In this document: piece by piece, positions 1 to 64,000 of the stretch
Numbering within the stretch: position 1 is the first letter of the stretch
Layout of the letters: each line of letters opens with the position of its first letter
Origin: Acidobacteriota bacterium
GTDB lineage: Bacteria; Acidobacteriota; UBA6911
DNA: 64,000 bases
Direction of reading: 5' to 3'
NCBI GenBank assembly: GCA_963664705.1
Contig: OY761556.1
Span: 2,144,001 to 2,208,000, forward strand
Notes under the pieces: generated by a model
Seen by the model: the letters and a program-made list of their open reading frames with translations, nothing else
Told to the model about the DNA's origin: nothing
Database searches by the model: none
Position numbers and translations under genes: made by a program

Positions 1-415
1 AGCTCAGGCTGCCCAGCCGCTTGCGCAGAACAGTAATGTGTTCCGGACAATCTGCTAATGCCTGGATCTGTTCGACCCTAGGAGGCAGAGGTTTTTTGCT
101 GGTGCGCGGTTTTCGGGGGCAGAGTTCTAGCCATCGGGCGGCGACGTCGAGATCGGACCAGGACTCAAGAATGTCGGGTCGGGTTCGCAAGATGGAATGC
201 ACGTGGTTTTCCATGATGGCATAACCGCACACGTCAATGGCGAAGATGCCGGCAAGTTGTTTCAAACGATCGAGAATCCATTTTTTACGATGGGAGAAGT
301 CCCGGCCGCTAAGAGGGTCATACCCGCAAAGAAAAGATCTGCGGACACATCGACTGATGCAATGATAAACGCCTTCCTCCCCTTCGATGACATAGATGTT
401 TCTTGCCAATCCCAT
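1..415 (-). mobile_element. REP-associated tyrosine transposase (RAYT) / IS200-like Y1 HUH transposase, 5' part, runs off the window edge
   Basis: Not in the ORF track. Manual minus-strand translation from ATG at 415 (RBS AAGGAGG) gives MGLARNIYVIEGEEGVYHCISRCVRRSFLCGYD...IDVCGYAIMENHVHSILRTRPD. YHCISRCVRRxFL and MxNHxH (HUH) are typical RAYT motifs. The frame is open to position 1. Confidence 0.85.
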
Positions 416-593
416 GGTTTGCCTCCTTGCATAGTAACTAATGGCGAACCTTGGGAATTGAGCGAAGAAAAATTGGAGGCAATCGAACAAAACAGTGGGT
501 GTCCAGGTTTCCCAGGTTTCCCAGGTTTTTCTCTTATAGGTTTTATAGTTCAGTTTTTTTTAGGCAGAACACCGTGAATTGTGCACCAAAGGC

Positions 594-624
594 AAAAAGG
601 CCATACGACTAGTCGTATGGCCTT
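594..624 (-). terminator. Rho-independent terminator of the PEP-CTERM gene
   Basis: Perfect 28-bp palindrome AAGGCCATACGACT/AGTCGTATGGCCTT (597-624) followed by a T-run on the minus strand, about 40 bp after the stop at 662. Confidence 0.75.
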
Positions 625-661
625 CCTAATTTCCTAATATAATTAATCCAACCGTAAAAAC

Positions 662-1249
662 CTAACTTTTCATTTTCCGAACAGCACCCAGGCCAAGTAA
701 TCCCAACGACATAAGTACTATAGTCCCAGGCTCGGGCACCGAACTTGGAGTAGAAGAACTCACCAGCCATGCACTGGCGACAGCCCCATCGATAGAAGAA
801 TAGTGAGAATCATTGAATACATCGTGAACAGCTAATTTGCCGCCTGCGATAAAGTTGAAGTAGTTGTCGACCGAAAAATCTCCGACAACCCGTTCACCAC
901 CGGATCCTAAGTCCGTGGTGACCCCATCAAAAAGGCTGATGAGGATATTTGTAGCTGCAGCACCCATGTCATTGTCGCTTGATAGGATATTTGCCGCAGT
1001 CAGGTTCAAGCCAGTGGCATCCGACCATGTGCTGGCGATCTGATCAGCAGTCGCAAGAACCCATGTTCTACCATCGTAGACAATGCCTGAAGAGAAGGTA
1101 AGGTAGTTTCCATGAACCAAGCCCACATCCAGATAATCAAGGCCGAGTTTGGTATCGGTTGTAAATGATCCATTGTCGATGGTTGTCGCATGCATCATTG
1201 AGCCCAAGACAAACACAAACACCAGCATCATAATTAAGCGGAGTTTCAT
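662..1249 (-). CDS. PEP-CTERM sorting domain surface protein
   Basis: N-terminal signal peptide; C-terminal VPEPGTIVLMSLGLLGLGAVRKMKS (PEP, transmembrane helix, basic tail) after a Ser/Thr linker; RBS AAGGAG. Confidence 0.92.
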   Translation of the reverse strand: MKLRLIMMLVFVFVLGSMMHATTIDNGSFTTDTKLGLDYLDVGLVHGNYLTFSSGIVYDGRTWVLATADQIASTWSDATGLNLTAANILSSDNDMGAAATNILISLFDGVTTDLGSGGERVVGDFSVDNYFNFIAGGKLAVHDVFNDSHYSSIDGAVASAWLVSSSTPSSVPEPGTIVLMSLGLLGLGAVRKMKS

Positions 1250-1297
1250 AGGGGGGTATTCTCCTTTGCTTGTTGCTTAGATTATCTGAACATTCCA

Positions 1298-1313
1298 TGC
1301 AACTTCAATACCA
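1298..1313 (-). promoter_or_regulatory. sigma-54 (-24/-12) promoter
   Basis: Minus strand TGGTATTGAAGTTGCA = TGG-N10-GC with TTGCA, about 50 bp upstream of the PEP-CTERM start. Confidence 0.75.
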
Positions 1314-1367
1314 CCTATGCTATTCATTTGTTTTCAATAGCTTATTATAATCGACACGAACAAATAG

Positions 1368-1426
1368 TGTAACAATTCCCGACACTTGGGTTATGTTTTT
1401 ATGCAATATTGTAAATAAATCCGACA
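1368..1426. promoter_or_regulatory. Two enhancer-like boxes TGTAA-N6-CCGACA (putative PrsR/bEBP sites)
   Basis: TGTAACAATTCCCGACA (1368-1384) and TGTAAATAAATCCGACA (1410-1426), 42 bp apart and upstream of the sigma-54 site. A related TGTAAAATTCGTTTACA lies at 1792-1808. Confidence 0.65.
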
Positions 1427-1565
1427 CCGTGGGGCCCCTCAATCCTCGCACTTAAGCAAAGGATCGGAATTTGGGCCAAAATTTACAGCTGATCCGAATT
1501 TGATCTTACCAGGCGCCCCCGCAGGAGCGGCCTTGATTATTGAAGAGTTCAACCGCGGAAATCTA

Positions 1566-1736
1566 TTACTTCTTTCTCCGGAAGGAAGCAAATCCGATCA
1601 GTCCAAGACCCGTGCCCCAAAGAATCAGAGAGGTCGGTTCCGGAACCGTTGGAATGGCGGTAGCCGTGTGACCAATCGTGACGTTAATGGGAGCGCCACC
1701 ATAGTTGCCAATTTCAAAGGAAGCAAAGTTCCGCAT
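1566..1736 (-). CDS. Minimal PEP-CTERM protein (56 aa) or 3' remnant of a PEP-CTERM gene
   Basis: Below the ORF-track cutoff: MRNFASFEIGNYGGAPINVTIGHTATAIPTVPEPTSLILWGTGLGLIGFASFRRKK. Clear PEP-CTERM tail, no signal peptide, in-frame TAG four codons upstream of the ATG. Confidence 0.7.
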   Translation of the reverse strand: MRNFASFEIGNYGGAPINVTIGHTATAIPTVPEPTSLILWGTGLGLIGFASFRRKK

Positions 1737-1939
1737 GACTTTATCCTATTGAATATTAAAGATATAGACTAGCCAGTGCCAGAAATTTTAATGTAAAATT
1801 CGTTTACAGGAGTGAATTGGGGGGAATCAACCTCAGATTCAAGATCTCCAGGAAATCCTTGTCGGTTTTAGCGCCGGTATCGGAGCTATGGAAGCGGCTG
1901 CGCCTTGCAGGCGGGACGCCTGCGCTCACGGTGTGCTCC

Positions 1940-1974
1940 CTGGTATTTGAAATCTGGAATCTGGAATTTGGAAT
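1940..1974 (+). repeat. Heptamer tandem array (YTGGAAT) x5 downstream of tRNA-Ala
   Basis: CTGGTAT TTGAAAT CTGGAAT CTGGAAT TTGGAAT. Confidence 0.6.
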
Positions 1975-1981
1975 TGTTTTT

Positions 1982-2057
<76 letters not shown>

Positions 2058-2139
2058 ATCCCTTAGTGACGGAGTCGAATTATCCCTGATAGTCCCGGCG
2101 CTGTCAAATAGATAGAGCGAATCCCGTCAATCATCTCCA

Positions 2140-3633
2140 TCATGATGCCATTGTGGATCGGCTATTTGCCGGCGGCTCCTGAATGGTGGTGGTGAGCGAG
2201 GAAACCAGCGTCCGCTGCATCGCATGAATCGTCTGTACGAGCAATGCTCTCGCCTTGTCATCCGATTCCGTGCAGAGATGCTCTTTGAGCACGCGCAGCG
2301 ATTCCTCCGAGGCAATGCAGGCGAGCGCCCGCACCGCAGCCTGACGCAAGACCACCATCTCATGCCCAAGATAAAACTGGAGCGTGCGAATTGCCCGCTG
2401 CTTGCCCGTTTTGGCCATCGGAACCAGAGCGATCAGCGCGCTTTCCGGATGATCCGCCACAAACTCGCGGATTGGATCGTAAGCCTCTGCCGAGCCGATC
2501 TTCCCCAAGGCCTCGATGGCGCATTCGGAGTGGAATGAACTGTTCAGATCGGTGAGGATTAGCTGGGTTGCCGCCTCGAGCTTCAGTTCTCCCAAAACGC
2601 GGATCAGTCCCCACCGCACCCGATCCCCTTCCTCGGAGTAAAGTTTGACAAGGCTTTTGGCTTCCGCCGCGGTGATTTTCTCAACCATTTCCCGCACTAC
2701 CGACAGGCGTTCCCGCGTTGTCCCCGTTCTCAGTACCTGGAACCACGATTCTATCCGGTCCGATTTTGGAAGAATGATAATTGTATCTTCCATGGAAACA
2801 ACGTACCTGGAGGTTGCCGCCTCCAAACTTTCAGCGCTCTTGAGGATGGGAATATCCGAGCACTTCTCGAGTTGCATCCGCAGAGCACCGGCATGTTCGA
2901 ACCGGTTTTCCGGATCGATGGCCAGGCATTTCCGCAGCACATTCTGTAGCGACTCCGGGAATCCCGGCAGAATCTCCGATGGCCAGGGGAAATTGCCAAG
3001 CGGAGGAAAACCCATCAGCATTTCATACAGGATTGATCCCAGCGCAAACACATCCGCCCTACGATTTACGGTTTTGGTACTGCAGCGCTGTTCAGGGGCG
3101 AGATAGGCGATCGTGCCCATGATTTCGCCGGATCGCGTCAGCGTGGTTCGCTCCAGATCCAGCATCTTTGCAATTCCGAAATCCGAAACAATCGGCTCTC
3201 CCGCAGTGTTCAGGAGTATATTCGCGGGCTTTAAATCCCGATGGACCACTCCCCTGTCATGGGCATATGCCATAGCATCACAGACCGGCATGAACAGCTG
3301 AAGCGTGGTATCGAGGGCGATCTTTCCACGTTCCATTCGGCGAATCAGGCTCCCGCCCGGCATGTATTCCATCGAGTAAAAGTAGCAGTCGTCCAGGACG
3401 CCGTTATCGATCACCTTGATGATTCCCGGATGCGTCAAATCTCGAATGATGTCGACTTCGCGAATAAACCGCCCATAGGCAGAGGACCACGTCGTCGCTC
3501 TTTTGCCGAGAATTTTATAGGCTCTCTTTTCCCGGCTTCGCGGATTGATTCCAAGGTAGACCTCGGACATTCCGCCCGATCCTATTCTCTCAACGAGGTA
3601 GAAATTGCCTATTTTTCTGCGCAACATGCTCAT
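2140..3633 (-). CDS. Hanks-type Ser/Thr protein kinase with C-terminal HEAT repeats
   Basis: GSGGMSEV, HRDLKPAN, DFG and APE motifs; C-terminal repeats such as VRWGLIRVLGEL, AIEALGKIG and LRQAAVRALA; no transmembrane segment. Confidence 0.93.
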   Translation of the reverse strand: MSMLRRKIGNFYLVERIGSGGMSEVYLGINPRSREKRAYKILGKRATTWSSAYGRFIREVDIIRDLTHPGIIKVIDNGVLDDCYFYSMEYMPGGSLIRRMERGKIALDTTLQLFMPVCDAMAYAHDRGVVHRDLKPANILLNTAGEPIVSDFGIAKMLDLERTTLTRSGEIMGTIAYLAPEQRCSTKTVNRRADVFALGSILYEMLMGFPPLGNFPWPSEILPGFPESLQNVLRKCLAIDPENRFEHAGALRMQLEKCSDIPILKSAESLEAATSRYVVSMEDTIIILPKSDRIESWFQVLRTGTTRERLSVVREMVEKITAAEAKSLVKLYSEEGDRVRWGLIRVLGELKLEAATQLILTDLNSSFHSECAIEALGKIGSAEAYDPIREFVADHPESALIALVPMAKTGKQRAIRTLQFYLGHEMVVLRQAAVRALACIASEESLRVLKEHLCTESDDKARALLVQTIHAMQRTLVSSLTTTIQEPPANSRSTMAS

Positions 3634-3699
3634 AGGATCCGAATTCTCAAAATCGTTTTGAGATCACCCTGCTCCAACAGCAGCTCTGCCGCTGTTCCT

Positions 3700-4674
3700 C
3701 TACTGCCGGCTCTTTTTGCAAACCTCCGTCCGGTTTCGTCCAAGAGCCTTGGCCCTGTAAACAGCCGTATCCGCGCACTCGAGCAACTCCTCGGCATTCG
3801 CTTCGTTGGTCTGCATCGAGGCAACCCCGAGACTCAACGTCACGCCGGTGGGCAATCCCAGTTCCGCGTTGACCGCTGTTTCCACTTTGATGCGAAGCTT
3901 CTCCGCCGCCTGGAACGCACCCTTCATGCCGGTTTCGGGAAGCACGATCAGAAACTCGTCTCCCCCAAACCGCCCGACTTTGTCACGCTGCCGCAGGCTG
4001 GCTTGCATCTGCGCCGCAATCGCCTGCACCACACGGTCTCCCATCAGATGTCCAAAGCGGTCATTGACGCTTTTGAAGCCGTCAATGTCGGCAATAATCA
4101 CCGAAATCCACCTTCGATATCGTTGCCCGCTGGCAATCTCATCGGAGAGAACTCTCGTGATGCTTGATTTATTTAATAGAGAGGTCAGGCTGTCCGAGGT
4201 CGCCAGCCTGAAGATCTCATCATAAAAGGTCTGCTCCGCAAGGTCCCGATGATCAAACTTCAGGATGACTCTGCCAATGATCACCTTGTCCCCCGGCTTC
4301 AATACGGCGCTCTGGATGGACGCATAGTTGACCATGGTCCCGTTCCGGCTCCCAAGATCGCGCAATACCACCCGCAGGGCCGGCTGCTCACTCCCCTTTA
4401 CGATTTTGCGACAGCTGATTTGCAGGTGCTTTCTCGATACCGAGGGATCCGGAATAACGACATCACAACCGTCGCCTCGCCCCAGCGTCAATTGCCTGTG
4501 AATCAGCGGTATTTCCTTTCCAAGCGCCGGGCCGGACAGGAATGTCAGGGTGGGAATAAATGCGGATGCATCCCCAAACAGTCCGCTCGAATCGATCGTG
4601 CTTCTGGTGTCCAGAAGAGAGCCTGTCTCGAATGGTTCGTCTTTGATTCCTTGCCGCATGGTTTTAGACATCAA
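3700..4674 (-). CDS. FHA-domain diguanylate cyclase (tail-FHA-GGDEF)
   Basis: FHA motifs LGR...VSRKH...DLGSRNGT; D-S-L-T-x-L-x-N, DIDxFK, an intact GGDEF and an RQRD I-site. Confidence 0.93.
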   Translation of the reverse strand: MMSKTMRQGIKDEPFETGSLLDTRSTIDSSGLFGDASAFIPTLTFLSGPALGKEIPLIHRQLTLGRGDGCDVVIPDPSVSRKHLQISCRKIVKGSEQPALRVVLRDLGSRNGTMVNYASIQSAVLKPGDKVIIGRVILKFDHRDLAEQTFYDEIFRLATSDSLTSLLNKSSITRVLSDEIASGQRYRRWISVIIADIDGFKSVNDRFGHLMGDRVVQAIAAQMQASLRQRDKVGRFGGDEFLIVLPETGMKGAFQAAEKLRIKVETAVNAELGLPTGVTLSLGVASMQTNEANAEELLECADTAVYRAKALGRNRTEVCKKSRQ

Positions 4675-5691
4675 TCATCTCTCTCCGTTCCTGGCCAAAC
4701 CCAGATTCACAGAACGCACCCTCGTCCGATGCGGAACAAGATGTACTTCGCGCGTCCCCGTATCCCGCACAGCAGCCATGTCGTGCACGCGAGTCGTGCT
4801 GCGCCCCGGCGTAGAGACAAGGCCATAAACAATCTCATTCCGGCTTGAAACGAATTGCAGCCGCGAGATCATCTCGATCGGAACACTCCGAAACACTCCC
4901 AGAAGTTCTGCCCTGTCGGCCGGGATGTGTTTCAACGCTTCCGCTTCCTGCAAAAAACTCCATTGCTCTGTTTCGTTCAAAGACTGCAAATCAATGCTCC
5001 GCCGCCGATAGATCAGCTTCGATATCTTCTGAAATGTATGAACGGCCAACGGAGATATAAGCAGCCGGTTCCCGTCCATAATTTCCGTAGGCCTATCCCT
5101 GAATGATTCCAGCGCATGAACCATGACGGGACCCAGCGCAACCGCGGTCGATCGCGCCCCCGGCATGGTCATCAGGTGCCCCTGCCGTATCGTTGTCCGA
5201 TGCGGCGTCGGCATCGCCAGCCTTTGCACCAGGCCCAGAGGAATCATCTCAATCTGCCGGATGATCCCGGGACTGTCGCTGCCCTCTTCCCCGGGAGACG
5301 AATTGTCATCCAAATACCCGGTGGAGGTGCGATCTCCCTCAGCCATTGCTTCCGACCATCCATATTCCCGATGACCGGGCATCCGACCTATCTCAAAGTG
5401 CTCGGAAAATGGCCCAAGCCCGTCCACCACATCAGCCTGTCCCATGAAAACATCGTCTATCGAGGTGACGCGACTTTCAACACCCAAGCCCTGCTCGCGA
5501 ACCTGGCTTGCGATCGCCGGCATGCCAAGTTTGCGAAGCCACGAAAACCGCTTTGGATTTTCCGCGGGATCGGCTGCTGCAAGCCGGCTGGCTAGACTCT
5601 TTTCACGTCCCCACATATGCTTGTCAAAGCGGACGTTATTCGATCCAACGGCTCCAGGATATCCATTGTTCTGGACAACTCCTGCAACCAT
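4675..5691 (-). CDS. Hypothetical protein (start may be 5616)
   Basis: Long ORF abutting the FHA-GGDEF start and overlapping the upstream gene; no recognisable domain. Confidence 0.65.
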   Translation of the reverse strand: MVAGVVQNNGYPGAVGSNNVRFDKHMWGREKSLASRLAAADPAENPKRFSWLRKLGMPAIASQVREQGLGVESRVTSIDDVFMGQADVVDGLGPFSEHFEIGRMPGHREYGWSEAMAEGDRTSTGYLDDNSSPGEEGSDSPGIIRQIEMIPLGLVQRLAMPTPHRTTIRQGHLMTMPGARSTAVALGPVMVHALESFRDRPTEIMDGNRLLISPLAVHTFQKISKLIYRRRSIDLQSLNETEQWSFLQEAEALKHIPADRAELLGVFRSVPIEMISRLQFVSSRNEIVYGLVSTPGRSTTRVHDMAAVRDTGTREVHLVPHRTRVRSVNLGLARNGER

Positions 5692-6167
5692 GCGGTCATG
5701 TTGAGCTGAACGGTTTCGTCCGCTGTCGAAAAAGCCAGCCGCAGAAAAATTCCCTCGTCCTCGAGCTCGACGATAGCTTCTCGCTCGCGTATCCGGTTGA
5801 ATGAGCCCGATACGTCGCCCGGCGGTCCGCTGTACCGCTGCACCGCTATCATTTCCTTGTCGGCAACCTGCCCAAGAAATTCCTTCTCGCTATACGGAGC
5901 AATGAAATACATGGGAGAACTGCGGACTTCGCGTCCCAGACGATCACGAATGACCGTTTCGTGCAGATATTTTTCAAGAACCGAACCATAAAGGATTCGA
6001 TGCAGACGGGTCGCCGTAACCGGTTCCGTGTATTTGAATTCGAGAGGAACTCCAATCTGGTTCGTCACCAGGATGGCCCCCATATGCTTCTCATCCAGCT
6101 GGAAGTGGCGAAAGAACCCGACCTGGTTGCGAGGATTGCTTCCAATTACCCTGTCTTGAACCTGCAT
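5592..6167 (-). CDS. Conserved hypothetical protein
   Basis: ATG at 6167 with GGGAG RBS. The motif GAILVTNxxGxPLEFxYTxPVxxxxxxxILYG looks like a conserved uncharacterised family. Confidence 0.75.
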   Translation of the reverse strand: MQVQDRVIGSNPRNQVGFFRHFQLDEKHMGAILVTNQIGVPLEFKYTEPVTATRLHRILYGSVLEKYLHETVIRDRLGREVRSSPMYFIAPYSEKEFLGQVADKEMIAVQRYSGPPGDVSGSFNRIREREAIVELEDEGIFLRLAFSTADETVQLNMTAWLQELSRTMDILEPLDRITSALTSICGDVKRV

Positions 6168-6328
6168 ACAATTAGCTCCCCTGGAATTATCGGCGGACCA
6201 GGGGTGGTTTATTAGCGCATAATACGTCGAGCGAAGATGGACAGGCGGGGAGTGCGGCAGGCTTCCTCGAGGGCCCAAAACCGGAGGCGGCTTTTCAGGG
6301 CCCTCGAAGCTAAATCATTCAGGGCCGA

Positions 6329-6877
6329 CTATTTCAGATCTTTTACCGCCTGCTTGACCAGTTTATCCTGGCCCACCAGGCTCCCTCCGTTTTCAGCCCG
6401 ATACAAAACATCCAACTGCTGTTTCGCTTTTTTCTGGAACTGGTTCGTTATCACATAGCATTTCGCAAAGGCGGCCAGCGCTTCCGGATTCTTTTTTTCA
6501 TTCTTGAACGCAACCCCCTGGTACAGATAGACCTCACCAAATTTGGGACGAGCCTTCAGCGCGCGCTCGCACAGGCCCTTCAAAAGAGGCCAGTTCTGCT
6601 GCTTCATCAGCGTCTCTAAATCCCGGAGAAACAGGCTGTCCAGATAGGTTCGAATCTGATCGCCCATATCGGGGCGGTCCTTATACATCGATAGCATTCG
6701 ATCGGTTCTCTTCTGAAGATCCGTGACCTTCACGATGGCCTGAACCCGATCATAATCTTCCTTGTATTTGATGTCCTCCAACGTGGAATCCTGGGCTCGA
6801 AGGACAGAGAATCCCAATGCAAAAATCAGAGCAGTAGATGAAAGAAATCGCACGAACAACCTGGTCTTATCAAACAT
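6329..6877 (-). CDS. Exported TPR-like helical protein
   Basis: Signal peptide ending LRA-Q; TPR-like segment ERALKARPKFGEVYLYQGVAF...EALAAFAK. Confidence 0.75.
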   Translation of the reverse strand: MFDKTRLFVRFLSSTALIFALGFSVLRAQDSTLEDIKYKEDYDRVQAIVKVTDLQKRTDRMLSMYKDRPDMGDQIRTYLDSLFLRDLETLMKQQNWPLLKGLCERALKARPKFGEVYLYQGVAFKNEKKNPEALAAFAKCYVITNQFQKKAKQQLDVLYRAENGGSLVGQDKLVKQAVKDLK

Positions 6878-6947
6878 ATCTCTACTCCCTTGTGGAATCC
6901 CTATTTACAAATAGGAACTGGAATGTTAAAAAGTATCCCTCCGTTGG

Positions 6948-7023
6948 GGGCGCCTAGCTCAGCTGGCAGAGCACTGCGATCACACCGCAGGGGTCACAGG
7001 TTCAAGTCCTGTGGCGCCCACCA
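6948..7023 (+). tRNA. tRNA-Val (anticodon CAC)
   Basis: GGGCGCCTAGCTCAGCTGGCAGAGCACTGCGATCACACCGCAGGGGTCACAGGTTCAAGTCCTGTGGCGCCCACCA: 76-nt cloverleaf with CCA. Confidence 0.96.
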
Positions 7024-7299
7024 CCAAACTTCTTTAAAATCATCAACTTAAATACATTTAAGATTTCGGTACGCTTGGGGCCAAGGTCTGTCGAAATTCG
7101 GACTCTCCAAATCCTTTTATCCCCGCGTGAGCTTCTGCTTCGTTGGCGCCTCTAGTCTGCCACAGCTTTGAGCAAAAGGCGAATAGCGTATTTTCATTTC
7201 CTCTGCTCATTTTTAAGTGATCGGAAATTGGGGAATGCGAATCTGAAATCAATGGACCTTGCTGACAACAAAGGTTTTTTGAGTTATGTTGTGAGGCCA

Positions 7300-10260
7300 A
7301 TGGCGGAAATGATCGCACACTACGAGATAATCGAGAAGCTCGGCTCGGGAGGCATGGGAGTCGTCTGCAGAGCGACGGACACGAAACTCGGTCGTGAAGT
7401 CGCGCTCAAAATACTGCCCGAAAATCTGGCGGCAAATCCCGCCTATCTTCAGCGATTCCAGCGCGAAGCTCGTGCCGCCTCCGCGCTGAATCATCCGAAT
7501 ATCTGCACGATATACGAAATCGGAGAACACCAGGGACGGCCCTACATCGCCATGGAGCTTCTACAGGGGCAGACTTTGCGGGCTCTGGCCTTGGGAAAGC
7601 CCTTGCCCTCCGACCAGATCATTCGCATCGCCATGCAGATCGCCGATGCACTCGAGGCCGCCCATTCGAAAGGAATCGTTCATCGGGATATCAAACCGGC
7701 AAATATCTTTATTACATCGAGAGGACACGTCAAAGTCCTGGACTTCGGACTGGCCAAGCTGGCGTCCATAAAGCGGCCTGAATCCGAACTGGCCAACGCT
7801 GCCCCAACGCATAGCATTGCGGCGGAATATGTCAGCACGCCTCAGATCACCATCGGCACATTACCCTATATGTCGCCGGAGCAGGCTTTGGGAGAGGATT
7901 TGGACTCCCGCTCCGATCTTTTCTCGCTTGGATCGGTTCTCTATGAACTCGCAACCGGTGTTCAAGCCTTTAAGGGAAGCACGCCTGCGGTCCTCTTCCA
8001 GGAAATTCTGACGAAGAATCCAGCTCCTCCGCAGCGGCTCAACCCGGAATTGCCGCCACGACTGGATGATATCCTCTGCCGGCTTCTCGAAAAGGACCGG
8101 GACCTCCGTTTCCAGACGGCCGCTGATTTGTGTGCGGATCTGAAAAGGCTGAAGCGGGATCTCGAGTTGCGGAAGGCTATTCCGATGCACAGCGCCGAGC
8201 CGCGATCGGCGAATCCAGAGATCCCGCCTCCCAGCGCGCCGAATCCGGACCCTGCCGATCCGCCGGAAAAGAAATCCTCAAACTTGCGTTTGGCACTTCA
8301 CAATTTTCGTAAACCCAAAGTCGCACTTTCTGCCATTGCCCTGTTGCTTTTGATCGCGGGGCTTGCAGCCTTCTGGGTATTGCGCAGCTCCATGTATTAC
8401 CCCTGTGTTCAGTTTGATGATTTCTCCGGAGGATCCGATACGGTCGACGGGCAAATGGTGGGGTTCGTGCTGAAACGAGCGCTGTCACAATTTCCTGAAG
8501 TTGCCGTGGTGGATCGAAAGGAATTCCATCATCTGCTGGTCATTGAGCGGGCACGCAAGCAGGTGGAGCGTTCCAAGGCACACAATACTTCTCTTCTGCA
8601 AAAATTCCTGCCCTCCAGTTGGGAAAGACAGGAACCCGCGCTCCGTGTATCCGGCCAGGTCAGCGATTCGCTGGGCCAACTCGAGGTTCGCCTGGACTGC
8701 CTGGTTCGAGGCAAGCGGGACACGATGACCATGCGTTTTCGCGGCGTGGATGAGCTATTGAACAAAGGCATCGATGCCCTGGTCCTTCACACGCTGAATC
8801 GCTACGACTCCAAATTTGCCGAACAGCACCTGGATGGGAAGCGCCCCGACTACAAGACAGCCGTGCAGCTGCTGTCTTCGCGCTGGGATGCGCTTCGTCA
8901 TTATTATCGCGGAGCCAGCGCATGGGAACGGCTGGACATGAATGCCGCCGAACGGGAATTGCGATCCGCGCTTGAAATCGATCCCAACCTCGCCCTGGCC
9001 CACTTGATGCTTGGCCAGGTTTTCGTTTTCAAGAACCAGTGGGACGCGGCGCAAACCGAAATTCTTGCGGCGCGCAAGCAGGCAGGGACGCTGCCGGAAA
9101 CGGATCAACTGCTCGTCGAAGCCTTTCTTGCACGCGTTTTCGGAAAACCCTTTGAAGAACGGGTTTATTTTCAGCGACTGATTGGCCTCCAGCCTCAAAA
9201 AAGAGAGTATCTTTACGAGCTGGCGGAATCCTACTTCCACACGGCGGATGTCGATGAGGCAATCAGCAAATATCAGGATGCCCTCAGCCTGGACGACCGT
9301 TACGCCCTGGCCTATAACCATCTCGCTTACTGCTATTCCTGGAAAGGGGAGCATACCAAAGCCATCGAAGCGGGGCGAAGGTACCTGGCGCTCGACCAGT
9401 CAGCCAATGCCTATGACAGCCTGGGCGATGCCTATATGCAGGCCGGCGACTATGCCAACGCCGAAGCCATGAAGCAAAAGGCCATCCGGAAAGATCCGCA
9501 GATGTATTATGCGATCCGCAACCTGGCGAATATTGAGATGATGCGCGGACATTATCAGATTGCCGCCGGTCGGCTAAAAGCATTCTTCGATGCCACCGAA
9601 GAAAAGATGCAGAAGGCGCAGTACTATGCCGCCATGGCGTTCCTTCTCTACCGGGAGGGAGAAATTCAAAACGCGCTATCCGCATGCGAACAGGGTCTGA
9701 AGCTTGTAGGGCCGGTCCAATATGATTCGCCCCATGACGAACTGATCTGGATGAGCGGACTGCTCGAAGTGGCCCGGCATAACCTCCCGGCCGCCCGCAG
9801 GTATCTCAATCAATTGCACACCATTGTCGATTCCAATCTGATTTCCGCTATGAACTACAAGCCCGCCTACAAATACTATCAGCATCTGCTGGCCATGGTG
9901 ATGGCGCAAGAAGGAAAAAACCAGGAAGCAGTGGCCGCTATCAACGACTTGAAATATGTCCGAAACAAGCTTGGCTATTGGAGCACACCCTATGACCGGG
10001 CGTTCTTCTCCGATTCCATCGGACAGATTTACGAGGAAATGAAACTGCCGACCGATGCGCAGCAGGCGTACCAGGATTCGCTTGCCTACAACCCGCACTA
10101 TGCCCTTGCCCAGTTTCACCTGGCCATGCTGCTAAAGCGGCAGGGCGTGCGCATGGAGGCGCAAAGCCAGTTCAATGCATTCCTCCAGGAGTGGCGGACC
10201 GCCGATCCGGACATACGGGAAGTGATCGAGGCACGCAAGCAAATTGCGGATTCCCAATGA
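7300..10260 (+). CDS. Membrane Ser/Thr protein kinase with extracytoplasmic TPR repeats
   Basis: [21 protein letters not shown] and SPE motifs; Pro-rich linker, one transmembrane helix, many TPRs. ATG at 7300 is preferred over TTG at 7168. Confidence 0.93.
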
Positions 10261-10298
10261 CAGACGACGCTGGCATACTGTCCCTGCGGAGGGGTCGG

Positions 10299-10946
10299 AT
10301 GATTCGTGGAGTGCTATTTGATCTTGATGGAGTAATCATTGATACGCTGCATTACCACTACCTGGCCTGGAAGCATATGTTCCAGCGCTTTGGCGGAGAT
10401 GTGAACGAGCATACCGTCCTGCTCCACGAGGGAAGGAACTCCCGCGAAATTCTTCCGCTTCTGATGAAGGAAGCAGGAATTTCTATTCCGGATGATCAAC
10501 AGGCCGACTTCATTGATGAAAAACGCGCCTATTACCGAAGCATCGTGCATGTGCAACAATACCCGGGCGCCTTTGAGGTTATCGATGCCTTGAAGCATCG
10601 CGGATACAAAGTAGCTCTTGTGACCGCCTGCGCTTTGAAAAATATGCAGCACTCGCTCGACAGCGATCATCAAAAACACTTTGATTTTATTATCACCGGA
10701 GATGAAGTCCCTCGCGCCAAACCCTTTCCCGATCCTTATCTGATGGCAGCCCGGCAAATCGGCCTCGATCCATCCGATTGCATTGTAGTGGAAAATGCGC
10801 CCCTCGGAATTGAGGCGGCAAAGAATGCGGGGATGTACTGCATTGCAATCGAAACGACTCTCGGGAAGGAATTTCTACAATCCGCGGATTGCATTCTGCC
10901 CAGCATCCGGGATGTACTTCAGCTCCCGTTTTTTGCCACGAATTAA
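10299..10946 (+). CDS. HAD-family phosphatase (beta-PGM/CbbY-like)
   Basis: FDLDGV motif I, KPFPD, VENAPLGIEAA; RBS GGAGGG. Confidence 0.9.
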   Translation: MIRGVLFDLDGVIIDTLHYHYLAWKHMFQRFGGDVNEHTVLLHEGRNSREILPLLMKEAGISIPDDQQADFIDEKRAYYRSIVHVQQYPGAFEVIDALKHRGYKVALVTACALKNMQHSLDSDHQKHFDFIITGDEVPRAKPFPDPYLMAARQIGLDPSDCIVVENAPLGIEAAKNAGMYCIAIETTLGKEFLQSADCILPSIRDVLQLPFFATN

Positions 10947-10965
10947 GCGAATTAGTAGGCCCATT

Positions 10966-11142
10966 AACCGCCAAGACCTCGAAGACCGCAAAGAATAGTT
11001 TTGGGGCTCATTTTGTTGGTTTTTGCGGGCTGGATGCTTACGCAGAATATGCTCCTATCCGCTACAAGGAGGTTGCGCTCGATTGTGGATAAACAAGCAA
11101 TTCTTGGCGGTCTTCGCGGTTCAAAGATAAAAACGAATCAAC
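10966..11142. mobile_element. Internally deleted, non-autonomous derivative of the GxxExxY cassette
   Basis: Terminal inverted arrays AACCGCCAAGACCTCGAAGACCGCAAAGAA (10966-10995) and TTCTTGGCGGTCTTCGCGGTT (11101-11121) enclose a fragment encoding GLDAYAEYAPIRYKEVALDCG, homologous to GLDVYAEYPIPIHYKEIALDCG of the gene at 19560-19940. Confidence 0.8.
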
Positions 11143-11170
11143 GGAATTGTACGAAGGTTTTATTTCGGGA

Positions 11171-12412
11171 TTAGGAGGGCGTCTTCTCTACCAGCTTGAG
11201 TCCGCGTCGGTCGCGAGCCAAACCCGCCGGCCGGAACGGCTCCGCTCCGAGTCCAAACGGATCCTCCCAGTTGGTAGCGGGCTGAGCGCGCAGCACAAGA
11301 TCGTAGGCCGAATCCGCCACAATCCGATCGTCAATGGTCTGCATATTGATCGTGGCCGCCAGCGACATCGAATGCCGGCAGATCATGTTGACGTTGAGGG
11401 GAATCCCGCGAGAGTACAAAGCAATGGCGGAAAGCGCCGCCGGTGAAAACAACTGCCGAGCGCAACCGGCCGTGCGCAGCCGGTGAAGGATATAGCTTCG
11501 CACTTCAGCCTCATCCAGCGGAGCCAGTCGGCTGTACACATTGATCTGTTTTACGGCCTCTTCCAATCGTGCTCCGTCGAGTTTTTCCAGCAATCCCTGC
11601 CTTCCGGCAATCACAACCTGAAGCAGCTTCCCTTTTCTTGATTGCATTCGCGAAAACAGGCACAGATTCTCCAGCATATCGTAAGAGAAATCCTGCGCGT
11701 CATCACAGATCAGCGTCATCAGACGGCCGGCCTGCTGTTTGGAAGCCAACCAGTTCTCAAAAGACCGCAGGTTCTCGTCGAGATCTTTTCCGAAACCATT
11801 CAAGCCGAAAATCCCCATCACACCGCGCACCATTTCGCTGCGCGAATTGAAGGAGCCCGGCATCATGGCGATCTCGGCTTCCGGCCTCAGCGTTTCGACC
11901 AGATATTCCAGCAAGGCGGTTTTTCCCATGCCGGCCTGAGCAAGGATGACGCCGATGCCGCGACGCTCACGAATGAGAGTTCGAATGGATGAAAAGACTT
12001 CCTGGTGTCCCCTGCTGAAGAAATAATACCGCGGGTTTGGGGCAAAGCTGAATGCGTCCTCCGACATCCCCGCCAGGCGTCGAGGATTTTTGGCCGCATC
12101 GACCGGCGCAGACATCCCTCTCTCCATCAACAGGGCGATGCGCATCTCGCGCGCCCCCGCATTCCAATGATCATCGAGCACAAATGCCCGGCAGGAATAG
12201 TGTCGTCTTCCGGATTGGAATTGAGTAACGAGGAATCCCTGCAGCCTGCTTGGATCCTCGGGCATGAAGGTCAGTATCTTCTGTCTCAATATGCCATCAA
12301 TGGCCGCAGGGTTTGTCGCGGTATTGGGATACCCAAGAATTTTGATCGATTCCGGGTTGGCATATACCGGACGATACAGCGAATCGATCAGCACAAATCC
12401 TGCTGTTTCCAA
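11171..12412 (-). CDS. ExeA/GspA-like AAA ATPase with N-terminal PAS-like region
   Basis: FSFAPNPRYYF, Walker A AQAGMGKT, Walker B ICDDAQ, YILHRL and SRGIPLNVN (ExeA signature); N-terminus GFVLID..RPVYANP is PAS-like. Confidence 0.85.
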   Translation of the reverse strand: METAGFVLIDSLYRPVYANPESIKILGYPNTATNPAAIDGILRQKILTFMPEDPSRLQGFLVTQFQSGRRHYSCRAFVLDDHWNAGAREMRIALLMERGMSAPVDAAKNPRRLAGMSEDAFSFAPNPRYYFFSRGHQEVFSSIRTLIRERRGIGVILAQAGMGKTALLEYLVETLRPEAEIAMMPGSFNSRSEMVRGVMGIFGLNGFGKDLDENLRSFENWLASKQQAGRLMTLICDDAQDFSYDMLENLCLFSRMQSRKGKLLQVVIAGRQGLLEKLDGARLEEAVKQINVYSRLAPLDEAEVRSYILHRLRTAGCARQLFSPAALSAIALYSRGIPLNVNMICRHSMSLAATINMQTIDDRIVADSAYDLVLRAQPATNWEDPFGLGAEPFRPAGLARDRRGLKLVEKTPS

Positions 12413-12668
12413 TGCTTACCTCCATTGGGCTTGCGCGCGCAACCACTCGTAAAACCTGATAGAGCGGTTGGTTAATTTTCCTTATCGGCAGGTTTTTTGT
12501 CAAACGATAAAAAACCGGCCAATCCTTGAACAAATCCTTATCTACACTCTCATGACTCCTCCCTTTATTGCCGATTACCCTACACGTAGCCCCTCAAATC
12601 CCTGTTTCTGATACAATAATGGGAGTGGCGGTCAAAGAGGCAAACATCAATCAGCAGGGGAACTTACA

Positions 12669-15095
12669 GTGGATGCAGTGGCACATCACAGGTCGATAGA
12701 ACAAAATCCGCCCGGATTCAGCCGGGATGTCATCCTGCAGGATTACCGGATTGCCCACCGTAGCCGACTGGCCAGCATCATCGCAAGGCAGGAGGTCTTT
12801 TCCGGAAAGGCAAAGTTCGGGATTTTCGGAGACGGCAAAGAAGTAGCCCAGGTGGCTCTGGCACATGCATTCCGCAAAGGGGATTTCCGCTCGGGCTACT
12901 ATCGCGACCAAACGCTCATGTTCGCCCTCGGAGTTCTGGATCTGGAGCAGTTCTTCGCCCAGCTTTACGGACACGCCGATGTTTTGGTGGAGCCGGGTTT
13001 CGGCGGCCGCGCCATGACCGGTCATTTTGCAACGCGCCTGCTCAACCCGGACGGCAGCTGGAAAAACCAACTGGAGTCCTATAACTCAACCGCGGATCTT
13101 TCTCCCACCGGAGCGCAGATGCCCCGGCTTGTCGGACTCGCGCTTGCTTCCAAACTGTATCGAAGTCTTCGCGAGCTGGACGAGCATGCACGGATGTTCA
13201 GCGATCACGGCAATGAGATTGCTTTCGGGACCATCGGCAATGCCGCCTGCGCCGAAGGAATCTTCTGGGAAGCCGTCAATGCCGTTGGAGTGCTTCAGGC
13301 ACCGATGCTGCTGGCCATTTGGGACGATGGCTACGGCATATCCGTCCCAAACGAGCTCCAGGTGGCAAAAGCCGATATTTCGAATATTCTTCAGGGCTTC
13401 CAAACCCATCGCGACGGCAAAGCCGGTATTGAAATCTTCAAGGCGCGCGGATGGGATTATCCGCAATTGTGCGAAACCTTCCTGGCTGCGGCCGAACCGG
13501 TGCGACGCACGCACGCCCCGGTTATTGTTCATGTGACGGAGCTGACGCAACCCCAGGGGCATTCCACTTCCGGAAGCCACGAACGATACAAATCCGCGGA
13601 GCGCATCAAGTGGGAACGGGAATATGACTGCATGCGGCAGATGCGCGACTGGATCATTCGCGAAGGGATCGCCACTCCGGACGAACTGAACGCCATCGAA
13701 ACCTCCGAAAAAGCACATGTGCTCGATACCAGGGAACGCGCCTGGAGCTCTTTTCAGAACCCGATTCTCCAGGAAAGAAATGAACTGCTGGAGCTTATGC
13801 AGGAAGCCGCGGGGATTTTCCCTGCCCTCGACAAACTCGACCGGATTCGGGCCGAGCTTGAACAGATCAAAAATCCTATTCGCCGGGATCTTCTCTCCTC
13901 TGCCGCCGATGCCCTGGTAGCGCTTCAAACCGAGCCGCCGCACCGAAGTGACAAGCTCAGGAACTGGAAGAAGCTTCGGGAACGGGAAGGGAACGCACGC
14001 TACGACACCTGTCTGTACAGTCGCTCCGCCCAGGCGGCACTGAAAATACCGTCTGTTTCGGCGGCTTACTCTCAAGACGCACCCACGAAGCTCGGCTTTG
14101 AGATTCTGAATGCCTGCTTTGATTCCGCCTTTGCCCGTTTCCCCCAGCTGGTGGCCATGGGCGAGGACATCGGCCGTCTGGGAGATGTCAACCAGGGTTT
14201 TGCCGGGCTCCAAGCCAAATACGGAGCCAACAGAATCATGGATACGGGAATCCGCGAAGCGACTATCGTCGGCCAGGCGGTAGGATTGGCTTTGCGCGGT
14301 TTCAAGCCGATCGCGGATATCCAGTATCTCGATTACATGCTCTATGCCATCCAAACGCTTTCCGACGATCTGGCATCGCTGCACTGGCGGACTTCGGGGG
14401 GCCAAAAAGCCCCCATCATTATCCGGACGCGCGGCCATCGCCTGGAAGGCATCTGGCATTCGGGGTCGCCGATGGCCGGAATCCTCAACCTCATCCGTGG
14501 AATCTATATCTGCGTTCCACGTGATGCGACGCAGGCCGCCGGATTTTACAACACGATTCTGGAATCGGATGACAGCGCGCTGATTATCGAAGTCCTCAAT
14601 GCGTATCGCAGAAAAGCAAAAATGCCTTCGAATATCGGAGAGTTCAAGATCCCGCTTGGCGTCCCCGAAGTCATCCGGCCGGGTCGCGATGTGACCATCG
14701 TGACCTACGGCGCCTGCTGTGGCATCGCGCAGGAAGCAGCCGATCAGTTGAAAACGACAGGGATCGAGGCGGAGATCATCGATGCGCGGACCATTCTCCC
14801 CTTCGACATTCACGGGATCATTCTGGATTCGCTCCGGAAAACAAACAGAATTCTCTTCCTAGATGAAGATTGCCCCGGAGGTGCCACTGCCTATATGATG
14901 CAACAAGTTATTGAAGGACAGGGCGGCTATCATTGGCTGGATTGCGCCCCGCGCACCCTGGCTTCCAAGGAACACAGGCCGGCATATGGATCGGATGGCG
15001 ATTACTTCTCCAAGTCCAATCGCGAACAGATCTTCGAGGCGGTCTATGAAATCATGCACGAATCCAATCCCCGGCGTTTTCCAAAGGTTTATTAG
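12669..15095 (+). CDS. 2-oxoacid (branched-chain-type) dehydrogenase E1, fused alpha and beta subunits
   Basis: GDGKE, YYRDQ, TPP-binding region, GHSTSG loop, MGEDIG, DTGIRE and a transketolase-like C-terminus in one 808-aa chain. Confidence 0.92.
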   Translation: MDAVAHHRSIEQNPPGFSRDVILQDYRIAHRSRLASIIARQEVFSGKAKFGIFGDGKEVAQVALAHAFRKGDFRSGYYRDQTLMFALGVLDLEQFFAQLYGHADVLVEPGFGGRAMTGHFATRLLNPDGSWKNQLESYNSTADLSPTGAQMPRLVGLALASKLYRSLRELDEHARMFSDHGNEIAFGTIGNAACAEGIFWEAVNAVGVLQAPMLLAIWDDGYGISVPNELQVAKADISNILQGFQTHRDGKAGIEIFKARGWDYPQLCETFLAAAEPVRRTHAPVIVHVTELTQPQGHSTSGSHERYKSAERIKWEREYDCMRQMRDWIIREGIATPDELNAIETSEKAHVLDTRERAWSSFQNPILQERNELLELMQEAAGIFPALDKLDRIRAELEQIKNPIRRDLLSSAADALVALQTEPPHRSDKLRNWKKLREREGNARYDTCLYSRSAQAALKIPSVSAAYSQDAPTKLGFEILNACFDSAFARFPQLVAMGEDIGRLGDVNQGFAGLQAKYGANRIMDTGIREATIVGQAVGLALRGFKPIADIQYLDYMLYAIQTLSDDLASLHWRTSGGQKAPIIIRTRGHRLEGIWHSGSPMAGILNLIRGIYICVPRDATQAAGFYNTILESDDSALIIEVLNAYRRKAKMPSNIGEFKIPLGVPEVIRPGRDVTIVTYGACCGIAQEAADQLKTTGIEAEIIDARTILPFDIHGIILDSLRKTNRILFLDEDCPGGATAYMMQQVIEGQGGYHWLDCAPRTLASKEHRPAYGSDGDYFSKSNREQIFEAVYEIMHESNPRRFPKVY

Positions 15096-15184
15096 TTTGA
15101 GGCTCCGCGCGATGTGTGCCGTCAGGCATTGTGGTGTCAGCGTCCATCGGTGTTGAAGCGCTACTCAATTGAAACGAGGGCACG

Positions 15185-18100
15185 ATGATTACTCAAGATC
15201 CAGAGAACAGAGCTCAGGTAATTTCAAAGATTATTGATCTGATCAATCGGACAGCTCCGGAAAAGGACAGGAATCTTGTCCTGTCGTTCGCCCCGGTCAT
15301 CCTGGAGGAGGCGCCCGATCGCATTCTCTTCATGCTGCCTCCGGAAATCCTGGCCGAACGTCTTCTGCGCCATTATCAATTCATCGTTCACGCCATGCCT
15401 CCTTCCATCCAGCTCTTTAAGGGCCCTCCCGGCATTCACGTCTCCGTGCACAATCCGGACGAGGCCGAAGCCAAGGCCATGGGCGGCGGCGCGGGGCTGC
15501 CGCTTGAAACCACCGTGGTCCGGACCCATACGCTGGATGCGCCCTTCATCTTCGAGAGTCTGAAGAATTATTTCAGCAAGGCCGGGCTGCGCGTGTACTC
15601 CGCGGTTCACCCGATTTTTTCCGTGCGCCGCCAGTGGGAGCGTATTGTCTGGATCGGACCGCCCCACGAGGAAGGAACGAAGGAATCGTATTGCTACTTC
15701 CAGATCGAGCCGGTTGATTCCAAGGAGCGCCTCCGTCGCATCCAGCACGAAATATTCTGCGTCTTGAAATGCGTGTTTCTGGCCGTTGAAGATTTCCAGG
15801 CCATGACTTCCCTCACCCGGGAAACCGCCCGCAGACTCAAGGGCAAGGATGGATCCGATGAAATCGAATCCGCCCGGGCTTTCACGGACTGGCTCCTGGA
15901 TGAAAACTACGTTTTCCTGGGCGTTGCCCGGTATGCCGCCGGCCAGGACGGGCATCCGCAGCGCATCCAGGATTCCGTCACCGGCGTGTTCAATGATCCC
16001 GAACTGCTTCCGGTGGTATTTCCGGGGCTGATGGAGGAAGTGGAATCGCACATCCTTCCCTCCCCCGAAGACTCCCACATCGTGGGAATGGATTACAGCA
16101 AGAACGCGTCGGCGATCTATCACCTGGATCCGATCGACTATATTGTTCTGCGCGAGTTTGACGGCCAGGGTGGATTTGCGGGAGCAAACCTTCTGCTGGG
16201 CCGATTCTCCAGAGGCACCTTCGTGCAGCGCGCCGACAGGATCCCGATTCTGAAGCAAAAACTGCAGACCATACTCAAGGACAGCGGCGCGATTGAAAAA
16301 TCGCACATCTTTCGCGAGCTGATCAATACCTTTAACCGGATGCCGATGCGTGAGCTGTTTTATGCGCCTCCGGCCGCGCTGAAATCGATTCTCGAGCCGA
16401 TCGCGTTCATGCTCGGAGACGAGGAAATCATCGTCCGCACGCGGAAAGGCACCGGATACATTGTTCTCGAAATCGCGTTCTCTCGCCTGCGCTATTCCTA
16501 TGGCGTCGAGGAAAACATTCGCCGAGCTCTCTCGGATGCGTTTGGGCCCGTCTCGTTCCACACGCGGGCAGACTGCGGCGCGGCCAACCTGCTCCTTTTC
16601 TATTTCGACACGGAACGCCTGGATCATCCGATCGATGAAAAGGCCGTTCACGAAATCGTTGCGAAACGGATCACCACCTGGGAAGACCGCGTTTCCGCCG
16701 AATTGGAGACATCCTTCGGCGAGCGCGAAGGAAGACGTCTGTTTAAGCGCTATGTCACGTTTGAAACCAGGAGCGGACTCTACCGCGAGGTGACTCCGCC
16801 TGAAATGGTTCCCGGTGATTTAAGGCATCTCGACAGTCTGGAAGCACGTCTCGAAATCCGCATCGTCCCGCGCGGAACCGAAGTGGCCATGCTGCACTTT
16901 TATGCCATGCATGAGCTGGGACTCACCCATACCCTGAAAACTCTTGAGAACCTCGGACTCCAGGTTACGGATGAAATGCGCATTCCGCTCCAGTTGCCGG
17001 AAGAGCGCAGCTGCTACCTGTACCGGTATGAGATTCGCGGTTCCGCTGAAAGGATCGCCGCTCTCATTGCCGGCGAGGAGCGATTCGTTGAAGCGGTGCG
17101 CAGATTGGATGAGGGCCACGCAACGGATGATTCGCTGAACGGCCTGATTTTGTCTGTCGGTTTATCCTGGCGTGAAGTCGAGGCCCTTCGCACCGTGCGC
17201 AACCACATGCTGCAGATCCGCTCGAACTACAACGTTGAGACCGTCAATCGCGTCCTGCTGAACAACAGCTCCGTTTCCAACGCTCTTTTCCGGTATTTTG
17301 AAGCGCTGTTTGATCCCGAACTGCCCGGCGATCGGGAGCATGCCGTCAAGGAAGCGGACAAGGGAGTCCAGGCGGCTCTGAATACCGTGCGCAGCCTTGC
17401 GGAAGATGAAGTGCTGCGCGCCATGTACAACCTGATCCAGTCTTCGCTGCGCACGAACTTCTATCAGATTCCGGAACGCCCGGTCTTCTCCATCAAGATC
17501 GACAGTCGCAAAGTGGAAAACATGCCGCTGCCGAAACCGATGTTCGAGATTTACGTGCATTCGAACCGGCTGGAGGGGATTCACCTCCGGGGTGGCCGCG
17601 TGGCACGCGGCGGCATTCGATGGAGCGATCGGCCCGATGATTTCCGGACCGAAGTTCTCGGACTGATGGCAACCCAGATGCTGAAAAACACCATCATCGT
17701 CCCGGTCGGATCGAAAGGCGGCTTTTTCCTGAAAGGAAATGTGCCGGCTCCCCCGGCGCTGGATGCCTATCTTATTGACCGATACAGCGAATATGTTTCC
17801 GGGCTGCTCGATGTAACAGACAACATTGTGGACGGCCAGATCCTGCACCCGCCCGAAGTCGTACGTCACGACAGCGATGATCCCTACCTCGTGGTCGCCG
17901 CGGACAAGGGAACTGCGCATCTGTCCGATACCGCCAACAGCATGTCGCTTCAGTATGGCTTCTGGCTTGGCGACGCTTTCGCCTCCGGAGGAAAAACCGG
18001 CTACGATCACAAGAAGATAGGAATCACTGCCCGTGGCGCATGGGAATGCGTCAAGCACCACTTCCTGAATCTCGGGATGGACATTCAGAAAGAGCCGTTC

Positions 18101-19387
18101 ACAGTCTGTGGAATAGGCGATATGTCCGGCGATGTTTTTGGCAATGGCGTGCTCCTGAGCAAAGCCACCCTGCTGGTTGCCGCTTTTAACCACGTCCACA
18201 TTTTCCTCGACCCGAATCCCGATATGGAAAAAAGCTACCGGGAAAGAGAACGCCTGTTCCATCTCCCGCGCTCGACCTGGCGCGACTACGATCTGTCGGT
18301 CATCAGCAAAGGCGGCGGCATTTTCGATCGCTCCGCGCGCGCGATTCCGCTCAGCCCCGAAGTGCAGAAACTGCTCGATATCAAGGCAGACAGCGCCAGC
18401 GGCGAAGAGGTGATTCGCAGAATTCTGACCGCACCGGTGGATCTTCTCTACAACGGAGGCATCGGAACCTATGTGAAGGCTACCGGGGAATCCGACGCCG
18501 ATGTCGGCGACCGGACCAACGATCGCGTTCGCGTGCATGCCTGTGATGTCCGGGCCCGCGTGGTCGGAGAAGGAGGCAATCGAGGCTTCACCCAGCGCAG
18601 CCGCATTGAATATTGGATGCGCGGCGGCCTGATCAATACCGATGCCCTGGACAATTCCGGTGGGGTCGACACTTCGGATCATGAAGTGAATCTCAAAATC
18701 CTTCTGGATATCCTGGTCAAAAAGGGAGTCGTCAAGAGCAAGGATGAACGCAACAGGATCCTGTCGGAAATGTCGGAGGACGTCGCAAACCTGGTTCTGG
18801 CCGATAATCAGAATCAGTCGCGCGCGCTGACGCTGGATGAAATGAGGAGCGCCGCGCAGTACGAGGCTTTTGTGAATCTGGTCGAAGAGCTGAAGGCAGG
18901 TGGCGTCATTGACCGACTCGATCCCCAGATTCCCAGCCGGGAATCCCTGCTGGCCAGCGATCAGAAACAGCGCGGATTGCCGAGGCCCTTCCTGTGCGAT
19001 CTGCTGGGCTATGTCAAAATGTGGGGCTACGAGAAAATCCTGCAAAGTAAATTGCCGGACAGCGAGATCGTGCGACCTTTCCTGGACGCCTATTTCCCGC
19101 CACGGCTGCAGCGGGATTTCAGCGCGTATTTCCCGGAGCACCCCTTGCGCCGGGAGATCATTGCAACCGCCGTGGTCAACTATGTTGTGAATAATGGAGG
19201 GATTTCGCTGTTGCCTCAACTATTTGCTTCGGATCCATCGGACCCAGGAGAAGCCGTGGCGGCGTATCTGCGGGCCGACAGGAAATCGAAGGCGGCCGAG
19301 CGGCGGAAGCGTGTCCTTGCGTCGGGGTTGCCGGCCACAAAGGAGCATGCGGCTCTTCTGGAAATTGAGTCGGGTATTCTCAAGTAG
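15185..19387 (+). CDS. gdhB: Large NAD-specific glutamate dehydrogenase
   Basis: GIHLRGGRVARGGIRWSDR, KNTIIVPVGSKGGF, YLVVAADKGTA, GDAFASGG, GIGDMSGDVFGNG, DNSGGVDTSDHEVN. Confidence 0.93.
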   Translation: MITQDPENRAQVISKIIDLINRTAPEKDRNLVLSFAPVILEEAPDRILFMLPPEILAERLLRHYQFIVHAMPPSIQLFKGPPGIHVSVHNPDEAEAKAMGGGAGLPLETTVVRTHTLDAPFIFESLKNYFSKAGLRVYSAVHPIFSVRRQWERIVWIGPPHEEGTKESYCYFQIEPVDSKERLRRIQHEIFCVLKCVFLAVEDFQAMTSLTRETARRLKGKDGSDEIESARAFTDWLLDENYVFLGVARYAAGQDGHPQRIQDSVTGVFNDPELLPVVFPGLMEEVESHILPSPEDSHIVGMDYSKNASAIYHLDPIDYIVLREFDGQGGFAGANLLLGRFSRGTFVQRADRIPILKQKLQTILKDSGAIEKSHIFRELINTFNRMPMRELFYAPPAALKSILEPIAFMLGDEEIIVRTRKGTGYIVLEIAFSRLRYSYGVEENIRRALSDAFGPVSFHTRADCGAANLLLFYFDTERLDHPIDEKAVHEIVAKRITTWEDRVSAELETSFGEREGRRLFKRYVTFETRSGLYREVTPPEMVPGDLRHLDSLEARLEIRIVPRGTEVAMLHFYAMHELGLTHTLKTLENLGLQVTDEMRIPLQLPEERSCYLYRYEIRGSAERIAALIAGEERFVEAVRRLDEGHATDDSLNGLILSVGLSWREVEALRTVRNHMLQIRSNYNVETVNRVLLNNSSVSNALFRYFEALFDPELPGDREHAVKEADKGVQAALNTVRSLAEDEVLRAMYNLIQSSLRTNFYQIPERPVFSIKIDSRKVENMPLPKPMFEIYVHSNRLEGIHLRGGRVARGGIRWSDRPDDFRTEVLGLMATQMLKNTIIVPVGSKGGFFLKGNVPAPPALDAYLIDRYSEYVSGLLDVTDNIVDGQILHPPEVVRHDSDDPYLVVAADKGTAHLSDTANSMSLQYGFWLGDAFASGGKTGYDHKKIGITARGAWECVKHHFLNLGMDIQKEPFTVCGIGDMSGDVFGNGVLLSKATLLVAAFNHVHIFLDPNPDMEKSYRERERLFHLPRSTWRDYDLSVISKGGGIFDRSARAIPLSPEVQKLLDIKADSASGEEVIRRILTAPVDLLYNGGIGTYVKATGESDADVGDRTNDRVRVHACDVRARVVGEGGNRGFTQRSRIEYWMRGGLINTDALDNSGGVDTSDHEVNLKILLDILVKKGVVKSKDERNRILSEMSEDVANLVLADNQNQSRALTLDEMRSAAQYEAFVNLVEELKAGGVIDRLDPQIPSRESLLASDQKQRGLPRPFLCDLLGYVKMWGYEKILQSKLPDSEIVRPFLDAYFPPRLQRDFSAYFPEHPLRREIIATAVVNYVVNNGGISLLPQLFASDPSDPGEAVAAYLRADRKSKAAERRKRVLASGLPATKEHAALLEIESGILK

Positions 19388-19394
19388 AGCTTTT

Positions 19395-19468
19395 TTCGTG
19401 CTAATTCGTGTAATTCGTGGCAAAAAATGAGCTGTAATTCGGCCACGAATTACACCAATTTGCACGAA
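19395..19468. repeat. REPIN-like inverted doublet of CACGAATT-based units
   Basis: TTCGTGCTAATTCGTGTAATTCGTGGC (19395-19421) and GCCACGAATTACACCAATTTGCACGAA (19442-19468) pair with 2 mismatches in 27. Confidence 0.8.
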
Positions 19469-19483
19469 ATCCCCTGCCATCCT

Positions 19484-20185
19484 CAGGTTTATAAAGGAAA
19501 TTCCCATAACCGCGAAGACCGCGAAGACCGCAAAGAAAATATTTTTGTAGGCTTTGCGCCTATCGTTCTCGCCAGATCATACGCTGAATTCCATCCTTGA
19601 TGCGTGGGACCTTCCAGTTAATCAGGAAGCCAATGGAACGTCCACTCAGCTTGAGATATGTAAGCAACTGGGCTCGGTGGACGGGATGGATCACATCGAC
19701 AGTTTTGTTTTCGACGAGTATGCAATCATCTACCAAGAGATCGGCCCTATATCCACAATCGAGCGCGATCTCCTTGTAGTGGATAGGAATAGGATATTCC
19801 GCGTAAACATCGAGCCCGCGAATACCAAGTTCATGCATTAGGCACCGCCGATAAACGGACTCCAGCAATCCAGGCCCAAGCGCTGTATGGATTTCGACCG
19901 CTGAATCGACAATATGATGCGCAACTTTTTCCCTATCCATCACACTATCTAATGGTCCGACAGGAAAATGAGCCAAAAAAATATTCTTTGCGTTCTTCCC
20001 CAGGTTTATAAAGGAAATTCCCATAACCGCGAAGACCGCAAAGAAAATATTTTTGTAGGCTTTGCGCCTATCGTTCTCGCCAGATCATACGCTGAATTCC
20101 ATCCTTGATGCGTGGGACCTTCCAGTTAATCAGGAAGCCAAATGAGTCAAAAAAAATCTTTGCGGTCTTCGAGGTCTTCGCGGTT
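19484..20185. mobile_element. GxxExxY cassette with terminal inverted 9-mer arrays plus a tandem internally deleted copy
   Basis: Left array AACC(GCGAAGACC)2GCAAAGAA at 19508-19537; right array TCTTTGCGGTCTTCGAGGTCTTCGCGGTT at 20157-20185. Region 19484-19633 is repeated at 20001-20141, missing one 9-mer. Confidence 0.75.
19560..19940 (-). CDS. GxxExxY protein (PD-(D/E)XK nuclease-like)
   Basis: MDREKVAHHIVDSAVEIHTALGPGLLESVY (GxxExxY), RADLLV...LVENK catalytic-type motif, AQLLTYLK, GFLINW. The likely start is ATG 19940; the ORF-track extension runs through repeat DNA. Confidence 0.92.
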   Translation of the reverse strand: MDREKVAHHIVDSAVEIHTALGPGLLESVYRRCLMHELGIRGLDVYAEYPIPIHYKEIALDCGYRADLLVDDCILVENKTVDVIHPVHRAQLLTYLKLSGRSIGFLINWKVPRIKDGIQRMIWRER

Positions 20186-20242
20186 CAAAACAAAAAATGA
20201 ATCAACACCATTTATTTGTGGAGCCTGCTTCTCCGCCACGAA

Positions 20243-20896
20243 TTACACCAATTTGCACGAAATACCCTGCATCTCCAGATTTTCCAGGAATTCCGTTAGC
20301 GAACAAAAGGTGAAGTCTGGTTGAGCCTCCGCCAGACGGCGACTGGCCGGGTACAAACTCGGAATTGCGACCGTAAGGACATTGGCTCGTCTTCCCATTA
20401 TCATGTCATCCGGGCAGTCCCCGACATAGCAGCAATCCTCGGGCTTTTTCTGTAATCGATCCAGCGCCAATTCCAGTCCTTCCGGGTGCGGCTTCTTGTT
20501 CACCACATCTTCATTGCAGACAACAATCCTGAAAACATCCCTAAGCCCCAGCGCCCCGATTTCCCGTTCGACCCGAGAGCGTGTTCCGCTGGTGACAATT
20601 CCGAGAACATATTTCCTGTTTATCAGCGTATCGAGCGTCGCACATCCGTCAGCCAGCAATCTTGGAGTTTCGTCGGCATAGTGTCGCAGCCAGCGTTCAT
20701 CGGCCTCATCCCATCGCGGTCGCGGCAATTGGAGCTGCTCATACATGAGGTACCAGTTGGGGGAGTAGATCCGGTTGTAGGTCTCGAAATCGAGGGGAAG
20801 CCCCATGTCGGCAAATGATTTCTGGAATGCATTGAAGGCCTGCTGGGCCGTATCGATCAGCGTTCCATCCCAATCAAACAGAACCGTATTGATCAT
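20243..20896 (-). CDS. HAD-family hydrolase (Gph/PpaX-like)
   Basis: FDWDGTL, IVTSG, KKPHPEG, YVGD motifs. Confidence 0.9.
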   Translation of the reverse strand: MINTVLFDWDGTLIDTAQQAFNAFQKSFADMGLPLDFETYNRIYSPNWYLMYEQLQLPRPRWDEADERWLRHYADETPRLLADGCATLDTLINRKYVLGIVTSGTRSRVEREIGALGLRDVFRIVVCNEDVVNKKPHPEGLELALDRLQKKPEDCCYVGDCPDDMIMGRRANVLTVAIPSLYPASRRLAEAQPDFTFCSLTEFLENLEMQGISCKLV

Positions 20897-21036
20897 AATA
20901 TCTCACCACCGGCCTTCCCCGTGACATCCGCGCGCCGTCTATTATAGGACATGGCGGGTCAAATTCCCGTAATTCGTGGTGTTTTCTGCTTTTTTCTTTA
21001 TAATGGCGCCATAACCTACATCTCGGACGACACTAT

Positions 21037-22434
21037 ATGGCGGAAAAGCAATTTGGTAGAGATTTGACTGTAGGTAGTATCCCGAAACATCTTCTGAATT
21101 TCTCAATCCCGATGCTCGTGGGGAATATGCTCCAGAGCGGGTACAGCATCATCAACATGATCTGGGTCGGCAATATCGTGGGCGAACGCGGCCTGGGCGC
21201 CACCGCAGTCAGCTTTCCCATCATGTTTATCCTGATCGGCATTGCCGCGGGAGTGTCGATGGCCACGGCGGTGCTGGTGGCGCAATATTATGGCGCGAAA
21301 AATTATGAACGGATGCGCCTGGTCATCGATAATTCTCTCTATATTCAGATCGCGCTCAGCGTGGTTCTTATCAGCACGGGAATTATCTGTACCAATTCCC
21401 TGCTGCGGATGATGGACACGCCGGCGGAGATATTCGACCTGTCTTCGAGTTATCTGAGGATTTCGCTGTCAGGCATTATTTTTCTCTATCTGACTTTTAC
21501 CATCAGCTCAATTCTGCGCGGCGTTGGCGACACGATAACGCCCCTGCTGTTCATGGGAATCGGCGTGGTACTCAACGCGATCCTCGATCCATTTATGATC
21601 GTGGGCATCTGGCCTTTCCCCAAAATGGGGCTGAACGGAGCGGCTATTGCGTCGATCATTTCCCAGGGGATAAGCCTGATCATCGCGCTGGTTTATCTGA
21701 ATCGCAAAAATCATCTTGTCGCCATCAACCTGCACAAGTTTCGCTTCGACTGGCATATCACGTGCCTGATTGCCAACATCGGATTCCCCTCCACGATTCA
21801 GCAATGCCTTGTTTCCGTAGGCTCCGCATTCGTCACCAAGTATGTCAATTTCTTCGGCCCCACTGCCATCGCCGCCTTTGGAGCCTCTTCGCGCATCGAC
21901 ATGGTGGCTACGATGCCGGCGATCGCCATCGGCATGGCAGCCACGGCGCTGACCGGGCAGAACCTCGGAGCCAAAAAGCCGGAACGTGTCAAAGAGATCT
22001 TCAAGTGGGCGCTGCTGCTGGGAACGGGGATATCCGGCGTTGTGGCGCTGTTCGCCCTGTCCTTTCCACGGCTTATCCTTTCGATGTTCATCCACCATGA
22101 TCCGGTTCTCGACATTGGGGTTCAGTACCTTCACATCGTTGCGCCCTGCTATTTTCTTTTTGCGCTGACCTTTGTTTCCGCCGGGATCGCCAATGGAGCC
22201 GGGCAGACGATGATTCCCATGATCATGACGCTGGTTTCGCTCTGGGCAGTTCGAGTGCCGCTGGCGTGGTATATGTCCCAGCATACGTGGCTGAAGGCCA
22301 CGGGGATCTGGATTGCGATGGCGGCAGGGTTTTTTGTTACCGCGATTATCAACTTCCTGTATTACCTGTCGGGCCGGTGGAAGAAATCGACGGCGAAGAT
22401 TCAGATGCCGCAGGCTGCAGCTGCGGAGCTTTAG
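21037..22434 (+). CDS. MATE family efflux transporter
   Basis: DLTVGSI start, about 12 transmembrane helices, LRGVGDTITP, LNAILDP, GLNGAAIAS, GQNLGAKK. Confidence 0.93.
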   Translation: MAEKQFGRDLTVGSIPKHLLNFSIPMLVGNMLQSGYSIINMIWVGNIVGERGLGATAVSFPIMFILIGIAAGVSMATAVLVAQYYGAKNYERMRLVIDNSLYIQIALSVVLISTGIICTNSLLRMMDTPAEIFDLSSSYLRISLSGIIFLYLTFTISSILRGVGDTITPLLFMGIGVVLNAILDPFMIVGIWPFPKMGLNGAAIASIISQGISLIIALVYLNRKNHLVAINLHKFRFDWHITCLIANIGFPSTIQQCLVSVGSAFVTKYVNFFGPTAIAAFGASSRIDMVATMPAIAIGMAATALTGQNLGAKKPERVKEIFKWALLLGTGISGVVALFALSFPRLILSMFIHHDPVLDIGVQYLHIVAPCYFLFALTFVSAGIANGAGQTMIPMIMTLVSLWAVRVPLAWYMSQHTWLKATGIWIAMAAGFFVTAIINFLYYLSGRWKKSTAKIQMPQAAAAEL

Positions 22435-23217
22435 TTCGCAGCGCTTTTGCGTTTCACAAACAGGGGAATGACCAGCAGCAGCACGGCAAGGGCAATAAAC
22501 TGAGAGGTGGACAGCAATCCGCCGAGCAGGAAGCCTCGGTCCGCATCTCCGCGGACGAATTCGAGCAGAAACCGGGCCACTGCATAAAGCCCTGAATACA
22601 GAAGGATGATCTGGCCGTCAAAACGCTTCCGGCGTGTCATCCATACCAGGAAGAAAAATATAGCCAGGCAAATCAGGGATTCGTATAGCTGAACCGGATG
22701 CAGGGGGACTCCCAGTGGCGCTCCGCCGATTTCGGCCGCGTCCGGATGCGTGAAGGTCACAGCCCAGGGAAGATGGGTCGGGCTGCCGTAATCGTCTCCT
22801 GCCATGAAGCATCCAATGCGCCCGATGGCTTGCCCCAACGCAATTGCGGGACCGCACAGATCTGCCATTTGCCAGCGCGGGATATCGCGGTGACGCAAAA
22901 AAAAACACCATGGCGAAGGCCAATGCGCCGATAAATCCACCATAAAAGTCTCCGGCACTTTGAATGGTTGCCAGGGACCAGAAGTCCGAGGGATTTTCGA
23001 GGTATTGCGGCAGCGACCGCACGACCATCAAGGCTTTGGCACCAAGGATGGCGCCGATGATAGTCCAGGTTCCCAGGCCGATCGCGCGCTCGGGATTCAA
23101 TCCCTCACGCTTTACACCGCGCATGAGCCACCAGAGGGCGGCCAGGTAGGCGGCGGCCAGCAGCACTCCAAATGTATGGAGGACGAAATACGGAGTTGTA
23201 AATACGCGCGGAAACAT
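22431..23217 (-). pseudogene. lgt: Prolipoprotein diacylglyceryl transferase, frameshifted at a T9 tract
   Basis: The 5' frame has FYGGFIG. The 3' frame has GQAIGRIGCF, HPVQLYE and RFLLEFVRGD. The two frames join if the minus-strand T9 (A9 at 22897-22905) is T8. Confidence 0.85.
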
Positions 23218-23255
23218 AGGGAAAAGACTATAGCCGCTCTATCACGGCCATTCAA

Positions 23256-23308
23256 CAGTCATTCGCGAGTCAGTCATTCGCGAGTCATTCATCAACAAAC
23301 CGAATGAC
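23256..23308. repeat. 15-bp tandem repeat plus a short inverted copy in a divergent intergenic region
   Basis: CAGTCATTCGCGAGT x2 (23256-23285), a partial third copy, and CGAATGAC at 23301-23308. Confidence 0.55.
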
Positions 23309-23376
23309 ACTGCGGAGATATCGACCTAATATGATGCCTGAACGCGGCAGGTTTTCTGAAGGGATGTGTTATACGC

Positions 23377-23937
23377 ATGAACGATGACATCGTATTTGTC
23401 GATTATTACGACGTGCTGCAGGTCAGTCCGACCGCGGATGAGGACACGATTCGGCGCATATTCCGTCACCTGGCAAAGAAATGTCACCCGGACCTGCCGA
23501 CCGGGGGCAATCCGGAGCTGTTTCGGAACCTGGTAAAGGCTCATGATGTCCTGAGCGACCCGGAAAAGAGGACGGCTTATGATGTCAAGCATCAGGAATA
23601 TTGGGATCGCAAATGGCAGATCCTGGGTCGGGCCACGAATGGATCCATCCCTGAAAACAACAAGCAGGTCCGCGAACGCATTCTGACCGTGCTGTACGTG
23701 CAGCGCAGAAGCAATTCGCAGAATCCCGGATTGGGCGAGATCGAGTTATCGCGCATGCTTCGGACGCCCATCGAGTTCATGGAATTCGACTTGTGGTATC
23801 TGCTCAGAAAAGGCCTTGTGGAAAGGTTGGAAACAGGACATATGGCCATTTCCGTGGAAGGCGTCGACTATGTTGAAGCCCACACGCTGCAGGTTAATGA
23901 AGACCACCTCCTGTCCTCTCACATTACAGAGGCCTGA
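23377..23937 (+). CDS. DnaJ-domain protein with C-terminal winged-helix-like domain
   Basis: DYYDVLQV...HPD...AHDVLSDPEKRTAYD J-domain; C-terminus ELSRML...FDLWYLLRKGLVE...ISVEGVDY. Confidence 0.88.
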   Translation: MNDDIVFVDYYDVLQVSPTADEDTIRRIFRHLAKKCHPDLPTGGNPELFRNLVKAHDVLSDPEKRTAYDVKHQEYWDRKWQILGRATNGSIPENNKQVRERILTVLYVQRRSNSQNPGLGEIELSRMLRTPIEFMEFDLWYLLRKGLVERLETGHMAISVEGVDYVEAHTLQVNEDHLLSSHITEA

Positions 23938-23994
23938 CCTGCGTTTCTTCTTCATTCAATTCGAACGATATCTCTGCTAGAATCGCCCGCTTGC

Positions 23995-24696
23995 ATGCGA
24001 GTCCTAATCTGCGCGCCTGCTTACAACGAGCAGGGAAAAATCGGCCGTGTCGTCAAAAAGATCCCGCCCGGTATCTGCGATGGGATCGTGGTTGTCAACG
24101 ACTGCTCGACCGACGGCACCGCCGACGAAGCGCAGTCCGCGGGAGCCGTTGTTCTCTCACACAAGATAAATCAGGGTGTCGGCGCCGCAATTCGCAGCGG
24201 AATTGATTACGCGATCAAAAACAATTACGACGTGGTGGTGATTGTTTCAGGAGACGACCAACACGATCCGGCCGATCTGCCGGGATTGCTGGAACCGATT
24301 CGAAGCGGCAGCCATGATTTTGTTCAGGGATCGCGACGCCTTACGGGTCTCCGGGCCCCCAACATCAATATGTTCCGGCGCACAACCACCTGGTGCTATA
24401 CCGCGCTCTTTCGAATCCTGACCGGCTTCCCGTGCACCGATGCAACAAACGGTGGAAGAGCATTCCGCACGCGAATATTCGGGAACAAGCAGATCAATTT
24501 GTGGCAGGATTGGCTGAATACCTACGAATTGGAACCGTACCTGTTATATAAAGCGATACGGTGCGGGGTCCGGGTGACGGAAGCTCCAATGAAGGTGATT
24601 TATCACGAAAAGGGCACGACGAAAATGCGGCCGTTCCGCGACTGGTGGCGCCTGTTTCGCCCGCTTGTCTTCCTGGCCCTTGGCCTGCGCCGGTAG
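23995..24696 (+). CDS. GT2 glycosyltransferase (polyprenol-phosphate sugar synthase-like)
   Basis: APAYNE, VVNDCSTDGT, NQGVGAA, GDDQHDP, QGSR, DATNGGRAF. Confidence 0.9.
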   Translation: MRVLICAPAYNEQGKIGRVVKKIPPGICDGIVVVNDCSTDGTADEAQSAGAVVLSHKINQGVGAAIRSGIDYAIKNNYDVVVIVSGDDQHDPADLPGLLEPIRSGSHDFVQGSRRLTGLRAPNINMFRRTTTWCYTALFRILTGFPCTDATNGGRAFRTRIFGNKQINLWQDWLNTYELEPYLLYKAIRCGVRVTEAPMKVIYHEKGTTKMRPFRDWWRLFRPLVFLALGLRR

Positions 24697-24704
24697 CCGT
24701 GCTT

Positions 24705-25479
24705 GCCGGGAGCGCCGCCGTCCCGGCGGCAACGGTTTGAAATGGATGCAACTTTGCTCTTGCCGGAGAGACGCCTCATACGCATTGTTCTAAGCTCTAC
24801 GACGCGAGTGAAGCAACAGGCCTGAAGGGCCGAAAGATCGTAGCCGGGGGTGAAGCGAAGCGAACCCCCGGTAGAGATAAGCGTGAGAACGAGCCCTGGC
24901 AGGGCGACAGAAACGGTGAACCCCGCTCCGATGTTCAACTTTAGGCTATGTGGAGGAACGGAAATATCTTTCGCCCCCTGCCGGGGCTCCTTTAGATTTC
25001 ATGCTATCCGGGGGTTCGCTTCGCTTCACCCCCGGCTACTTTCTGACCGCCCCGCTGGGGCTGAGATGCATCGCGCCGCCAGATCCCTCGGGCAAATAAT
25101 AGGCAGCATTAGCCGTCCCGGCGGCAACGGTTGAAATGGAGGCAACTTTGCTCTTGCCGAAGAGACGCCTAATACGCATTGTTCTAAGCCCTGCGACGCG
25201 AGTGAAGCAACAGGCCCGGAGGGCCGAAAGAAAGTAGCCAGGGGTGAGCGAAGCGAACCCCTGGTAGAGATAAGCGCGGGAAAGAGCCCTGAAGGGGCGA
25301 AAGATCGGGCATTCTGCCGCCCCTTCAGGGCTTGTTATGGATCTAATCCAATCCGGGGGTTCGCTACGCTTCACCCCCGGCTACTTTCTGATCGCCCCTC
25401 CGGGGCTGATATGCATCGCGCTTCCATGTTCTCTGGGCAATTATTGGGCAGCATTCAGCGAGATACCGGCGCTCCCGGC
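24705..25479. repeat. Tandem pair of GTAG-type REP doublets (MITE/REPIN-like, 395-bp period) inside a 13-bp inverted repeat
   Basis: Units start at 24717 and 25112. Each has GTAGCCRGGGGTGA(A)GCGAAGCGAACCCCYGG and an inverted partner (24840-24871/25008-25039, perfect 32 bp; 25234-25264/25353-25384). Outer GCCGGGAGCGCCG pair at 24705-24717/25467-25479. Confidence 0.85.
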
Positions 25480-25542
25480 CCTCATTCTGGGCCAGGGCCC
25501 CTGAAAAAACGATTGTTATCACAATAATGGAATGGAGGACGC

Positions 25543-26505
25543 TTGAACAGCTCATTGCTTGAGAGACCAATTCTGGTGACCGGTGGTGCCGGCTTTGTCG
25601 GGTCAAACCTCGTACGACGGTTAATTGCCAAGGGGGCCAGGGTCACGATTCTGGACGACTTCTTTACCGGCAAGCTCTCCAACCTGGCTGGGTTGGAAGG
25701 CCGCTACGAGCTGGTTAAGGGCAGCGTCACGGACCGGGACATTGTGATGGAACTTGTGTCCAAGGCGGGCCTTGTTTTCCACCTGGCTGCGCGAAATATT
25801 ATTGCCTCGACCAAAAATCCGCTGGAGGATTTCCAGACCAACATCGGAGGCACCTTAAACATACTGCTCGCAGCGAGAGAATATCGGACCGAGCGCGTCA
25901 TCTATTCCTCCTCCGTTTCCGTGTACGGAAATCCGAAATATTTACCCATCAATGAAGATGATCGTATCAGCCTGTTGACGCCCTATGCGGTCAGCAAATT
26001 TGGTGGCGAAGGCTATTGCCAGGCCTTTTATGAAAGCTATGGTTTGCCGGTCGCGGTGGTTCGATATTCCAATGTCTATGGCCCCTGGCAGGACCCGGCC
26101 AATCCATATTGCGGCGTGATCGCAAAATTCATCGACAAAGCCAAGGCCGGCCTGCCTCTCGAAATTCATGGGGACGGCGAGCAGACGCGTGATTTCACTT
26201 TTGTGGAAGATGCGGTGGAGGCGACCTTGACGGCGGCGATATCCCCGAAGGCTGAAGGGGAGGTTTTCAATGTGGGGACCGGAATCGAAACCAACATCAA
26301 TGCCCTTGCCGCCCATGTTTCAGGCTTGTATGGCCAGGAGCACGAGCCCATCCATATTGACCGGCGCGATATCGACAATATTCGCCGGCGCGTGGTCAAT
26401 ATCGAAAAAATCCGGCGGTTGCTGCGCTGGACCCCGGCGATTACCTTAAGCCGGGGCTTGGCGAGAACCCGGGATTGGAACGACAGTTTCAGGTCCGACC
26501 AATAG
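25543..26505 (+). CDS. NAD-dependent nucleotide-sugar epimerase/dehydratase
   Basis: VTGGAGFVG, FHLAA, SSS, YAVSK, NVYGP, GDGEQTRDF. Confidence 0.93.
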   Translation: MNSSLLERPILVTGGAGFVGSNLVRRLIAKGARVTILDDFFTGKLSNLAGLEGRYELVKGSVTDRDIVMELVSKAGLVFHLAARNIIASTKNPLEDFQTNIGGTLNILLAAREYRTERVIYSSSVSVYGNPKYLPINEDDRISLLTPYAVSKFGGEGYCQAFYESYGLPVAVVRYSNVYGPWQDPANPYCGVIAKFIDKAKAGLPLEIHGDGEQTRDFTFVEDAVEATLTAAISPKAEGEVFNVGTGIETNINALAAHVSGLYGQEHEPIHIDRRDIDNIRRRVVNIEKIRRLLRWTPAITLSRGLARTRDWNDSFRSDQ

Positions 26506-26514
26506 CCGAGTGCC

Positions 26515-28233
26515 ATGAAAAAGATACTTGCGGCGGCTTGGCCCGCCCTGTTGATTGCGTCGTTGATTCTGCTGCCGTGGCTGAACAAGGCGCATACCAC
26601 GGATGACACGACCTTTCTCCTGATGGCCGATCATGTGCTGACGGACCCGCTGCATCCTGCCGCTTTTGAGATGATGGCTGACGGCAATCGCATCCGGCTT
26701 TCCTCTCAGCTGGTCTCCGGCCCGGTCATGGCATACCTTCTCGTACCGTCGGTACTGCTCGGAGGGGCGGAGTGGGCGGCGCATCTCGTGCAATATTTCC
26801 TGATCCTGGCCGCGATTTGCGCCACGGTGTCGCTTGCGTTGCGGCTCGGACTCGATGATCGGGGCGCGCGGGTTGCAGGTATTTTACTGGCCTCGACTCC
26901 CGCCGTCATGGCGATGGCTACTACCAGCATGGCGGACGTGCCGGCTATGTCGTTTGCAATACTGGGAATGGAGCGGTTTGTTGCGTGGAGGCAACAAGGA
27001 CGCTGGCATCAGGGCCTGGCGGCTTCCCTGTTGCTTGCATTCGCCGCGCTTACGCGCCCGCACCTGATCCTGATCCTTGCGGTTGCCTGCTTTCTGGAAT
27101 TTCTGCTGGGAGCATCGCCGTCTCGCTTTATGCTGCATCCAGATTGTCGGGGGCAAAGCCCTTCGGAGTGTGGTGGCTTGCCACCGCCTTCGGCTTTTAT
27201 GGTTTTCAAAGGCGGCAGCAAGCTGCCGCACTCCGCCGTTCCCATGCGATGGATTCTATTGCACCTGGTGCCCATTATTGCCGCCGCCGCAATAATCCTC
27301 CTGATAACATTTCTGACCGCCGACCCGCTCCGCAGCGGCAGTCATTTCATGACCGCGTCCATTTCCCGTTTTCACCCGGTCAATGCCGCTTCGAATACGG
27401 CTGCATTTTTCGCGCATTGGCTATTGGTTTTTCCGCTTGGATTATTGTGGTTCTGCCTGGGCATTCGGTGGAAGCGGCTGTGGTGCAATCCTTCTCCCTG
27501 GATAGCCGCCATCATTACTCTTTCGATCTGCCTTTTGGATAGGAATGAGCACAAAGTTCCCGTCTATGCGCTTGCATTGGCTTTTGCCGGCGCTTTTATA
27601 ATTATTGACCTTGCGATGGATGCCTGTCGGCGCCGGGACTTCATACAAATTCTCTTATGGCTTTGGTTGCTCCTTGCGCTGCCGGCAATCGCCTATGTTC
27701 AGCTTCCCTGCCGATATTTGCTGGGAGCGGCACCCGCGGCCGCGATTCTGTTGGCGTTTCTGATCCGGAGAAAAGACAGTTTTAAATTTATCAAATGGGT
27801 GGCAGTTTCGGCAGGAGTTGCATTATCCCTGCTGATCATTGCGGCAGACGCTGAATTCGGGAACTTTGGCAGGCGGATTGCGGCGGAACAAATAGCGCCG
27901 ATGGTATCCAGGGGCCATCGCGTTTGGGTGAATGGCGAATGGGGTTTTGAGTGGTATGCGCTGAAAGCAGGGGCGTTTCCGGTGGCAAAGCAGCCCCCTT
28001 ACCCGTCGGCGGGAGACATCCTTTTCTCAAGCACGGCAGCCCCGCACCTTCCGCTGGAAATGTTTCCGAATCGGCAATTGATTTCCTCCTTTGCGGCCAA
28101 TTCGCATTTTGGCCGGGTGATGTCCAGGCCGGCAGGGTTCTACTCGAACGGCTACGGCTATCTTCCGTGGATCTTTGGTAGTAACGAAATCGAAAACATA
28201 GGAGTCTGGTTGACAAATCCATTCGAAGAGTGA
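26515..28233 (+). CDS. GT-C (ArnT/PMT-like) integral membrane glycosyltransferase
   Basis: Acidic DD after the first transmembrane helix, many transmembrane helices, MADVP, periplasmic C-terminus; contains an in-frame palindromic insertion. Confidence 0.7.
   Translation: MKKILAAAWPALLIASLILLPWLNKAHTTDDTTFLLMADHVLTDPLHPAAFEMMADGNRIRLSSQLVSGPVMAYLLVPSVLLGGAEWAAHLVQYFLILAAICATVSLALRLGLDDRGARVAGILLASTPAVMAMATTSMADVPAMSFAILGMERFVAWRQQGRWHQGLAASLLLAFAALTRPHLILILAVACFLEFLLGASPSRFMLHPDCRGQSPSECGGLPPPSAFMVFKGGSKLPHSAVPMRWILLHLVPIIAAAAIILLITFLTADPLRSGSHFMTASISRFHPVNAASNTAAFFAHWLLVFPLGLLWFCLGIRWKRLWCNPSPWIAAIITLSICLLDRNEHKVPVYALALAFAGAFIIIDLAMDACRRRDFIQILLWLWLLLALPAIAYVQLPCRYLLGAAPAAAILLAFLIRRKDSFKFIKWVAVSAGVALSLLIIAADAEFGNFGRRIAAEQIAPMVSRGHRVWVNGEWGFEWYALKAGAFPVAKQPPYPSAGDILFSSTAAPHLPLEMFPNRQLISSFAANSHFGRVMSRPAGFYSNGYGYLPWIFGSNEIENIGVWLTNPFEE
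27165..27234. repeat. REP doublet inserted in frame within a CDS
   Basis: GGAGTGTGGTGGCTTGCCACCGCCTT ... AAGGCGGCAGCAAGCTGCCGCACTCC; each arm is itself a hairpin. Confidence 0.75.
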
Positions 28234-28314
28234 AATACAGTTGTTATACAATAACCTCTGCAACTGGTCCTTCCTTAATTACTTTTACTATTTGTTTATA
28301 ATTGCTCACACCTG

Positions 28315-29688
28315 GTGGATTTGGAGTCAGGATTGAAACATTTTGCGAATTCCAGGATTGGTAAGGTGCTAATTGCTGCCCCAATGGCATTGGCCTTCCT
28401 TTTTTTGATCGCAAATTCCATACTCCAGCTGAATCGCATCGTCGATTCATTTAGAGAACGAAGTTTATATTCTAAGGACATTATCCAAGATTGGCTTTTA
28501 GCAAAAGCCATTTTGCATAAAACAAATCCTTATTTAGACATCCAGGAATTGGCAACGCGGTTCATTGCAAACGTACCCCAAGTGCAAAACGGCAGTCATC
28601 CCAGTCCTCATCCACCAACCGTGGGAATACTTATGACTCCACTCGCATTTCTTTCCTACAAAACTGCCATGATTGCCTGGTTCCTAATTGAATTAGCCTT
28701 TGTTGCGGGCTCCGTTTACCTAATCTGCCTCACCTTGAAAATTAAGCGACCGATTGCATTAAGCATAATAGCCATACCCCTTTCAGCCCTCTGGGGCGCT
28801 TCGGGAGAAGAACTTGTCTTAGGGCAATTGGGAATTACTCAGTTGTTTTTTCTCTCTGCGGCCTGGTATTGCATATCAAGACAACAAGCCCAATTATCCG
28901 GAATTTTTACCGGACTTGCAATAATTCTAAAGCCCATGTTATGGCCAATGTTGTTCTTTTTTGTGCTTAAGAGGCTATATAAATCTCTTTGTTATTGTGC
29001 ACTAGCATTATTGTTGAGTGGTGGAATCAGCGCCGCCATTCTGGGAAGAGAAAGCCTTGTTTATTACGCAACCAATGTATTGCCATCAGTCGACGGGATT
29101 TATGCCTGTAGTATCCTCAATTTGTCTCTGAGATCGATCGCTCCGAAGGTTTTTACTGGGATTCATTCGCCAATTCACAATATTGTTTATGCCAAGCCCA
29201 TGATCGACATCCCTGTCTTGGGCGCGCCATTGGGCTGGTTACTACCAATCATTAGTATCGTACTTATATTTTTCTATGTATTCCGGCTTGACACTCAAAT
29301 AGGTTTTTCATTGATGATCATTGCATGCATTCTCGCCAGTCCAGTAGTCTGGGGACATTATCTGGTGCTGCTTGCGATTCCTATCAGTTTGTTAATAAAA
29401 GCAACCATCGAAAGAGGATCCCGCAAGAGCAGCTACCTCTCAGCCATTCTGGGAATTTTTTTGTTTCCAAGTGCCTTGTTTTGGTATGGCTGTATTACAT
29501 TGCTTTCCGGAGATATGCCAACAGCTAAACACTCAATAACAATCCCAGTTGGGCTCGGATTTATCATGTATGTTCCCACGGCCGCGGCAACTTTGCTGAT
29601 CTTTGCCATATTGGCTAGGTACGGTTTAACGCATTCAGCAAAACCTAACAATGAAGAGATTTTGACCATGGACGCCGATCGTCAATAA
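28315..29688 (+). CDS. GT87/DUF2029-like membrane glycosyltransferase (paralog A)
   Basis: KDIIQDW...NPY, PHPP, LGQ, LKP, NLSL, SPVVWGHY motifs; multiple transmembrane helices. Confidence 0.8.
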   Translation: MDLESGLKHFANSRIGKVLIAAPMALAFLFLIANSILQLNRIVDSFRERSLYSKDIIQDWLLAKAILHKTNPYLDIQELATRFIANVPQVQNGSHPSPHPPTVGILMTPLAFLSYKTAMIAWFLIELAFVAGSVYLICLTLKIKRPIALSIIAIPLSALWGASGEELVLGQLGITQLFFLSAAWYCISRQQAQLSGIFTGLAIILKPMLWPMLFFFVLKRLYKSLCYCALALLLSGGISAAILGRESLVYYATNVLPSVDGIYACSILNLSLRSIAPKVFTGIHSPIHNIVYAKPMIDIPVLGAPLGWLLPIISIVLIFFYVFRLDTQIGFSLMIIACILASPVVWGHYLVLLAIPISLLIKATIERGSRKSSYLSAILGIFLFPSALFWYGCITLLSGDMPTAKHSITIPVGLGFIMYVPTAAATLLIFAILARYGLTHSAKPNNEEILTMDADRQ

Positions 29689-30934
29689 TACTGCTGTACC
29701 AAAACAAAAGCCAAAACGCAGGAGGAAACCATATAGTACTCAAGTTGGATTTCGTAGCAATTTGGGAATAAACCAATAACGGTTGCATCGCAATTAGGAT
29801 AAGCAAGAATATCCACCAGCTCTTTGTTTTGAACCTTTCAAACTGGCAAAGAAGCAAAACTATGACGGGAAGCAACACTACCCAATCATAGCTCCATGAA
29901 AAAATGCAGGTGATAATTGAAAGAAATATTATAATGGGGAGTTTTTGCAGCCAATCAAAGTTATGTTTCCATGAGTTCCAGAGATAGGCTGAAATCGCAA
30001 TTCCCAAAAATGATGGAAGATAGCGAACCCATTTTGCATCATTAGGAAAAAGCATCGAAAGAGCTGTTCCCCATGTAGGTGTCTGCCAAATAAGGGGTCC
30101 GGAGTTTGAACAAACCGCCTTGAGGTAATCAGAAAACACATGAGGGTTAACCAAACCGGCTATTGCGACGGCACATAAGAACGCAGATAGTGCGCCCATG
30201 AGGACTCCCCAATATCTGTGTTTTAGTATCCAGAAGGCAAGGAAAACCCAAAAGAGAAAGAGAATATGGGGCTTAACTGAAACTAGAAATGCAAAAATAC
30301 CTGCAAGGAAGTGTTTTTTTTTGGCGACCGATTGCAGGAACCCAGCCAGTCCAGCAAGGACCATGGGAATCGTTTGGCCAAGAAAAATGGCTGTCGCTAC
30401 TGGCAGAAAAAACAAAGGTATTAGCCAACTTATCCATCGTCTGGTAAAGCTTCCGCCATACACTCGCCAAAACCAATCGGCTGTTTTCCAAACAATAATG
30501 ATATTGATCAGAAGCCAGATCCCTCTGCTTGGCCAATAATCAAAAATGGAAATTGGAATCAAAATGGGAAATATCCATGGAGGATTCCACATCATTAGAG
30601 GGGTGTTTTCCTTCCATCCCACAAGCCTTTGCGCTTCCAGAAGCTGCTCATAACTATACGCATTTCCACCGGTGAGGAAAACACGGCTAGCCGTCCAATA
30701 TTCTATGAAATCGTAAAGAGAAATCTCGCCGGCATGACACATCTCGATCAATTGTCCGCTGAGCCAAATCAGCAAAATGCCAATGGTTAGCCACAAAATT
30801 ACTCGCTTTTTTGATAAAAGAGTTCCCAATTGGGGGTAGTTATTATTATTCACTATATGTCCTGCGTAAAAAAAAGCAAAATGGTCTGATGTGATTATAC
30901 TGATCAGCAGGAAAAACTGAATAAGACACCTCAT
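29645..30934 (-). CDS. GT87/DUF2029-like membrane glycosyltransferase (paralog B; true start probably further downstream)
   Basis: DFIEYW...GGNAY, WNPPW, LGQ, VKPH, WSYD motifs. Confidence 0.8.
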   Translation of the reverse strand: MRCLIQFFLLISIITSDHFAFFYAGHIVNNNNYPQLGTLLSKKRVILWLTIGILLIWLSGQLIEMCHAGEISLYDFIEYWTASRVFLTGGNAYSYEQLLEAQRLVGWKENTPLMMWNPPWIFPILIPISIFDYWPSRGIWLLINIIIVWKTADWFWRVYGGSFTRRWISWLIPLFFLPVATAIFLGQTIPMVLAGLAGFLQSVAKKKHFLAGIFAFLVSVKPHILFLFWVFLAFWILKHRYWGVLMGALSAFLCAVAIAGLVNPHVFSDYLKAVCSNSGPLIWQTPTWGTALSMLFPNDAKWVRYLPSFLGIAISAYLWNSWKHNFDWLQKLPIIIFLSIITCIFSWSYDWVVLLPVIVLLLCQFERFKTKSWWIFLLILIAMQPLLVYSQIATKSNLSTIWFPPAFWLLFWYSSIIDDRRPWSKSLHC

Positions 30935-31006
30935 TTATTTTTGCCGAGTCGAGAATTAATGCAACACAGTCTGGAATAAACAAACGCATCCTGAGGAATT
31001 CAGCAA

Positions 31007-32188
31007 ATGGATTTTTCTTTAACTAAGAAGCGCTTTGTTCTTTGGCTCGCAATTAGCATGTTATTGATCTGGCACGGCATTCAAGCAGAGAGGATACGCA
31101 ATTCAGGGAGGATTCCGCTCTATGATTTTGCAGAATATTGGGCAGCTTGCCGAGTTTTCCTTTCAGGGGGAAATCCATATGATCCAGCAATGCTGCTTAA
31201 AGAACAGCGACTAATTGGGTGGATGGAAAAGGATCCTATCATGATGTGGAATCCGCCGTGGGCGATTCCAATCCTTATTCCGCTCAGCTTCCTTGGTTAT
31301 TGGCCGAGCAGAGGTCTATGGCTTCTTGTTAGCTGCATTTTGCTTTGGGTAGCGTGCGATTGGTTCTGGCGATTATGCGGAGGAAGCGCTTCTCGACGAT
31401 GGCTTAGCTGGTTAGCACCTGCTTTTTTTTTACCAGCGGCATTGACGCTATTTCTCGGCCAGATCACCGTATTGGTCCTCTCCGGCATGGCCGGCTTTCT
31501 TTGGGCACTAAAAAAAAAGCGAATGTTTCTAGCGGGCATTTTCACTATTCTGATTTCCATAAAACCCCACCTCCTCTTTCTATTCTGGGTTTTTCTTGTG
31601 TTATGGATTTTAAAGGAACGTTACTGGAAGGTCCTAGCAGGAGCACTTCTATCCTTGGCTTGCGCATCCATTTTGGTTATTTCAGTGAATCCTCGCATTT
31701 TTTTGGATTACATGACTTCAATGCTTTCCAAGTCTGGCCCGCAAATATGGAGCACACCCACATGGGGAGTTGCATTTTTGATGGTTTTTCCTAATGCCAG
31801 TACCTGGATACGCTACCTGCCCTCGGCTATCGGCATGCTTGTTTCGATATATCTCTGGTATTCCTGGAAATGCATTATGGATTGGCAACAAAGGTTGCCT
31901 ATAATACTGTTGCTTTCCGTAACAACCTGCGCCTTTACTTGGACCTTCGATTGGGTTGTTTTGCTTCCGGTCGTTATTTTGTTTCTTTGCTGGTTCGAAA
32001 AGCAACCTTCAAGGTATTGGTGGCTTGTTGCGGGAGTGTTGGCAATGCAGCCATTGCTTGTTATTTCCCAGGCTACAACCCATACAAATTTCTACAGCAT
32101 CTGGCTTCCGCCCGCACTATGGTTTCTTTATTGGATAGGCTCCCGGATGAAAAGTGAGCTGTGCCATAAAGCTCGGATGGGTATCTAA
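31007..32188 (+). CDS. GT87/DUF2029-like membrane glycosyltransferase (paralog B')
   Basis: DFAEYW...GGNPY, WNPPW, LGQ, IKPH, WTFD; colinear with 29645-30934. Confidence 0.82.
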   Translation: MDFSLTKKRFVLWLAISMLLIWHGIQAERIRNSGRIPLYDFAEYWAACRVFLSGGNPYDPAMLLKEQRLIGWMEKDPIMMWNPPWAIPILIPLSFLGYWPSRGLWLLVSCILLWVACDWFWRLCGGSASRRWLSWLAPAFFLPAALTLFLGQITVLVLSGMAGFLWALKKKRMFLAGIFTILISIKPHLLFLFWVFLVLWILKERYWKVLAGALLSLACASILVISVNPRIFLDYMTSMLSKSGPQIWSTPTWGVAFLMVFPNASTWIRYLPSAIGMLVSIYLWYSWKCIMDWQQRLPIILLLSVTTCAFTWTFDWVVLLPVVILFLCWFEKQPSRYWWLVAGVLAMQPLLVISQATTHTNFYSIWLPPALWFLYWIGSRMKSELCHKARMGI

Positions 32189-32536
32189 GATAATCATACA
32201 TTGATTTCCCAATTGCCTCAGAATCACCAATTCAGAGAAAACGAACCCGACAAAGAATGGAAGTCTTGGATAATAGCTCCGGTGGACAATGCAACTAGCT
32301 CAAAAGGGTTGGCGGATTTGAACAGCAAAAAATCACAGGGCGAAATGGTTCAAGTCTGCCGTTGTCAAACTGCTCGCATTTATCGTGATTGGACCGCGAC
32401 TGCAATTACTGGAGAGATTGATGCAGCGCTTTGTCTACATAAATTTCGGCACGCCCCTTTGGCAAAATCTGAGGATTGCATCCTTGCAGGATCAAACAAA
32501 TCGGAGAGCCGACAACGTTGATATTGGTCCTCGTTA

Positions 32537-34147
32537 GTGGAAAGGGCATGGGAATACCAAATGCTTGGCTCAGCACAATCAAGATACGTTGGCAGCCGTG
32601 GGTTTGACAAAGCTCCATTTATCTGCTTATCGCTGGGATCAGCTTGGATTGTCTTTGGGGCAACTTTCTTTTTGATGTTCTGGCTGACCGGGCATCGTCT
32701 GACTTTTACAAATATTGATGCGGGAATCTACCTGGATGCCGGCAAACGAGTAGCGGAGGGACAAGTCCCGTTTCGGGATTTCTTCTTTATTAGCGGACCG
32801 GCAACGCCCTGGATTATGGGGCTTTCGATGAAGCTATTTGGAGTCAATCTGCCTGCCGCTCAGGTGATGTTGGTGTTTGATCTATCCTTGATGGCAATGC
32901 TGGTTTTTTGGATGACCCGGAAAATCTGTTCTTCTATGCAAGCGGCAATCATTGCAGCATTCCTTTTTGTAGCCTTCTCCACAGCTCAGCCATCTATGCT
33001 GGTAGCAAACCATCGATGGGACAGTGCGGCGGCCGGATTGGCAGCCACAGCACTGACATGGCTCACCCGGGAAAGGTCCGGTCGTTTCACAGCAATTCTT
33101 GCCGGACTATCCTGCGCCATTGCATCGTGGGCAACACCTTCCGTTGCTTTGCTTGCGATCACACTATCGCTTTGGTTTTTGTGGGATAAGCACTTACGTA
33201 GAGTAGCTGTTTACTTCTTTTCTGGACTCTTCGCGGGGCTTCTGGCTGGTCTCCTTTTCCTTCAAAGTCAAGGAGCCCTGTTCCCAATGATCGATCATCT
33301 TTTCTGGATCGTACACAATTATGCCAAAGCCAACCGTGTAGTTTATGGTCAAGTGATTGGCGGCTATGGAGCGCTGGTCCAGGGAACCTCGGGATTGGGA
33401 CTGATTATAGTTTTTATAATTCTCTTATTTCTGTCCTTGCCTGCATGGATGCCTCCGTTAACGACTATTGGTTGGATAATCAGACTGTCCATAGTGAGGC
33501 AATTTGGAAGATGCTTTGAAGTTTTGTTTCTTCTATCTTGCGGGGCGGCACTTGTTATTGCACAAGCGCCAAAGCTGGATCTGGGACATCTGCTGTTCGC
33601 GATGCCCATTTTCTACACGCTGGCAATATCCCTGGTCACCGAATCCTTTGTTCCCAGGAAATGCAAAATGATCCTAGCCTTGATTTTTTTGGTGGCCGCA
33701 GGCGTTTCATTTCGTTTCACATTAGCAAATCGTTTGGACGAGATACCAACCCTCACGCGCGCAGGCGTTGCTTCAATGGATCCCAAGGAATCCTCATGGC
33801 TTACAGCTCTCGAGCAACATGTGAATGCGGGAGACTCCCTGTTTGTCTTTCCGTATATGCCATCTCTCTATTTTGCGCTGGATGCGCGGAACCCGACCCA
33901 ATATTGCTTCCTGCAGCCGGGCATGTCCTCAAAACTTGATGAAGCCAAGGTGCTTGTCGATTTAAGATCCACTCCCCCGCACTGGGTTATCCATATGTTG
34001 GTTGAACCAGAAGCTTATCTGCGCATCTGGCCATCAAGTGATCGTTCACGTCTGCATATGACAACAATTGAACAATTTATCAAAGCCAGCTATTCGGAGG
34101 TTACCAGGGTAGGACCGTTCAACCTTATGCATTACAGCGGGCAATAG
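32537..34147 (+). CDS. GT-C (ArnT-like) membrane glycosyltransferase
   Basis: DAGIYLD...GQVPFRDFF...GP, many transmembrane helices, FVFPYMPSLYF periplasmic domain. Confidence 0.75.
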   Translation: MERAWEYQMLGSAQSRYVGSRGFDKAPFICLSLGSAWIVFGATFFLMFWLTGHRLTFTNIDAGIYLDAGKRVAEGQVPFRDFFFISGPATPWIMGLSMKLFGVNLPAAQVMLVFDLSLMAMLVFWMTRKICSSMQAAIIAAFLFVAFSTAQPSMLVANHRWDSAAAGLAATALTWLTRERSGRFTAILAGLSCAIASWATPSVALLAITLSLWFLWDKHLRRVAVYFFSGLFAGLLAGLLFLQSQGALFPMIDHLFWIVHNYAKANRVVYGQVIGGYGALVQGTSGLGLIIVFIILLFLSLPAWMPPLTTIGWIIRLSIVRQFGRCFEVLFLLSCGAALVIAQAPKLDLGHLLFAMPIFYTLAISLVTESFVPRKCKMILALIFLVAAGVSFRFTLANRLDEIPTLTRAGVASMDPKESSWLTALEQHVNAGDSLFVFPYMPSLYFALDARNPTQYCFLQPGMSSKLDEAKVLVDLRSTPPHWVIHMLVEPEAYLRIWPSSDRSRLHMTTIEQFIKASYSEVTRVGPFNLMHYSGQ

Positions 34148-34277
34148 GGCAATGATCCCAAATGCTGCCCTAACGGCAACCTAATCCAAGGACAAGAAAG
34201 CATAAACTGTTCCGATCGAGAATAGATAGGAGCCTGCATCAGGGTAGGCGCATTAGGTGACGAAATTCACGCATTCA

Positions 34278-35666
34278 TTAGGTAGGATGATTTTGACCCT
34301 GCAATCTCCATAGAATGGGAAACAGTAATATTGAGGCTGCAGTGGGGATAAACATCAAATAAACCAGACCTCCTGGCACAGTCACTGCATGGGTACCCGT
34401 GGGAATATCTCCAGAGAAAACGACAACACATCTATACCAAAACATTGAACCCGGAAATAGGGCTACTCCCCAAAGGGCGTAAGAGGATAATTTGCCGGCC
34501 GAAGAGTGTTCGGTCATAAGTGCTTTCACTACCCAGCCAACAGGTATTGCGAGGAGCGCAAAGTAATGGCCCCAAGCTACAGGGCTTGCCAAAATACATG
34601 AAATAATCATCAATGAGAAGCCGGACACAGCTTCCATCCGATAGATTAGATAGAATGTTACGATTAGGCAAACAAGTGGCAGAATCAGACCGGCAGGTTC
34701 GGCAAACATCGGAATATTAATTACGGGTGGAGCAGAAACAGCATTATTAACTGTGGAGTATGTTCCCTTAAACAACTTAAGTCCTGCCGACCGCAACGAT
34801 ATGTTGAATATGCTACAGGCATAATTTTTGTCTACCGTCGGAAGGATATGAACTACGTAATTATAGACAGCCCGTACTCCCAAGATGAAACTGCATATGG
34901 AACCAGCAGAAATCAACAGCGCAACGCAACTAAGTAAAGCTTTGAACTGTTTTTTCAGTGCAAAAAAGAAAATCAATGGCCATAGCATTGGCTTCAGTAT
35001 AATTGCCAATCCGGTAAGCATGCCTGTTCGGATCTCAAGTTTTCTCGATATACAAAACCATGCTGCAGATAAAAATAGTAATTGGAGAATTACCAATTGG
35101 CCCAGCGCGATTTCCTCTCCCGACGCTCCCCAAATGAGTGCAAATGGAACAGCTGCAACGGCCACCATGCGCGGCCGATTGAATCCCAGCGTCCGGCACA
35201 CTAAATAAATCGACGACGTAACAAATAGCAATTCTAGGAAAAACCAAGCATAAGCAGCATGTCTATATGCCAAGCATGAAAGCGGAGTCAGAAACAACCC
35301 GGCTGTTGGCGGGTGTGGCGTTGGATGAATGCCACCTTGTATTTGATGCACATTTCCAATCAGCCGAACCGCCAAGTCATGAATACTCAGATATGGATCT
35401 ATGCCAACCACAATTGCCTTCCCCAAAAGCCAATCCTGTATAAAATCCTTATAAAATATGTTATCTCCCTTGAAGGAGCTTATGATGTAATCCAACTCAA
35501 TGAATGACGTTGTGGGTAGCAACACAAGCGCAAGAAACAAGGTGGTCACAGTTTTTATTTTTTCAAATATTTCCTGCATTATGTTTTTGTCCCAACGGTT
35601 CGGCATAACTATTCCTGGAGTCCAATCCCTTTCGGAGAAAAACTCGCTAATGCGATACTGACACAA
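34278..35666 (-). CDS. GT87/DUF2029-like membrane glycosyltransferase (paralog A')
   Basis: KDFIQDW...DPY, PHPP, WGASGEE, LKPMLWP, SPVAWGHY; colinear with 28315-29688. Confidence 0.8.
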   Translation of the reverse strand: MCQYRISEFFSERDWTPGIVMPNRWDKNIMQEIFEKIKTVTTLFLALVLLPTTSFIELDYIISSFKGDNIFYKDFIQDWLLGKAIVVGIDPYLSIHDLAVRLIGNVHQIQGGIHPTPHPPTAGLFLTPLSCLAYRHAAYAWFFLELLFVTSSIYLVCRTLGFNRPRMVAVAAVPFALIWGASGEEIALGQLVILQLLFLSAAWFCISRKLEIRTGMLTGLAIILKPMLWPLIFFFALKKQFKALLSCVALLISAGSICSFILGVRAVYNYVVHILPTVDKNYACSIFNISLRSAGLKLFKGTYSTVNNAVSAPPVINIPMFAEPAGLILPLVCLIVTFYLIYRMEAVSGFSLMIISCILASPVAWGHYFALLAIPVGWVVKALMTEHSSAGKLSSYALWGVALFPGSMFWYRCVVVFSGDIPTGTHAVTVPGGLVYLMFIPTAASILLFPILWRLQGQNHPT

Positions 35667-35765
35667 ACTAGTAGAATCATCTGCCCAAATGCCGCGGAAC
35701 CCAAAGCCCCCTAATACTTAGCTATCCATTTGAGTTTATGGATGCGCAAGCGCCTATCTCAGGAT

Positions 35766-36779
35766 CTATTTCAGCTCTATGGATTGCCAGTTTTCGATTG
35801 TGCGCATTCCGCCATTCAGGTCAGGTTCAAGCACCTGAACCTGCCGTTTAGTCTCATTTGCGCCATTGGCTTGAAGGTTTTCGATAACTTTTTGCACCAA
35901 GCGGAGATTTTCATTAGCGGCAACGGGACTGCGCGTTTCTATCGTTTGAATTGTCTGCTGCCGACCATTTGTCAATGGGGTTTGAACAATCGTAAGCCGC
36001 CGGTTCAGTCTCAGTATGCCGCCATTGCCGGAAGCATAGGATTCAGATCTACGATTTATCCGTCCCGTTTCATCCTGCAATTCGAGAATTTTCAATTTCT
36101 GGGAAATCGAAACGCCATTGTTGACATCGGAACTGTATACATCCTCATCCGTTTGCGTTTCCTCTTTGTCCACGATGTTTCGGCTCACTCTTCTTTCGGC
36201 AAGATCCCACGTGCCGTTAGCACTTGGGATATAGCGGACTCGGTCAATGTCGATCGATTTTTCTCCGCTTCGCTTTTCAACCTGAGTGACTTGTTCCTTT
36301 TCCTCGAGAACACTATTGCTTCCGGACAAAGACACTGTTTTGGTTATGCGATAAATGTCAGCCCCCGTTTTTGCAATTTCCTGGGTTTCCTGGCGAATGA
36401 CACGCAGCCGCCCGTTGGCATCCGGTTGAGAAACGGTACGCACTGCCCGAACTCGGTCTCCGGGCAGCCGGTTGATCTCTTCCACCGTTGTTTCACTAAG
36501 CAATCGCGCTCCGTTTGCGGACCGGCTGAATGATTTGCGAATGATCCGCGTTGTTTGGGAGTTTACGCGGGTTTCATCTGTTTTGATTTCCACTGGCGGA
36601 CCGCTTTCGGTCTGAAGCGAAATCTGGCTGACGCGATGCGTGATATAGCTAACGCCTGCCGTCTCTCCGGTCGAAATAAGCCATTGAAACGGCTCGGCTT
36701 CCTCTGATTGTTTTTGAAAGCCGACTCCCTGGCTCGCAACAAGTAGCATTGAAAAGAAGAACAAAAGGCTATTCGTCAT
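35766..36779 (-). CDS. Exported beta-strand-rich hypothetical protein
   Basis: Signal peptide, then repeated hairpins with xNG turns (SANG, DANG, SANG, LTNG, DLNG). Confidence 0.7.
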   Translation of the reverse strand: MTNSLLFFFSMLLVASQGVGFQKQSEEAEPFQWLISTGETAGVSYITHRVSQISLQTESGPPVEIKTDETRVNSQTTRIIRKSFSRSANGARLLSETTVEEINRLPGDRVRAVRTVSQPDANGRLRVIRQETQEIAKTGADIYRITKTVSLSGSNSVLEEKEQVTQVEKRSGEKSIDIDRVRYIPSANGTWDLAERRVSRNIVDKEETQTDEDVYSSDVNNGVSISQKLKILELQDETGRINRRSESYASGNGGILRLNRRLTIVQTPLTNGRQQTIQTIETRSPVAANENLRLVQKVIENLQANGANETKRQVQVLEPDLNGGMRTIENWQSIELK

Positions 36780-36925
36780 ATGCCGGCACCTTTCATTAAG
36801 CAATCATTGATGAATCTTAGAATCAAGATCAATGGGATGTCAATCATGGCGACGATTACTAATGAGCACCTACAAGCATCTGCGAGCGTCGGATTCGGAG
36901 CCCAAATTCAGCTTGCACACAGGTA

Positions 36926-39025
36926 GTGAACAAAATACAGTGGAATACCCGTCTTGCAAGATTAGCATTGAGGAATTGTGTGAAGGCACTCTTTAGATGG
37001 AATCGAAACTCGCGTCTCCTCCTCATCCAGGCCTACCTGATTGTCATTCTTGTTTTTACATTCCTGCTCTTTGGTTTTAGCGTTGTCTCCTTCTATCGTG
37101 AACGGGAAAAAGTAAGCAGATCCAGTTTTGAGCTCAAAGCAAAACAGGTTGTCTGGGAATTGGAAAACGAGATACACCGTCATGCCGTTGCATGCCTCAG
37201 CAATACCGAGATTCAGCAACTGAGCGAATCGCTGGATCCCAATTCACTCGATCAATTGCGTCATTTGAGGAAACATCTCCAGACTCTCGAAAAAGCGCAC
37301 CCGGTGGCTCGTAGCTTTTTTCTGTTTGATGGGAAAAGCATTGTTTTCCCTCGCCAGAAGCTACCCCCTCGCCAAGGATTGCAAATGCTTTTGGCATCGA
37401 TACCGGAAGGCTTGCGACCCCGGTTTGCCGAAATCTGGCAGGAGGCAGAGGACCAGGAACGGCTTGGTTTTGCAAAAGCAGCTTCCCGCTTTTATGAACA
37501 CGCCGAACGGATGAATGTGAATCCCAGACTGAAAGCCCTTGCGGCATTTCGACAGGGAGAAGTTTTTAGGAAGGCAAACGATTATGAGGCTGCGGCAAAG
37601 GCCTATCAGCACCTCCTGAGCCTTTACGGCGACCAGTACGATCAAACTCAGACGCCCTATATTCTCTCCCTGGCCGTCGGCAGGAATGGCGCCTCTGGTT
37701 TGGTTCCCCAGGATCGACATTATTTGGAGGGAATTTACAGGGATTTGGCCAATGGTCGCTGGGAGCTAAGTTCCAAACAGGTGGAGCATTTCCTGACACT
37801 CCTTGAACAACGCTTGGACATCCCGATCGACAAACGCCGCGACTCTGATTTTCTCGAGAATTTTCGGTTCGCAAGGATTATGGAAAATCAGCTTTCACCC
37901 TCGGAGCTGAAAAATATCTCCGATGTTACCTCCCGATTTTTCGAATACGAGCAAAAGCCCTACCAGGTATACCTGACAGCCGTAGGCGGCGGAAATAGGC
38001 GCATTGTGTCAGGATTTTCGGTGTCAATTCCCTGGGTATCCAATTCACTTTGCGACCTGTTTGGCGATACCTCGAGGGGGGGAGAGAATCATCAGACTAT
38101 TTCCATTGTGCCAAAATCGCAAGTACCGGATGCGAACGACATCTGTATTCCTTTCTCAAAGGTTCTGCCTTCCTGGAAAGTGAACCTGGCCGGAGAACTG
38201 GCTCAATTGGGTGCCAGCAACGATCTCCCATTTATTGCTATATCCACTTTCATGTTTTTTTCCATCCTGTCAGTTGGCCTCTATCTTCTTCTCCGCGTCT
38301 CATGGGATATCCGCTGGCTCCACCTGCGGTCCGATTTTGTTAGCGGCGTCTCTCATGAGTTTAAAACTCCGCTGAGCTTGATTCGTTTGTATAGCGAAAC
38401 ACTTGCGGATAGTGATCAGGATTTTACACCCGAGGAAAGACGAGGCTATATCCAGATAATCACTAGAGAAAGTGAACGCATGAGTCGCCTGATAGAAAAT
38501 GTGCTCAGCTTCTCAAGGATGGAGCAGGGAAAACATAAAACTATCTCCATGCAAACCGGAGACATCGGCGAAACAGTGCAGCAAACCGTTGATGCCTATT
38601 CGGAATATTTGAAATGGAAGGGTTTTGAACTAAGCCTGTCTATCCCCTCAAGCTTGCCGCCGGTGCGCTTTAATGGCGAACAACTGTCGCAGGTCATTTT
38701 GAATCTGCTGGAAAATGCCACAAAATATTCTGGTTCGTCGAAACTAATAGGAGTAAATGTATTTGAACGCGAAAAGGAAGTTTTAATCGAAATTCGCGAT
38801 AATGGGCTGGGCATTCCTCCGGAAGAACATGAAAAAATATTCCAGCCATTTTACCGGGCACCTCAGGGAAGTGAAAAAGGAGGCTGCGGCCTCGGCCTTT
38901 ACCTGGTGGACCAGGTAATGAAGGGGCATGACGGCAGGATTGAGCTGGAAAGTGAAGTCGGGAAAGGTAGCGCCTTTCGCCTTGTCTTCAAGATTATGGA
39001 TGCTCGTCCTTATCGAAAAAAGTAA
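36926..39025 (+). CDS. Sensor histidine kinase with TPR-containing periplasmic region
   Basis: Two transmembrane helices; H-box SHEFKTPL, N-box NLLENATKY, DNGLGI, GLGL. Confidence 0.93.
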   Translation: MNKIQWNTRLARLALRNCVKALFRWNRNSRLLLIQAYLIVILVFTFLLFGFSVVSFYREREKVSRSSFELKAKQVVWELENEIHRHAVACLSNTEIQQLSESLDPNSLDQLRHLRKHLQTLEKAHPVARSFFLFDGKSIVFPRQKLPPRQGLQMLLASIPEGLRPRFAEIWQEAEDQERLGFAKAASRFYEHAERMNVNPRLKALAAFRQGEVFRKANDYEAAAKAYQHLLSLYGDQYDQTQTPYILSLAVGRNGASGLVPQDRHYLEGIYRDLANGRWELSSKQVEHFLTLLEQRLDIPIDKRRDSDFLENFRFARIMENQLSPSELKNISDVTSRFFEYEQKPYQVYLTAVGGGNRRIVSGFSVSIPWVSNSLCDLFGDTSRGGENHQTISIVPKSQVPDANDICIPFSKVLPSWKVNLAGELAQLGASNDLPFIAISTFMFFSILSVGLYLLLRVSWDIRWLHLRSDFVSGVSHEFKTPLSLIRLYSETLADSDQDFTPEERRGYIQIITRESERMSRLIENVLSFSRMEQGKHKTISMQTGDIGETVQQTVDAYSEYLKWKGFELSLSIPSSLPPVRFNGEQLSQVILNLLENATKYSGSSKLIGVNVFEREKEVLIEIRDNGLGIPPEEHEKIFQPFYRAPQGSEKGGCGLGLYLVDQVMKGHDGRIELESEVGKGSAFRLVFKIMDARPYRKK

Positions 39026-39064
39026 TCATGCTTGGGTTATTTGCACAAAAATCTGGATTTTATT

Positions 39065-39742
39065 ATGCACAAAATATTAGTGGTTGAAGATAATGCGGAT
39101 CTGGCCAATGGTCTGGAGCTTAATCTCAAGAAGGAAGGTTATCGGGTGTTCAAGGCCGGCACCGGGGAAGAGGGCCTGAAAATCGTGTTTCAGGAAAACC
39201 CCGATTTGCTGATTCTGGATGTTATGCTCCCGGGCATCAGCGGACTTGACGTGTGTCGCGAGCTGCGCGGTAAAGCGATGGGAATCCCGATCATAATGCT
39301 GACAGCCAAAGGAGATGAACTGGACCGTGTTCTCGGACTTGAACTTGGAGCCGACGATTACGTCACGAAGCCCTTTGGCTTGCGCGAACTTCTGGCGCGC
39401 GTGCGCGTGTGTCTCAGGCGTCAGCCGACAACCTCGGAAATTACGCGATATCGCTTTGGCGATGTTGAAATAGACTTTGAAAAGCACCGAACCACTGTGC
39501 AGAGCAAGCCCATAGAATTGACCCACAAAGAATACGAACTGATACGCTTCTTTGTCCGCAATCGAGATATCGTTTTGTCTCGAGATCGACTGCTGGACCA
39601 GGTTTGGGGGTATGATTCGTACCCAACGACCAGAACCGTCGACACGCATGTTTTGAAGCTGCGCAAAAAACTCGAGGAAGATCCTGCCCACCCCAAATAT
39701 ATTCTTTCGGTCTATGGTGGTGGATACAAATTTGTAGGATAG
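39065..39742 (+). CDS. OmpR/PhoB-family response regulator
   Basis: VVED, LDVMLP, GADDYVTKPF receiver domain; winged helix RTVDTHV..LRKK, GGGYKF. Confidence 0.95.
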   Translation: MHKILVVEDNADLANGLELNLKKEGYRVFKAGTGEEGLKIVFQENPDLLILDVMLPGISGLDVCRELRGKAMGIPIIMLTAKGDELDRVLGLELGADDYVTKPFGLRELLARVRVCLRRQPTTSEITRYRFGDVEIDFEKHRTTVQSKPIELTHKEYELIRFFVRNRDIVLSRDRLLDQVWGYDSYPTTRTVDTHVLKLRKKLEEDPAHPKYILSVYGGGYKFVG

Positions 39743-39785
39743 CATCCTGCGATATCCTGACGCCCGATGGTCCGCTTGGGTCCGG

Positions 39786-41336
39786 CTAGCGGCAAGCCGG
39801 CATGCCTTCAACTCGATCCGGATAAACTCGCTCAAACAGAGCGGACACGGAATCCTCGTATCTGCATTTCCAATATTTGGATTTGTAGGCTTTGCCAACC
39901 ATCTTCATTTCTTCCGAACCGCTCTTCCCTTTTGGCAGCAAGAGGTATTTGACCTTATATTTTTCCAGCATTTCCTCCCAATGGGAATCCGACATTACCT
40001 GCAAATAAAACCGGACAATGGACTCGTCAAATAAGTGCACGCGGCCATCAAAAAAGGATCGCTGCATCGGCCAGAGTCGCCAGATCAGATAATCGCCGAA
40101 AACCTGCGAATGATACATGTTGCCCTTTAGCTGATTCCTATCCATAAAGTCCATTGCCTTCACCGGAGTCCCGGGATCCAGGAGGCCCTCGGTGTGAAGC
40201 CATGGGCATTGAATGATGAGCGCAATCAGGCTACCCAGGAGAATTATTCGGTTCAATGGCAGGCTTTCTTTTCGCACACGAATACCCGATTCCAGATTGC
40301 GTTCTTTTCGAAAAAGGCTACGCCAATCATCCGACCGCGGCAAATATTTGGCGATGAGCGGTGCCGCAATAATCAGAAACCAGGCAGCATTTCTGATCGC
40401 CATCATTCCAAAAACAGCAAAAGCGCCAAACAGGACAAATTCGGTCAGTGAGGGCCGTTTTTTCGATGTAATAAGTAAAAAGGTCAGGAGGAAAAATGGA
40501 CCGAAGAACATTACAATTCCCGTGATCTGGTTGACCACAGGAGGTTGCCATTCGGTAACAAACTGTCGAACTGAGGAACTGTTCACAACCGTCAGAACAT
40601 GCGCATAAATCTTGTACCCTTCCGGATTGACGAGCGTTCCCGCAAGACTTAAGACCAGAATAATTCCCAGAGGGCGAAGACGGCGTGGAGGCAATAGGGG
40701 CCATCCATCGTCCAGTAAGAAACGGATGGCTTCGCACCCCAGAATGATGGCGATAAGGCCAAGGCCCAAAACAAACGCACCATGGATATTGACCCAAAGC
40801 ACAAACAGGAATGGCAAATACCAAATTCGACTTTGCTTTCCATCGGCACAGTAGGAAGAAACCATCCAATAGCAAAAGGCGAATAGCAAATAAGAAAAGA
40901 CCTGTGGGCGTATGGAACCCGGTATGCAAAAGGCAACCAGCGTCACGGGAAACACCGCGGCCACCAGACGATCAGATGATTTTCGACAAAGCCAATAAAT
41001 CGGGATAAGAACGCAGGCCATGATGATTCCATTGGCGAATAGCGCCAGGGGTGGCCCTCCGCATTTATATATTCCATACATGATGATCTCGGCCAACCAG
41101 TTCTGAAGGACATACAGCTTTCCTATCGCGGTAAAAGAGAAATCATCGATCCTTGGAATGGCCGATTTTTGAACAATGAGCTGCCCCATTTTCAAATGCC
41201 ACCAGAAATCTAAAAGAGGCAGGCGATCAACAAAGCTGCGATAAATAATGGTAAAAAAGGGGAGACCCATCCAGAGTTGATTCAGGCTTGGGGCAAAGGT
41301 ATTTTTTTTCAATTTGCCACTACCTTCCTTGAGCAA
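39786..41336 (-). CDS. Polytopic membrane protein, GT-C-like (DxWWHL family)
   Basis: DFWWHLKMG, RPQ, WVNIHG, VNP.G, EWQP, GDYLIW, DGR motifs; many transmembrane helices. Confidence 0.7.
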   Translation of the reverse strand: MLKEGSGKLKKNTFAPSLNQLWMGLPFFTIIYRSFVDRLPLLDFWWHLKMGQLIVQKSAIPRIDDFSFTAIGKLYVLQNWLAEIIMYGIYKCGGPPLALFANGIIMACVLIPIYWLCRKSSDRLVAAVFPVTLVAFCIPGSIRPQVFSYLLFAFCYWMVSSYCADGKQSRIWYLPFLFVLWVNIHGAFVLGLGLIAIILGCEAIRFLLDDGWPLLPPRRLRPLGIILVLSLAGTLVNPEGYKIYAHVLTVVNSSSVRQFVTEWQPPVVNQITGIVMFFGPFFLLTFLLITSKKRPSLTEFVLFGAFAVFGMMAIRNAAWFLIIAAPLIAKYLPRSDDWRSLFRKERNLESGIRVRKESLPLNRIILLGSLIALIIQCPWLHTEGLLDPGTPVKAMDFMDRNQLKGNMYHSQVFGDYLIWRLWPMQRSFFDGRVHLFDESIVRFYLQVMSDSHWEEMLEKYKVKYLLLPKGKSGSEEMKMVGKAYKSKYWKCRYEDSVSALFERVYPDRVEGMPACR

Positions 41337-41389
41337 AAGAGATTTCCTAATCTACCTTGGATTTTGCCGCATTTCAATTGAGCTGGTTT

Positions 41390-41415
41390 TTACATTTATT
41401 GACCGATTAGTGACA
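41390..41415 (+). promoter_or_regulatory. Triple direct-repeat box upstream of flp1 (OmpR/PhoB-like)
   Basis: TTACA(41390)-TGACC(41400)-TGACA(41411), spacing 10/11; mirrored upstream of flp2. Confidence 0.55.
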
Positions 41416-41517
41416 ATGTTGATTTTTATATGTTAATCTATTAGAATGAATTAACATATTAATACAAAGCTCTTTCCTCTCACCTCGTGTCACTTCTGGC
41501 TACCCAAGGAGGGCGAA

Positions 41518-41712
41518 ATGCTAGCGATCTGGTCACTATGGAATAAAATAAAAACAAATCTGTCTAAAGAAGAAGGCCAAACAGCCGTGGAATATACACT
41601 GTTGCTTGCCCTTGTGGCGTTGGCGATCATACTGGCCAATCCATCCCTTCGCAGCAGCGTCAGCACTATCTTCAGCAAAGTAAGTTCTGGATTAAGCAGC
41701 GCAGCAGAGTAA
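41518..41712 (+). CDS. flp: Flp/Tad pilin 1
   Basis: Leader ...KEEG|QTAVEY with E+5/Y+6 and a hydrophobic helix; RBS GGAGG. Confidence 0.93.
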   Translation: MLAIWSLWNKIKTNLSKEEGQTAVEYTLLLALVALAIILANPSLRSSVSTIFSKVSSGLSSAAE

Positions 41713-42011
41713 TAAAGTCGGCGTTGATGGTCTCCCTTTAGGCTAGGGTTCGGGGCGACATCCGGCAATAGATCATTGCATTTTCCTTTCGTCAGCATGG
41801 CTTGGCACCCGCCGCTTTTCCGCAGACAAAAGGGGAGACCTCAACCGCGATTGTTACAATCCTATCAGGTCTGCTGTTTCGAGGTATTGCACCAAGCAGG
41901 CCGCTTTCCAGCATTGGGTATCTTGGAGATTCGCTACACCCTAAAAGGCAGAGACTTGACCATACACAGCCAGGCTGCTTGATAGTTTTTTAGAATTAGA
42001 AACAAGCCTTT

Positions 42012-42037
42012 TTACATTTAATAACATTATTTTGACA
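42012..42037 (+). promoter_or_regulatory. Triple direct-repeat box upstream of flp2
   Basis: TTACA(42012)-TAACA(42022)-TGACA(42033), the same 10/11 spacing as at flp1. Confidence 0.55.
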
Positions 42038-42147
42038 TTTCACTGAAGTTCTTTGCCGATAATAGCTACGGGACACTTGAATGCTTCGCCCCCCTTAAGT
42101 GTCAGAACTGTGTAGTTTGTTGGATCCAACGTAAAAAGGAGAAAAAA

Positions 42148-42342
42148 ATGTTAGCACTTTGGTCCTTGTGGAACAAAATCAAGACAAACATCAGTAAAGA
42201 AGAAGGCCAGACGGCTGTAGAATACACCTTATTACTGGCCTTGGTGGCGCTGGCGATTATTTTGGCTAACCCATCCCTTCGCAGCAGCGTTAGCGTGATA
42301 TTCAGTAAGGTCAGTTCAGGATTGAGCAGCGCGTCAGCCTAA
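42148..42342 (+). CDS. flp: Flp/Tad pilin 2
   Basis: Same Flp motif; 5 amino-acid differences from pilin 1; RBS AAGGAG. Confidence 0.93.
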   Translation: MLALWSLWNKIKTNISKEEGQTAVEYTLLLALVALAIILANPSLRSSVSVIFSKVSSGLSSASA

Positions 42343-42379
42343 GGCGTGACAGGAAATCCAACAAGCTGCTTGAGTTTTC

Positions 42380-42412
42380 TACCCTGGAGCAATTAGAAAT
42401 TGCTCCAGGGTA
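42380..42412 (+). terminator. Strong hairpin after flp2 (terminator or mRNA stabiliser)
   Basis: Perfect 15-bp stem TACCCTGGAGCAATT-AGA-AATTGCTCCAGGGTA; no clear U-tract. Confidence 0.55.
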
Positions 42413-42578
42413 AGAATTCCTGATTGCCTTGTTGAAACTTGTCATGCAATGCGGTAGATAAAGATCTTCGATCCCTAAGGGGTGGGCTAATCCCAAGAAT
42501 GCCACGTTCCTAGTTTCTCAACCGTGCGGGAGAGGGAGGGATCATTTTTTCCAAAATATATCCCTCGGGAGTGCCGAC

Positions 42579-43562
42579 ATGAATAGAAGTAGAATGCTGA
42601 TGCTTGCAGTTGTCGCTCTCATACTCAGTGTAGGCATTTGGTATCTAGCCTATGGCCTCCTTAAGGCAAGGCTCAAGCCGGCTGAGGTCACTGTTAAACT
42701 TGTAGCTGCATCCAAGAAGCTGGAACTGGGCGCCAAGCTGACAAAAGATGATGTTCACCTGGTAGATTGGCCCAAGTCGACACCCGTTGAAGGAAGTTTC
42801 AGCGATCCGGCAAAGGTCATTGATCGTGCGCTCATGGGAGCGGTACAGGTTAATGAGCCAATACTGGAATCCAAACTTGCTCCCAAGGAAGCGGGGGCCG
42901 GGTTGACGGCGGTTATCCCGCCGGGAATGCGCGCTCTCTCCATCCAAGTCAATAGCGTCATCGGTGTCGCCGGTTTTGTCATGCCAGGGTCCAGGGTCGA
43001 TTTGATTTTGATTGGGGAACCTCCGAGCGAAGTAAAGGGAGCGAGAGAAAAGGAGGTTGCATCCAAGATAATTCTGGAGAACCTGGAGGTTCTGGCTGCC
43101 GGCCAGAACGTGCAAAGGGACGTTGAGGGAAAGCCCCAAACCGTCCAGGATGTGACGCTTCTGCTCACGCCGGAACAGGCGCAAAAGGTTGCTTTAGCCA
43201 CACAGGATGGCCGCATCCAGCTTGCTCTGCGCAACCCTATGGATAAGGATGCCGCCGAACCGCCCCTGATCATCAAGTCCGCTCTCTATACAGGACCAAC
43301 GATGGACGTGCCGGGATCCCCCCAAAAAAAGATTGTCCCGACAGAACAGCCGGTCGTTGCCAAAAAAAAGGCGACAGTTGCTCATAAAACTGTTGCAGCT
43401 TTGAAGAAAACTCCACCCGCAGCGGCGCCCATTATTCAAATGCCGCCGGGAGCCCGTATTATATCCGTTGAGATAATACAGGGATCGAAGCGTTCGACGC
43501 AGAATTTCGAGGAAAAAGAATCTGAAGAAAAACGCACACCTGATCCAACCGAACACAACTGA
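42579..43562 (+). CDS. cpaB: Flp pilus assembly protein CpaB/RcpC
   Basis: SAF domain, GMRALSI, GVAGFVMPGSRVD, VLAAGQ, VTLLLTPEQA, LALRNP. Confidence 0.93.
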   Translation: MNRSRMLMLAVVALILSVGIWYLAYGLLKARLKPAEVTVKLVAASKKLELGAKLTKDDVHLVDWPKSTPVEGSFSDPAKVIDRALMGAVQVNEPILESKLAPKEAGAGLTAVIPPGMRALSIQVNSVIGVAGFVMPGSRVDLILIGEPPSEVKGAREKEVASKIILENLEVLAAGQNVQRDVEGKPQTVQDVTLLLTPEQAQKVALATQDGRIQLALRNPMDKDAAEPPLIIKSALYTGPTMDVPGSPQKKIVPTEQPVVAKKKATVAHKTVAALKKTPPAAAPIIQMPPGARIISVEIIQGSKRSTQNFEEKESEEKRTPDPTEHN

Positions 43563-43580
43563 TAAACGGGACAGGACACC

Positions 43581-45002
43581 ATGATGAAGAACAGACTCAT
43601 GTCGATCTCAAAGCTGTTGATACTATGGTTAGGGGTTGGTTGTTTCGGCGCCCTGGCGGCTGCGGCCGCGCCATTTCAGAACCAATATCCTCAAGTGAAT
43701 GTTCCCTCACCGGGAACGCCGGAAACCCTGCGTGTTTTAGAAGGGAAGTCGATGGTTCTGAACACCGGAGCCCCGGTAAAGAGAGTCTCGGTTACCAATG
43801 ATCTGATTGTCACCGCCATGACGGTCACACCGAATCAGGTATTGATCCACGGCCTAAAGCCCGGCACCGTAAGCCTGATATTGTGGGATGAGCAGGAAAA
43901 TGTCAGAGCCTTTGATTTGCAGGTTCAGGCAATTCCCGTAAACGTTGACCCTTTGCGAAATACCCTGGGGCGAATGCTTCCGGGTCAGAAGATTACTGTG
44001 AGCCTGTCGGGCTCGTCGGTGATTCTCACGGGTACAGTGGAATCTGCGGCGCTTTCTGACCAGGCGACGGCACTGTCAAAGACCTTCTCCCCGAACGTTG
44101 TGAACCTTCTCTCCATTCCCACGCCTCCGCAAAATCAGGTTGTCATGTTGGAGGTGAAATTTGCCGAAGTACAGCGAAATGCAGCCAAGCAATTGGGCTT
44201 AAACATTGTGAGCACTGGAGCCTTAAACACGCCGGGAACCATTTCGACGCAACAATTTTCGCCCCCCTCGGCCAGCCAGCTTAACTCGGCTATCGGAGCG
44301 CCGGTTTCGGGATTTTCATCCCAATTTACTCTGAGTGATCTGCTCAATATCTTTGTCTTCCGCCCCGACCTGAATTTGGGCCTGATGATCAAGTCGCTGC
44401 AGCAACGCAATCTTCTGGAGACACTGGCGGAACCAAACCTTTTGGCTATGGCGGGCAAGGAAGCCTCTTTTCTGGCTGGGGGCGAATTTCCGGTCCCCAT
44501 AATCCAGGGAGCCACGGGGACCCCTACCGTCAGCGTTCAATTTAAAGAGTTTGGAGTTCGACTCAAGTTCGTGGCAAACCCAAACCTGGACGGTACAATC
44601 AGCCTGCACGTTGCCCCTGAGGTTAGCGCACTCGACTTTACCAATGCAGTGACACTCACCGGCTTTTTGATTCCCGCGCTTACAACGCGTCGGGCGGAGA
44701 CGGATGTGCTGCTGAAGGACGGACAGACATTTGCAATCGCGGGGCTGATGGATAACCGCGTACAGAAGATTGACAATAAAATTCCTTGGCTTGGTGATGT
44801 TCCCATATTGGGAAATCTCTTTAGAAGCACAAATTTCAGCAAGGCAAAGACGGAGTTACTGGTAATGGTGACTCCTCGAATTGTCAAGCCATTGGATCCG
44901 GGGCAGGCTCTCCCGATGCCGGTCTTCCCTGTTCCTTTCCTTGACGAACAAAAAAACACCCCCCCAAACAGGGATTCGGCTCTTCCCCGCTCGCCGGGGT
45001 AG
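43581..45002 (+). CDS. cpaC: Tad secretin CpaC/RcpA
   Basis: Signal peptide, BON-like region, VMLEVKFAEV, LAEPNL, FLAGGEFP, IPWLGDVPILGNLF, VTPRIV. Confidence 0.93.
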   Translation: MMKNRLMSISKLLILWLGVGCFGALAAAAAPFQNQYPQVNVPSPGTPETLRVLEGKSMVLNTGAPVKRVSVTNDLIVTAMTVTPNQVLIHGLKPGTVSLILWDEQENVRAFDLQVQAIPVNVDPLRNTLGRMLPGQKITVSLSGSSVILTGTVESAALSDQATALSKTFSPNVVNLLSIPTPPQNQVVMLEVKFAEVQRNAAKQLGLNIVSTGALNTPGTISTQQFSPPSASQLNSAIGAPVSGFSSQFTLSDLLNIFVFRPDLNLGLMIKSLQQRNLLETLAEPNLLAMAGKEASFLAGGEFPVPIIQGATGTPTVSVQFKEFGVRLKFVANPNLDGTISLHVAPEVSALDFTNAVTLTGFLIPALTTRRAETDVLLKDGQTFAIAGLMDNRVQKIDNKIPWLGDVPILGNLFRSTNFSKAKTELLVMVTPRIVKPLDPGQALPMPVFPVPFLDEQKNTPPNRDSALPRSPG

Positions 45003-45315
45003 GAAGTTGTGCGATGCATAAATATGTGCCTTTCGGCAGACTATGCAGCGTAGGTAGAAGCTGGTTGAACCTGACCTTCTACGTTTCCCCAACAGACGAA
45101 TCGGTTAACAAAGAACACTACCCATTTGCCGGGCGATATTTTATGATGGCAACACGGTTGACAGCCGTATTCCCCGGGCATCCGAAAGACACCTGTAAAG
45201 CGGAAATTTCCTCAAAGAAGGAGCTATGCAGATGTCTTGGTTTTGGTAACATAAGCCTGGGATCTATCCGATACAGCTAGAGAATGGCCGAAGATTCAAC
45301 CGAAAGGAAGTACCG

Positions 45316-46494
45316 ATGACAACGCAGAAGCTAACTGTTGGAATCCTAGCCACTTTGCCGGAGATTCGCGACTCGCTTATTGGCCACATGGAATCAACAC
45401 AGCTCGGTGTTCTCAAAGTCGCGGTAGACGAGTATTGCAGCATCGAGGATGACTATTCGACTCAGCGTTTTATCGAGGCCAAGCCGGATGTCATTTTGGT
45501 GGACATGCAGGATCCCAGGGCTGCCATCAAGGCTCTTTTCACGCTGCATTCCGTATTGCCGGAAAGCTGGCTCTATGCGTGCGGAGCTCTGAACGACCCT
45601 CAGCTTATCATTGAAACCATGCAGGCCGGAGCCCGGGAGTTCCTCCCCAAGCCGGTATCCGCGCGCAGCATTTCAATGGCGTTCAGCCGCTTTATTGATG
45701 AACGCGACCGCACCCGTGCGACCACTAAATCCCGCGGGAAAATATATACCATCACGTCCGCGAAGGGAGGAGCGGGAGCCACCTCGGTAGCCGTCAATCT
45801 TGCGATGACTCTCGCCGGATCCAAGGATCAAAAAGTAGCGATTCTCGACTTCAATAGCCCGGTAGGAGATGCGGCATCCTACCTCAACCTTAAGCCGCAG
45901 TTTTCTCTTACGGATGCCGTTGCATCCGCGGCGCGCCTTGACTCGATTCTGTTGGATACATTCATGACAAAGGAAGGAAATGTATCCCTTCTGCCCGGTC
46001 CCAAGCAATTCAAGGGAAATTCCCTTCCGCCGTCATCTATCGCAAAACTGCTTCGAATTGTAGCGGGAACATACGGGCACACCTTCATTGACATGCCGTC
46101 CTCACTCGACCAGGAGCTCATTCAGGTGACCGCGGATGTCAGCGAGGCGGTATTGGTTGTGATGACTCCGGAATTGCCCGCCATATGGAGAACGCATCGC
46201 CTCATTACGCTCCTTTCCGGCCTGGGCTGTGCGGATCGAATCAAGTTGATCTTAAACCGTGACAACAGCCGGGATGAGATCACCGATAAGGAAATTTCGC
46301 GTGCGCTTCATCACCCTGTGTATTTTCGGCTTCCTAACAATTACGCCTCCGCAATTCAGGCAGTCAATCAGGGTAAGCCTATTGTGGAAGTTAACCACTC
46401 CAATTTGGGATCCAGCTATCGGCAACTGACACAGGAATTGACCGGTGTGGCGACACAAAAGCCGCGGCGCGGCTTTGCCAGGCTTTTTCTCTGA
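45316..46494 (+). CDS. cpaE: CpaE/TadZ (receiver-like domain plus MinD-like ATPase)
   Basis: Atypical receiver domain (MQAGAREFL) and AKGGAGAT deviant Walker A. Confidence 0.9.
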   Translation: MTTQKLTVGILATLPEIRDSLIGHMESTQLGVLKVAVDEYCSIEDDYSTQRFIEAKPDVILVDMQDPRAAIKALFTLHSVLPESWLYACGALNDPQLIIETMQAGAREFLPKPVSARSISMAFSRFIDERDRTRATTKSRGKIYTITSAKGGAGATSVAVNLAMTLAGSKDQKVAILDFNSPVGDAASYLNLKPQFSLTDAVASAARLDSILLDTFMTKEGNVSLLPGPKQFKGNSLPPSSIAKLLRIVAGTYGHTFIDMPSSLDQELIQVTADVSEAVLVVMTPELPAIWRTHRLITLLSGLGCADRIKLILNRDNSRDEITDKEISRALHHPVYFRLPNNYASAIQAVNQGKPIVEVNHSNLGSSYRQLTQELTGVATQKPRRGFARLFL

Positions 46495-46505
46495 GGTGAT
46501 TTAAG

Positions 46506-47792
46506 ATGATTGACCAGGGGTATCTCGATCTCAAGGAAACACTCCACTCAAAGGTAATCAACGAAATTGATCTGGAAAGCCTGAATCGATTGCAGGAGGA
46601 TACTGCGCGCGAACAGTTGCGACGTGTAACGCTGGACCTCTTGCAGCGCGAGAAAACTCCTTTGACGATGACCGAGCGGGAAAAACTGGTCACCGAAATT
46701 CTTGACGAAGTTTTTGGGCTTGGGCCGCTGCAACCGCTTCTTGCCGACCCAACGCTGTCCGACATTCTTGTCAACGGCGCTCACGAAGTCTACGTAGAAC
46801 GCCGCGGGAAGCTTGAACGGGCGAGCATTCATTTCAATGACGATGACCATCTCATGCGTATTATCGACCGCATTGTCTCACGAGTGGGAAGACGAGTGGA
46901 CGAATCTTCGCCGATGGTCGATGCGCGCTTGCGTGATGGTTCCCGTGTCAATGTAATCATCCCTCCGCTTGCCCTCGACGGCCCCGTTCTGTCCATCCGC
47001 CGATTTGGTACAGATCCGTTAACAGCCATGGATATCATGGAAAACGGGACCCTGACCATGGAAATGCTGGATCTCATGAAGGCGTGCGTTCAGGGAAAGC
47101 TGAATCTACTGATCTCCGGCGGCACCGGCGCGGGCAAAACGACTCTGCTCAACGTGCTTTCCAGCTACATTCCTGAGGACGAGCGCATCATTACGATAGA
47201 AGATGCAGCTGAGCTTCAGCTAAAACAGGAACATGTGGTAAGACTGGAAACGCGCCCACCCAACATCGAGGGCAAGGGAGCGGTCCGACAGAGACAATTG
47301 GTCATTAATGCGCTGCGCATGAGACCCGATCGCATTGTCGTCGGCGAAGTTCGCGGTGAAGAGGCGGTCGACATGCTGCAGGCTATGAACACGGGCCATG
47401 AAGGTTCGCTGACCACCGTTCACGCCAATACGCCGCGCGATGCCTTGAGCAGAATAGAAACCATGGTCTCGATGGCAAACCTGAATTTGCCGGAAAAGGC
47501 CGCGCGACAGCAAATTGCATCGGCAATGAATCTCGTTGTGCAGATCTCGCGCCTGCCTGACGGCACGCGGAAGATTATCAGCATCGCGGAAATCACCGGG
47601 ATGGAGGGACCGATCATTACCATGCAGGAATTGTTTGTGTACGAACGTCAAGGCTTCGACGAAAATGGCAAGGTTCGCGGCAGATTCAAGCCCACCGGCA
47701 TACGGCCCAAATTTGCCGAAAAGTTGTTTGCTGCCGGCATCCGGCTTCCAATGGAAATGTTTGCGGCAGAATCGATGGTTCGAGTACGATAG
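46506..47792 (+). CDS. cpaF: Tad ATPase CpaF/TadA
   Basis: [42 protein letters not shown]. Confidence 0.96.
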
Positions 47793-47812
47793 CAGCAATT
47801 TAAGGGGTTTTT

Positions 47813-48787
47813 ATGAACCTTGTAATTGTCTCGGCTTTGATTTTTATTGTTACGCTGGCTCTGGTGCTGAGCGGAATCTATTTTCTTTTTGAGGCTCCCG
47901 CTGAAAAGAGAAGATTGCGCCGCCGCATGGAATTGGTAAGAGACGATATCGAAGGCGCGGATTTTGAGGGAGAGGGCGGCCTGCTGCGGACTGATGTCCT
48001 CAGCGGAATTCCTGCCGTTCACCGGGTCCTGATGAAGATCCCGGGCATCAGAAAGCTCCAGTTGTTTATCCAGCAATCCGCCGTAGCCGTAACGGCAGGA
48101 ATGCTGCTGACAATTTCGCTATTATCCGGATGGGTAGCATTTCTCCTATCTCTACTCTTCAATTTCCCATGGCTTCTGGCTCTGATGCTTGGATTGCTGG
48201 CTCTTTCGATTCCGTTCCTTCTCGTGGCAGTCAAACGGCAGAGGCGATTCCTGCGCTTTGAAGAGCAATTTCCCGATGCAATCGACCTGCTGGCGCGAGC
48301 TGTTCGAGCGGGTCACGCATTCACCACCGGGCTCGACCTCATAGCAAAAGAAATGCCCTCCCCGCTTTCCGAGGAATTTCAGAGGACCTATGAGGAGCAA
48401 AACCTGGGGCTTCCCCTCCGGGATGCTTTTGAAAACCTCACACGACGGATGCCCCTGACCGACGTACGAATCTTTGTCACTGCGCTGGTTATCCAAAAGG
48501 AATCGGGGGGAAACCTGGCTGAAATCCTGGACAACCTGGCTTCGGTTATACGGGAACGATTCAAACTATTTCGTCAGGTTCGGGTGCACACAGCCCAGGG
48601 ACGCGCCTCTCTGTATGTACTTACGGCAATTGGTCCCGCAATGTGTTTTCTGCTTTATATCGTCAACCGTGAGTACATTACGGTCCTGTTTACCGATCCG
48701 CTTGGAATCAAGTTTCTGGTAACGGCTATTCTGCTTCAGGTAGTCGGATATTTTGTGATCCGGAAAATTACTCAGCCGAAATTTTAG
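47813..48787 (+). CDS. tadB: TadB inner-membrane platform protein
   Basis: FEEQFPDAIDLLARAVRAGH, ESGGNLAEIL, RERFK. Confidence 0.92.
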   Translation: MNLVIVSALIFIVTLALVLSGIYFLFEAPAEKRRLRRRMELVRDDIEGADFEGEGGLLRTDVLSGIPAVHRVLMKIPGIRKLQLFIQQSAVAVTAGMLLTISLLSGWVAFLLSLLFNFPWLLALMLGLLALSIPFLLVAVKRQRRFLRFEEQFPDAIDLLARAVRAGHAFTTGLDLIAKEMPSPLSEEFQRTYEEQNLGLPLRDAFENLTRRMPLTDVRIFVTALVIQKESGGNLAEILDNLASVIRERFKLFRQVRVHTAQGRASLYVLTAIGPAMCFLLYIVNREYITVLFTDPLGIKFLVTAILLQVVGYFVIRKITQPKF

Positions 48788-48798
48788 GGGCTTGCACA

Positions 48799-49713
48799 AT
48801 GTATTTGACATGGATAATCGCTATCGCCGGAGCTCTGGTTTTCCTGGCCCTTTATCTCGCGGGCTACGCCTTATTTATGGCCCGGCCGAATATCGAGGAT
48901 CGGCTGAAGGGAAGCAGTCTTGCGAAACAGCGGCGGTTCGACTGGCTCAAGTTCATGCGGCGCTCGGAAAAAGTCCTGCGGCCTCTTGGAGAAATGATTC
49001 CGCGTTCCCCCGAAGAGATGTCCAGGCAAGAGCGGAAACTCACACAGGCAGGGATTCGAAGAAGAGATGCCCCCCTGCTGCTCTATGGAGTCAAGCTGAC
49101 CCTGATCGTACTGATGTTTATAGTATTTGCATCCATTGGCCCTGTGCGCTCCAACATTTTACTCCTGATTGTATTGCCCATATTTATCGGAGCGCTGATT
49201 CCCGATATGGTTGTGTCGCGCCTTGTTCAAGGTAGAAAAGAGAGTCTTCGTAGGGCGCTCCCGGATGCTCTGGATCTTGCCGTAGTATGCGTGGAAGCCG
49301 GACTCGGTTTAGATCAATCCATGGTGCGGATTGGACAGGAGCTTCGGACCGTATACCCTTCTCTGAGCGACGAATTGAACCTCTATAGTCTGGAGGTGAA
49401 CGCCGGCAAGAAACGCAGTGATGCCCTTCGCAACCTGGGCCAGCGCACCGACGTAGACGACTTCAAGTCTTTTGCAGCCGTGCTTATTCAGACCGATCGC
49501 TTTGGCACCAGCATCGCCCAGGCACTGAGAGTTTTCGCCGATACGATGCGCACCAAGCGAAGACAGCGGGCTGAAGAGCATGCGGCAAAAATGAGTGTGA
49601 AACTGATTCCGCCGCTGGTGTTATTCATCTTCCCTGCCATTTTTGTTGTTATGCTTGGTCCGGCCGTAATAGCAATAATCCGTGATCTTTTACCCTGGAT
49701 TTCGCAGCAATAA
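48799..49713 (+). CDS. tadC: TadC inner-membrane platform protein
   Basis: LPDALDL..CVEAGLGLDQ, QTDRFGTSIAQALR, RAEE.AAK, FIFP. Confidence 0.92.
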   Translation: MYLTWIIAIAGALVFLALYLAGYALFMARPNIEDRLKGSSLAKQRRFDWLKFMRRSEKVLRPLGEMIPRSPEEMSRQERKLTQAGIRRRDAPLLLYGVKLTLIVLMFIVFASIGPVRSNILLLIVLPIFIGALIPDMVVSRLVQGRKESLRRALPDALDLAVVCVEAGLGLDQSMVRIGQELRTVYPSLSDELNLYSLEVNAGKKRSDALRNLGQRTDVDDFKSFAAVLIQTDRFGTSIAQALRVFADTMRTKRRQRAEEHAAKMSVKLIPPLVLFIFPAIFVVMLGPAVIAIIRDLLPWISQQ

Positions 49714-49730
49714 CCTTAGGAGCCTTATCT

Positions 49731-49823
49731 ATGGACACAATTCAGATTATCGCAGCCGTTCTTTTTGTGATCATTCTCATTACGCTCATTTTTAGAATCC
49801 GATCCAGAAAAAGTAAGTCCTAG
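49731..49823 (+). CDS. Small single-pass membrane protein (30 aa)
   Basis: Not in the ORF track. AGGAG RBS; MDTIQIIAAVLFVIILITLIFRIRSRKSKS fills the tadC-DUF192 gap. Confidence 0.65.
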   Translation: MDTIQIIAAVLFVIILITLIFRIRSRKSKS

Positions 49824-49833
49824 GGAAACTTGT

Positions 49834-50223
49834 GTGCCGGCAAGGTACCTGGCGATAAATAAAACTCAATGCGTTTGTCTTGCTTCAGAGGTGGAAGTGG
49901 CAGAATCCATCTTCCAACGCATGAAGGGACTAATCGGTCGTACAGCAGGGCAATTTCCAGCGGGATCCGGCTTGTGGATTTTGCCCTGCAACGGGATTCA
50001 TACGGTAGCAATGAAGTTTCCGATTGACGCGGCTTACCTGGATTCACAAGGCCGCGTTGTGAGGCTTTGCAGGAATCTATCGCCCTATCGTATCGCCGCG
50101 ATTTCCTTCCGGACACGGAGCGTGCTGGAGCTTCCGGCCGGGACGCTGGATGAGAGCAATACGAAGATCGGCGATTCCATTGAGTTTCAACCTGTCGCCA
50201 AACCACAGGAGCCCCCAAAATGA
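49834..50223 (+). CDS. DUF192 family protein
   Basis: AESIFQRMKGLIGR, GLWI.PCNGIHT.AMKFPID, VLELPAG. Confidence 0.88.
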   Translation: MPARYLAINKTQCVCLASEVEVAESIFQRMKGLIGRTAGQFPAGSGLWILPCNGIHTVAMKFPIDAAYLDSQGRVVRLCRNLSPYRIAAISFRTRSVLELPAGTLDESNTKIGDSIEFQPVAKPQEPPK

Positions 50224-50492
50224 ATCCTATCGATATAATCCTGTCGGTACTGGTGGCGGTGGTTTGCGGAACACTTGGAGAACTGACCTACTCTCGCGCA
50301 GGTTGGATTATAAATGTCAGTATTGCTTTTCTGGGAGCACTTGCGGGAATGGCGGTCGCTCGGTCATTCAACGCTCCAACCATCTACAATATAACTGCGC
50401 AAGGGTCGGAATTCCCGATCATCTATTCACTTATCGGATCCGTACTTTTCGTGGCCGCCATAGGCTTTTTTATAAGGCCACGCCCCTCATAA
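50220..50492 (+). CDS. GlsB/YeaQ/YmgE (transglycosylase-associated)-like small membrane protein
   Basis: Three hydrophobic segments; GWIINVSIAFLGALAG, SLIGSVLFV. Confidence 0.7.
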   Translation: MNPIDIILSVLVAVVCGTLGELTYSRAGWIINVSIAFLGALAGMAVARSFNAPTIYNITAQGSEFPIIYSLIGSVLFVAAIGFFIRPRPS

Positions 50493-50540
50493 CCAATAAT
50501 CCGGTGCAAACATTCCTTCGCCATCCATGGGAGCAAAAAA

Positions 50541-51818
50541 GTGGGAACACCAGGTGGAGAAATCAGGCAGTTATTCAGCGATGAAACCTTTTCACCAACA
50601 ATGCCGGAGCTCCTCGAAGACACAGGACTCGATTTCGGTTTTCTTGCCGATCTCACGCTGAAGATTATCTCCTCGGACGCAAACTGCACATCCGAAAGAG
50701 TTTCCGAAAAGATCAAGCTCCCCATGGGAATCACGGAGAGGTTGACGCATCACCTTTATAAGGAAAAATACATCGAGATTCGAGAACGGTCGGGAATGCA
50801 GTCGCAACGGTATTCCATATTGGACCGTGGCTGGGAGCGAGCACAGCGCCTGGTCACGGTTAACGGATATGTCGGCCCGGCTCCGGTAAATCTCGCGGAC
50901 TATTCGGCGGCAGTCCGGTGGATGGATAAACGCACCCGAACGCATCCCTCCGCCGTGATGCAAGCCTATTCGGATCTGGTTTTATCGGATCGTGAACTGG
51001 AAACGCTCGGGCTCATTGTGGACTCCCGACGAAGCTTGTTTCTAACGGGACCGCCGGGCAGCGGCAAAACAACTGCGGCAAAAGCCCTCCATGCGGCATT
51101 GCAGGGAGAAATCTGGATTCCCTATGCGCTGGAGGTTGACGGACACATCATACGTGTTTTCGATTTGCACCTGCATCGCCCTGTCGAGCAGCCAGGCGGC
51201 CGTTACGATAAACGCTGGGTAAAGGTGCGCCGTCCACTGGTCATTGTCGGGGGAGAATTGACCCTGGAATCCATGGACCTCATCTACGCGGGCAACCTGA
51301 ATTTCTATGAAGCTCCCTTTCAGGTAAAGGCAAACGGTGGAGTCTTGATTATTGATGATTTCGGCCGACAACGTATGGAACCCCACGACCTCTTGAATCG
51401 ATGGATTATCCCGCTTGAAAACCACGTGGATTATCTGACGCTTCATACCGGCAAGAAGATAGAAGTCCCCTTCGAACAACTATTGGTATTTGCCACCAAT
51501 TTGAATACTAAAGACCTTGTGGACGAGGCTTTCCTGAGGAGGATGGGCTACCGACTCGCATTCACAACTCCCTCGGCGAACACCTACTCGCTTATACTGA
51601 AAAAATACCTGGCTTCGCAGCAGCTCGAATACAAACCGGAAATTTTATCCTTCCTGCTGAATCGCTATGAAGGGGAGAAGCGGGAAATGAAGTCTTGTGA
51701 GCCCAGAGACCTGACCGAGCGATGCCTGGACATCTGCAAATACGAAAATCTACCCAGGGAAATCACGATTGATATTATGGAACGTGCCTGGTGCAATTAT
51801 TTTGGCATTGCTACTTAA
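50541..51818 (+). CDS. AAA+ ATPase with N-terminal winged-helix-like region
   Basis: EDTGL, YVGPAPV, GPPGSGKT, GGEL, KANGGVLIIDDFGRQ, DEAFLRR. Confidence 0.85.
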   Translation: MGTPGGEIRQLFSDETFSPTMPELLEDTGLDFGFLADLTLKIISSDANCTSERVSEKIKLPMGITERLTHHLYKEKYIEIRERSGMQSQRYSILDRGWERAQRLVTVNGYVGPAPVNLADYSAAVRWMDKRTRTHPSAVMQAYSDLVLSDRELETLGLIVDSRRSLFLTGPPGSGKTTAAKALHAALQGEIWIPYALEVDGHIIRVFDLHLHRPVEQPGGRYDKRWVKVRRPLVIVGGELTLESMDLIYAGNLNFYEAPFQVKANGGVLIIDDFGRQRMEPHDLLNRWIIPLENHVDYLTLHTGKKIEVPFEQLLVFATNLNTKDLVDEAFLRRMGYRLAFTTPSANTYSLILKKYLASQQLEYKPEILSFLLNRYEGEKREMKSCEPRDLTERCLDICKYENLPREITIDIMERAWCNYFGIAT

Positions 51819-51886
51819 TAACAAGTGAGTAGCTGAGAAAGATCCTGCCCAGTTATTTCGCCCTCTCAGCTAAAAGATTGCAATCT

Positions 51887-53167
51887 CTATTTTACAAGGA
51901 CTGGAATCTTAGCCAGGATTCCGTAATTTTGGCCGCCCGAAACGCCTGTCGGTTCATGGACAGAACAGGATGGAAGGAAATAGATGGTCCTGGTTTCGTA
52001 CGTGGCGGCATTGCCATCAACGGTTTGCAGATTAAAAAAGCTGACAAAGCTGCTCCAATTCTGGACACGAGTGTTACCGGCGGTAGGATACCAAGTCCCT
52101 TTTGCTGTTGGTCCCATCGACACCGGAGGAAAATCCTCTTTTTCAAGCTCCTTTTCTGTGTTGGATGCCTTGTCCGATATCCATAATATATCGAGATTCA
52201 CAGCTCCCAACACAGTCGCACAATTACCAGGATTGTTTCCCGGACAATCAATTACAGGTAGCGTCATATTCCAAGGCGTCGTTCTCGTACTAGGACCGAA
52301 GCAAGTTCTAAGCGCATCATGCAGATTAGATATTTCTCCTCCCGTGGCACCGATACCCATTCCAAAAATTATTGGCTGAGGATTGCCGGTTGAACAGATT
52401 AATGGGTTCACTGAGGGCGGGTTGGCTTGTTCGCAGGGATCCTGGGTAAAATTGGACCAAGCCGATGTATTGTGGGTGGCGGCATTACCACCACTGTTAG
52501 ACATTCGGCCAACGTTGCATGTGTAATTTCCAGATAAATCCATTATGGACTGCTTGCAGATAGCGATTGGCTGATCAACTTCCTGTGGGTTTATCTTCCC
52601 GGCAAATCCCAGATAAGCTACCGATTCCGCAGTCACGCTAAAACCCGCAAATCCAAGCACCTTGGCAAAAAAGGACTTGGCCTGAGTGCTATCCCTCCGC
52701 GTTTTAACCCTGACTGCGTTGATAAAATTTGGGTCACTATCCAACACCGAATTTGCGGTATTCCATAGGCTTGGTGGTGTTAGCGAAGCATTTGGAGTGA
52801 ACGTCTTAGTTGAGAAACTCCAATGTCCTCTTTGAACATCACCCGAATTTGAGAGCGGTGAATTCACTTCGACCATTACGCGATCGCTATTATTGGTGGT
52901 AGCAGCATCAAAGGCAAATTGATTGGCGTTTATGTTTACTGTAGAGCCAGGCGTAACTCCGCTGCCCATGCAATCGTAGAGACATCTAGCGCCTGCGAGA
53001 GCACCCGCATCCGAAGCATTGTGAAGCTCATTTCTCACGACATACAGGTGCGCAATGTCCACCGCCATAGCGGTAACCGCAACGAAACCAAAAATAAGCA
53101 ACGCTATTATCACAAGCGTCACTCCATGTTCCTTCAAAAGGATGCGCCTTGCCTCCAGGGATTTCAT
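51887..53167 (-). CDS. tadG: TadG-like minor pilin/adhesin
   Basis: EHG|VTLV leader plus transmembrane helix, AVDIAHLY, ELHNASDAGALAGA; Cys-rich C-terminus. Confidence 0.85.
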   Translation of the reverse strand: MKSLEARRILLKEHGVTLVIIALLIFGFVAVTAMAVDIAHLYVVRNELHNASDAGALAGARCLYDCMGSGVTPGSTVNINANQFAFDAATTNNSDRVMVEVNSPLSNSGDVQRGHWSFSTKTFTPNASLTPPSLWNTANSVLDSDPNFINAVRVKTRRDSTQAKSFFAKVLGFAGFSVTAESVAYLGFAGKINPQEVDQPIAICKQSIMDLSGNYTCNVGRMSNSGGNAATHNTSAWSNFTQDPCEQANPPSVNPLICSTGNPQPIIFGMGIGATGGEISNLHDALRTCFGPSTRTTPWNMTLPVIDCPGNNPGNCATVLGAVNLDILWISDKASNTEKELEKEDFPPVSMGPTAKGTWYPTAGNTRVQNWSSFVSFFNLQTVDGNAATYETRTIYFLPSCSVHEPTGVSGGQNYGILAKIPVLVK

Positions 53168-53635
53168 TTATTCCAGCCTCATGGTTGTTTTTGCGCCAAT
53201 AGTTATGGTATCGGTCCACCCCACAAATCTTCCAAAGGCAAGGTATCGGTATACATAGCTAACCTTTACCTCCACTGTTCCACCAGTGGCATTGTATTCA
53301 GGATGGGCGGGATCGCCGGGGCTCCCTCCAGTCCTGGTTGCCGTAGTAGTAACCGTAGCTGCACCACCAAAGCTAACCAGCTTTGACTGCAGATACTTGG
53401 TCACCGCCAGAGATGCTGCGGTTTGCATATCGGCTGCAGACCAATAGCTACCCGAGATGTTGGTGGAATAGGTCATTCCGGCTCTGGCACCTTCGCGGCT
53501 GGCATTGGTAACCATTGCTTGATCATAAAAGAGAATCCCAAAATCAAGAAGACCAAGCAAGAGGACACACAAAAATGGCAGCACTAACGCCAATTCGATG
53601 GCAGCCTGTCCCCTGTTTCCACCATTTCGTTTCAT
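53168..53635 (-). CDS. tadE: TadE-like minor pilin
   Basis: RG|QAAIELALVLP, ASREGARAG. Confidence 0.9.
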   Translation of the reverse strand: MKRNGGNRGQAAIELALVLPFLCVLLLGLLDFGILFYDQAMVTNASREGARAGMTYSTNISGSYWSAADMQTAASLAVTKYLQSKLVSFGGAATVTTTATRTGGSPGDPAHPEYNATGGTVEVKVSYVYRYLAFGRFVGWTDTITIGAKTTMRLE

Positions 53636-53668
53636 CGCTCTTTATCCGTAGCCAAATCAAACAAAAGG

Positions 53669-54151
53669 CTATTCCATTCTCATGATTGTTTTTGTTGATA
53701 GAGGTACTGCACCACCACTAATCGCCGTGAAAGCCGGCAAAACAAGAAATCTGTAACTGAAGCTTACTTGAACCCTAACTTTTGCATTGTCATTATGTTG
53801 CGATGGCGGCGAGGTTACCCACGTAGTACCTCCATCCGTAGACCATGTTGTAACTACATCTGTGGCTGCATTGAAGTGAGTCCCAAATGTTATAAGCCGG
53901 TTTTGGAGATAGCTGTTCACCGCTGATCGCACTTCCGCTGCTGTTAATGCAGCATACCCAAATGTCGCCGAGTCAGCTCTGAAAACCGCACCCGCTCGAG
54001 CTCCCTCCCTGCTTGCTCTCGTAATCATGCTTTTGTCATACATGATGAAGCTGAATTCGATAATTCCAAAGATTAGTACAAGAAGTATTATTGCGGTCAA
54101 TGCAAACTCAACCAACGTTTGACCGCGCTCTGAACTTGTCACCTTAAACAT
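53669..54151 (-). CDS. tadE: TadE/TadF-like minor pilin
   Basis: RG|QTLVEFAL, ASREGARAG; ends MRME. Confidence 0.9.
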   Translation of the reverse strand: MFKVTSSERGQTLVEFALTAIILLVLIFGIIEFSFIMYDKSMITRASREGARAGAVFRADSATFGYAALTAAEVRSAVNSYLQNRLITFGTHFNAATDVVTTWSTDGGTTWVTSPPSQHNDNAKVRVQVSFSYRFLVLPAFTAISGGAVPLSTKTIMRME

Positions 54152-54332
54152 TTGCGCTGCTCTCTCGTGAGGATCGGAGACTCAATTCAAACGATGCCCT
54201 TGGGATGAGATCCTCACAAGACCATCGTTGCTTTCCGGAAGAATACTCATTCTATATTATATATCGGTCTTAACTCCCATTTGAATTAAATTCAGTAGGA
54301 AATGATCAATTCCTTACGAAATGGTTACCTAT

Positions 54333-55314
54333 TCAAAAATAAAAGCAAATCTCCGGGACGATGCCCGTAGGGGTATATAAACAGCGTCCAAATTTCCTCT
54401 GGTAATCATTCCGCAATAGATTAACTCGGGCTTGAATGACCGCAGGATCATCGGATAAATGATATGAGGAAATCGCCATTCGCGGTCGATGTTTTCTAAT
54501 TGTCTCGATAGCGCCTGTTAACGCTTCCCGTTCAGACCCCTCGATGTCCATTTTGATAAAATCTATTCTTTTGAGCCCTAACTCGCGCACCATCTTGTCA
54601 ATTGTGGTTAGTGGCAGCTTGTTGGTTCGAGAACTGGATCGGTCCATGACGAAGCTGTCGGCCGAATTATTATTGGGATCAATACTCATATCGAGAGTAT
54701 CCTCTTTGCTCCAAATACCCTTTGGGTAAATTATTACCTTACCCTTGTCAATTTCCTTGGCCAAATTTCTACTTAAACACTCAAGGAGCGGTTGGCATTG
54801 GTTCTACCGCAATAACAATGGATGCGCCAAGATCTAAAGCGTGTCGGGTAAAAACGCCAATATTTGCCCCCCCATCAATGACAACATCCCCTGTCCTGAT
54901 CTTGGCAAGGGGATGGTCGTAAATTCCAAATTCCTGTTCTGCGAGCATGTGAGCAACATCTGCAAGGTTATCTCCCCGAATAGTCCATAGCTGTGAGCCA
55001 TTAATATTTAGCAAATCAATGTCAAAAACTGAGTCTGAAGTTACTTGAACGATGGCTTTCTGCAGAAATTTGGTCCGGTCTAGCAAAGGCTGATAATTTC
55101 GAAGACTGAAAACACTTTCTGCGGACGAGCAATAGTTGTGCTGCCCGCTAAAGCGCATCTGCGCCATCCTTATGCACCCCCAGATTTCAAACCTAAGAAA
55201 GAACATGGCGATGCAAAAAGCGATGGTCACTAGCAAGCCAGGCTTTACGCGTATCGTTCTCCAGCAGAATCTACAGTGCATGATACCCTCCCTTCGCAGG
55301 CTGTTTGTTATCAA
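54333..55314 (-). pseudogene. FkbM-family methyltransferase split by a 1-nt frameshift
   Basis: The 5' ORF has IDGGANIGVF...AVEP and the 3' ORF has IDFIKMDIEGSE. Removing one C near 54785 gives continuous EPMPTALECLSRNLAKEIDKG. Confidence 0.8.
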
Positions 55315-55711
55315 ACACCGCTCACTCCACTAGTCTTTTCCATATCATTCGGAAACAAATTCAGATCCTGGACAGAGTTGCTAAGCCGGTCCCTCAGCCT
55401 CCACGCCGATATCCACTCTACCAGGCGCTATCGATTCCATGGACATCAAATAGAAAAATGGAAAACCTGCCAAATTGAGGATATGAATACCTGTCTCTCT
55501 ATGCGATAGATATTCTAAAACTATTACGCTCAACCCAGATCGAAAAACTCTGCAGGTTTGGATTTAGCAAGCGCGCGAAGTCCGGATCTCTCGCGGCACA
55601 GAAATCATGCTCGAAATCACAGTAGAACTGAAACATGTTCCCGAGATCTTCCGCGCCCGGAAAGCCCAGCCCACGATAAACAAATTATAGTTACTCCGTC
55701 CAGTGGCCCTG

Positions 55712-56173
55712 CTAGCGCAAGCCGGCCTTGTAGCGAGCGCGTGGTTCATGAATTCCAGAACTCTTACGAACCCAGTTTTGGACTGTCAACCCGGGTACCC
55801 GGTCAAACTCCTTTTCGTTGTTTGTCACGAGCGGGACGCCAAGTGCAACCGCATGAGAGGCAATCCACAAATCGCTATTCCCGATGATTCGCCCTTCCTT
55901 CTCCAAAGCCGTACGAATCCTGCCATAGCAATCGCCCACATCCGCGCCAATGTCCACCACCGGGATCAGTTCCGTCAACTCGTGCAGTACCCTTTCCGCA
56001 TCAGCCCTGCTTCGACTCTTGCAGGCCCCGTGGCTCAGTTCCCCATAGGTAATCACGGATATCGCAACATCTCCCGGCTGCAATCTTTTGAATCGAGCCA
56101 GCACCTCCGCAGGACGCGCCTTCGCAATGTAGATGCAGATATTCGTGTCCAGCAGATAACGCAATGGCATCAA
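55712..56173 (-). CDS. vapC: VapC PIN-domain toxin
   Basis: YLLDTNICI, SVITYGEL, DLWIASHA, LVTNNEKEF; 4-nt overlap with the antitoxin gene. Confidence 0.93.
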   Translation of the reverse strand: MMPLRYLLDTNICIYIAKARPAEVLARFKRLQPGDVAISVITYGELSHGACKSRSRADAERVLHELTELIPVVDIGADVGDCYGRIRTALEKEGRIIGNSDLWIASHAVALGVPLVTNNEKEFDRVPGLTVQNWVRKSSGIHEPRARYKAGLR

Positions 56174-56406
56174 AAATCCTCCCGATCCTGAGGCCGTTCA
56201 TCCTCCCGCCCCTCCTGCAGGAAATCGGCCGGCAGTGACGTCAATAATGCAAATGCCCTCGCCAGGTTGCACGATTTTTTTCTCAATACAACTTCATCCC
56301 CACGCCGGAAAATTTCAATCTCATCCGAATCAAACTGAAATTCCTTTGGGAGTCGGACCGCCTGGGAGTTGCCGCTCTTGAATACTTTTGTTGTCCGCAT
56401 AGACAT
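56170..56406 (-). CDS. vapB: VapB (AbrB/MazE-type) antitoxin
   Basis: KVFKSGNSQAVRLPKEFQF; ATG at 56406 with AGGAGG RBS (the ORF-track upstream extension is spurious). Confidence 0.92.
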   Translation of the reverse strand: MSMRTTKVFKSGNSQAVRLPKEFQFDSDEIEIFRRGDEVVLRKKSCNLARAFALLTSLPADFLQEGREDERPQDREDF

Positions 56407-56407
56407 A

Positions 56408-56428
56408 GTATATACCTCCTGTATATAC
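56408..56428. promoter_or_regulatory. vapBC autoregulatory operator pair
   Basis: Two GTATATAC palindromes (56408-56415 and 56421-56428) flanking the RBS. Confidence 0.65.
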
Positions 56429-56575
56429 ACCGGAAGGAAATTGGCGGCGAAAGGCACGCTGGTACCGCAAGCCACACAAACGGCGCAAAACCGATTTTTT
56501 TGAAATTTGGGCGAATCTGCGGCGTATTTACGATAGAATTTTTGTGTAAATTCAACCCCAAGCGAGAGCAGAAAT

Positions 56576-57040
56576 ATGAAAGAAATCATTCGCTTTAAAC
56601 TGAACGGCAAATCGACGACTCTGGATGTCGAAGGCGATCGAACACTTCTCTGGGTGCTGCGCACCGATCTCGGATTGACCGGGACCAAATACGGCTGCGG
56701 GAAAGCCATCTGCGGCGCATGCACCGTCGTCATCAACAAAAATGCCGTACGATCCTGCCAGATACCCATTCGAGACGTTCAAGGCAAGGAAGTCATTACC
56801 ATCGAAGGCCTGGCCACCGGAGAGAAGCTCCACCCGCTGCAGGCCGCCTTTGTCGAACATGGCGCCGTTCAGTGCGGATTCTGCACTCCCGGCATGATCA
56901 TGAACGCCTATGCAATGCTTTTGAAGAATCCAAAGCTCACGCGCAAGCAGATCATCGAGGGCATGGATGACAACCTCTGCCGATGCAGCGGACACAAGCG
57001 CATTGTCGAAGCCATTGAAAGCGTTGCGACCAGGAAATAA
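56576..57040 (+). CDS. 2x[2Fe-2S] subunit, xanthine oxidase family (CoxS/IorA-like)
   Basis: GTKYGCGKAICGAC...C, QCGFC, NLCRC. Confidence 0.93.
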   Translation: MKEIIRFKLNGKSTTLDVEGDRTLLWVLRTDLGLTGTKYGCGKAICGACTVVINKNAVRSCQIPIRDVQGKEVITIEGLATGEKLHPLQAAFVEHGAVQCGFCTPGMIMNAYAMLLKNPKLTRKQIIEGMDDNLCRCSGHKRIVEAIESVATRK

Positions 57041-57051
57041 GGGGCAAAATC

Positions 57052-59214
57052 ATGAAGAATGAAATTTCGAGAACTTCTGTAAAATCCGGGGCTGGATTCG
57101 ATCGCCGCAATTTTATGAAATTGCTGGGAGGCGGCATCGTCGTCCTTTTTGCCGTTGATTCGCCTGCCCACGCGGCACAACAAGGCCCCCCTGGAGGATT
57201 CGGCGGATTTGGCGGACCTCCGGGAGGCGCTTCAGACCTCAATGCCTATCTGAAAATCGGAGAAGACGGCGCCATCACCGTTTTCAGCGGCAAAATTGAA
57301 CAGGGACAGGGAAACACTACCGCGCTGGCTCAGATGGCAGCCGAAGAGCTGGGCGCTTCCCTCGATTCCATCCACATGATCATGGGCGATACCGATCTCT
57401 GCCCGTGGGACATGGGCACCTTCGGATCCATGTCGATCCGTATATACGGTGCCGCGCTGCGCTCCGCCGCGGCCGAGGCCCGGGGAATCCTGCTCGAAAT
57501 GGCCTCCGAGCAGCTTAAAGTTCCCAAAGATCAGCTGAAAATTGAAAATGGAGTCATCTATGCCGGCTCCGACCGCAAAACGCAGGTGACTTTTGCGCAG
57601 CTCGCCAAAGGGCAGAAACTCGTCCGGAAGCTGGAGAAAAAACCGGAGCCAAAGCCCGTATCCCAGTTCACCGTCATCGGCAAATCCCCCGTGCGCGTGG
57701 ACGGCAAAGACAAAGTGACCGGCAAGGCCCAGTTCACCGGCGATCTCCGTTTTGAAGGGCTTCTCTACGCCAGGCTGCTGCGGCCACCCGCTCACGGCGC
57801 CAAAATTAAAAACGTGGACGTTTCCGCTGCCCAGAAATTCGCCGGAGTTACCATCGTCAATCAGGACGGCCTCGTCGCAGTGCTGCACCCCGATCCGGAA
57901 TACGCGGAAAAAGCGCTCGCCGCCATCAAGGCCGATTACGACTTGCCCGCTGCCGCATTTGACGATCAGACCGTCTTCGACTATATCCTGAAGAACGCGC
58001 CCAAGCCCCAGCCGCGCGAACGCAAGGGAGATCTGGCTGCCGGCGAAAAAGCATCGGCCACCATTTTCGAAGAAAAATACCTCAACGGCTATGGAGCCCA
58101 TGGCTCTATTGAAACCCATACCGCAGTCGCAAAAATGGATGGCGACAAAATGACCGTGTGGATCTCCACGCAAACGCCGTTCATGAATCAGAGCGAAATC
58201 GCCCGCGCCGTCGGCCTCAATTCCAAAAACGTTCGAATCATCACCCCTTATGTCGGCGGCGGATTCGGCGGCAAAAGCGCTATCCCACAGGCCGTGGAAG
58301 CGGCGCGCCTCGCCAAGATTACCGGCAAGCCCGTGCAGGTCGCTTTCTCGCGCACCGAGGAATTTTTCTATGACTCGTTCCGGCCTGCCGCCATCGTGAA
58401 AATCAAGTCGGGAGTCGACGCCGCCGGCAAAATCTGCTTGTGGGACTACCATGTGTATTATGCCGGCGACCGGGCCTCCGAACAGTACTATGACGTTCCG
58501 AACAGCCATATCACCACCTACGGAAGCTGGATGGGCATGGGACCGAGCGTCCACCCCTTCAATACCGGCGCATGGCGCGCTCCCGGTGCGAATATCAATG
58601 TCTTCGCACGGGAATCCCACCTCGATATCATGGCGGCAAAGCTCAAAGTGGACCCGCTTGAATTCCGCATGAAAAATACCTCGGAACCGCGCGTGCGCCG
58701 CGTGCTCGAGGAAGCCGCCAAACGCTTCGGCTACAAGCCGGCCGTCGGCCCCAGCGGCCGCGGAATCGGAATCGCCTGCGGCTTCGACGCGGAAACCTAT
58801 GTCGCCCAAATTGCCGAGGTCAAACTGGACAAGGCCAACAATGTAACGGTCAAACGCATCATCTGCGCCCAGGACATGGGTGTTGCCATCAACCCGTTCG
58901 GGGCCACCATGCAGATGGAAGGATGCATCATGATGGGGCTCGGCTATAGCCTGATGGAAGACCTGCGGTTCAAGGGCGGCCAGATTCTGACGCAGAATTT
59001 TGATGACTACGCGATGCCCCACTTTTCCCATTTGCCGGACATCGATGCGTTCCTCGTCAAAAACGACGAACTGCCGGCAAAGGGCGGCGGAGAACCGGCC
59101 ATCGTTCCGGTCGGCGCCGCCATCGCCAACGCCATCTTTGATGCCGTCGGAGCCCGGGTTTTCCAAATGCCTTTTACACCGGAGAGAATTACACAGGCAC
59201 TGAAAAAAGCCTAA
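57052..59214 (+). CDS. Tat-exported molybdopterin-binding subunit (IorB/aldehyde oxidoreductase-like)
   Basis: DRRNFMK twin-arginine signal, GQG, GDTD, VGGGFGGK, WRAPG, GGGEP. Confidence 0.9.
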   Translation: MKNEISRTSVKSGAGFDRRNFMKLLGGGIVVLFAVDSPAHAAQQGPPGGFGGFGGPPGGASDLNAYLKIGEDGAITVFSGKIEQGQGNTTALAQMAAEELGASLDSIHMIMGDTDLCPWDMGTFGSMSIRIYGAALRSAAAEARGILLEMASEQLKVPKDQLKIENGVIYAGSDRKTQVTFAQLAKGQKLVRKLEKKPEPKPVSQFTVIGKSPVRVDGKDKVTGKAQFTGDLRFEGLLYARLLRPPAHGAKIKNVDVSAAQKFAGVTIVNQDGLVAVLHPDPEYAEKALAAIKADYDLPAAAFDDQTVFDYILKNAPKPQPRERKGDLAAGEKASATIFEEKYLNGYGAHGSIETHTAVAKMDGDKMTVWISTQTPFMNQSEIARAVGLNSKNVRIITPYVGGGFGGKSAIPQAVEAARLAKITGKPVQVAFSRTEEFFYDSFRPAAIVKIKSGVDAAGKICLWDYHVYYAGDRASEQYYDVPNSHITTYGSWMGMGPSVHPFNTGAWRAPGANINVFARESHLDIMAAKLKVDPLEFRMKNTSEPRVRRVLEEAAKRFGYKPAVGPSGRGIGIACGFDAETYVAQIAEVKLDKANNVTVKRIICAQDMGVAINPFGATMQMEGCIMMGLGYSLMEDLRFKGGQILTQNFDDYAMPHFSHLPDIDAFLVKNDELPAKGGGEPAIVPVGAAIANAIFDAVGARVFQMPFTPERITQALKKA

Positions 59215-59217
59215 TCG

Positions 59218-59255
59218 GGAAAGCACTGGGAGCGCCGGAACTCCCAGTGCTTTCC
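59218..59255 (+). terminator. Hairpin after the molybdoenzyme operon
   Basis: Perfect 15-bp stem GGAAAGCACTGGGAG / CTCCCAGTGCTTTCC. Confidence 0.6.
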
Positions 59256-59278
59256 ATGGTACAAATCGGAATCAAACC

Positions 59279-59848
59279 ATGACTCTATCGCGAAATGAAG
59301 CCTGGCAACACTTCAGTGACTGGACCAAAACGGAATCGCTTCGAAAACATGCGCGTGCAGTTGAAATCGTGATGGGACAGGCCGCCTTCAAATATGGAAA
59401 CGGAGCGGCCGATGAAGAACAGTGGCGCGTCGCCGGCCTGCTGCACGATGCCGATTACGAACAGTGGCCGGAAGACCACCCGAACCGCATCGTGGCCTGG
59501 CTTCGAGAGCGTGGCGAAAACGATCTCGCCCACGCCATCTCCGCTCACTACACCCGATGGAATGTCCCCTATGAAAGCGCCCTGGACAAAGCGCTGCTCG
59601 CCTGCGACGAATTGACCGGATTCGTCATCGCCGCCTGCCTGATACGACCGGAGGGAATCACGACTCTCACCGCGCAAAGCATAAAGAAGAAACTGAAGGA
59701 TAAGGCATTTGCCGCAAAGGTTGACCGGCAGGAAATTGCTGCGGGGGCGGAATTACTGGGTGTGGATCTGCTGGAACATATTCAATTTGTCATCGATGCG
59801 CTCAAGCCCCACGCGGAAGAACTGGGCGTACTGGGAACATCGAGATAG
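59279..59848 (+). CDS. HD-domain protein
   Basis: SLRKH, GLLHDADYE, H, ACDELTGF, KKLKDKAFA. Confidence 0.9.
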   Translation: MTLSRNEAWQHFSDWTKTESLRKHARAVEIVMGQAAFKYGNGAADEEQWRVAGLLHDADYEQWPEDHPNRIVAWLRERGENDLAHAISAHYTRWNVPYESALDKALLACDELTGFVIAACLIRPEGITTLTAQSIKKKLKDKAFAAKVDRQEIAAGAELLGVDLLEHIQFVIDALKPHAEELGVLGTSR

Positions 59849-59859
59849 CATCCTCTGGT

Positions 59860-59925
59860 TTCGTATAAATTCGTGGAATTCGTGGCAACAAGGAAGCTGG
59901 AGATCGGCCACGAATTTACACGAAT
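59860..59925. repeat. REPIN-like inverted doublet of CACGAATT units
   Basis: TTCGTATAAATTCGTGGAATTCGTGGC ... GGCCACGAATTTACACGAAT; the spacer resembles that at 19421-19441. Confidence 0.75.
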
Positions 59926-59930
59926 ACCTT

Positions 59931-60770
59931 TTATCGGCTAATCGTAAGCGCCATCCACTCCTCACGATCTTTGCGCGCGATAATCTTCAGTCCGGCGCCG
60001 GCAAGAGCTTCGGCGATCTCGTCGTAATCCGCGGGCTGCAAACCGGACAGGCACGCCGTGCCGCCGGCCTTTATCAGCCGCGGGAGATAGGGACAAAAAG
60101 ACGGCATCGTCCGGATATCCAGATTCGCAACCACAATATCGAATCCTTCCAGCTCAATATCTTCAAAGGAGGCTACGCGCAACTGCAGCTCGTCTCCAAA
60201 CCCATTTGAGCTGCAATACTCCCGCGCACATTCCACTGCCACCGGATCGTTATCCACCGCCAGCGCAAATACCGCCCCCAGGCGGATCGACGCCATCGCG
60301 AGAATACCCGTCCCCGTCCCTACATCCAGGACCCGCTCGCCTCCCGCCACGTGATGCTCCAGCCATTCCACCACCAGCTGTGTCGTCGCGTGATACCCGG
60401 TACCAAAGGCTCTCTTGGGATCAATGACAATTTCAATGCCGCTAAACGATGGGTCGGGGTCATGCCAGCTCTGCCGTATCCGGAAACGCTCCCCTAATCG
60501 AATCGGCTGCAGCGATTCCGCCCATTTCGCATTCCAATCCTGGTCTGGAACGGAGTTGACGGCCACATCCTCTGCGCCAATCGGAGCTTCGAGCAACTCC
60601 AGCGCTTTCATCAAATCCGCCAGGGCCGCCGGATTCCAACGATCCTCCGGCCAGAAAAGATGAATACGGCCATTGGCTTCCCAGGCTCCCAGCGATTCCC
60701 CGCCCTCCAGCAGGCCAAGCAGTTCGCCGGAATCCACTTCCGCCGGAATGTCGACTTCAATGTAATTCAT
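59931..60770 (-). CDS. prmA: Ribosomal protein L11 methyltransferase
   Basis: DWNAKW, DPKRAFGTGYHATT, LDVGTGTGILA, VVANL, LSG. Confidence 0.92.
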   Translation of the reverse strand: MNYIEVDIPAEVDSGELLGLLEGGESLGAWEANGRIHLFWPEDRWNPAALADLMKALELLEAPIGAEDVAVNSVPDQDWNAKWAESLQPIRLGERFRIRQSWHDPDPSFSGIEIVIDPKRAFGTGYHATTQLVVEWLEHHVAGGERVLDVGTGTGILAMASIRLGAVFALAVDNDPVAVECAREYCSSNGFGDELQLRVASFEDIELEGFDIVVANLDIRTMPSFCPYLPRLIKAGGTACLSGLQPADYDEIAEALAGAGLKIIARKDREEWMALTISR

Positions 60771-61175
60771 AGGAGGTGGAGTGTACCACAAGCAAAGGCT
60801 TCAAGGAGACGGCAGGATCAGAGCATGCAGAAAAAAATTTGTCGCTGCGCCCCGGTTTCCTTCAGCCGAATGTGCCGGAAGTTGCTGCCAAATGACGAGG
60901 TCTGTCCGTCATGCCAATCGTTATATTTAAGATCGATTGGCTCCGACAACCAGGCACGACGAATAAAACAACAAACCCATTCGCCGCTCGAGATCGGTCT
61001 TTCTGGATCCGTGGATCGCAGCGACTGATACTATTGTGGCAAATGCCGTCCCAACCGTCAAGGGCTTTATGAAATATACTTTCATTATTATACATAATAA
61101 CAGCGCTTCTCTTATCAGCCTTACTGGTTCATTGAAAAACTCCAATTTTTCCGGAACTTGTGTCACAATCAGAAC

Positions 61176-61631
61176 ATGCCGTACTGGTTTGATGGCAATA
61201 ACCTGATCGGACAATCGGTTGCAGCCGCAAAAGCCGATTCGCAGGCACGGCGCGCTTTTCTTTCAACTCTTCACTCCTACCAGCGATCCGGCGGCGGCAA
61301 GTTTCTCGTGTACTTTGACGGTGATGATTCCGACCGATCCGCTTCCCCTCCTGGAATCTCGGTTCGCTACAGCGCCCCTGTTTCCACGGACGAAGCCATT
61401 CTCAAGCGTCTGCGCGAAATCGCCAGCCCCGCGGAAGTCATTGTGGTCACCAATGACTGGGACCTGAAGTCCCGCTGCCGCAGCCAGGGAGCCGCGGTTT
61501 TGACCTGGTCGGAATTTACAAACAAAATGAAAGCCAGATGCATTCGGAGCAGCCGTACCAGCCAACCGGAGCGCATAGATGTCGACGAGTGGATGCATTA
61601 TTTTGGGTTGGATGAACCCTCAGGGAAATAG
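61176..61631 (+). CDS. NYN/YacP-like PIN-fold protein
   Basis: FDGNNL, VYFDG, STDEAI, VVTND, VDEWMHYF. Confidence 0.8.
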   Translation: MPYWFDGNNLIGQSVAAAKADSQARRAFLSTLHSYQRSGGGKFLVYFDGDDSDRSASPPGISVRYSAPVSTDEAILKRLREIASPAEVIVVTNDWDLKSRCRSQGAAVLTWSEFTNKMKARCIRSSRTSQPERIDVDEWMHYFGLDEPSGK

Positions 61632-61664
61632 TACATCCATTTCCCTCATTCCGGAGATTCTCCT

Positions 61665-62909
61665 ATGAAATCGAAGAAGCCAACGTACTTTGTCCGTCCG
61701 CGCACGGCCGTACTCACCCGGGGCTTCGATCCGCGTCTTTCCGTCGGATCGGCACGGCCGGCCGTATTTCGATCCTCCACCTACGTCTTTTCTTCGCCGG
61801 AATCCGCCGAGCGCTCCTTCAATATCGCTCTCGGCAAAGCCCAAGTCGAACCGGGAGAAAGCACCGACCTGATCTACGCCAGGCTGTCGCACCCCAATGC
61901 CGAAATCCTCGAAGACCAGGTGGTCCCCCTGGAACCCGGGGCCAAGGCTGCAGCCGTCTTCAATTCCGGAATGGCGGCCATTTCGACTTTGTTTTTTACG
62001 CTTTGCCCGGCCGGAACAAATTTTATTTATACGATGCCACTTTATGGTGGAACCTATCATCTTATACATCAGTTACTGCAGCCCCTGGGCGTTCATGGAA
62101 TCCCGGTCATCGCGGGAGATACGGAAGGGATGAAACGCGCGATCCGGTCCACGCCCAATCTGCGAATGGTCCTCATCGAAACGCCCGCCAACCCGGTCCT
62201 TACCATGACCGATATTGCGGCTGCATCCTCGGCGGCTAAACAGAATCCGGACGCGCCGTTCGTGGTCGTCGACAATACCTTCATTGGCCCCGCTTTTCAG
62301 CATCCGCTGACCCACGGGGCAGACCTGGTGGTGTATTCGGCCACCAAGTATCTTTCCGGATTCAGTGACATGCTGGGAGGCATTGTGCTGGCCAGGGATG
62401 GAGACCTGATTGAGCACCTGCACGGCATGCGGGCGATCCTGGGGAATATCCTGCAGCCGGATGAGTGCTGGATGCTCGACGGGCGTCTCCCGACCGTTTC
62501 GCTGCGCATGAATCGACAGAGCAAGAATGCCCAGCGCATTGCCGAGACGCTTGCGGAGCATAAGAAGATCGAGCGGGTTCATTACCCCACCCTATTTGAA
62601 GATCCGGAGCAGATACGGATCCGGGATGCGCAATGCGAGTTTCCGGGCGCGATCTTTTCCATCGAGTTGAAGGGGGGCAAACCGGCGGCATTTGATTTTC
62701 TGAGGAATCTGCAGATTGCCAGGAACGCCGTGAGCCTGGGCGGCGTGGAATCGCTCGTTTGCCATCCCGCCACCACAACCCATTCCGAAATGAGCGAGGA
62801 GGATAAAAAGCAGTTTGGGATCGACGATTCCCTGGTTCGAATCTCAGTCGGGATTGAGGACTGGCGCGACCTGCTGCACGATCTTCAACAGGCATTGGAT
62901 TCGATTTGA
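61665..62909 (+). CDS. Cys/Met-metabolism PLP enzyme (cystathionine gamma-synthase/methionine gamma-lyase family)
   Basis: YARLSHPN, SGMAAI, YGGT, ETPANP, VDNTF, SATKYLSG, VSLGGVESL. Confidence 0.92.
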   Translation: MKSKKPTYFVRPRTAVLTRGFDPRLSVGSARPAVFRSSTYVFSSPESAERSFNIALGKAQVEPGESTDLIYARLSHPNAEILEDQVVPLEPGAKAAAVFNSGMAAISTLFFTLCPAGTNFIYTMPLYGGTYHLIHQLLQPLGVHGIPVIAGDTEGMKRAIRSTPNLRMVLIETPANPVLTMTDIAAASSAAKQNPDAPFVVVDNTFIGPAFQHPLTHGADLVVYSATKYLSGFSDMLGGIVLARDGDLIEHLHGMRAILGNILQPDECWMLDGRLPTVSLRMNRQSKNAQRIAETLAEHKKIERVHYPTLFEDPEQIRIRDAQCEFPGAIFSIELKGGKPAAFDFLRNLQIARNAVSLGGVESLVCHPATTTHSEMSEEDKKQFGIDDSLVRISVGIEDWRDLLHDLQQALDSI

Positions 62910-62963
62910 ACGTTGGACGTTGGACGTTTGGACGTTGGACGTTGAACGTTGGACGTTTGGACG
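62906..62963 (+). repeat. Heptamer tandem array (TTGGACG) x8
   Basis: TTGAACG TTGGACG TTGGACG TTTGGACG TTGGACG TTGAACG TTGGACG TTTGGACG; the first unit contains the upstream gene's TGA. Confidence 0.85.
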
Positions 62964-62995
62964 GACAGGCAACAATTTCTCGAGCCCGGGAGATA

Positions 62996-64000
62996 ATGAA
63001 AAACATCGTCAATGACTTCAATATCGGGGTCGCTACCGTAAACGGCTCCGGGAGCCAGTCGGCCAACAGTGTCCTGATGCGAGCCATTTTCCGGATGGGC
63101 ATTCCGGTCAGCGGCAAAAATCTCTTCCCTTCCAACATCGCGGGCCTGCCGACCTGGTTTACCATTCGCATCAGTGAAAAAGGCTATTTCGCGCGAAAAG
63201 CTGAAACCGACATCATGGTGGCGCTGAATCCGCAGACAGCCAGGGAAGATGCCCAATCCGTTCTGCCGGGAGGAGTCCTCCTGGCAGATGACACGCTGGG
63301 GCTGGCGGAATTCCGCAGCGATATTCAAATCTACGAGGTTCCGCTGCTGAAGCTTGCGGCACAGGTTACGGAAGACGCACGCCTTCGACAAATGCTTGCA
63401 AACATGGTCTACGTCGGCGTGTTGGCGCATCTTCTGGTGCTGGATATGGGCGAGGTAGACCTTGCCATTCAAAAGCAGTTCAGGGGGAAGCCCACCGCGA
63501 TACAGCTCAGCATGAGCGCTGTGCATGCCGGATTCCAATACGCAACCGAACGCCTCGTAAAATCCGATCCGTTCCTTCTGATGAGAAGCGATAAAACGCA
63601 AGGCAGGATCCTCATCGACGGGAACGGCGCCGCGGCCCTCGGCGCCGTGTTTGGAGGCTGCACGGTCGTTACCTGGTATCCAATCACACCCTCGACATCG
63701 CTGGTTGAAGAACTGACCGGATACATGCGGAAGTACCGAATCGATCCCAAAACCGGGAAAGCCACTTTCGCCATTGTTCAGACCGAGGATGAACTGGCGG
63801 CCATCGGCATGGTGATAGGAGCCGGCTGGGCCGGAGCCCGCGCGATGACCTCAACGTCGGGGCCGGGGCTATCGCTGATGGCTGAGTTTACCGGCTTCGC
63901 CTATTACGCCGAGGTCCCCGCGGTCATCTGGGATATTCAGCGCATCGGTCCTTCCACGGGGCTTCCCACGCGCACAAGCCAGGGAGACCTCCTGTCGGCT
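62996..64000 (+). CDS. 2-oxoacid:ferredoxin oxidoreductase alpha subunit (gamma-alpha fusion), partial
   Basis: Not in the ORF track. MKNIVNDFNIGVATVNGSGSQSAN...FPSNIAGLPTW...WYPITPSTS...EDELAA...TSTSGPG...QRIGPSTGLPTR; open to the window end. Confidence 0.92.
   Translation, partial: MKNIVNDFNIGVATVNGSGSQSANSVLMRAIFRMGIPVSGKNLFPSNIAGLPTWFTIRISEKGYFARKAETDIMVALNPQTAREDAQSVLPGGVLLADDTLGLAEFRSDIQIYEVPLLKLAAQVTEDARLRQMLANMVYVGVLAHLLVLDMGEVDLAIQKQFRGKPTAIQLSMSAVHAGFQYATERLVKSDPFLLMRSDKTQGRILIDGNGAAALGAVFGGCTVVTWYPITPSTSLVEELTGYMRKYRIDPKTGKATFAIVQTEDELAAIGMVIGAGWAGARAMTSTSGPGLSLMAEFTGFAYYAEVPAVIWDIQRIGPSTGLPTRTSQGDLLSA

Follow-up and report, generated by a model that had tools for sequence, protein, structure and literature searches.

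Rare, recurrent flips of GxxExxY cassettes in a two-layer mobile element family of an Acidobacteriota genome

A short element in the genome of an Acidobacteriota bacterium carries a remnant of a GxxExxY gene that seems to face the wrong way. Is the core of this mini element really reversed relative to the sequences that enclose it, how often have related elements been reversed, and what would have moved and turned them? The questions come from a sequence-only reading of a 64,000-nucleotide stretch (the window; contig OY761556.1, positions 2,144,001 to 2,208,000), in which the element was compared with a locus at 19.5-20.2 kb that holds an intact gene of the same family. Coordinates below 64,000 refer to the window, and larger ones refer to the genome that contains it (G000; 6.9 Mb, a single contig) unless another genome is named. 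Outer flanks are called L and R. In canonical copies, R lies beside the leader of the cassette and L lies beside its tail.

Table 1. Features of the mini element, the intact-gene locus and the four loci with non-canonical orientation
Feature	Position	Strand	Remarks
Remnant of the CACGAATT ten-base repeat family	10929..10955	+	27 nt, 93% complementary to 19401-19427
L, left outer flank, 17 nt	10949..10965	+	eroded right end of IS1634-family element, terminal repeat mostly gone
Nine-base array, three units (A ACCGCCAAG ACCTCGAAG ACCGCAAAG)	10966..10993	+	
Flipped core, 109 nt	10994..11102	+	leader deletion-joined to about codons 64-91 of the 154-aa ORF P0001, 3'-truncated
Inverted nine-base array, two units	11103..11121	-	
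R, right outer flank, 22 nt, truncated	11122..11143	-	leader side in canonical copies
Left copy of 39-nt direct repeat, CACGAATT-family sequence	19439..19477	+	95%; degenerate extension to ~66 nt
Tail-side nine-base array of intact cassette	19508..19535	+	
Intact GxxExxY gene (TIGR04256 / PF13366)	19560..19940	-	putative start MDREK; ORF to 20024
Tandem internally deleted cassette copy with its own arrays	20025..20185	-	116 nt identical
R flank, canonical leader-side position	20186..20231	-	
Right copy of 39-nt direct repeat	20232..20270	+	
Non-canonical locus 1 (mini element)	10949-11143		flip
Non-canonical locus 2	G000:4682090		clean flip, intact IS end, 118-bp flanking duplication 99% identical
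Non-canonical locus 3	G000:270646		L (IS right end) on both sides
Non-canonical locus 4	G000:1666124		solo L-leader end

The core of the mini element is reversed relative to its right flank, because the core matches the opposite strand of the intact-gene locus whereas the adjoining array and right flank match the same strand. In a local alignment, 11016-11091 (+) pairs with 19828-19750 (-) (85% across 79 columns; E 1e-21). For the leader (10966-11013), the match is to the reverse strand of 20185-20140. The array and right flank together (11102-11142) match 20166-20206. Both outer flanks had been thought to match the intact-gene locus in the same orientation. This is correct on the right, but the two left flanks share only CCCAT, and the best local alignment between the left sides is an unrelated CACGAATT ten-base repeat. 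The conclusion survives this weak pair since the left flank of the mini element matches the standard flank of the family. Weight matrices were built from canonical copies, one per locus (14 left and 15 right flanks). Of 13.8 million genome positions, 27 reach the score of the 17-nt left flank and 18 reach that of the 22-nt right flank; the right flank is identical to the R flank of G000:6889199 at 21 of 22 positions. Alignments and matrices together confirm the flip of the core against its outer flanks. One supporting detail falls away: the GACCTCGAAG unit, which had been taken as diagnostic of the leader, is present in 31 of 45 leader ends but also in 14 of 39 tail ends.

The flipped core is a dead gene fragment located between two convergent genes, of which the upstream one is a HAD gene. 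The element is an insertion. Eleven HAD-AAA loci of relatives were fetched, and in all eight that hold both neighbouring genes the intergenic region is free of arrays by eye; in six of them the genes are 36-39 nt apart or overlap. At 10944-10946 the CACGAATT-family remnant supplies the TAA stop codon of the HAD gene (ORF end 10946), and over a short stretch this remnant overlaps the eroded IS end. The same ten-base family occurs in the window at 10929-10955, 19394-19469, 20232-20270 and 59859-59916. At the orthologous HAD-AAA site of another genome (L008, G001:C134) there is a different, repeat-rich insert of 326 nt, which suggests that the convergent gap collects repeats. An Rfam search over 10850-11250 gave no match at E up to 1. 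Folding of the mini element, run with no shuffle control, produced only the expected pairing of the arms. A scan of metagenomes for the exact L-plus-array pattern returned zero matches.

The intact gene passes the cut-off of TIGR04256 (134.2 bits; cut-off 35) and that of PF13366 (PDDEXK_3), which is its only Pfam match, and its product is a predicted member of the PD-(D/E)XK nuclease fold. It keeps the residues that presumably make up the GxxExxY and D...ExK motifs. No relative of the protein was found in the PDB by sequence, and its nearest full-length counterparts (83-90%) come from Acidobacteriota assemblies. By tblastn, the genome has a single intact gene of this GxxExxY subfamily, along with two GxxExxY genes that are more distantly related. 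The remnant in the mini element is assigned to the family by DNA and tblastn similarity; an HMM search with its ORF gave no hit. GxxExxY proteins as a family have no assigned function, which is listed as 'Unknown' in the portion of PMC3424549 cited here. Unrelated GxxExxY genes with inverted arrays of their own are located at G000:C1:4472310-4473126 (L132) and 3800618-3800947. The first of these cassettes is based on the CACGAATT ten-base unit, and internally deleted copies follow it in tandem, as in the window at 19.5-20.2 kb.

A census of the genome yields 91 nine-base array ends at 30 loci, with 42 paired elements. Most of the paired elements carry deletions of their own, which bears out the proposal that non-autonomous deletion derivatives have spread, and ten of the 30 loci are multimers. 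Automatic labelling of the ends gave 35 R-leader, 24 L-tail, 12 L2-tail, five L-leader and one R-tail end. The rest are one R flank with a truncated core (the mini locus), two L flanks with truncated cores and 11 ends with no flank label. L2 is a different tail-side flank that is present at seven loci. Before the tally, the end at 3889628 was relabelled by hand from L to R-like, five truncated ends were assigned to the tail, and two unclassified ends in the window were called L2; this last assignment is doubtful, as the flank may belong to the target duplication. Loci 1831256 and 5784158, which have no family flanks, were left out. Canonical orientation is found at 24 of the 28 informative loci and the four others are given in Table 1 (p = 1.8e-4 against 50:50). 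The segment between the inverted arrays does exist in both orientations within one genome, as had been supposed.

Arrays and multimers of other kinds were also encountered. Head-to-tail amplification of an element together with neighbouring DNA is seen at G000:C1:5193430-5195095 (seven units), 5548034-5549287 (four) and 5929814-5930814 (three). In another genome (G027 L013-L042) there are many gene-less hairpins of related nine-base arrays, and ten loci examined there gave no GxxExxY or transposase hit.

The outer layer of the family derives from an insertion sequence. An intact IS1634-family element of 1,642 bp at G000:6057793-6059434 has the terminal repeat CCTGACTTGACCG and encodes a 490-aa transposase, which matches NF033559 at 325.8 bits (cut-off 100) as well as PF01609. 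With this query, it is the only IS1634-family transposase found in the genome. The ends, CCTGACTT, fit the C-----YT pattern, and the length lies within 1500-2000 bp (criteria from PMC2266710). L corresponds to the last 28 bp of this element, with scores of 40-48 in five copies against shuffle maxima of 22-25; it begins with CCTGACTTGACCG, nearly always 30 nt from the array. The left flank of the mini element, aligned to the reverse-complemented IS right end, scores 26 (shuffle maximum 24), and the left flank of the 19.5-kb locus does not match that end (14; shuffle maximum 23). R flanks of units 6229967 and 6230371 align to IS positions 1-63 with scores of 52-53 versus 30-40 for shuffles, and the R flank at 3889628 aligns in part to the IS left end. 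Among ten R flanks compared with that left end, six were too short or too diverged to beat shuffles, and a seventh barely did. L2 matches neither IS end where tested.

Long target duplications accompany the derived copies (36-118 bp), and none is found around the intact element. Of the 22 loci in this genome with an IS right end, 12 have a direct repeat of at least 40 nt immediately next to it, some of them tandem multimers, versus two of 300 random positions. At 6229768 and 5237361 the left terminal repeat lies directly against the duplication, and other left ends stop at varying points. The duplication thus sits against a precise right end, whereas copies differ in their left ends and interiors, which suggests a one-ended, replication-coupled route. 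The composite at G000:6229768 is complete, with both terminal repeats and a 105-bp abutting repeat. Complete composites elsewhere are L077 in G034 (52 bp) and L093 and L095 in G005 (51 and 36 bp), and in the composite L076 of G033 a 57-bp repeat starts 8 nt past the left repeat. All of these combine both terminal repeats and a duplication with the lack of a transposase, as in IS1634-derived MITEs or passengers. At the mini locus only subterminal remnants of the IS survive, neither terminal repeat is intact, and the search for a direct repeat around it found none (score 18; null median 17); it is a decayed relative, not an intact member, of this MITE family.

The composite is also present in five other genomes of the genus (G005, G007, G033, G034 and G040). 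A search of draft assemblies of 29 other genomes of the genus, these five included, found no close homologue of the transposase, the best match being 37% over 95 aa. The best plasmid relatives are actinobacterial IS1634 elements (40-45%). The ends of related actinobacterial IS1634 elements are similar, and in two of five records repeats of 23 and 47 bp abut them.

Miniature elements of IS1634 type with no GxxExxY cassette are located at G000:C1:1230860-1231100, 2537455-2537631 and 6304351-6304800, and two of them carry a hairpin that by eye resembles repeats in the window at 24.7-25.5 kb. The IS1634 shell may thus have picked up other cargo. Those window repeats form a REP-like palindromic cluster (24737-25455) with direct and inverted copies. 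Other repeats in the window are a 207-nt direct repeat (75%) at 41506-42342, an inverted pair of 71-102-nt matches about 5-6 kb apart (28900-29403 with 34521-35024) and a TTGGACG seven-base tandem array at 62906-62963.

The flips are derived, since none occurs in the five other genomes that carry the composite. All classified ends in these genomes are canonical (eight R-leader and five L-tail), and no reversed end is visible among those left unclassified by the patterns. In G005 (L051-L064), cassettes are joined back to back ten times by a constant 18-nt spacer, which has the same orientation in all ten. The core of the mini element is identical to the core at G000:1489380-1489493 at 96 of 107 aligned bases, with both breakpoints in common, and R is on the leader side in the tandem copies there (G000:1489243-1489771). 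The copy at 6073539 has the same junction as the second flipped core, at 4682090 (73 of 81 identical). Flipped cores differ by 10% from any sibling. As the two clean flips carry different deletions, each with a canonical sibling, at least two separate late inversions would have taken place after the deletions. The solo end at 1666124 was considered as a product of the same flip as the mini element. Both have AGCG in the IS end, which is found in two of 30 L ends, but the core at 1666124 can be read as a canonical leader, and the shared bases were set aside as evidence. The copy at 270646 has 61 extra bases with no second match in the genome.

All flip breakpoints lie within the arrays (19-37 bp), the flipped cores are 90-109 nt long, and the arrays at flipped loci are not homogenised. 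The tail subtype of the second flipped core is usually found with L2 flanks. Searches of the genome gave 27 tyrosine and two serine recombinase hits; none is within about 13 kb of any cassette locus, and the nearest is more than 100 kb from the mini locus. There is thus no dedicated recombinase nearby, as an inverton would have, and a distant global invertase could act instead. No joint with a change of strand was found among the contigs examined, which drop rare forms. In the raw-read run X6, no read falls on this stretch. The flips in this two-layer family are real and recurrent but rare, and they likely come from rare recombination between the inverted repeats and not from a working switch. 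A flip of this kind is probably ordinary by itself.

The mini element is probably a decayed GxxExxY cassette that sits backwards between IS1634-family ends, a MITE passenger of a kind that is occasionally inverted by host recombination or template switching. Shared ends and duplications suggest that the composite would spread with the help of an IS1634 transposase acting in trans. The core would be flipped now and then between its inverted arrays, either by host recombination or by polymerase template switching. Inversion of the spacer of a tandem dimer, array by array, would give a copy that has two IS right ends, one at each side. A stand-alone PD-(D/E)XK protein is not needed as the engine of spread, because there is an intact IS1634 transposase with the same terminal repeats and inversion by the host is known. 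A GxxExxY nuclease may still have a role in the flips.

Several observations fit this MITE-passenger explanation less well. The mini locus itself has neither an intact terminal repeat nor a direct repeat, so its own arrival by IS1634 transposition is conjectural. The intact IS lacks a duplication, and no close transposase was found in the draft assemblies of 29 other genomes of the genus. Most of the R flanks compared fail against shuffles, and L2, where tested, matches neither IS end. Template switching tends to homogenise the arms, but the arrays of the flipped loci are not homogenised. The yeast spacer inversions described in the cited part of PMC8604942 involve 2-5 bp, far less than the cores here. 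The L2-associated tail in the second flipped core also fits an exchange of cores.

An undescribed mobility system is unlikely, but it is the main rival. In it, the GxxExxY protein would nick or cut its own nine-base arrays, and repair or rejoining would normally move or amplify the cassette and would sometimes join it backwards. Flips, deletions and tandem copies would then be by-products of this system. Across the phylum, inverted arrays of 8-10 bases flank GxxExxY genes at 21 of 29 loci (one of 30 was dropped, having no tblastn hit) versus one of 55 control windows, and the 21 include two unrelated arrays in this genome. Gene and arrays thus form a conserved unit that does not depend on IS1634, and the pairing needs an explanation beyond host accidents. 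The positions of the breakpoints, the private deletions of nearly every locus, the frequent multimers, the constant spacer of the G005 cassettes and the catalytic-type residues kept in the intact gene all agree with such an activity. However, the part of PMC3424549 cited here gives the family no known activity, and no structure is related by sequence. Flips are rare in this genome and absent from the five others, several of which have full-length genes, and host processes suffice for rare events.

A combination of the two layers is likewise a minority possibility. Cutting and rejoining by the GxxExxY protein would flip, delete and amplify the inner cassette, and replicative IS1634 activity anchored at the right end would copy the whole. 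In this two-layer reading, an IS1634 MITE would have captured the cassette in this genus, and the replicative copying would yield the long variable target duplications.

Exchange of cores is rather improbable. Gene conversion primed in the arrays would copy a core into a recipient shell, and because the arrays are alike it could do so in either orientation. The flipped copy at 4682090 does have an L2-type tail, with L2 copies as nearest neighbours, inside an L-type shell; the canonical copy at 6681436 has the same mixture of tail and flank, and the R flank of the mini element is nearest to copies with L shells and not to its sibling near 1489xxx. On the other hand, that tail subtype resembles outgroup tails by eye and may be ancestral, and a tandem junction has apparently removed the L end of the 1489xxx sibling, the shell of which could be of either type. 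Only two copies are involved, a very small number.

Insertion in either orientation into a conserved target, which the sequence-only reading had offered as an alternative to inversion, is very unlikely, and so is a programmed invertible switch. Both orientations do occur within one genome. But the flanks are transposon ends, none of 30 R-flank matches in the genome lacks an array, the orientation is biased 24 to 4, and the breakpoints are common to canonical siblings. Nor is there an adjacent recombinase, and the core is a dead fragment between convergent genes.

An assembly chimera of repeat copies is extremely improbable, although the family has more than 40 copies and the contigs across the locus may derive from the source sample: in X1 and X3, which are runs of one sample and possibly of the source, unbroken contigs cover 10400-11700 with zero differences, and the flipped cores differ from any sibling by 10%. 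A 151-nt contig of X5, from another study, is identical to 10993-11143 and covers the stretch from core to R, with 22 letters beyond the array as weak support. The left junction of the second flip, from IS end to leader, is bridged by a 216-nt contig, and its right junction is not bridged. The independently assembled spanning contigs and the second flipped copy make a one-off assembly error, the stated worry about this locus, unlikely.

Parts of this arrangement have counterparts in known systems. In invertons such as fimS and the invertible promoters of Bacteroides, a segment bounded by inverted repeats likewise exists in two orientations, but they differ from the present family in that here no invertase is adjacent and the flips are rare and derived. 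In REP/RAYT systems, gene-less derivatives far outnumber the gene, as they do here; in contrast, the protein here is of the PD-(D/E)XK type and not an HUH (Y1) transposase. Spacer inversion between short inverted repeats was reportedly the subject of an E. coli study by Schofield et al. in 1992. The cited parts of two papers describe such inversion at inverted repeats by template switching (PMC8604942) or homologous recombination (PMC11040001). The flips resemble it in that short imperfect inverted repeats bound the reversed segment and contain the breakpoints, and in that there is no dedicated recombinase. Here, however, periodic nine-base arrays form the repeats, the spacers are longer and the family is mobile. 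Restriction-modification genes with long target duplications or inverted repeats (Furuta et al. 2010, PMC2853133, in the parts cited) are similar in that a nuclease-fold gene is flanked in the same way; here there is no methyltransferase, and the duplications are explained by IS1634-type ends.

The closest likeness is to the IS1549/IS1634 group (De Palmenaer et al. 2008, PMC2266710), members of which make direct repeats of 8-514 bp by a mechanism that the cited sections do not report. The NF033559 DDE transposase, the 1.6-kb element, the C-----YT ends and the long variable repeats on derived copies all agree. What sets the non-autonomous copies apart from known IS-derived MITEs of this group is their GxxExxY cassette, which has inverted arrays of its own. 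In these copies the right end is exact and the left is often cut back variably, element and target are often amplified in tandem, and the mini locus has lost both ends. No description of a GxxExxY cassette in inverted periodic arrays was found in the literature searched. Searches on IS1549 with MITE or passenger, on hairpin inversions with MITE and on RecA-independent inversions gave nothing on such a cassette. For the long duplications, the 2008 survey (PMC2266710) stated that there was no model, and a limited search found no later one.

GxxExxY proteins are widespread and uncharacterised. With one intact gene, elements of 150-700 bp and mapped breakpoints, this family is a compact natural substrate for studying GxxExxY action on arrays. 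It also bears on the origin of the long, variable target duplications of IS1549 and IS1634.
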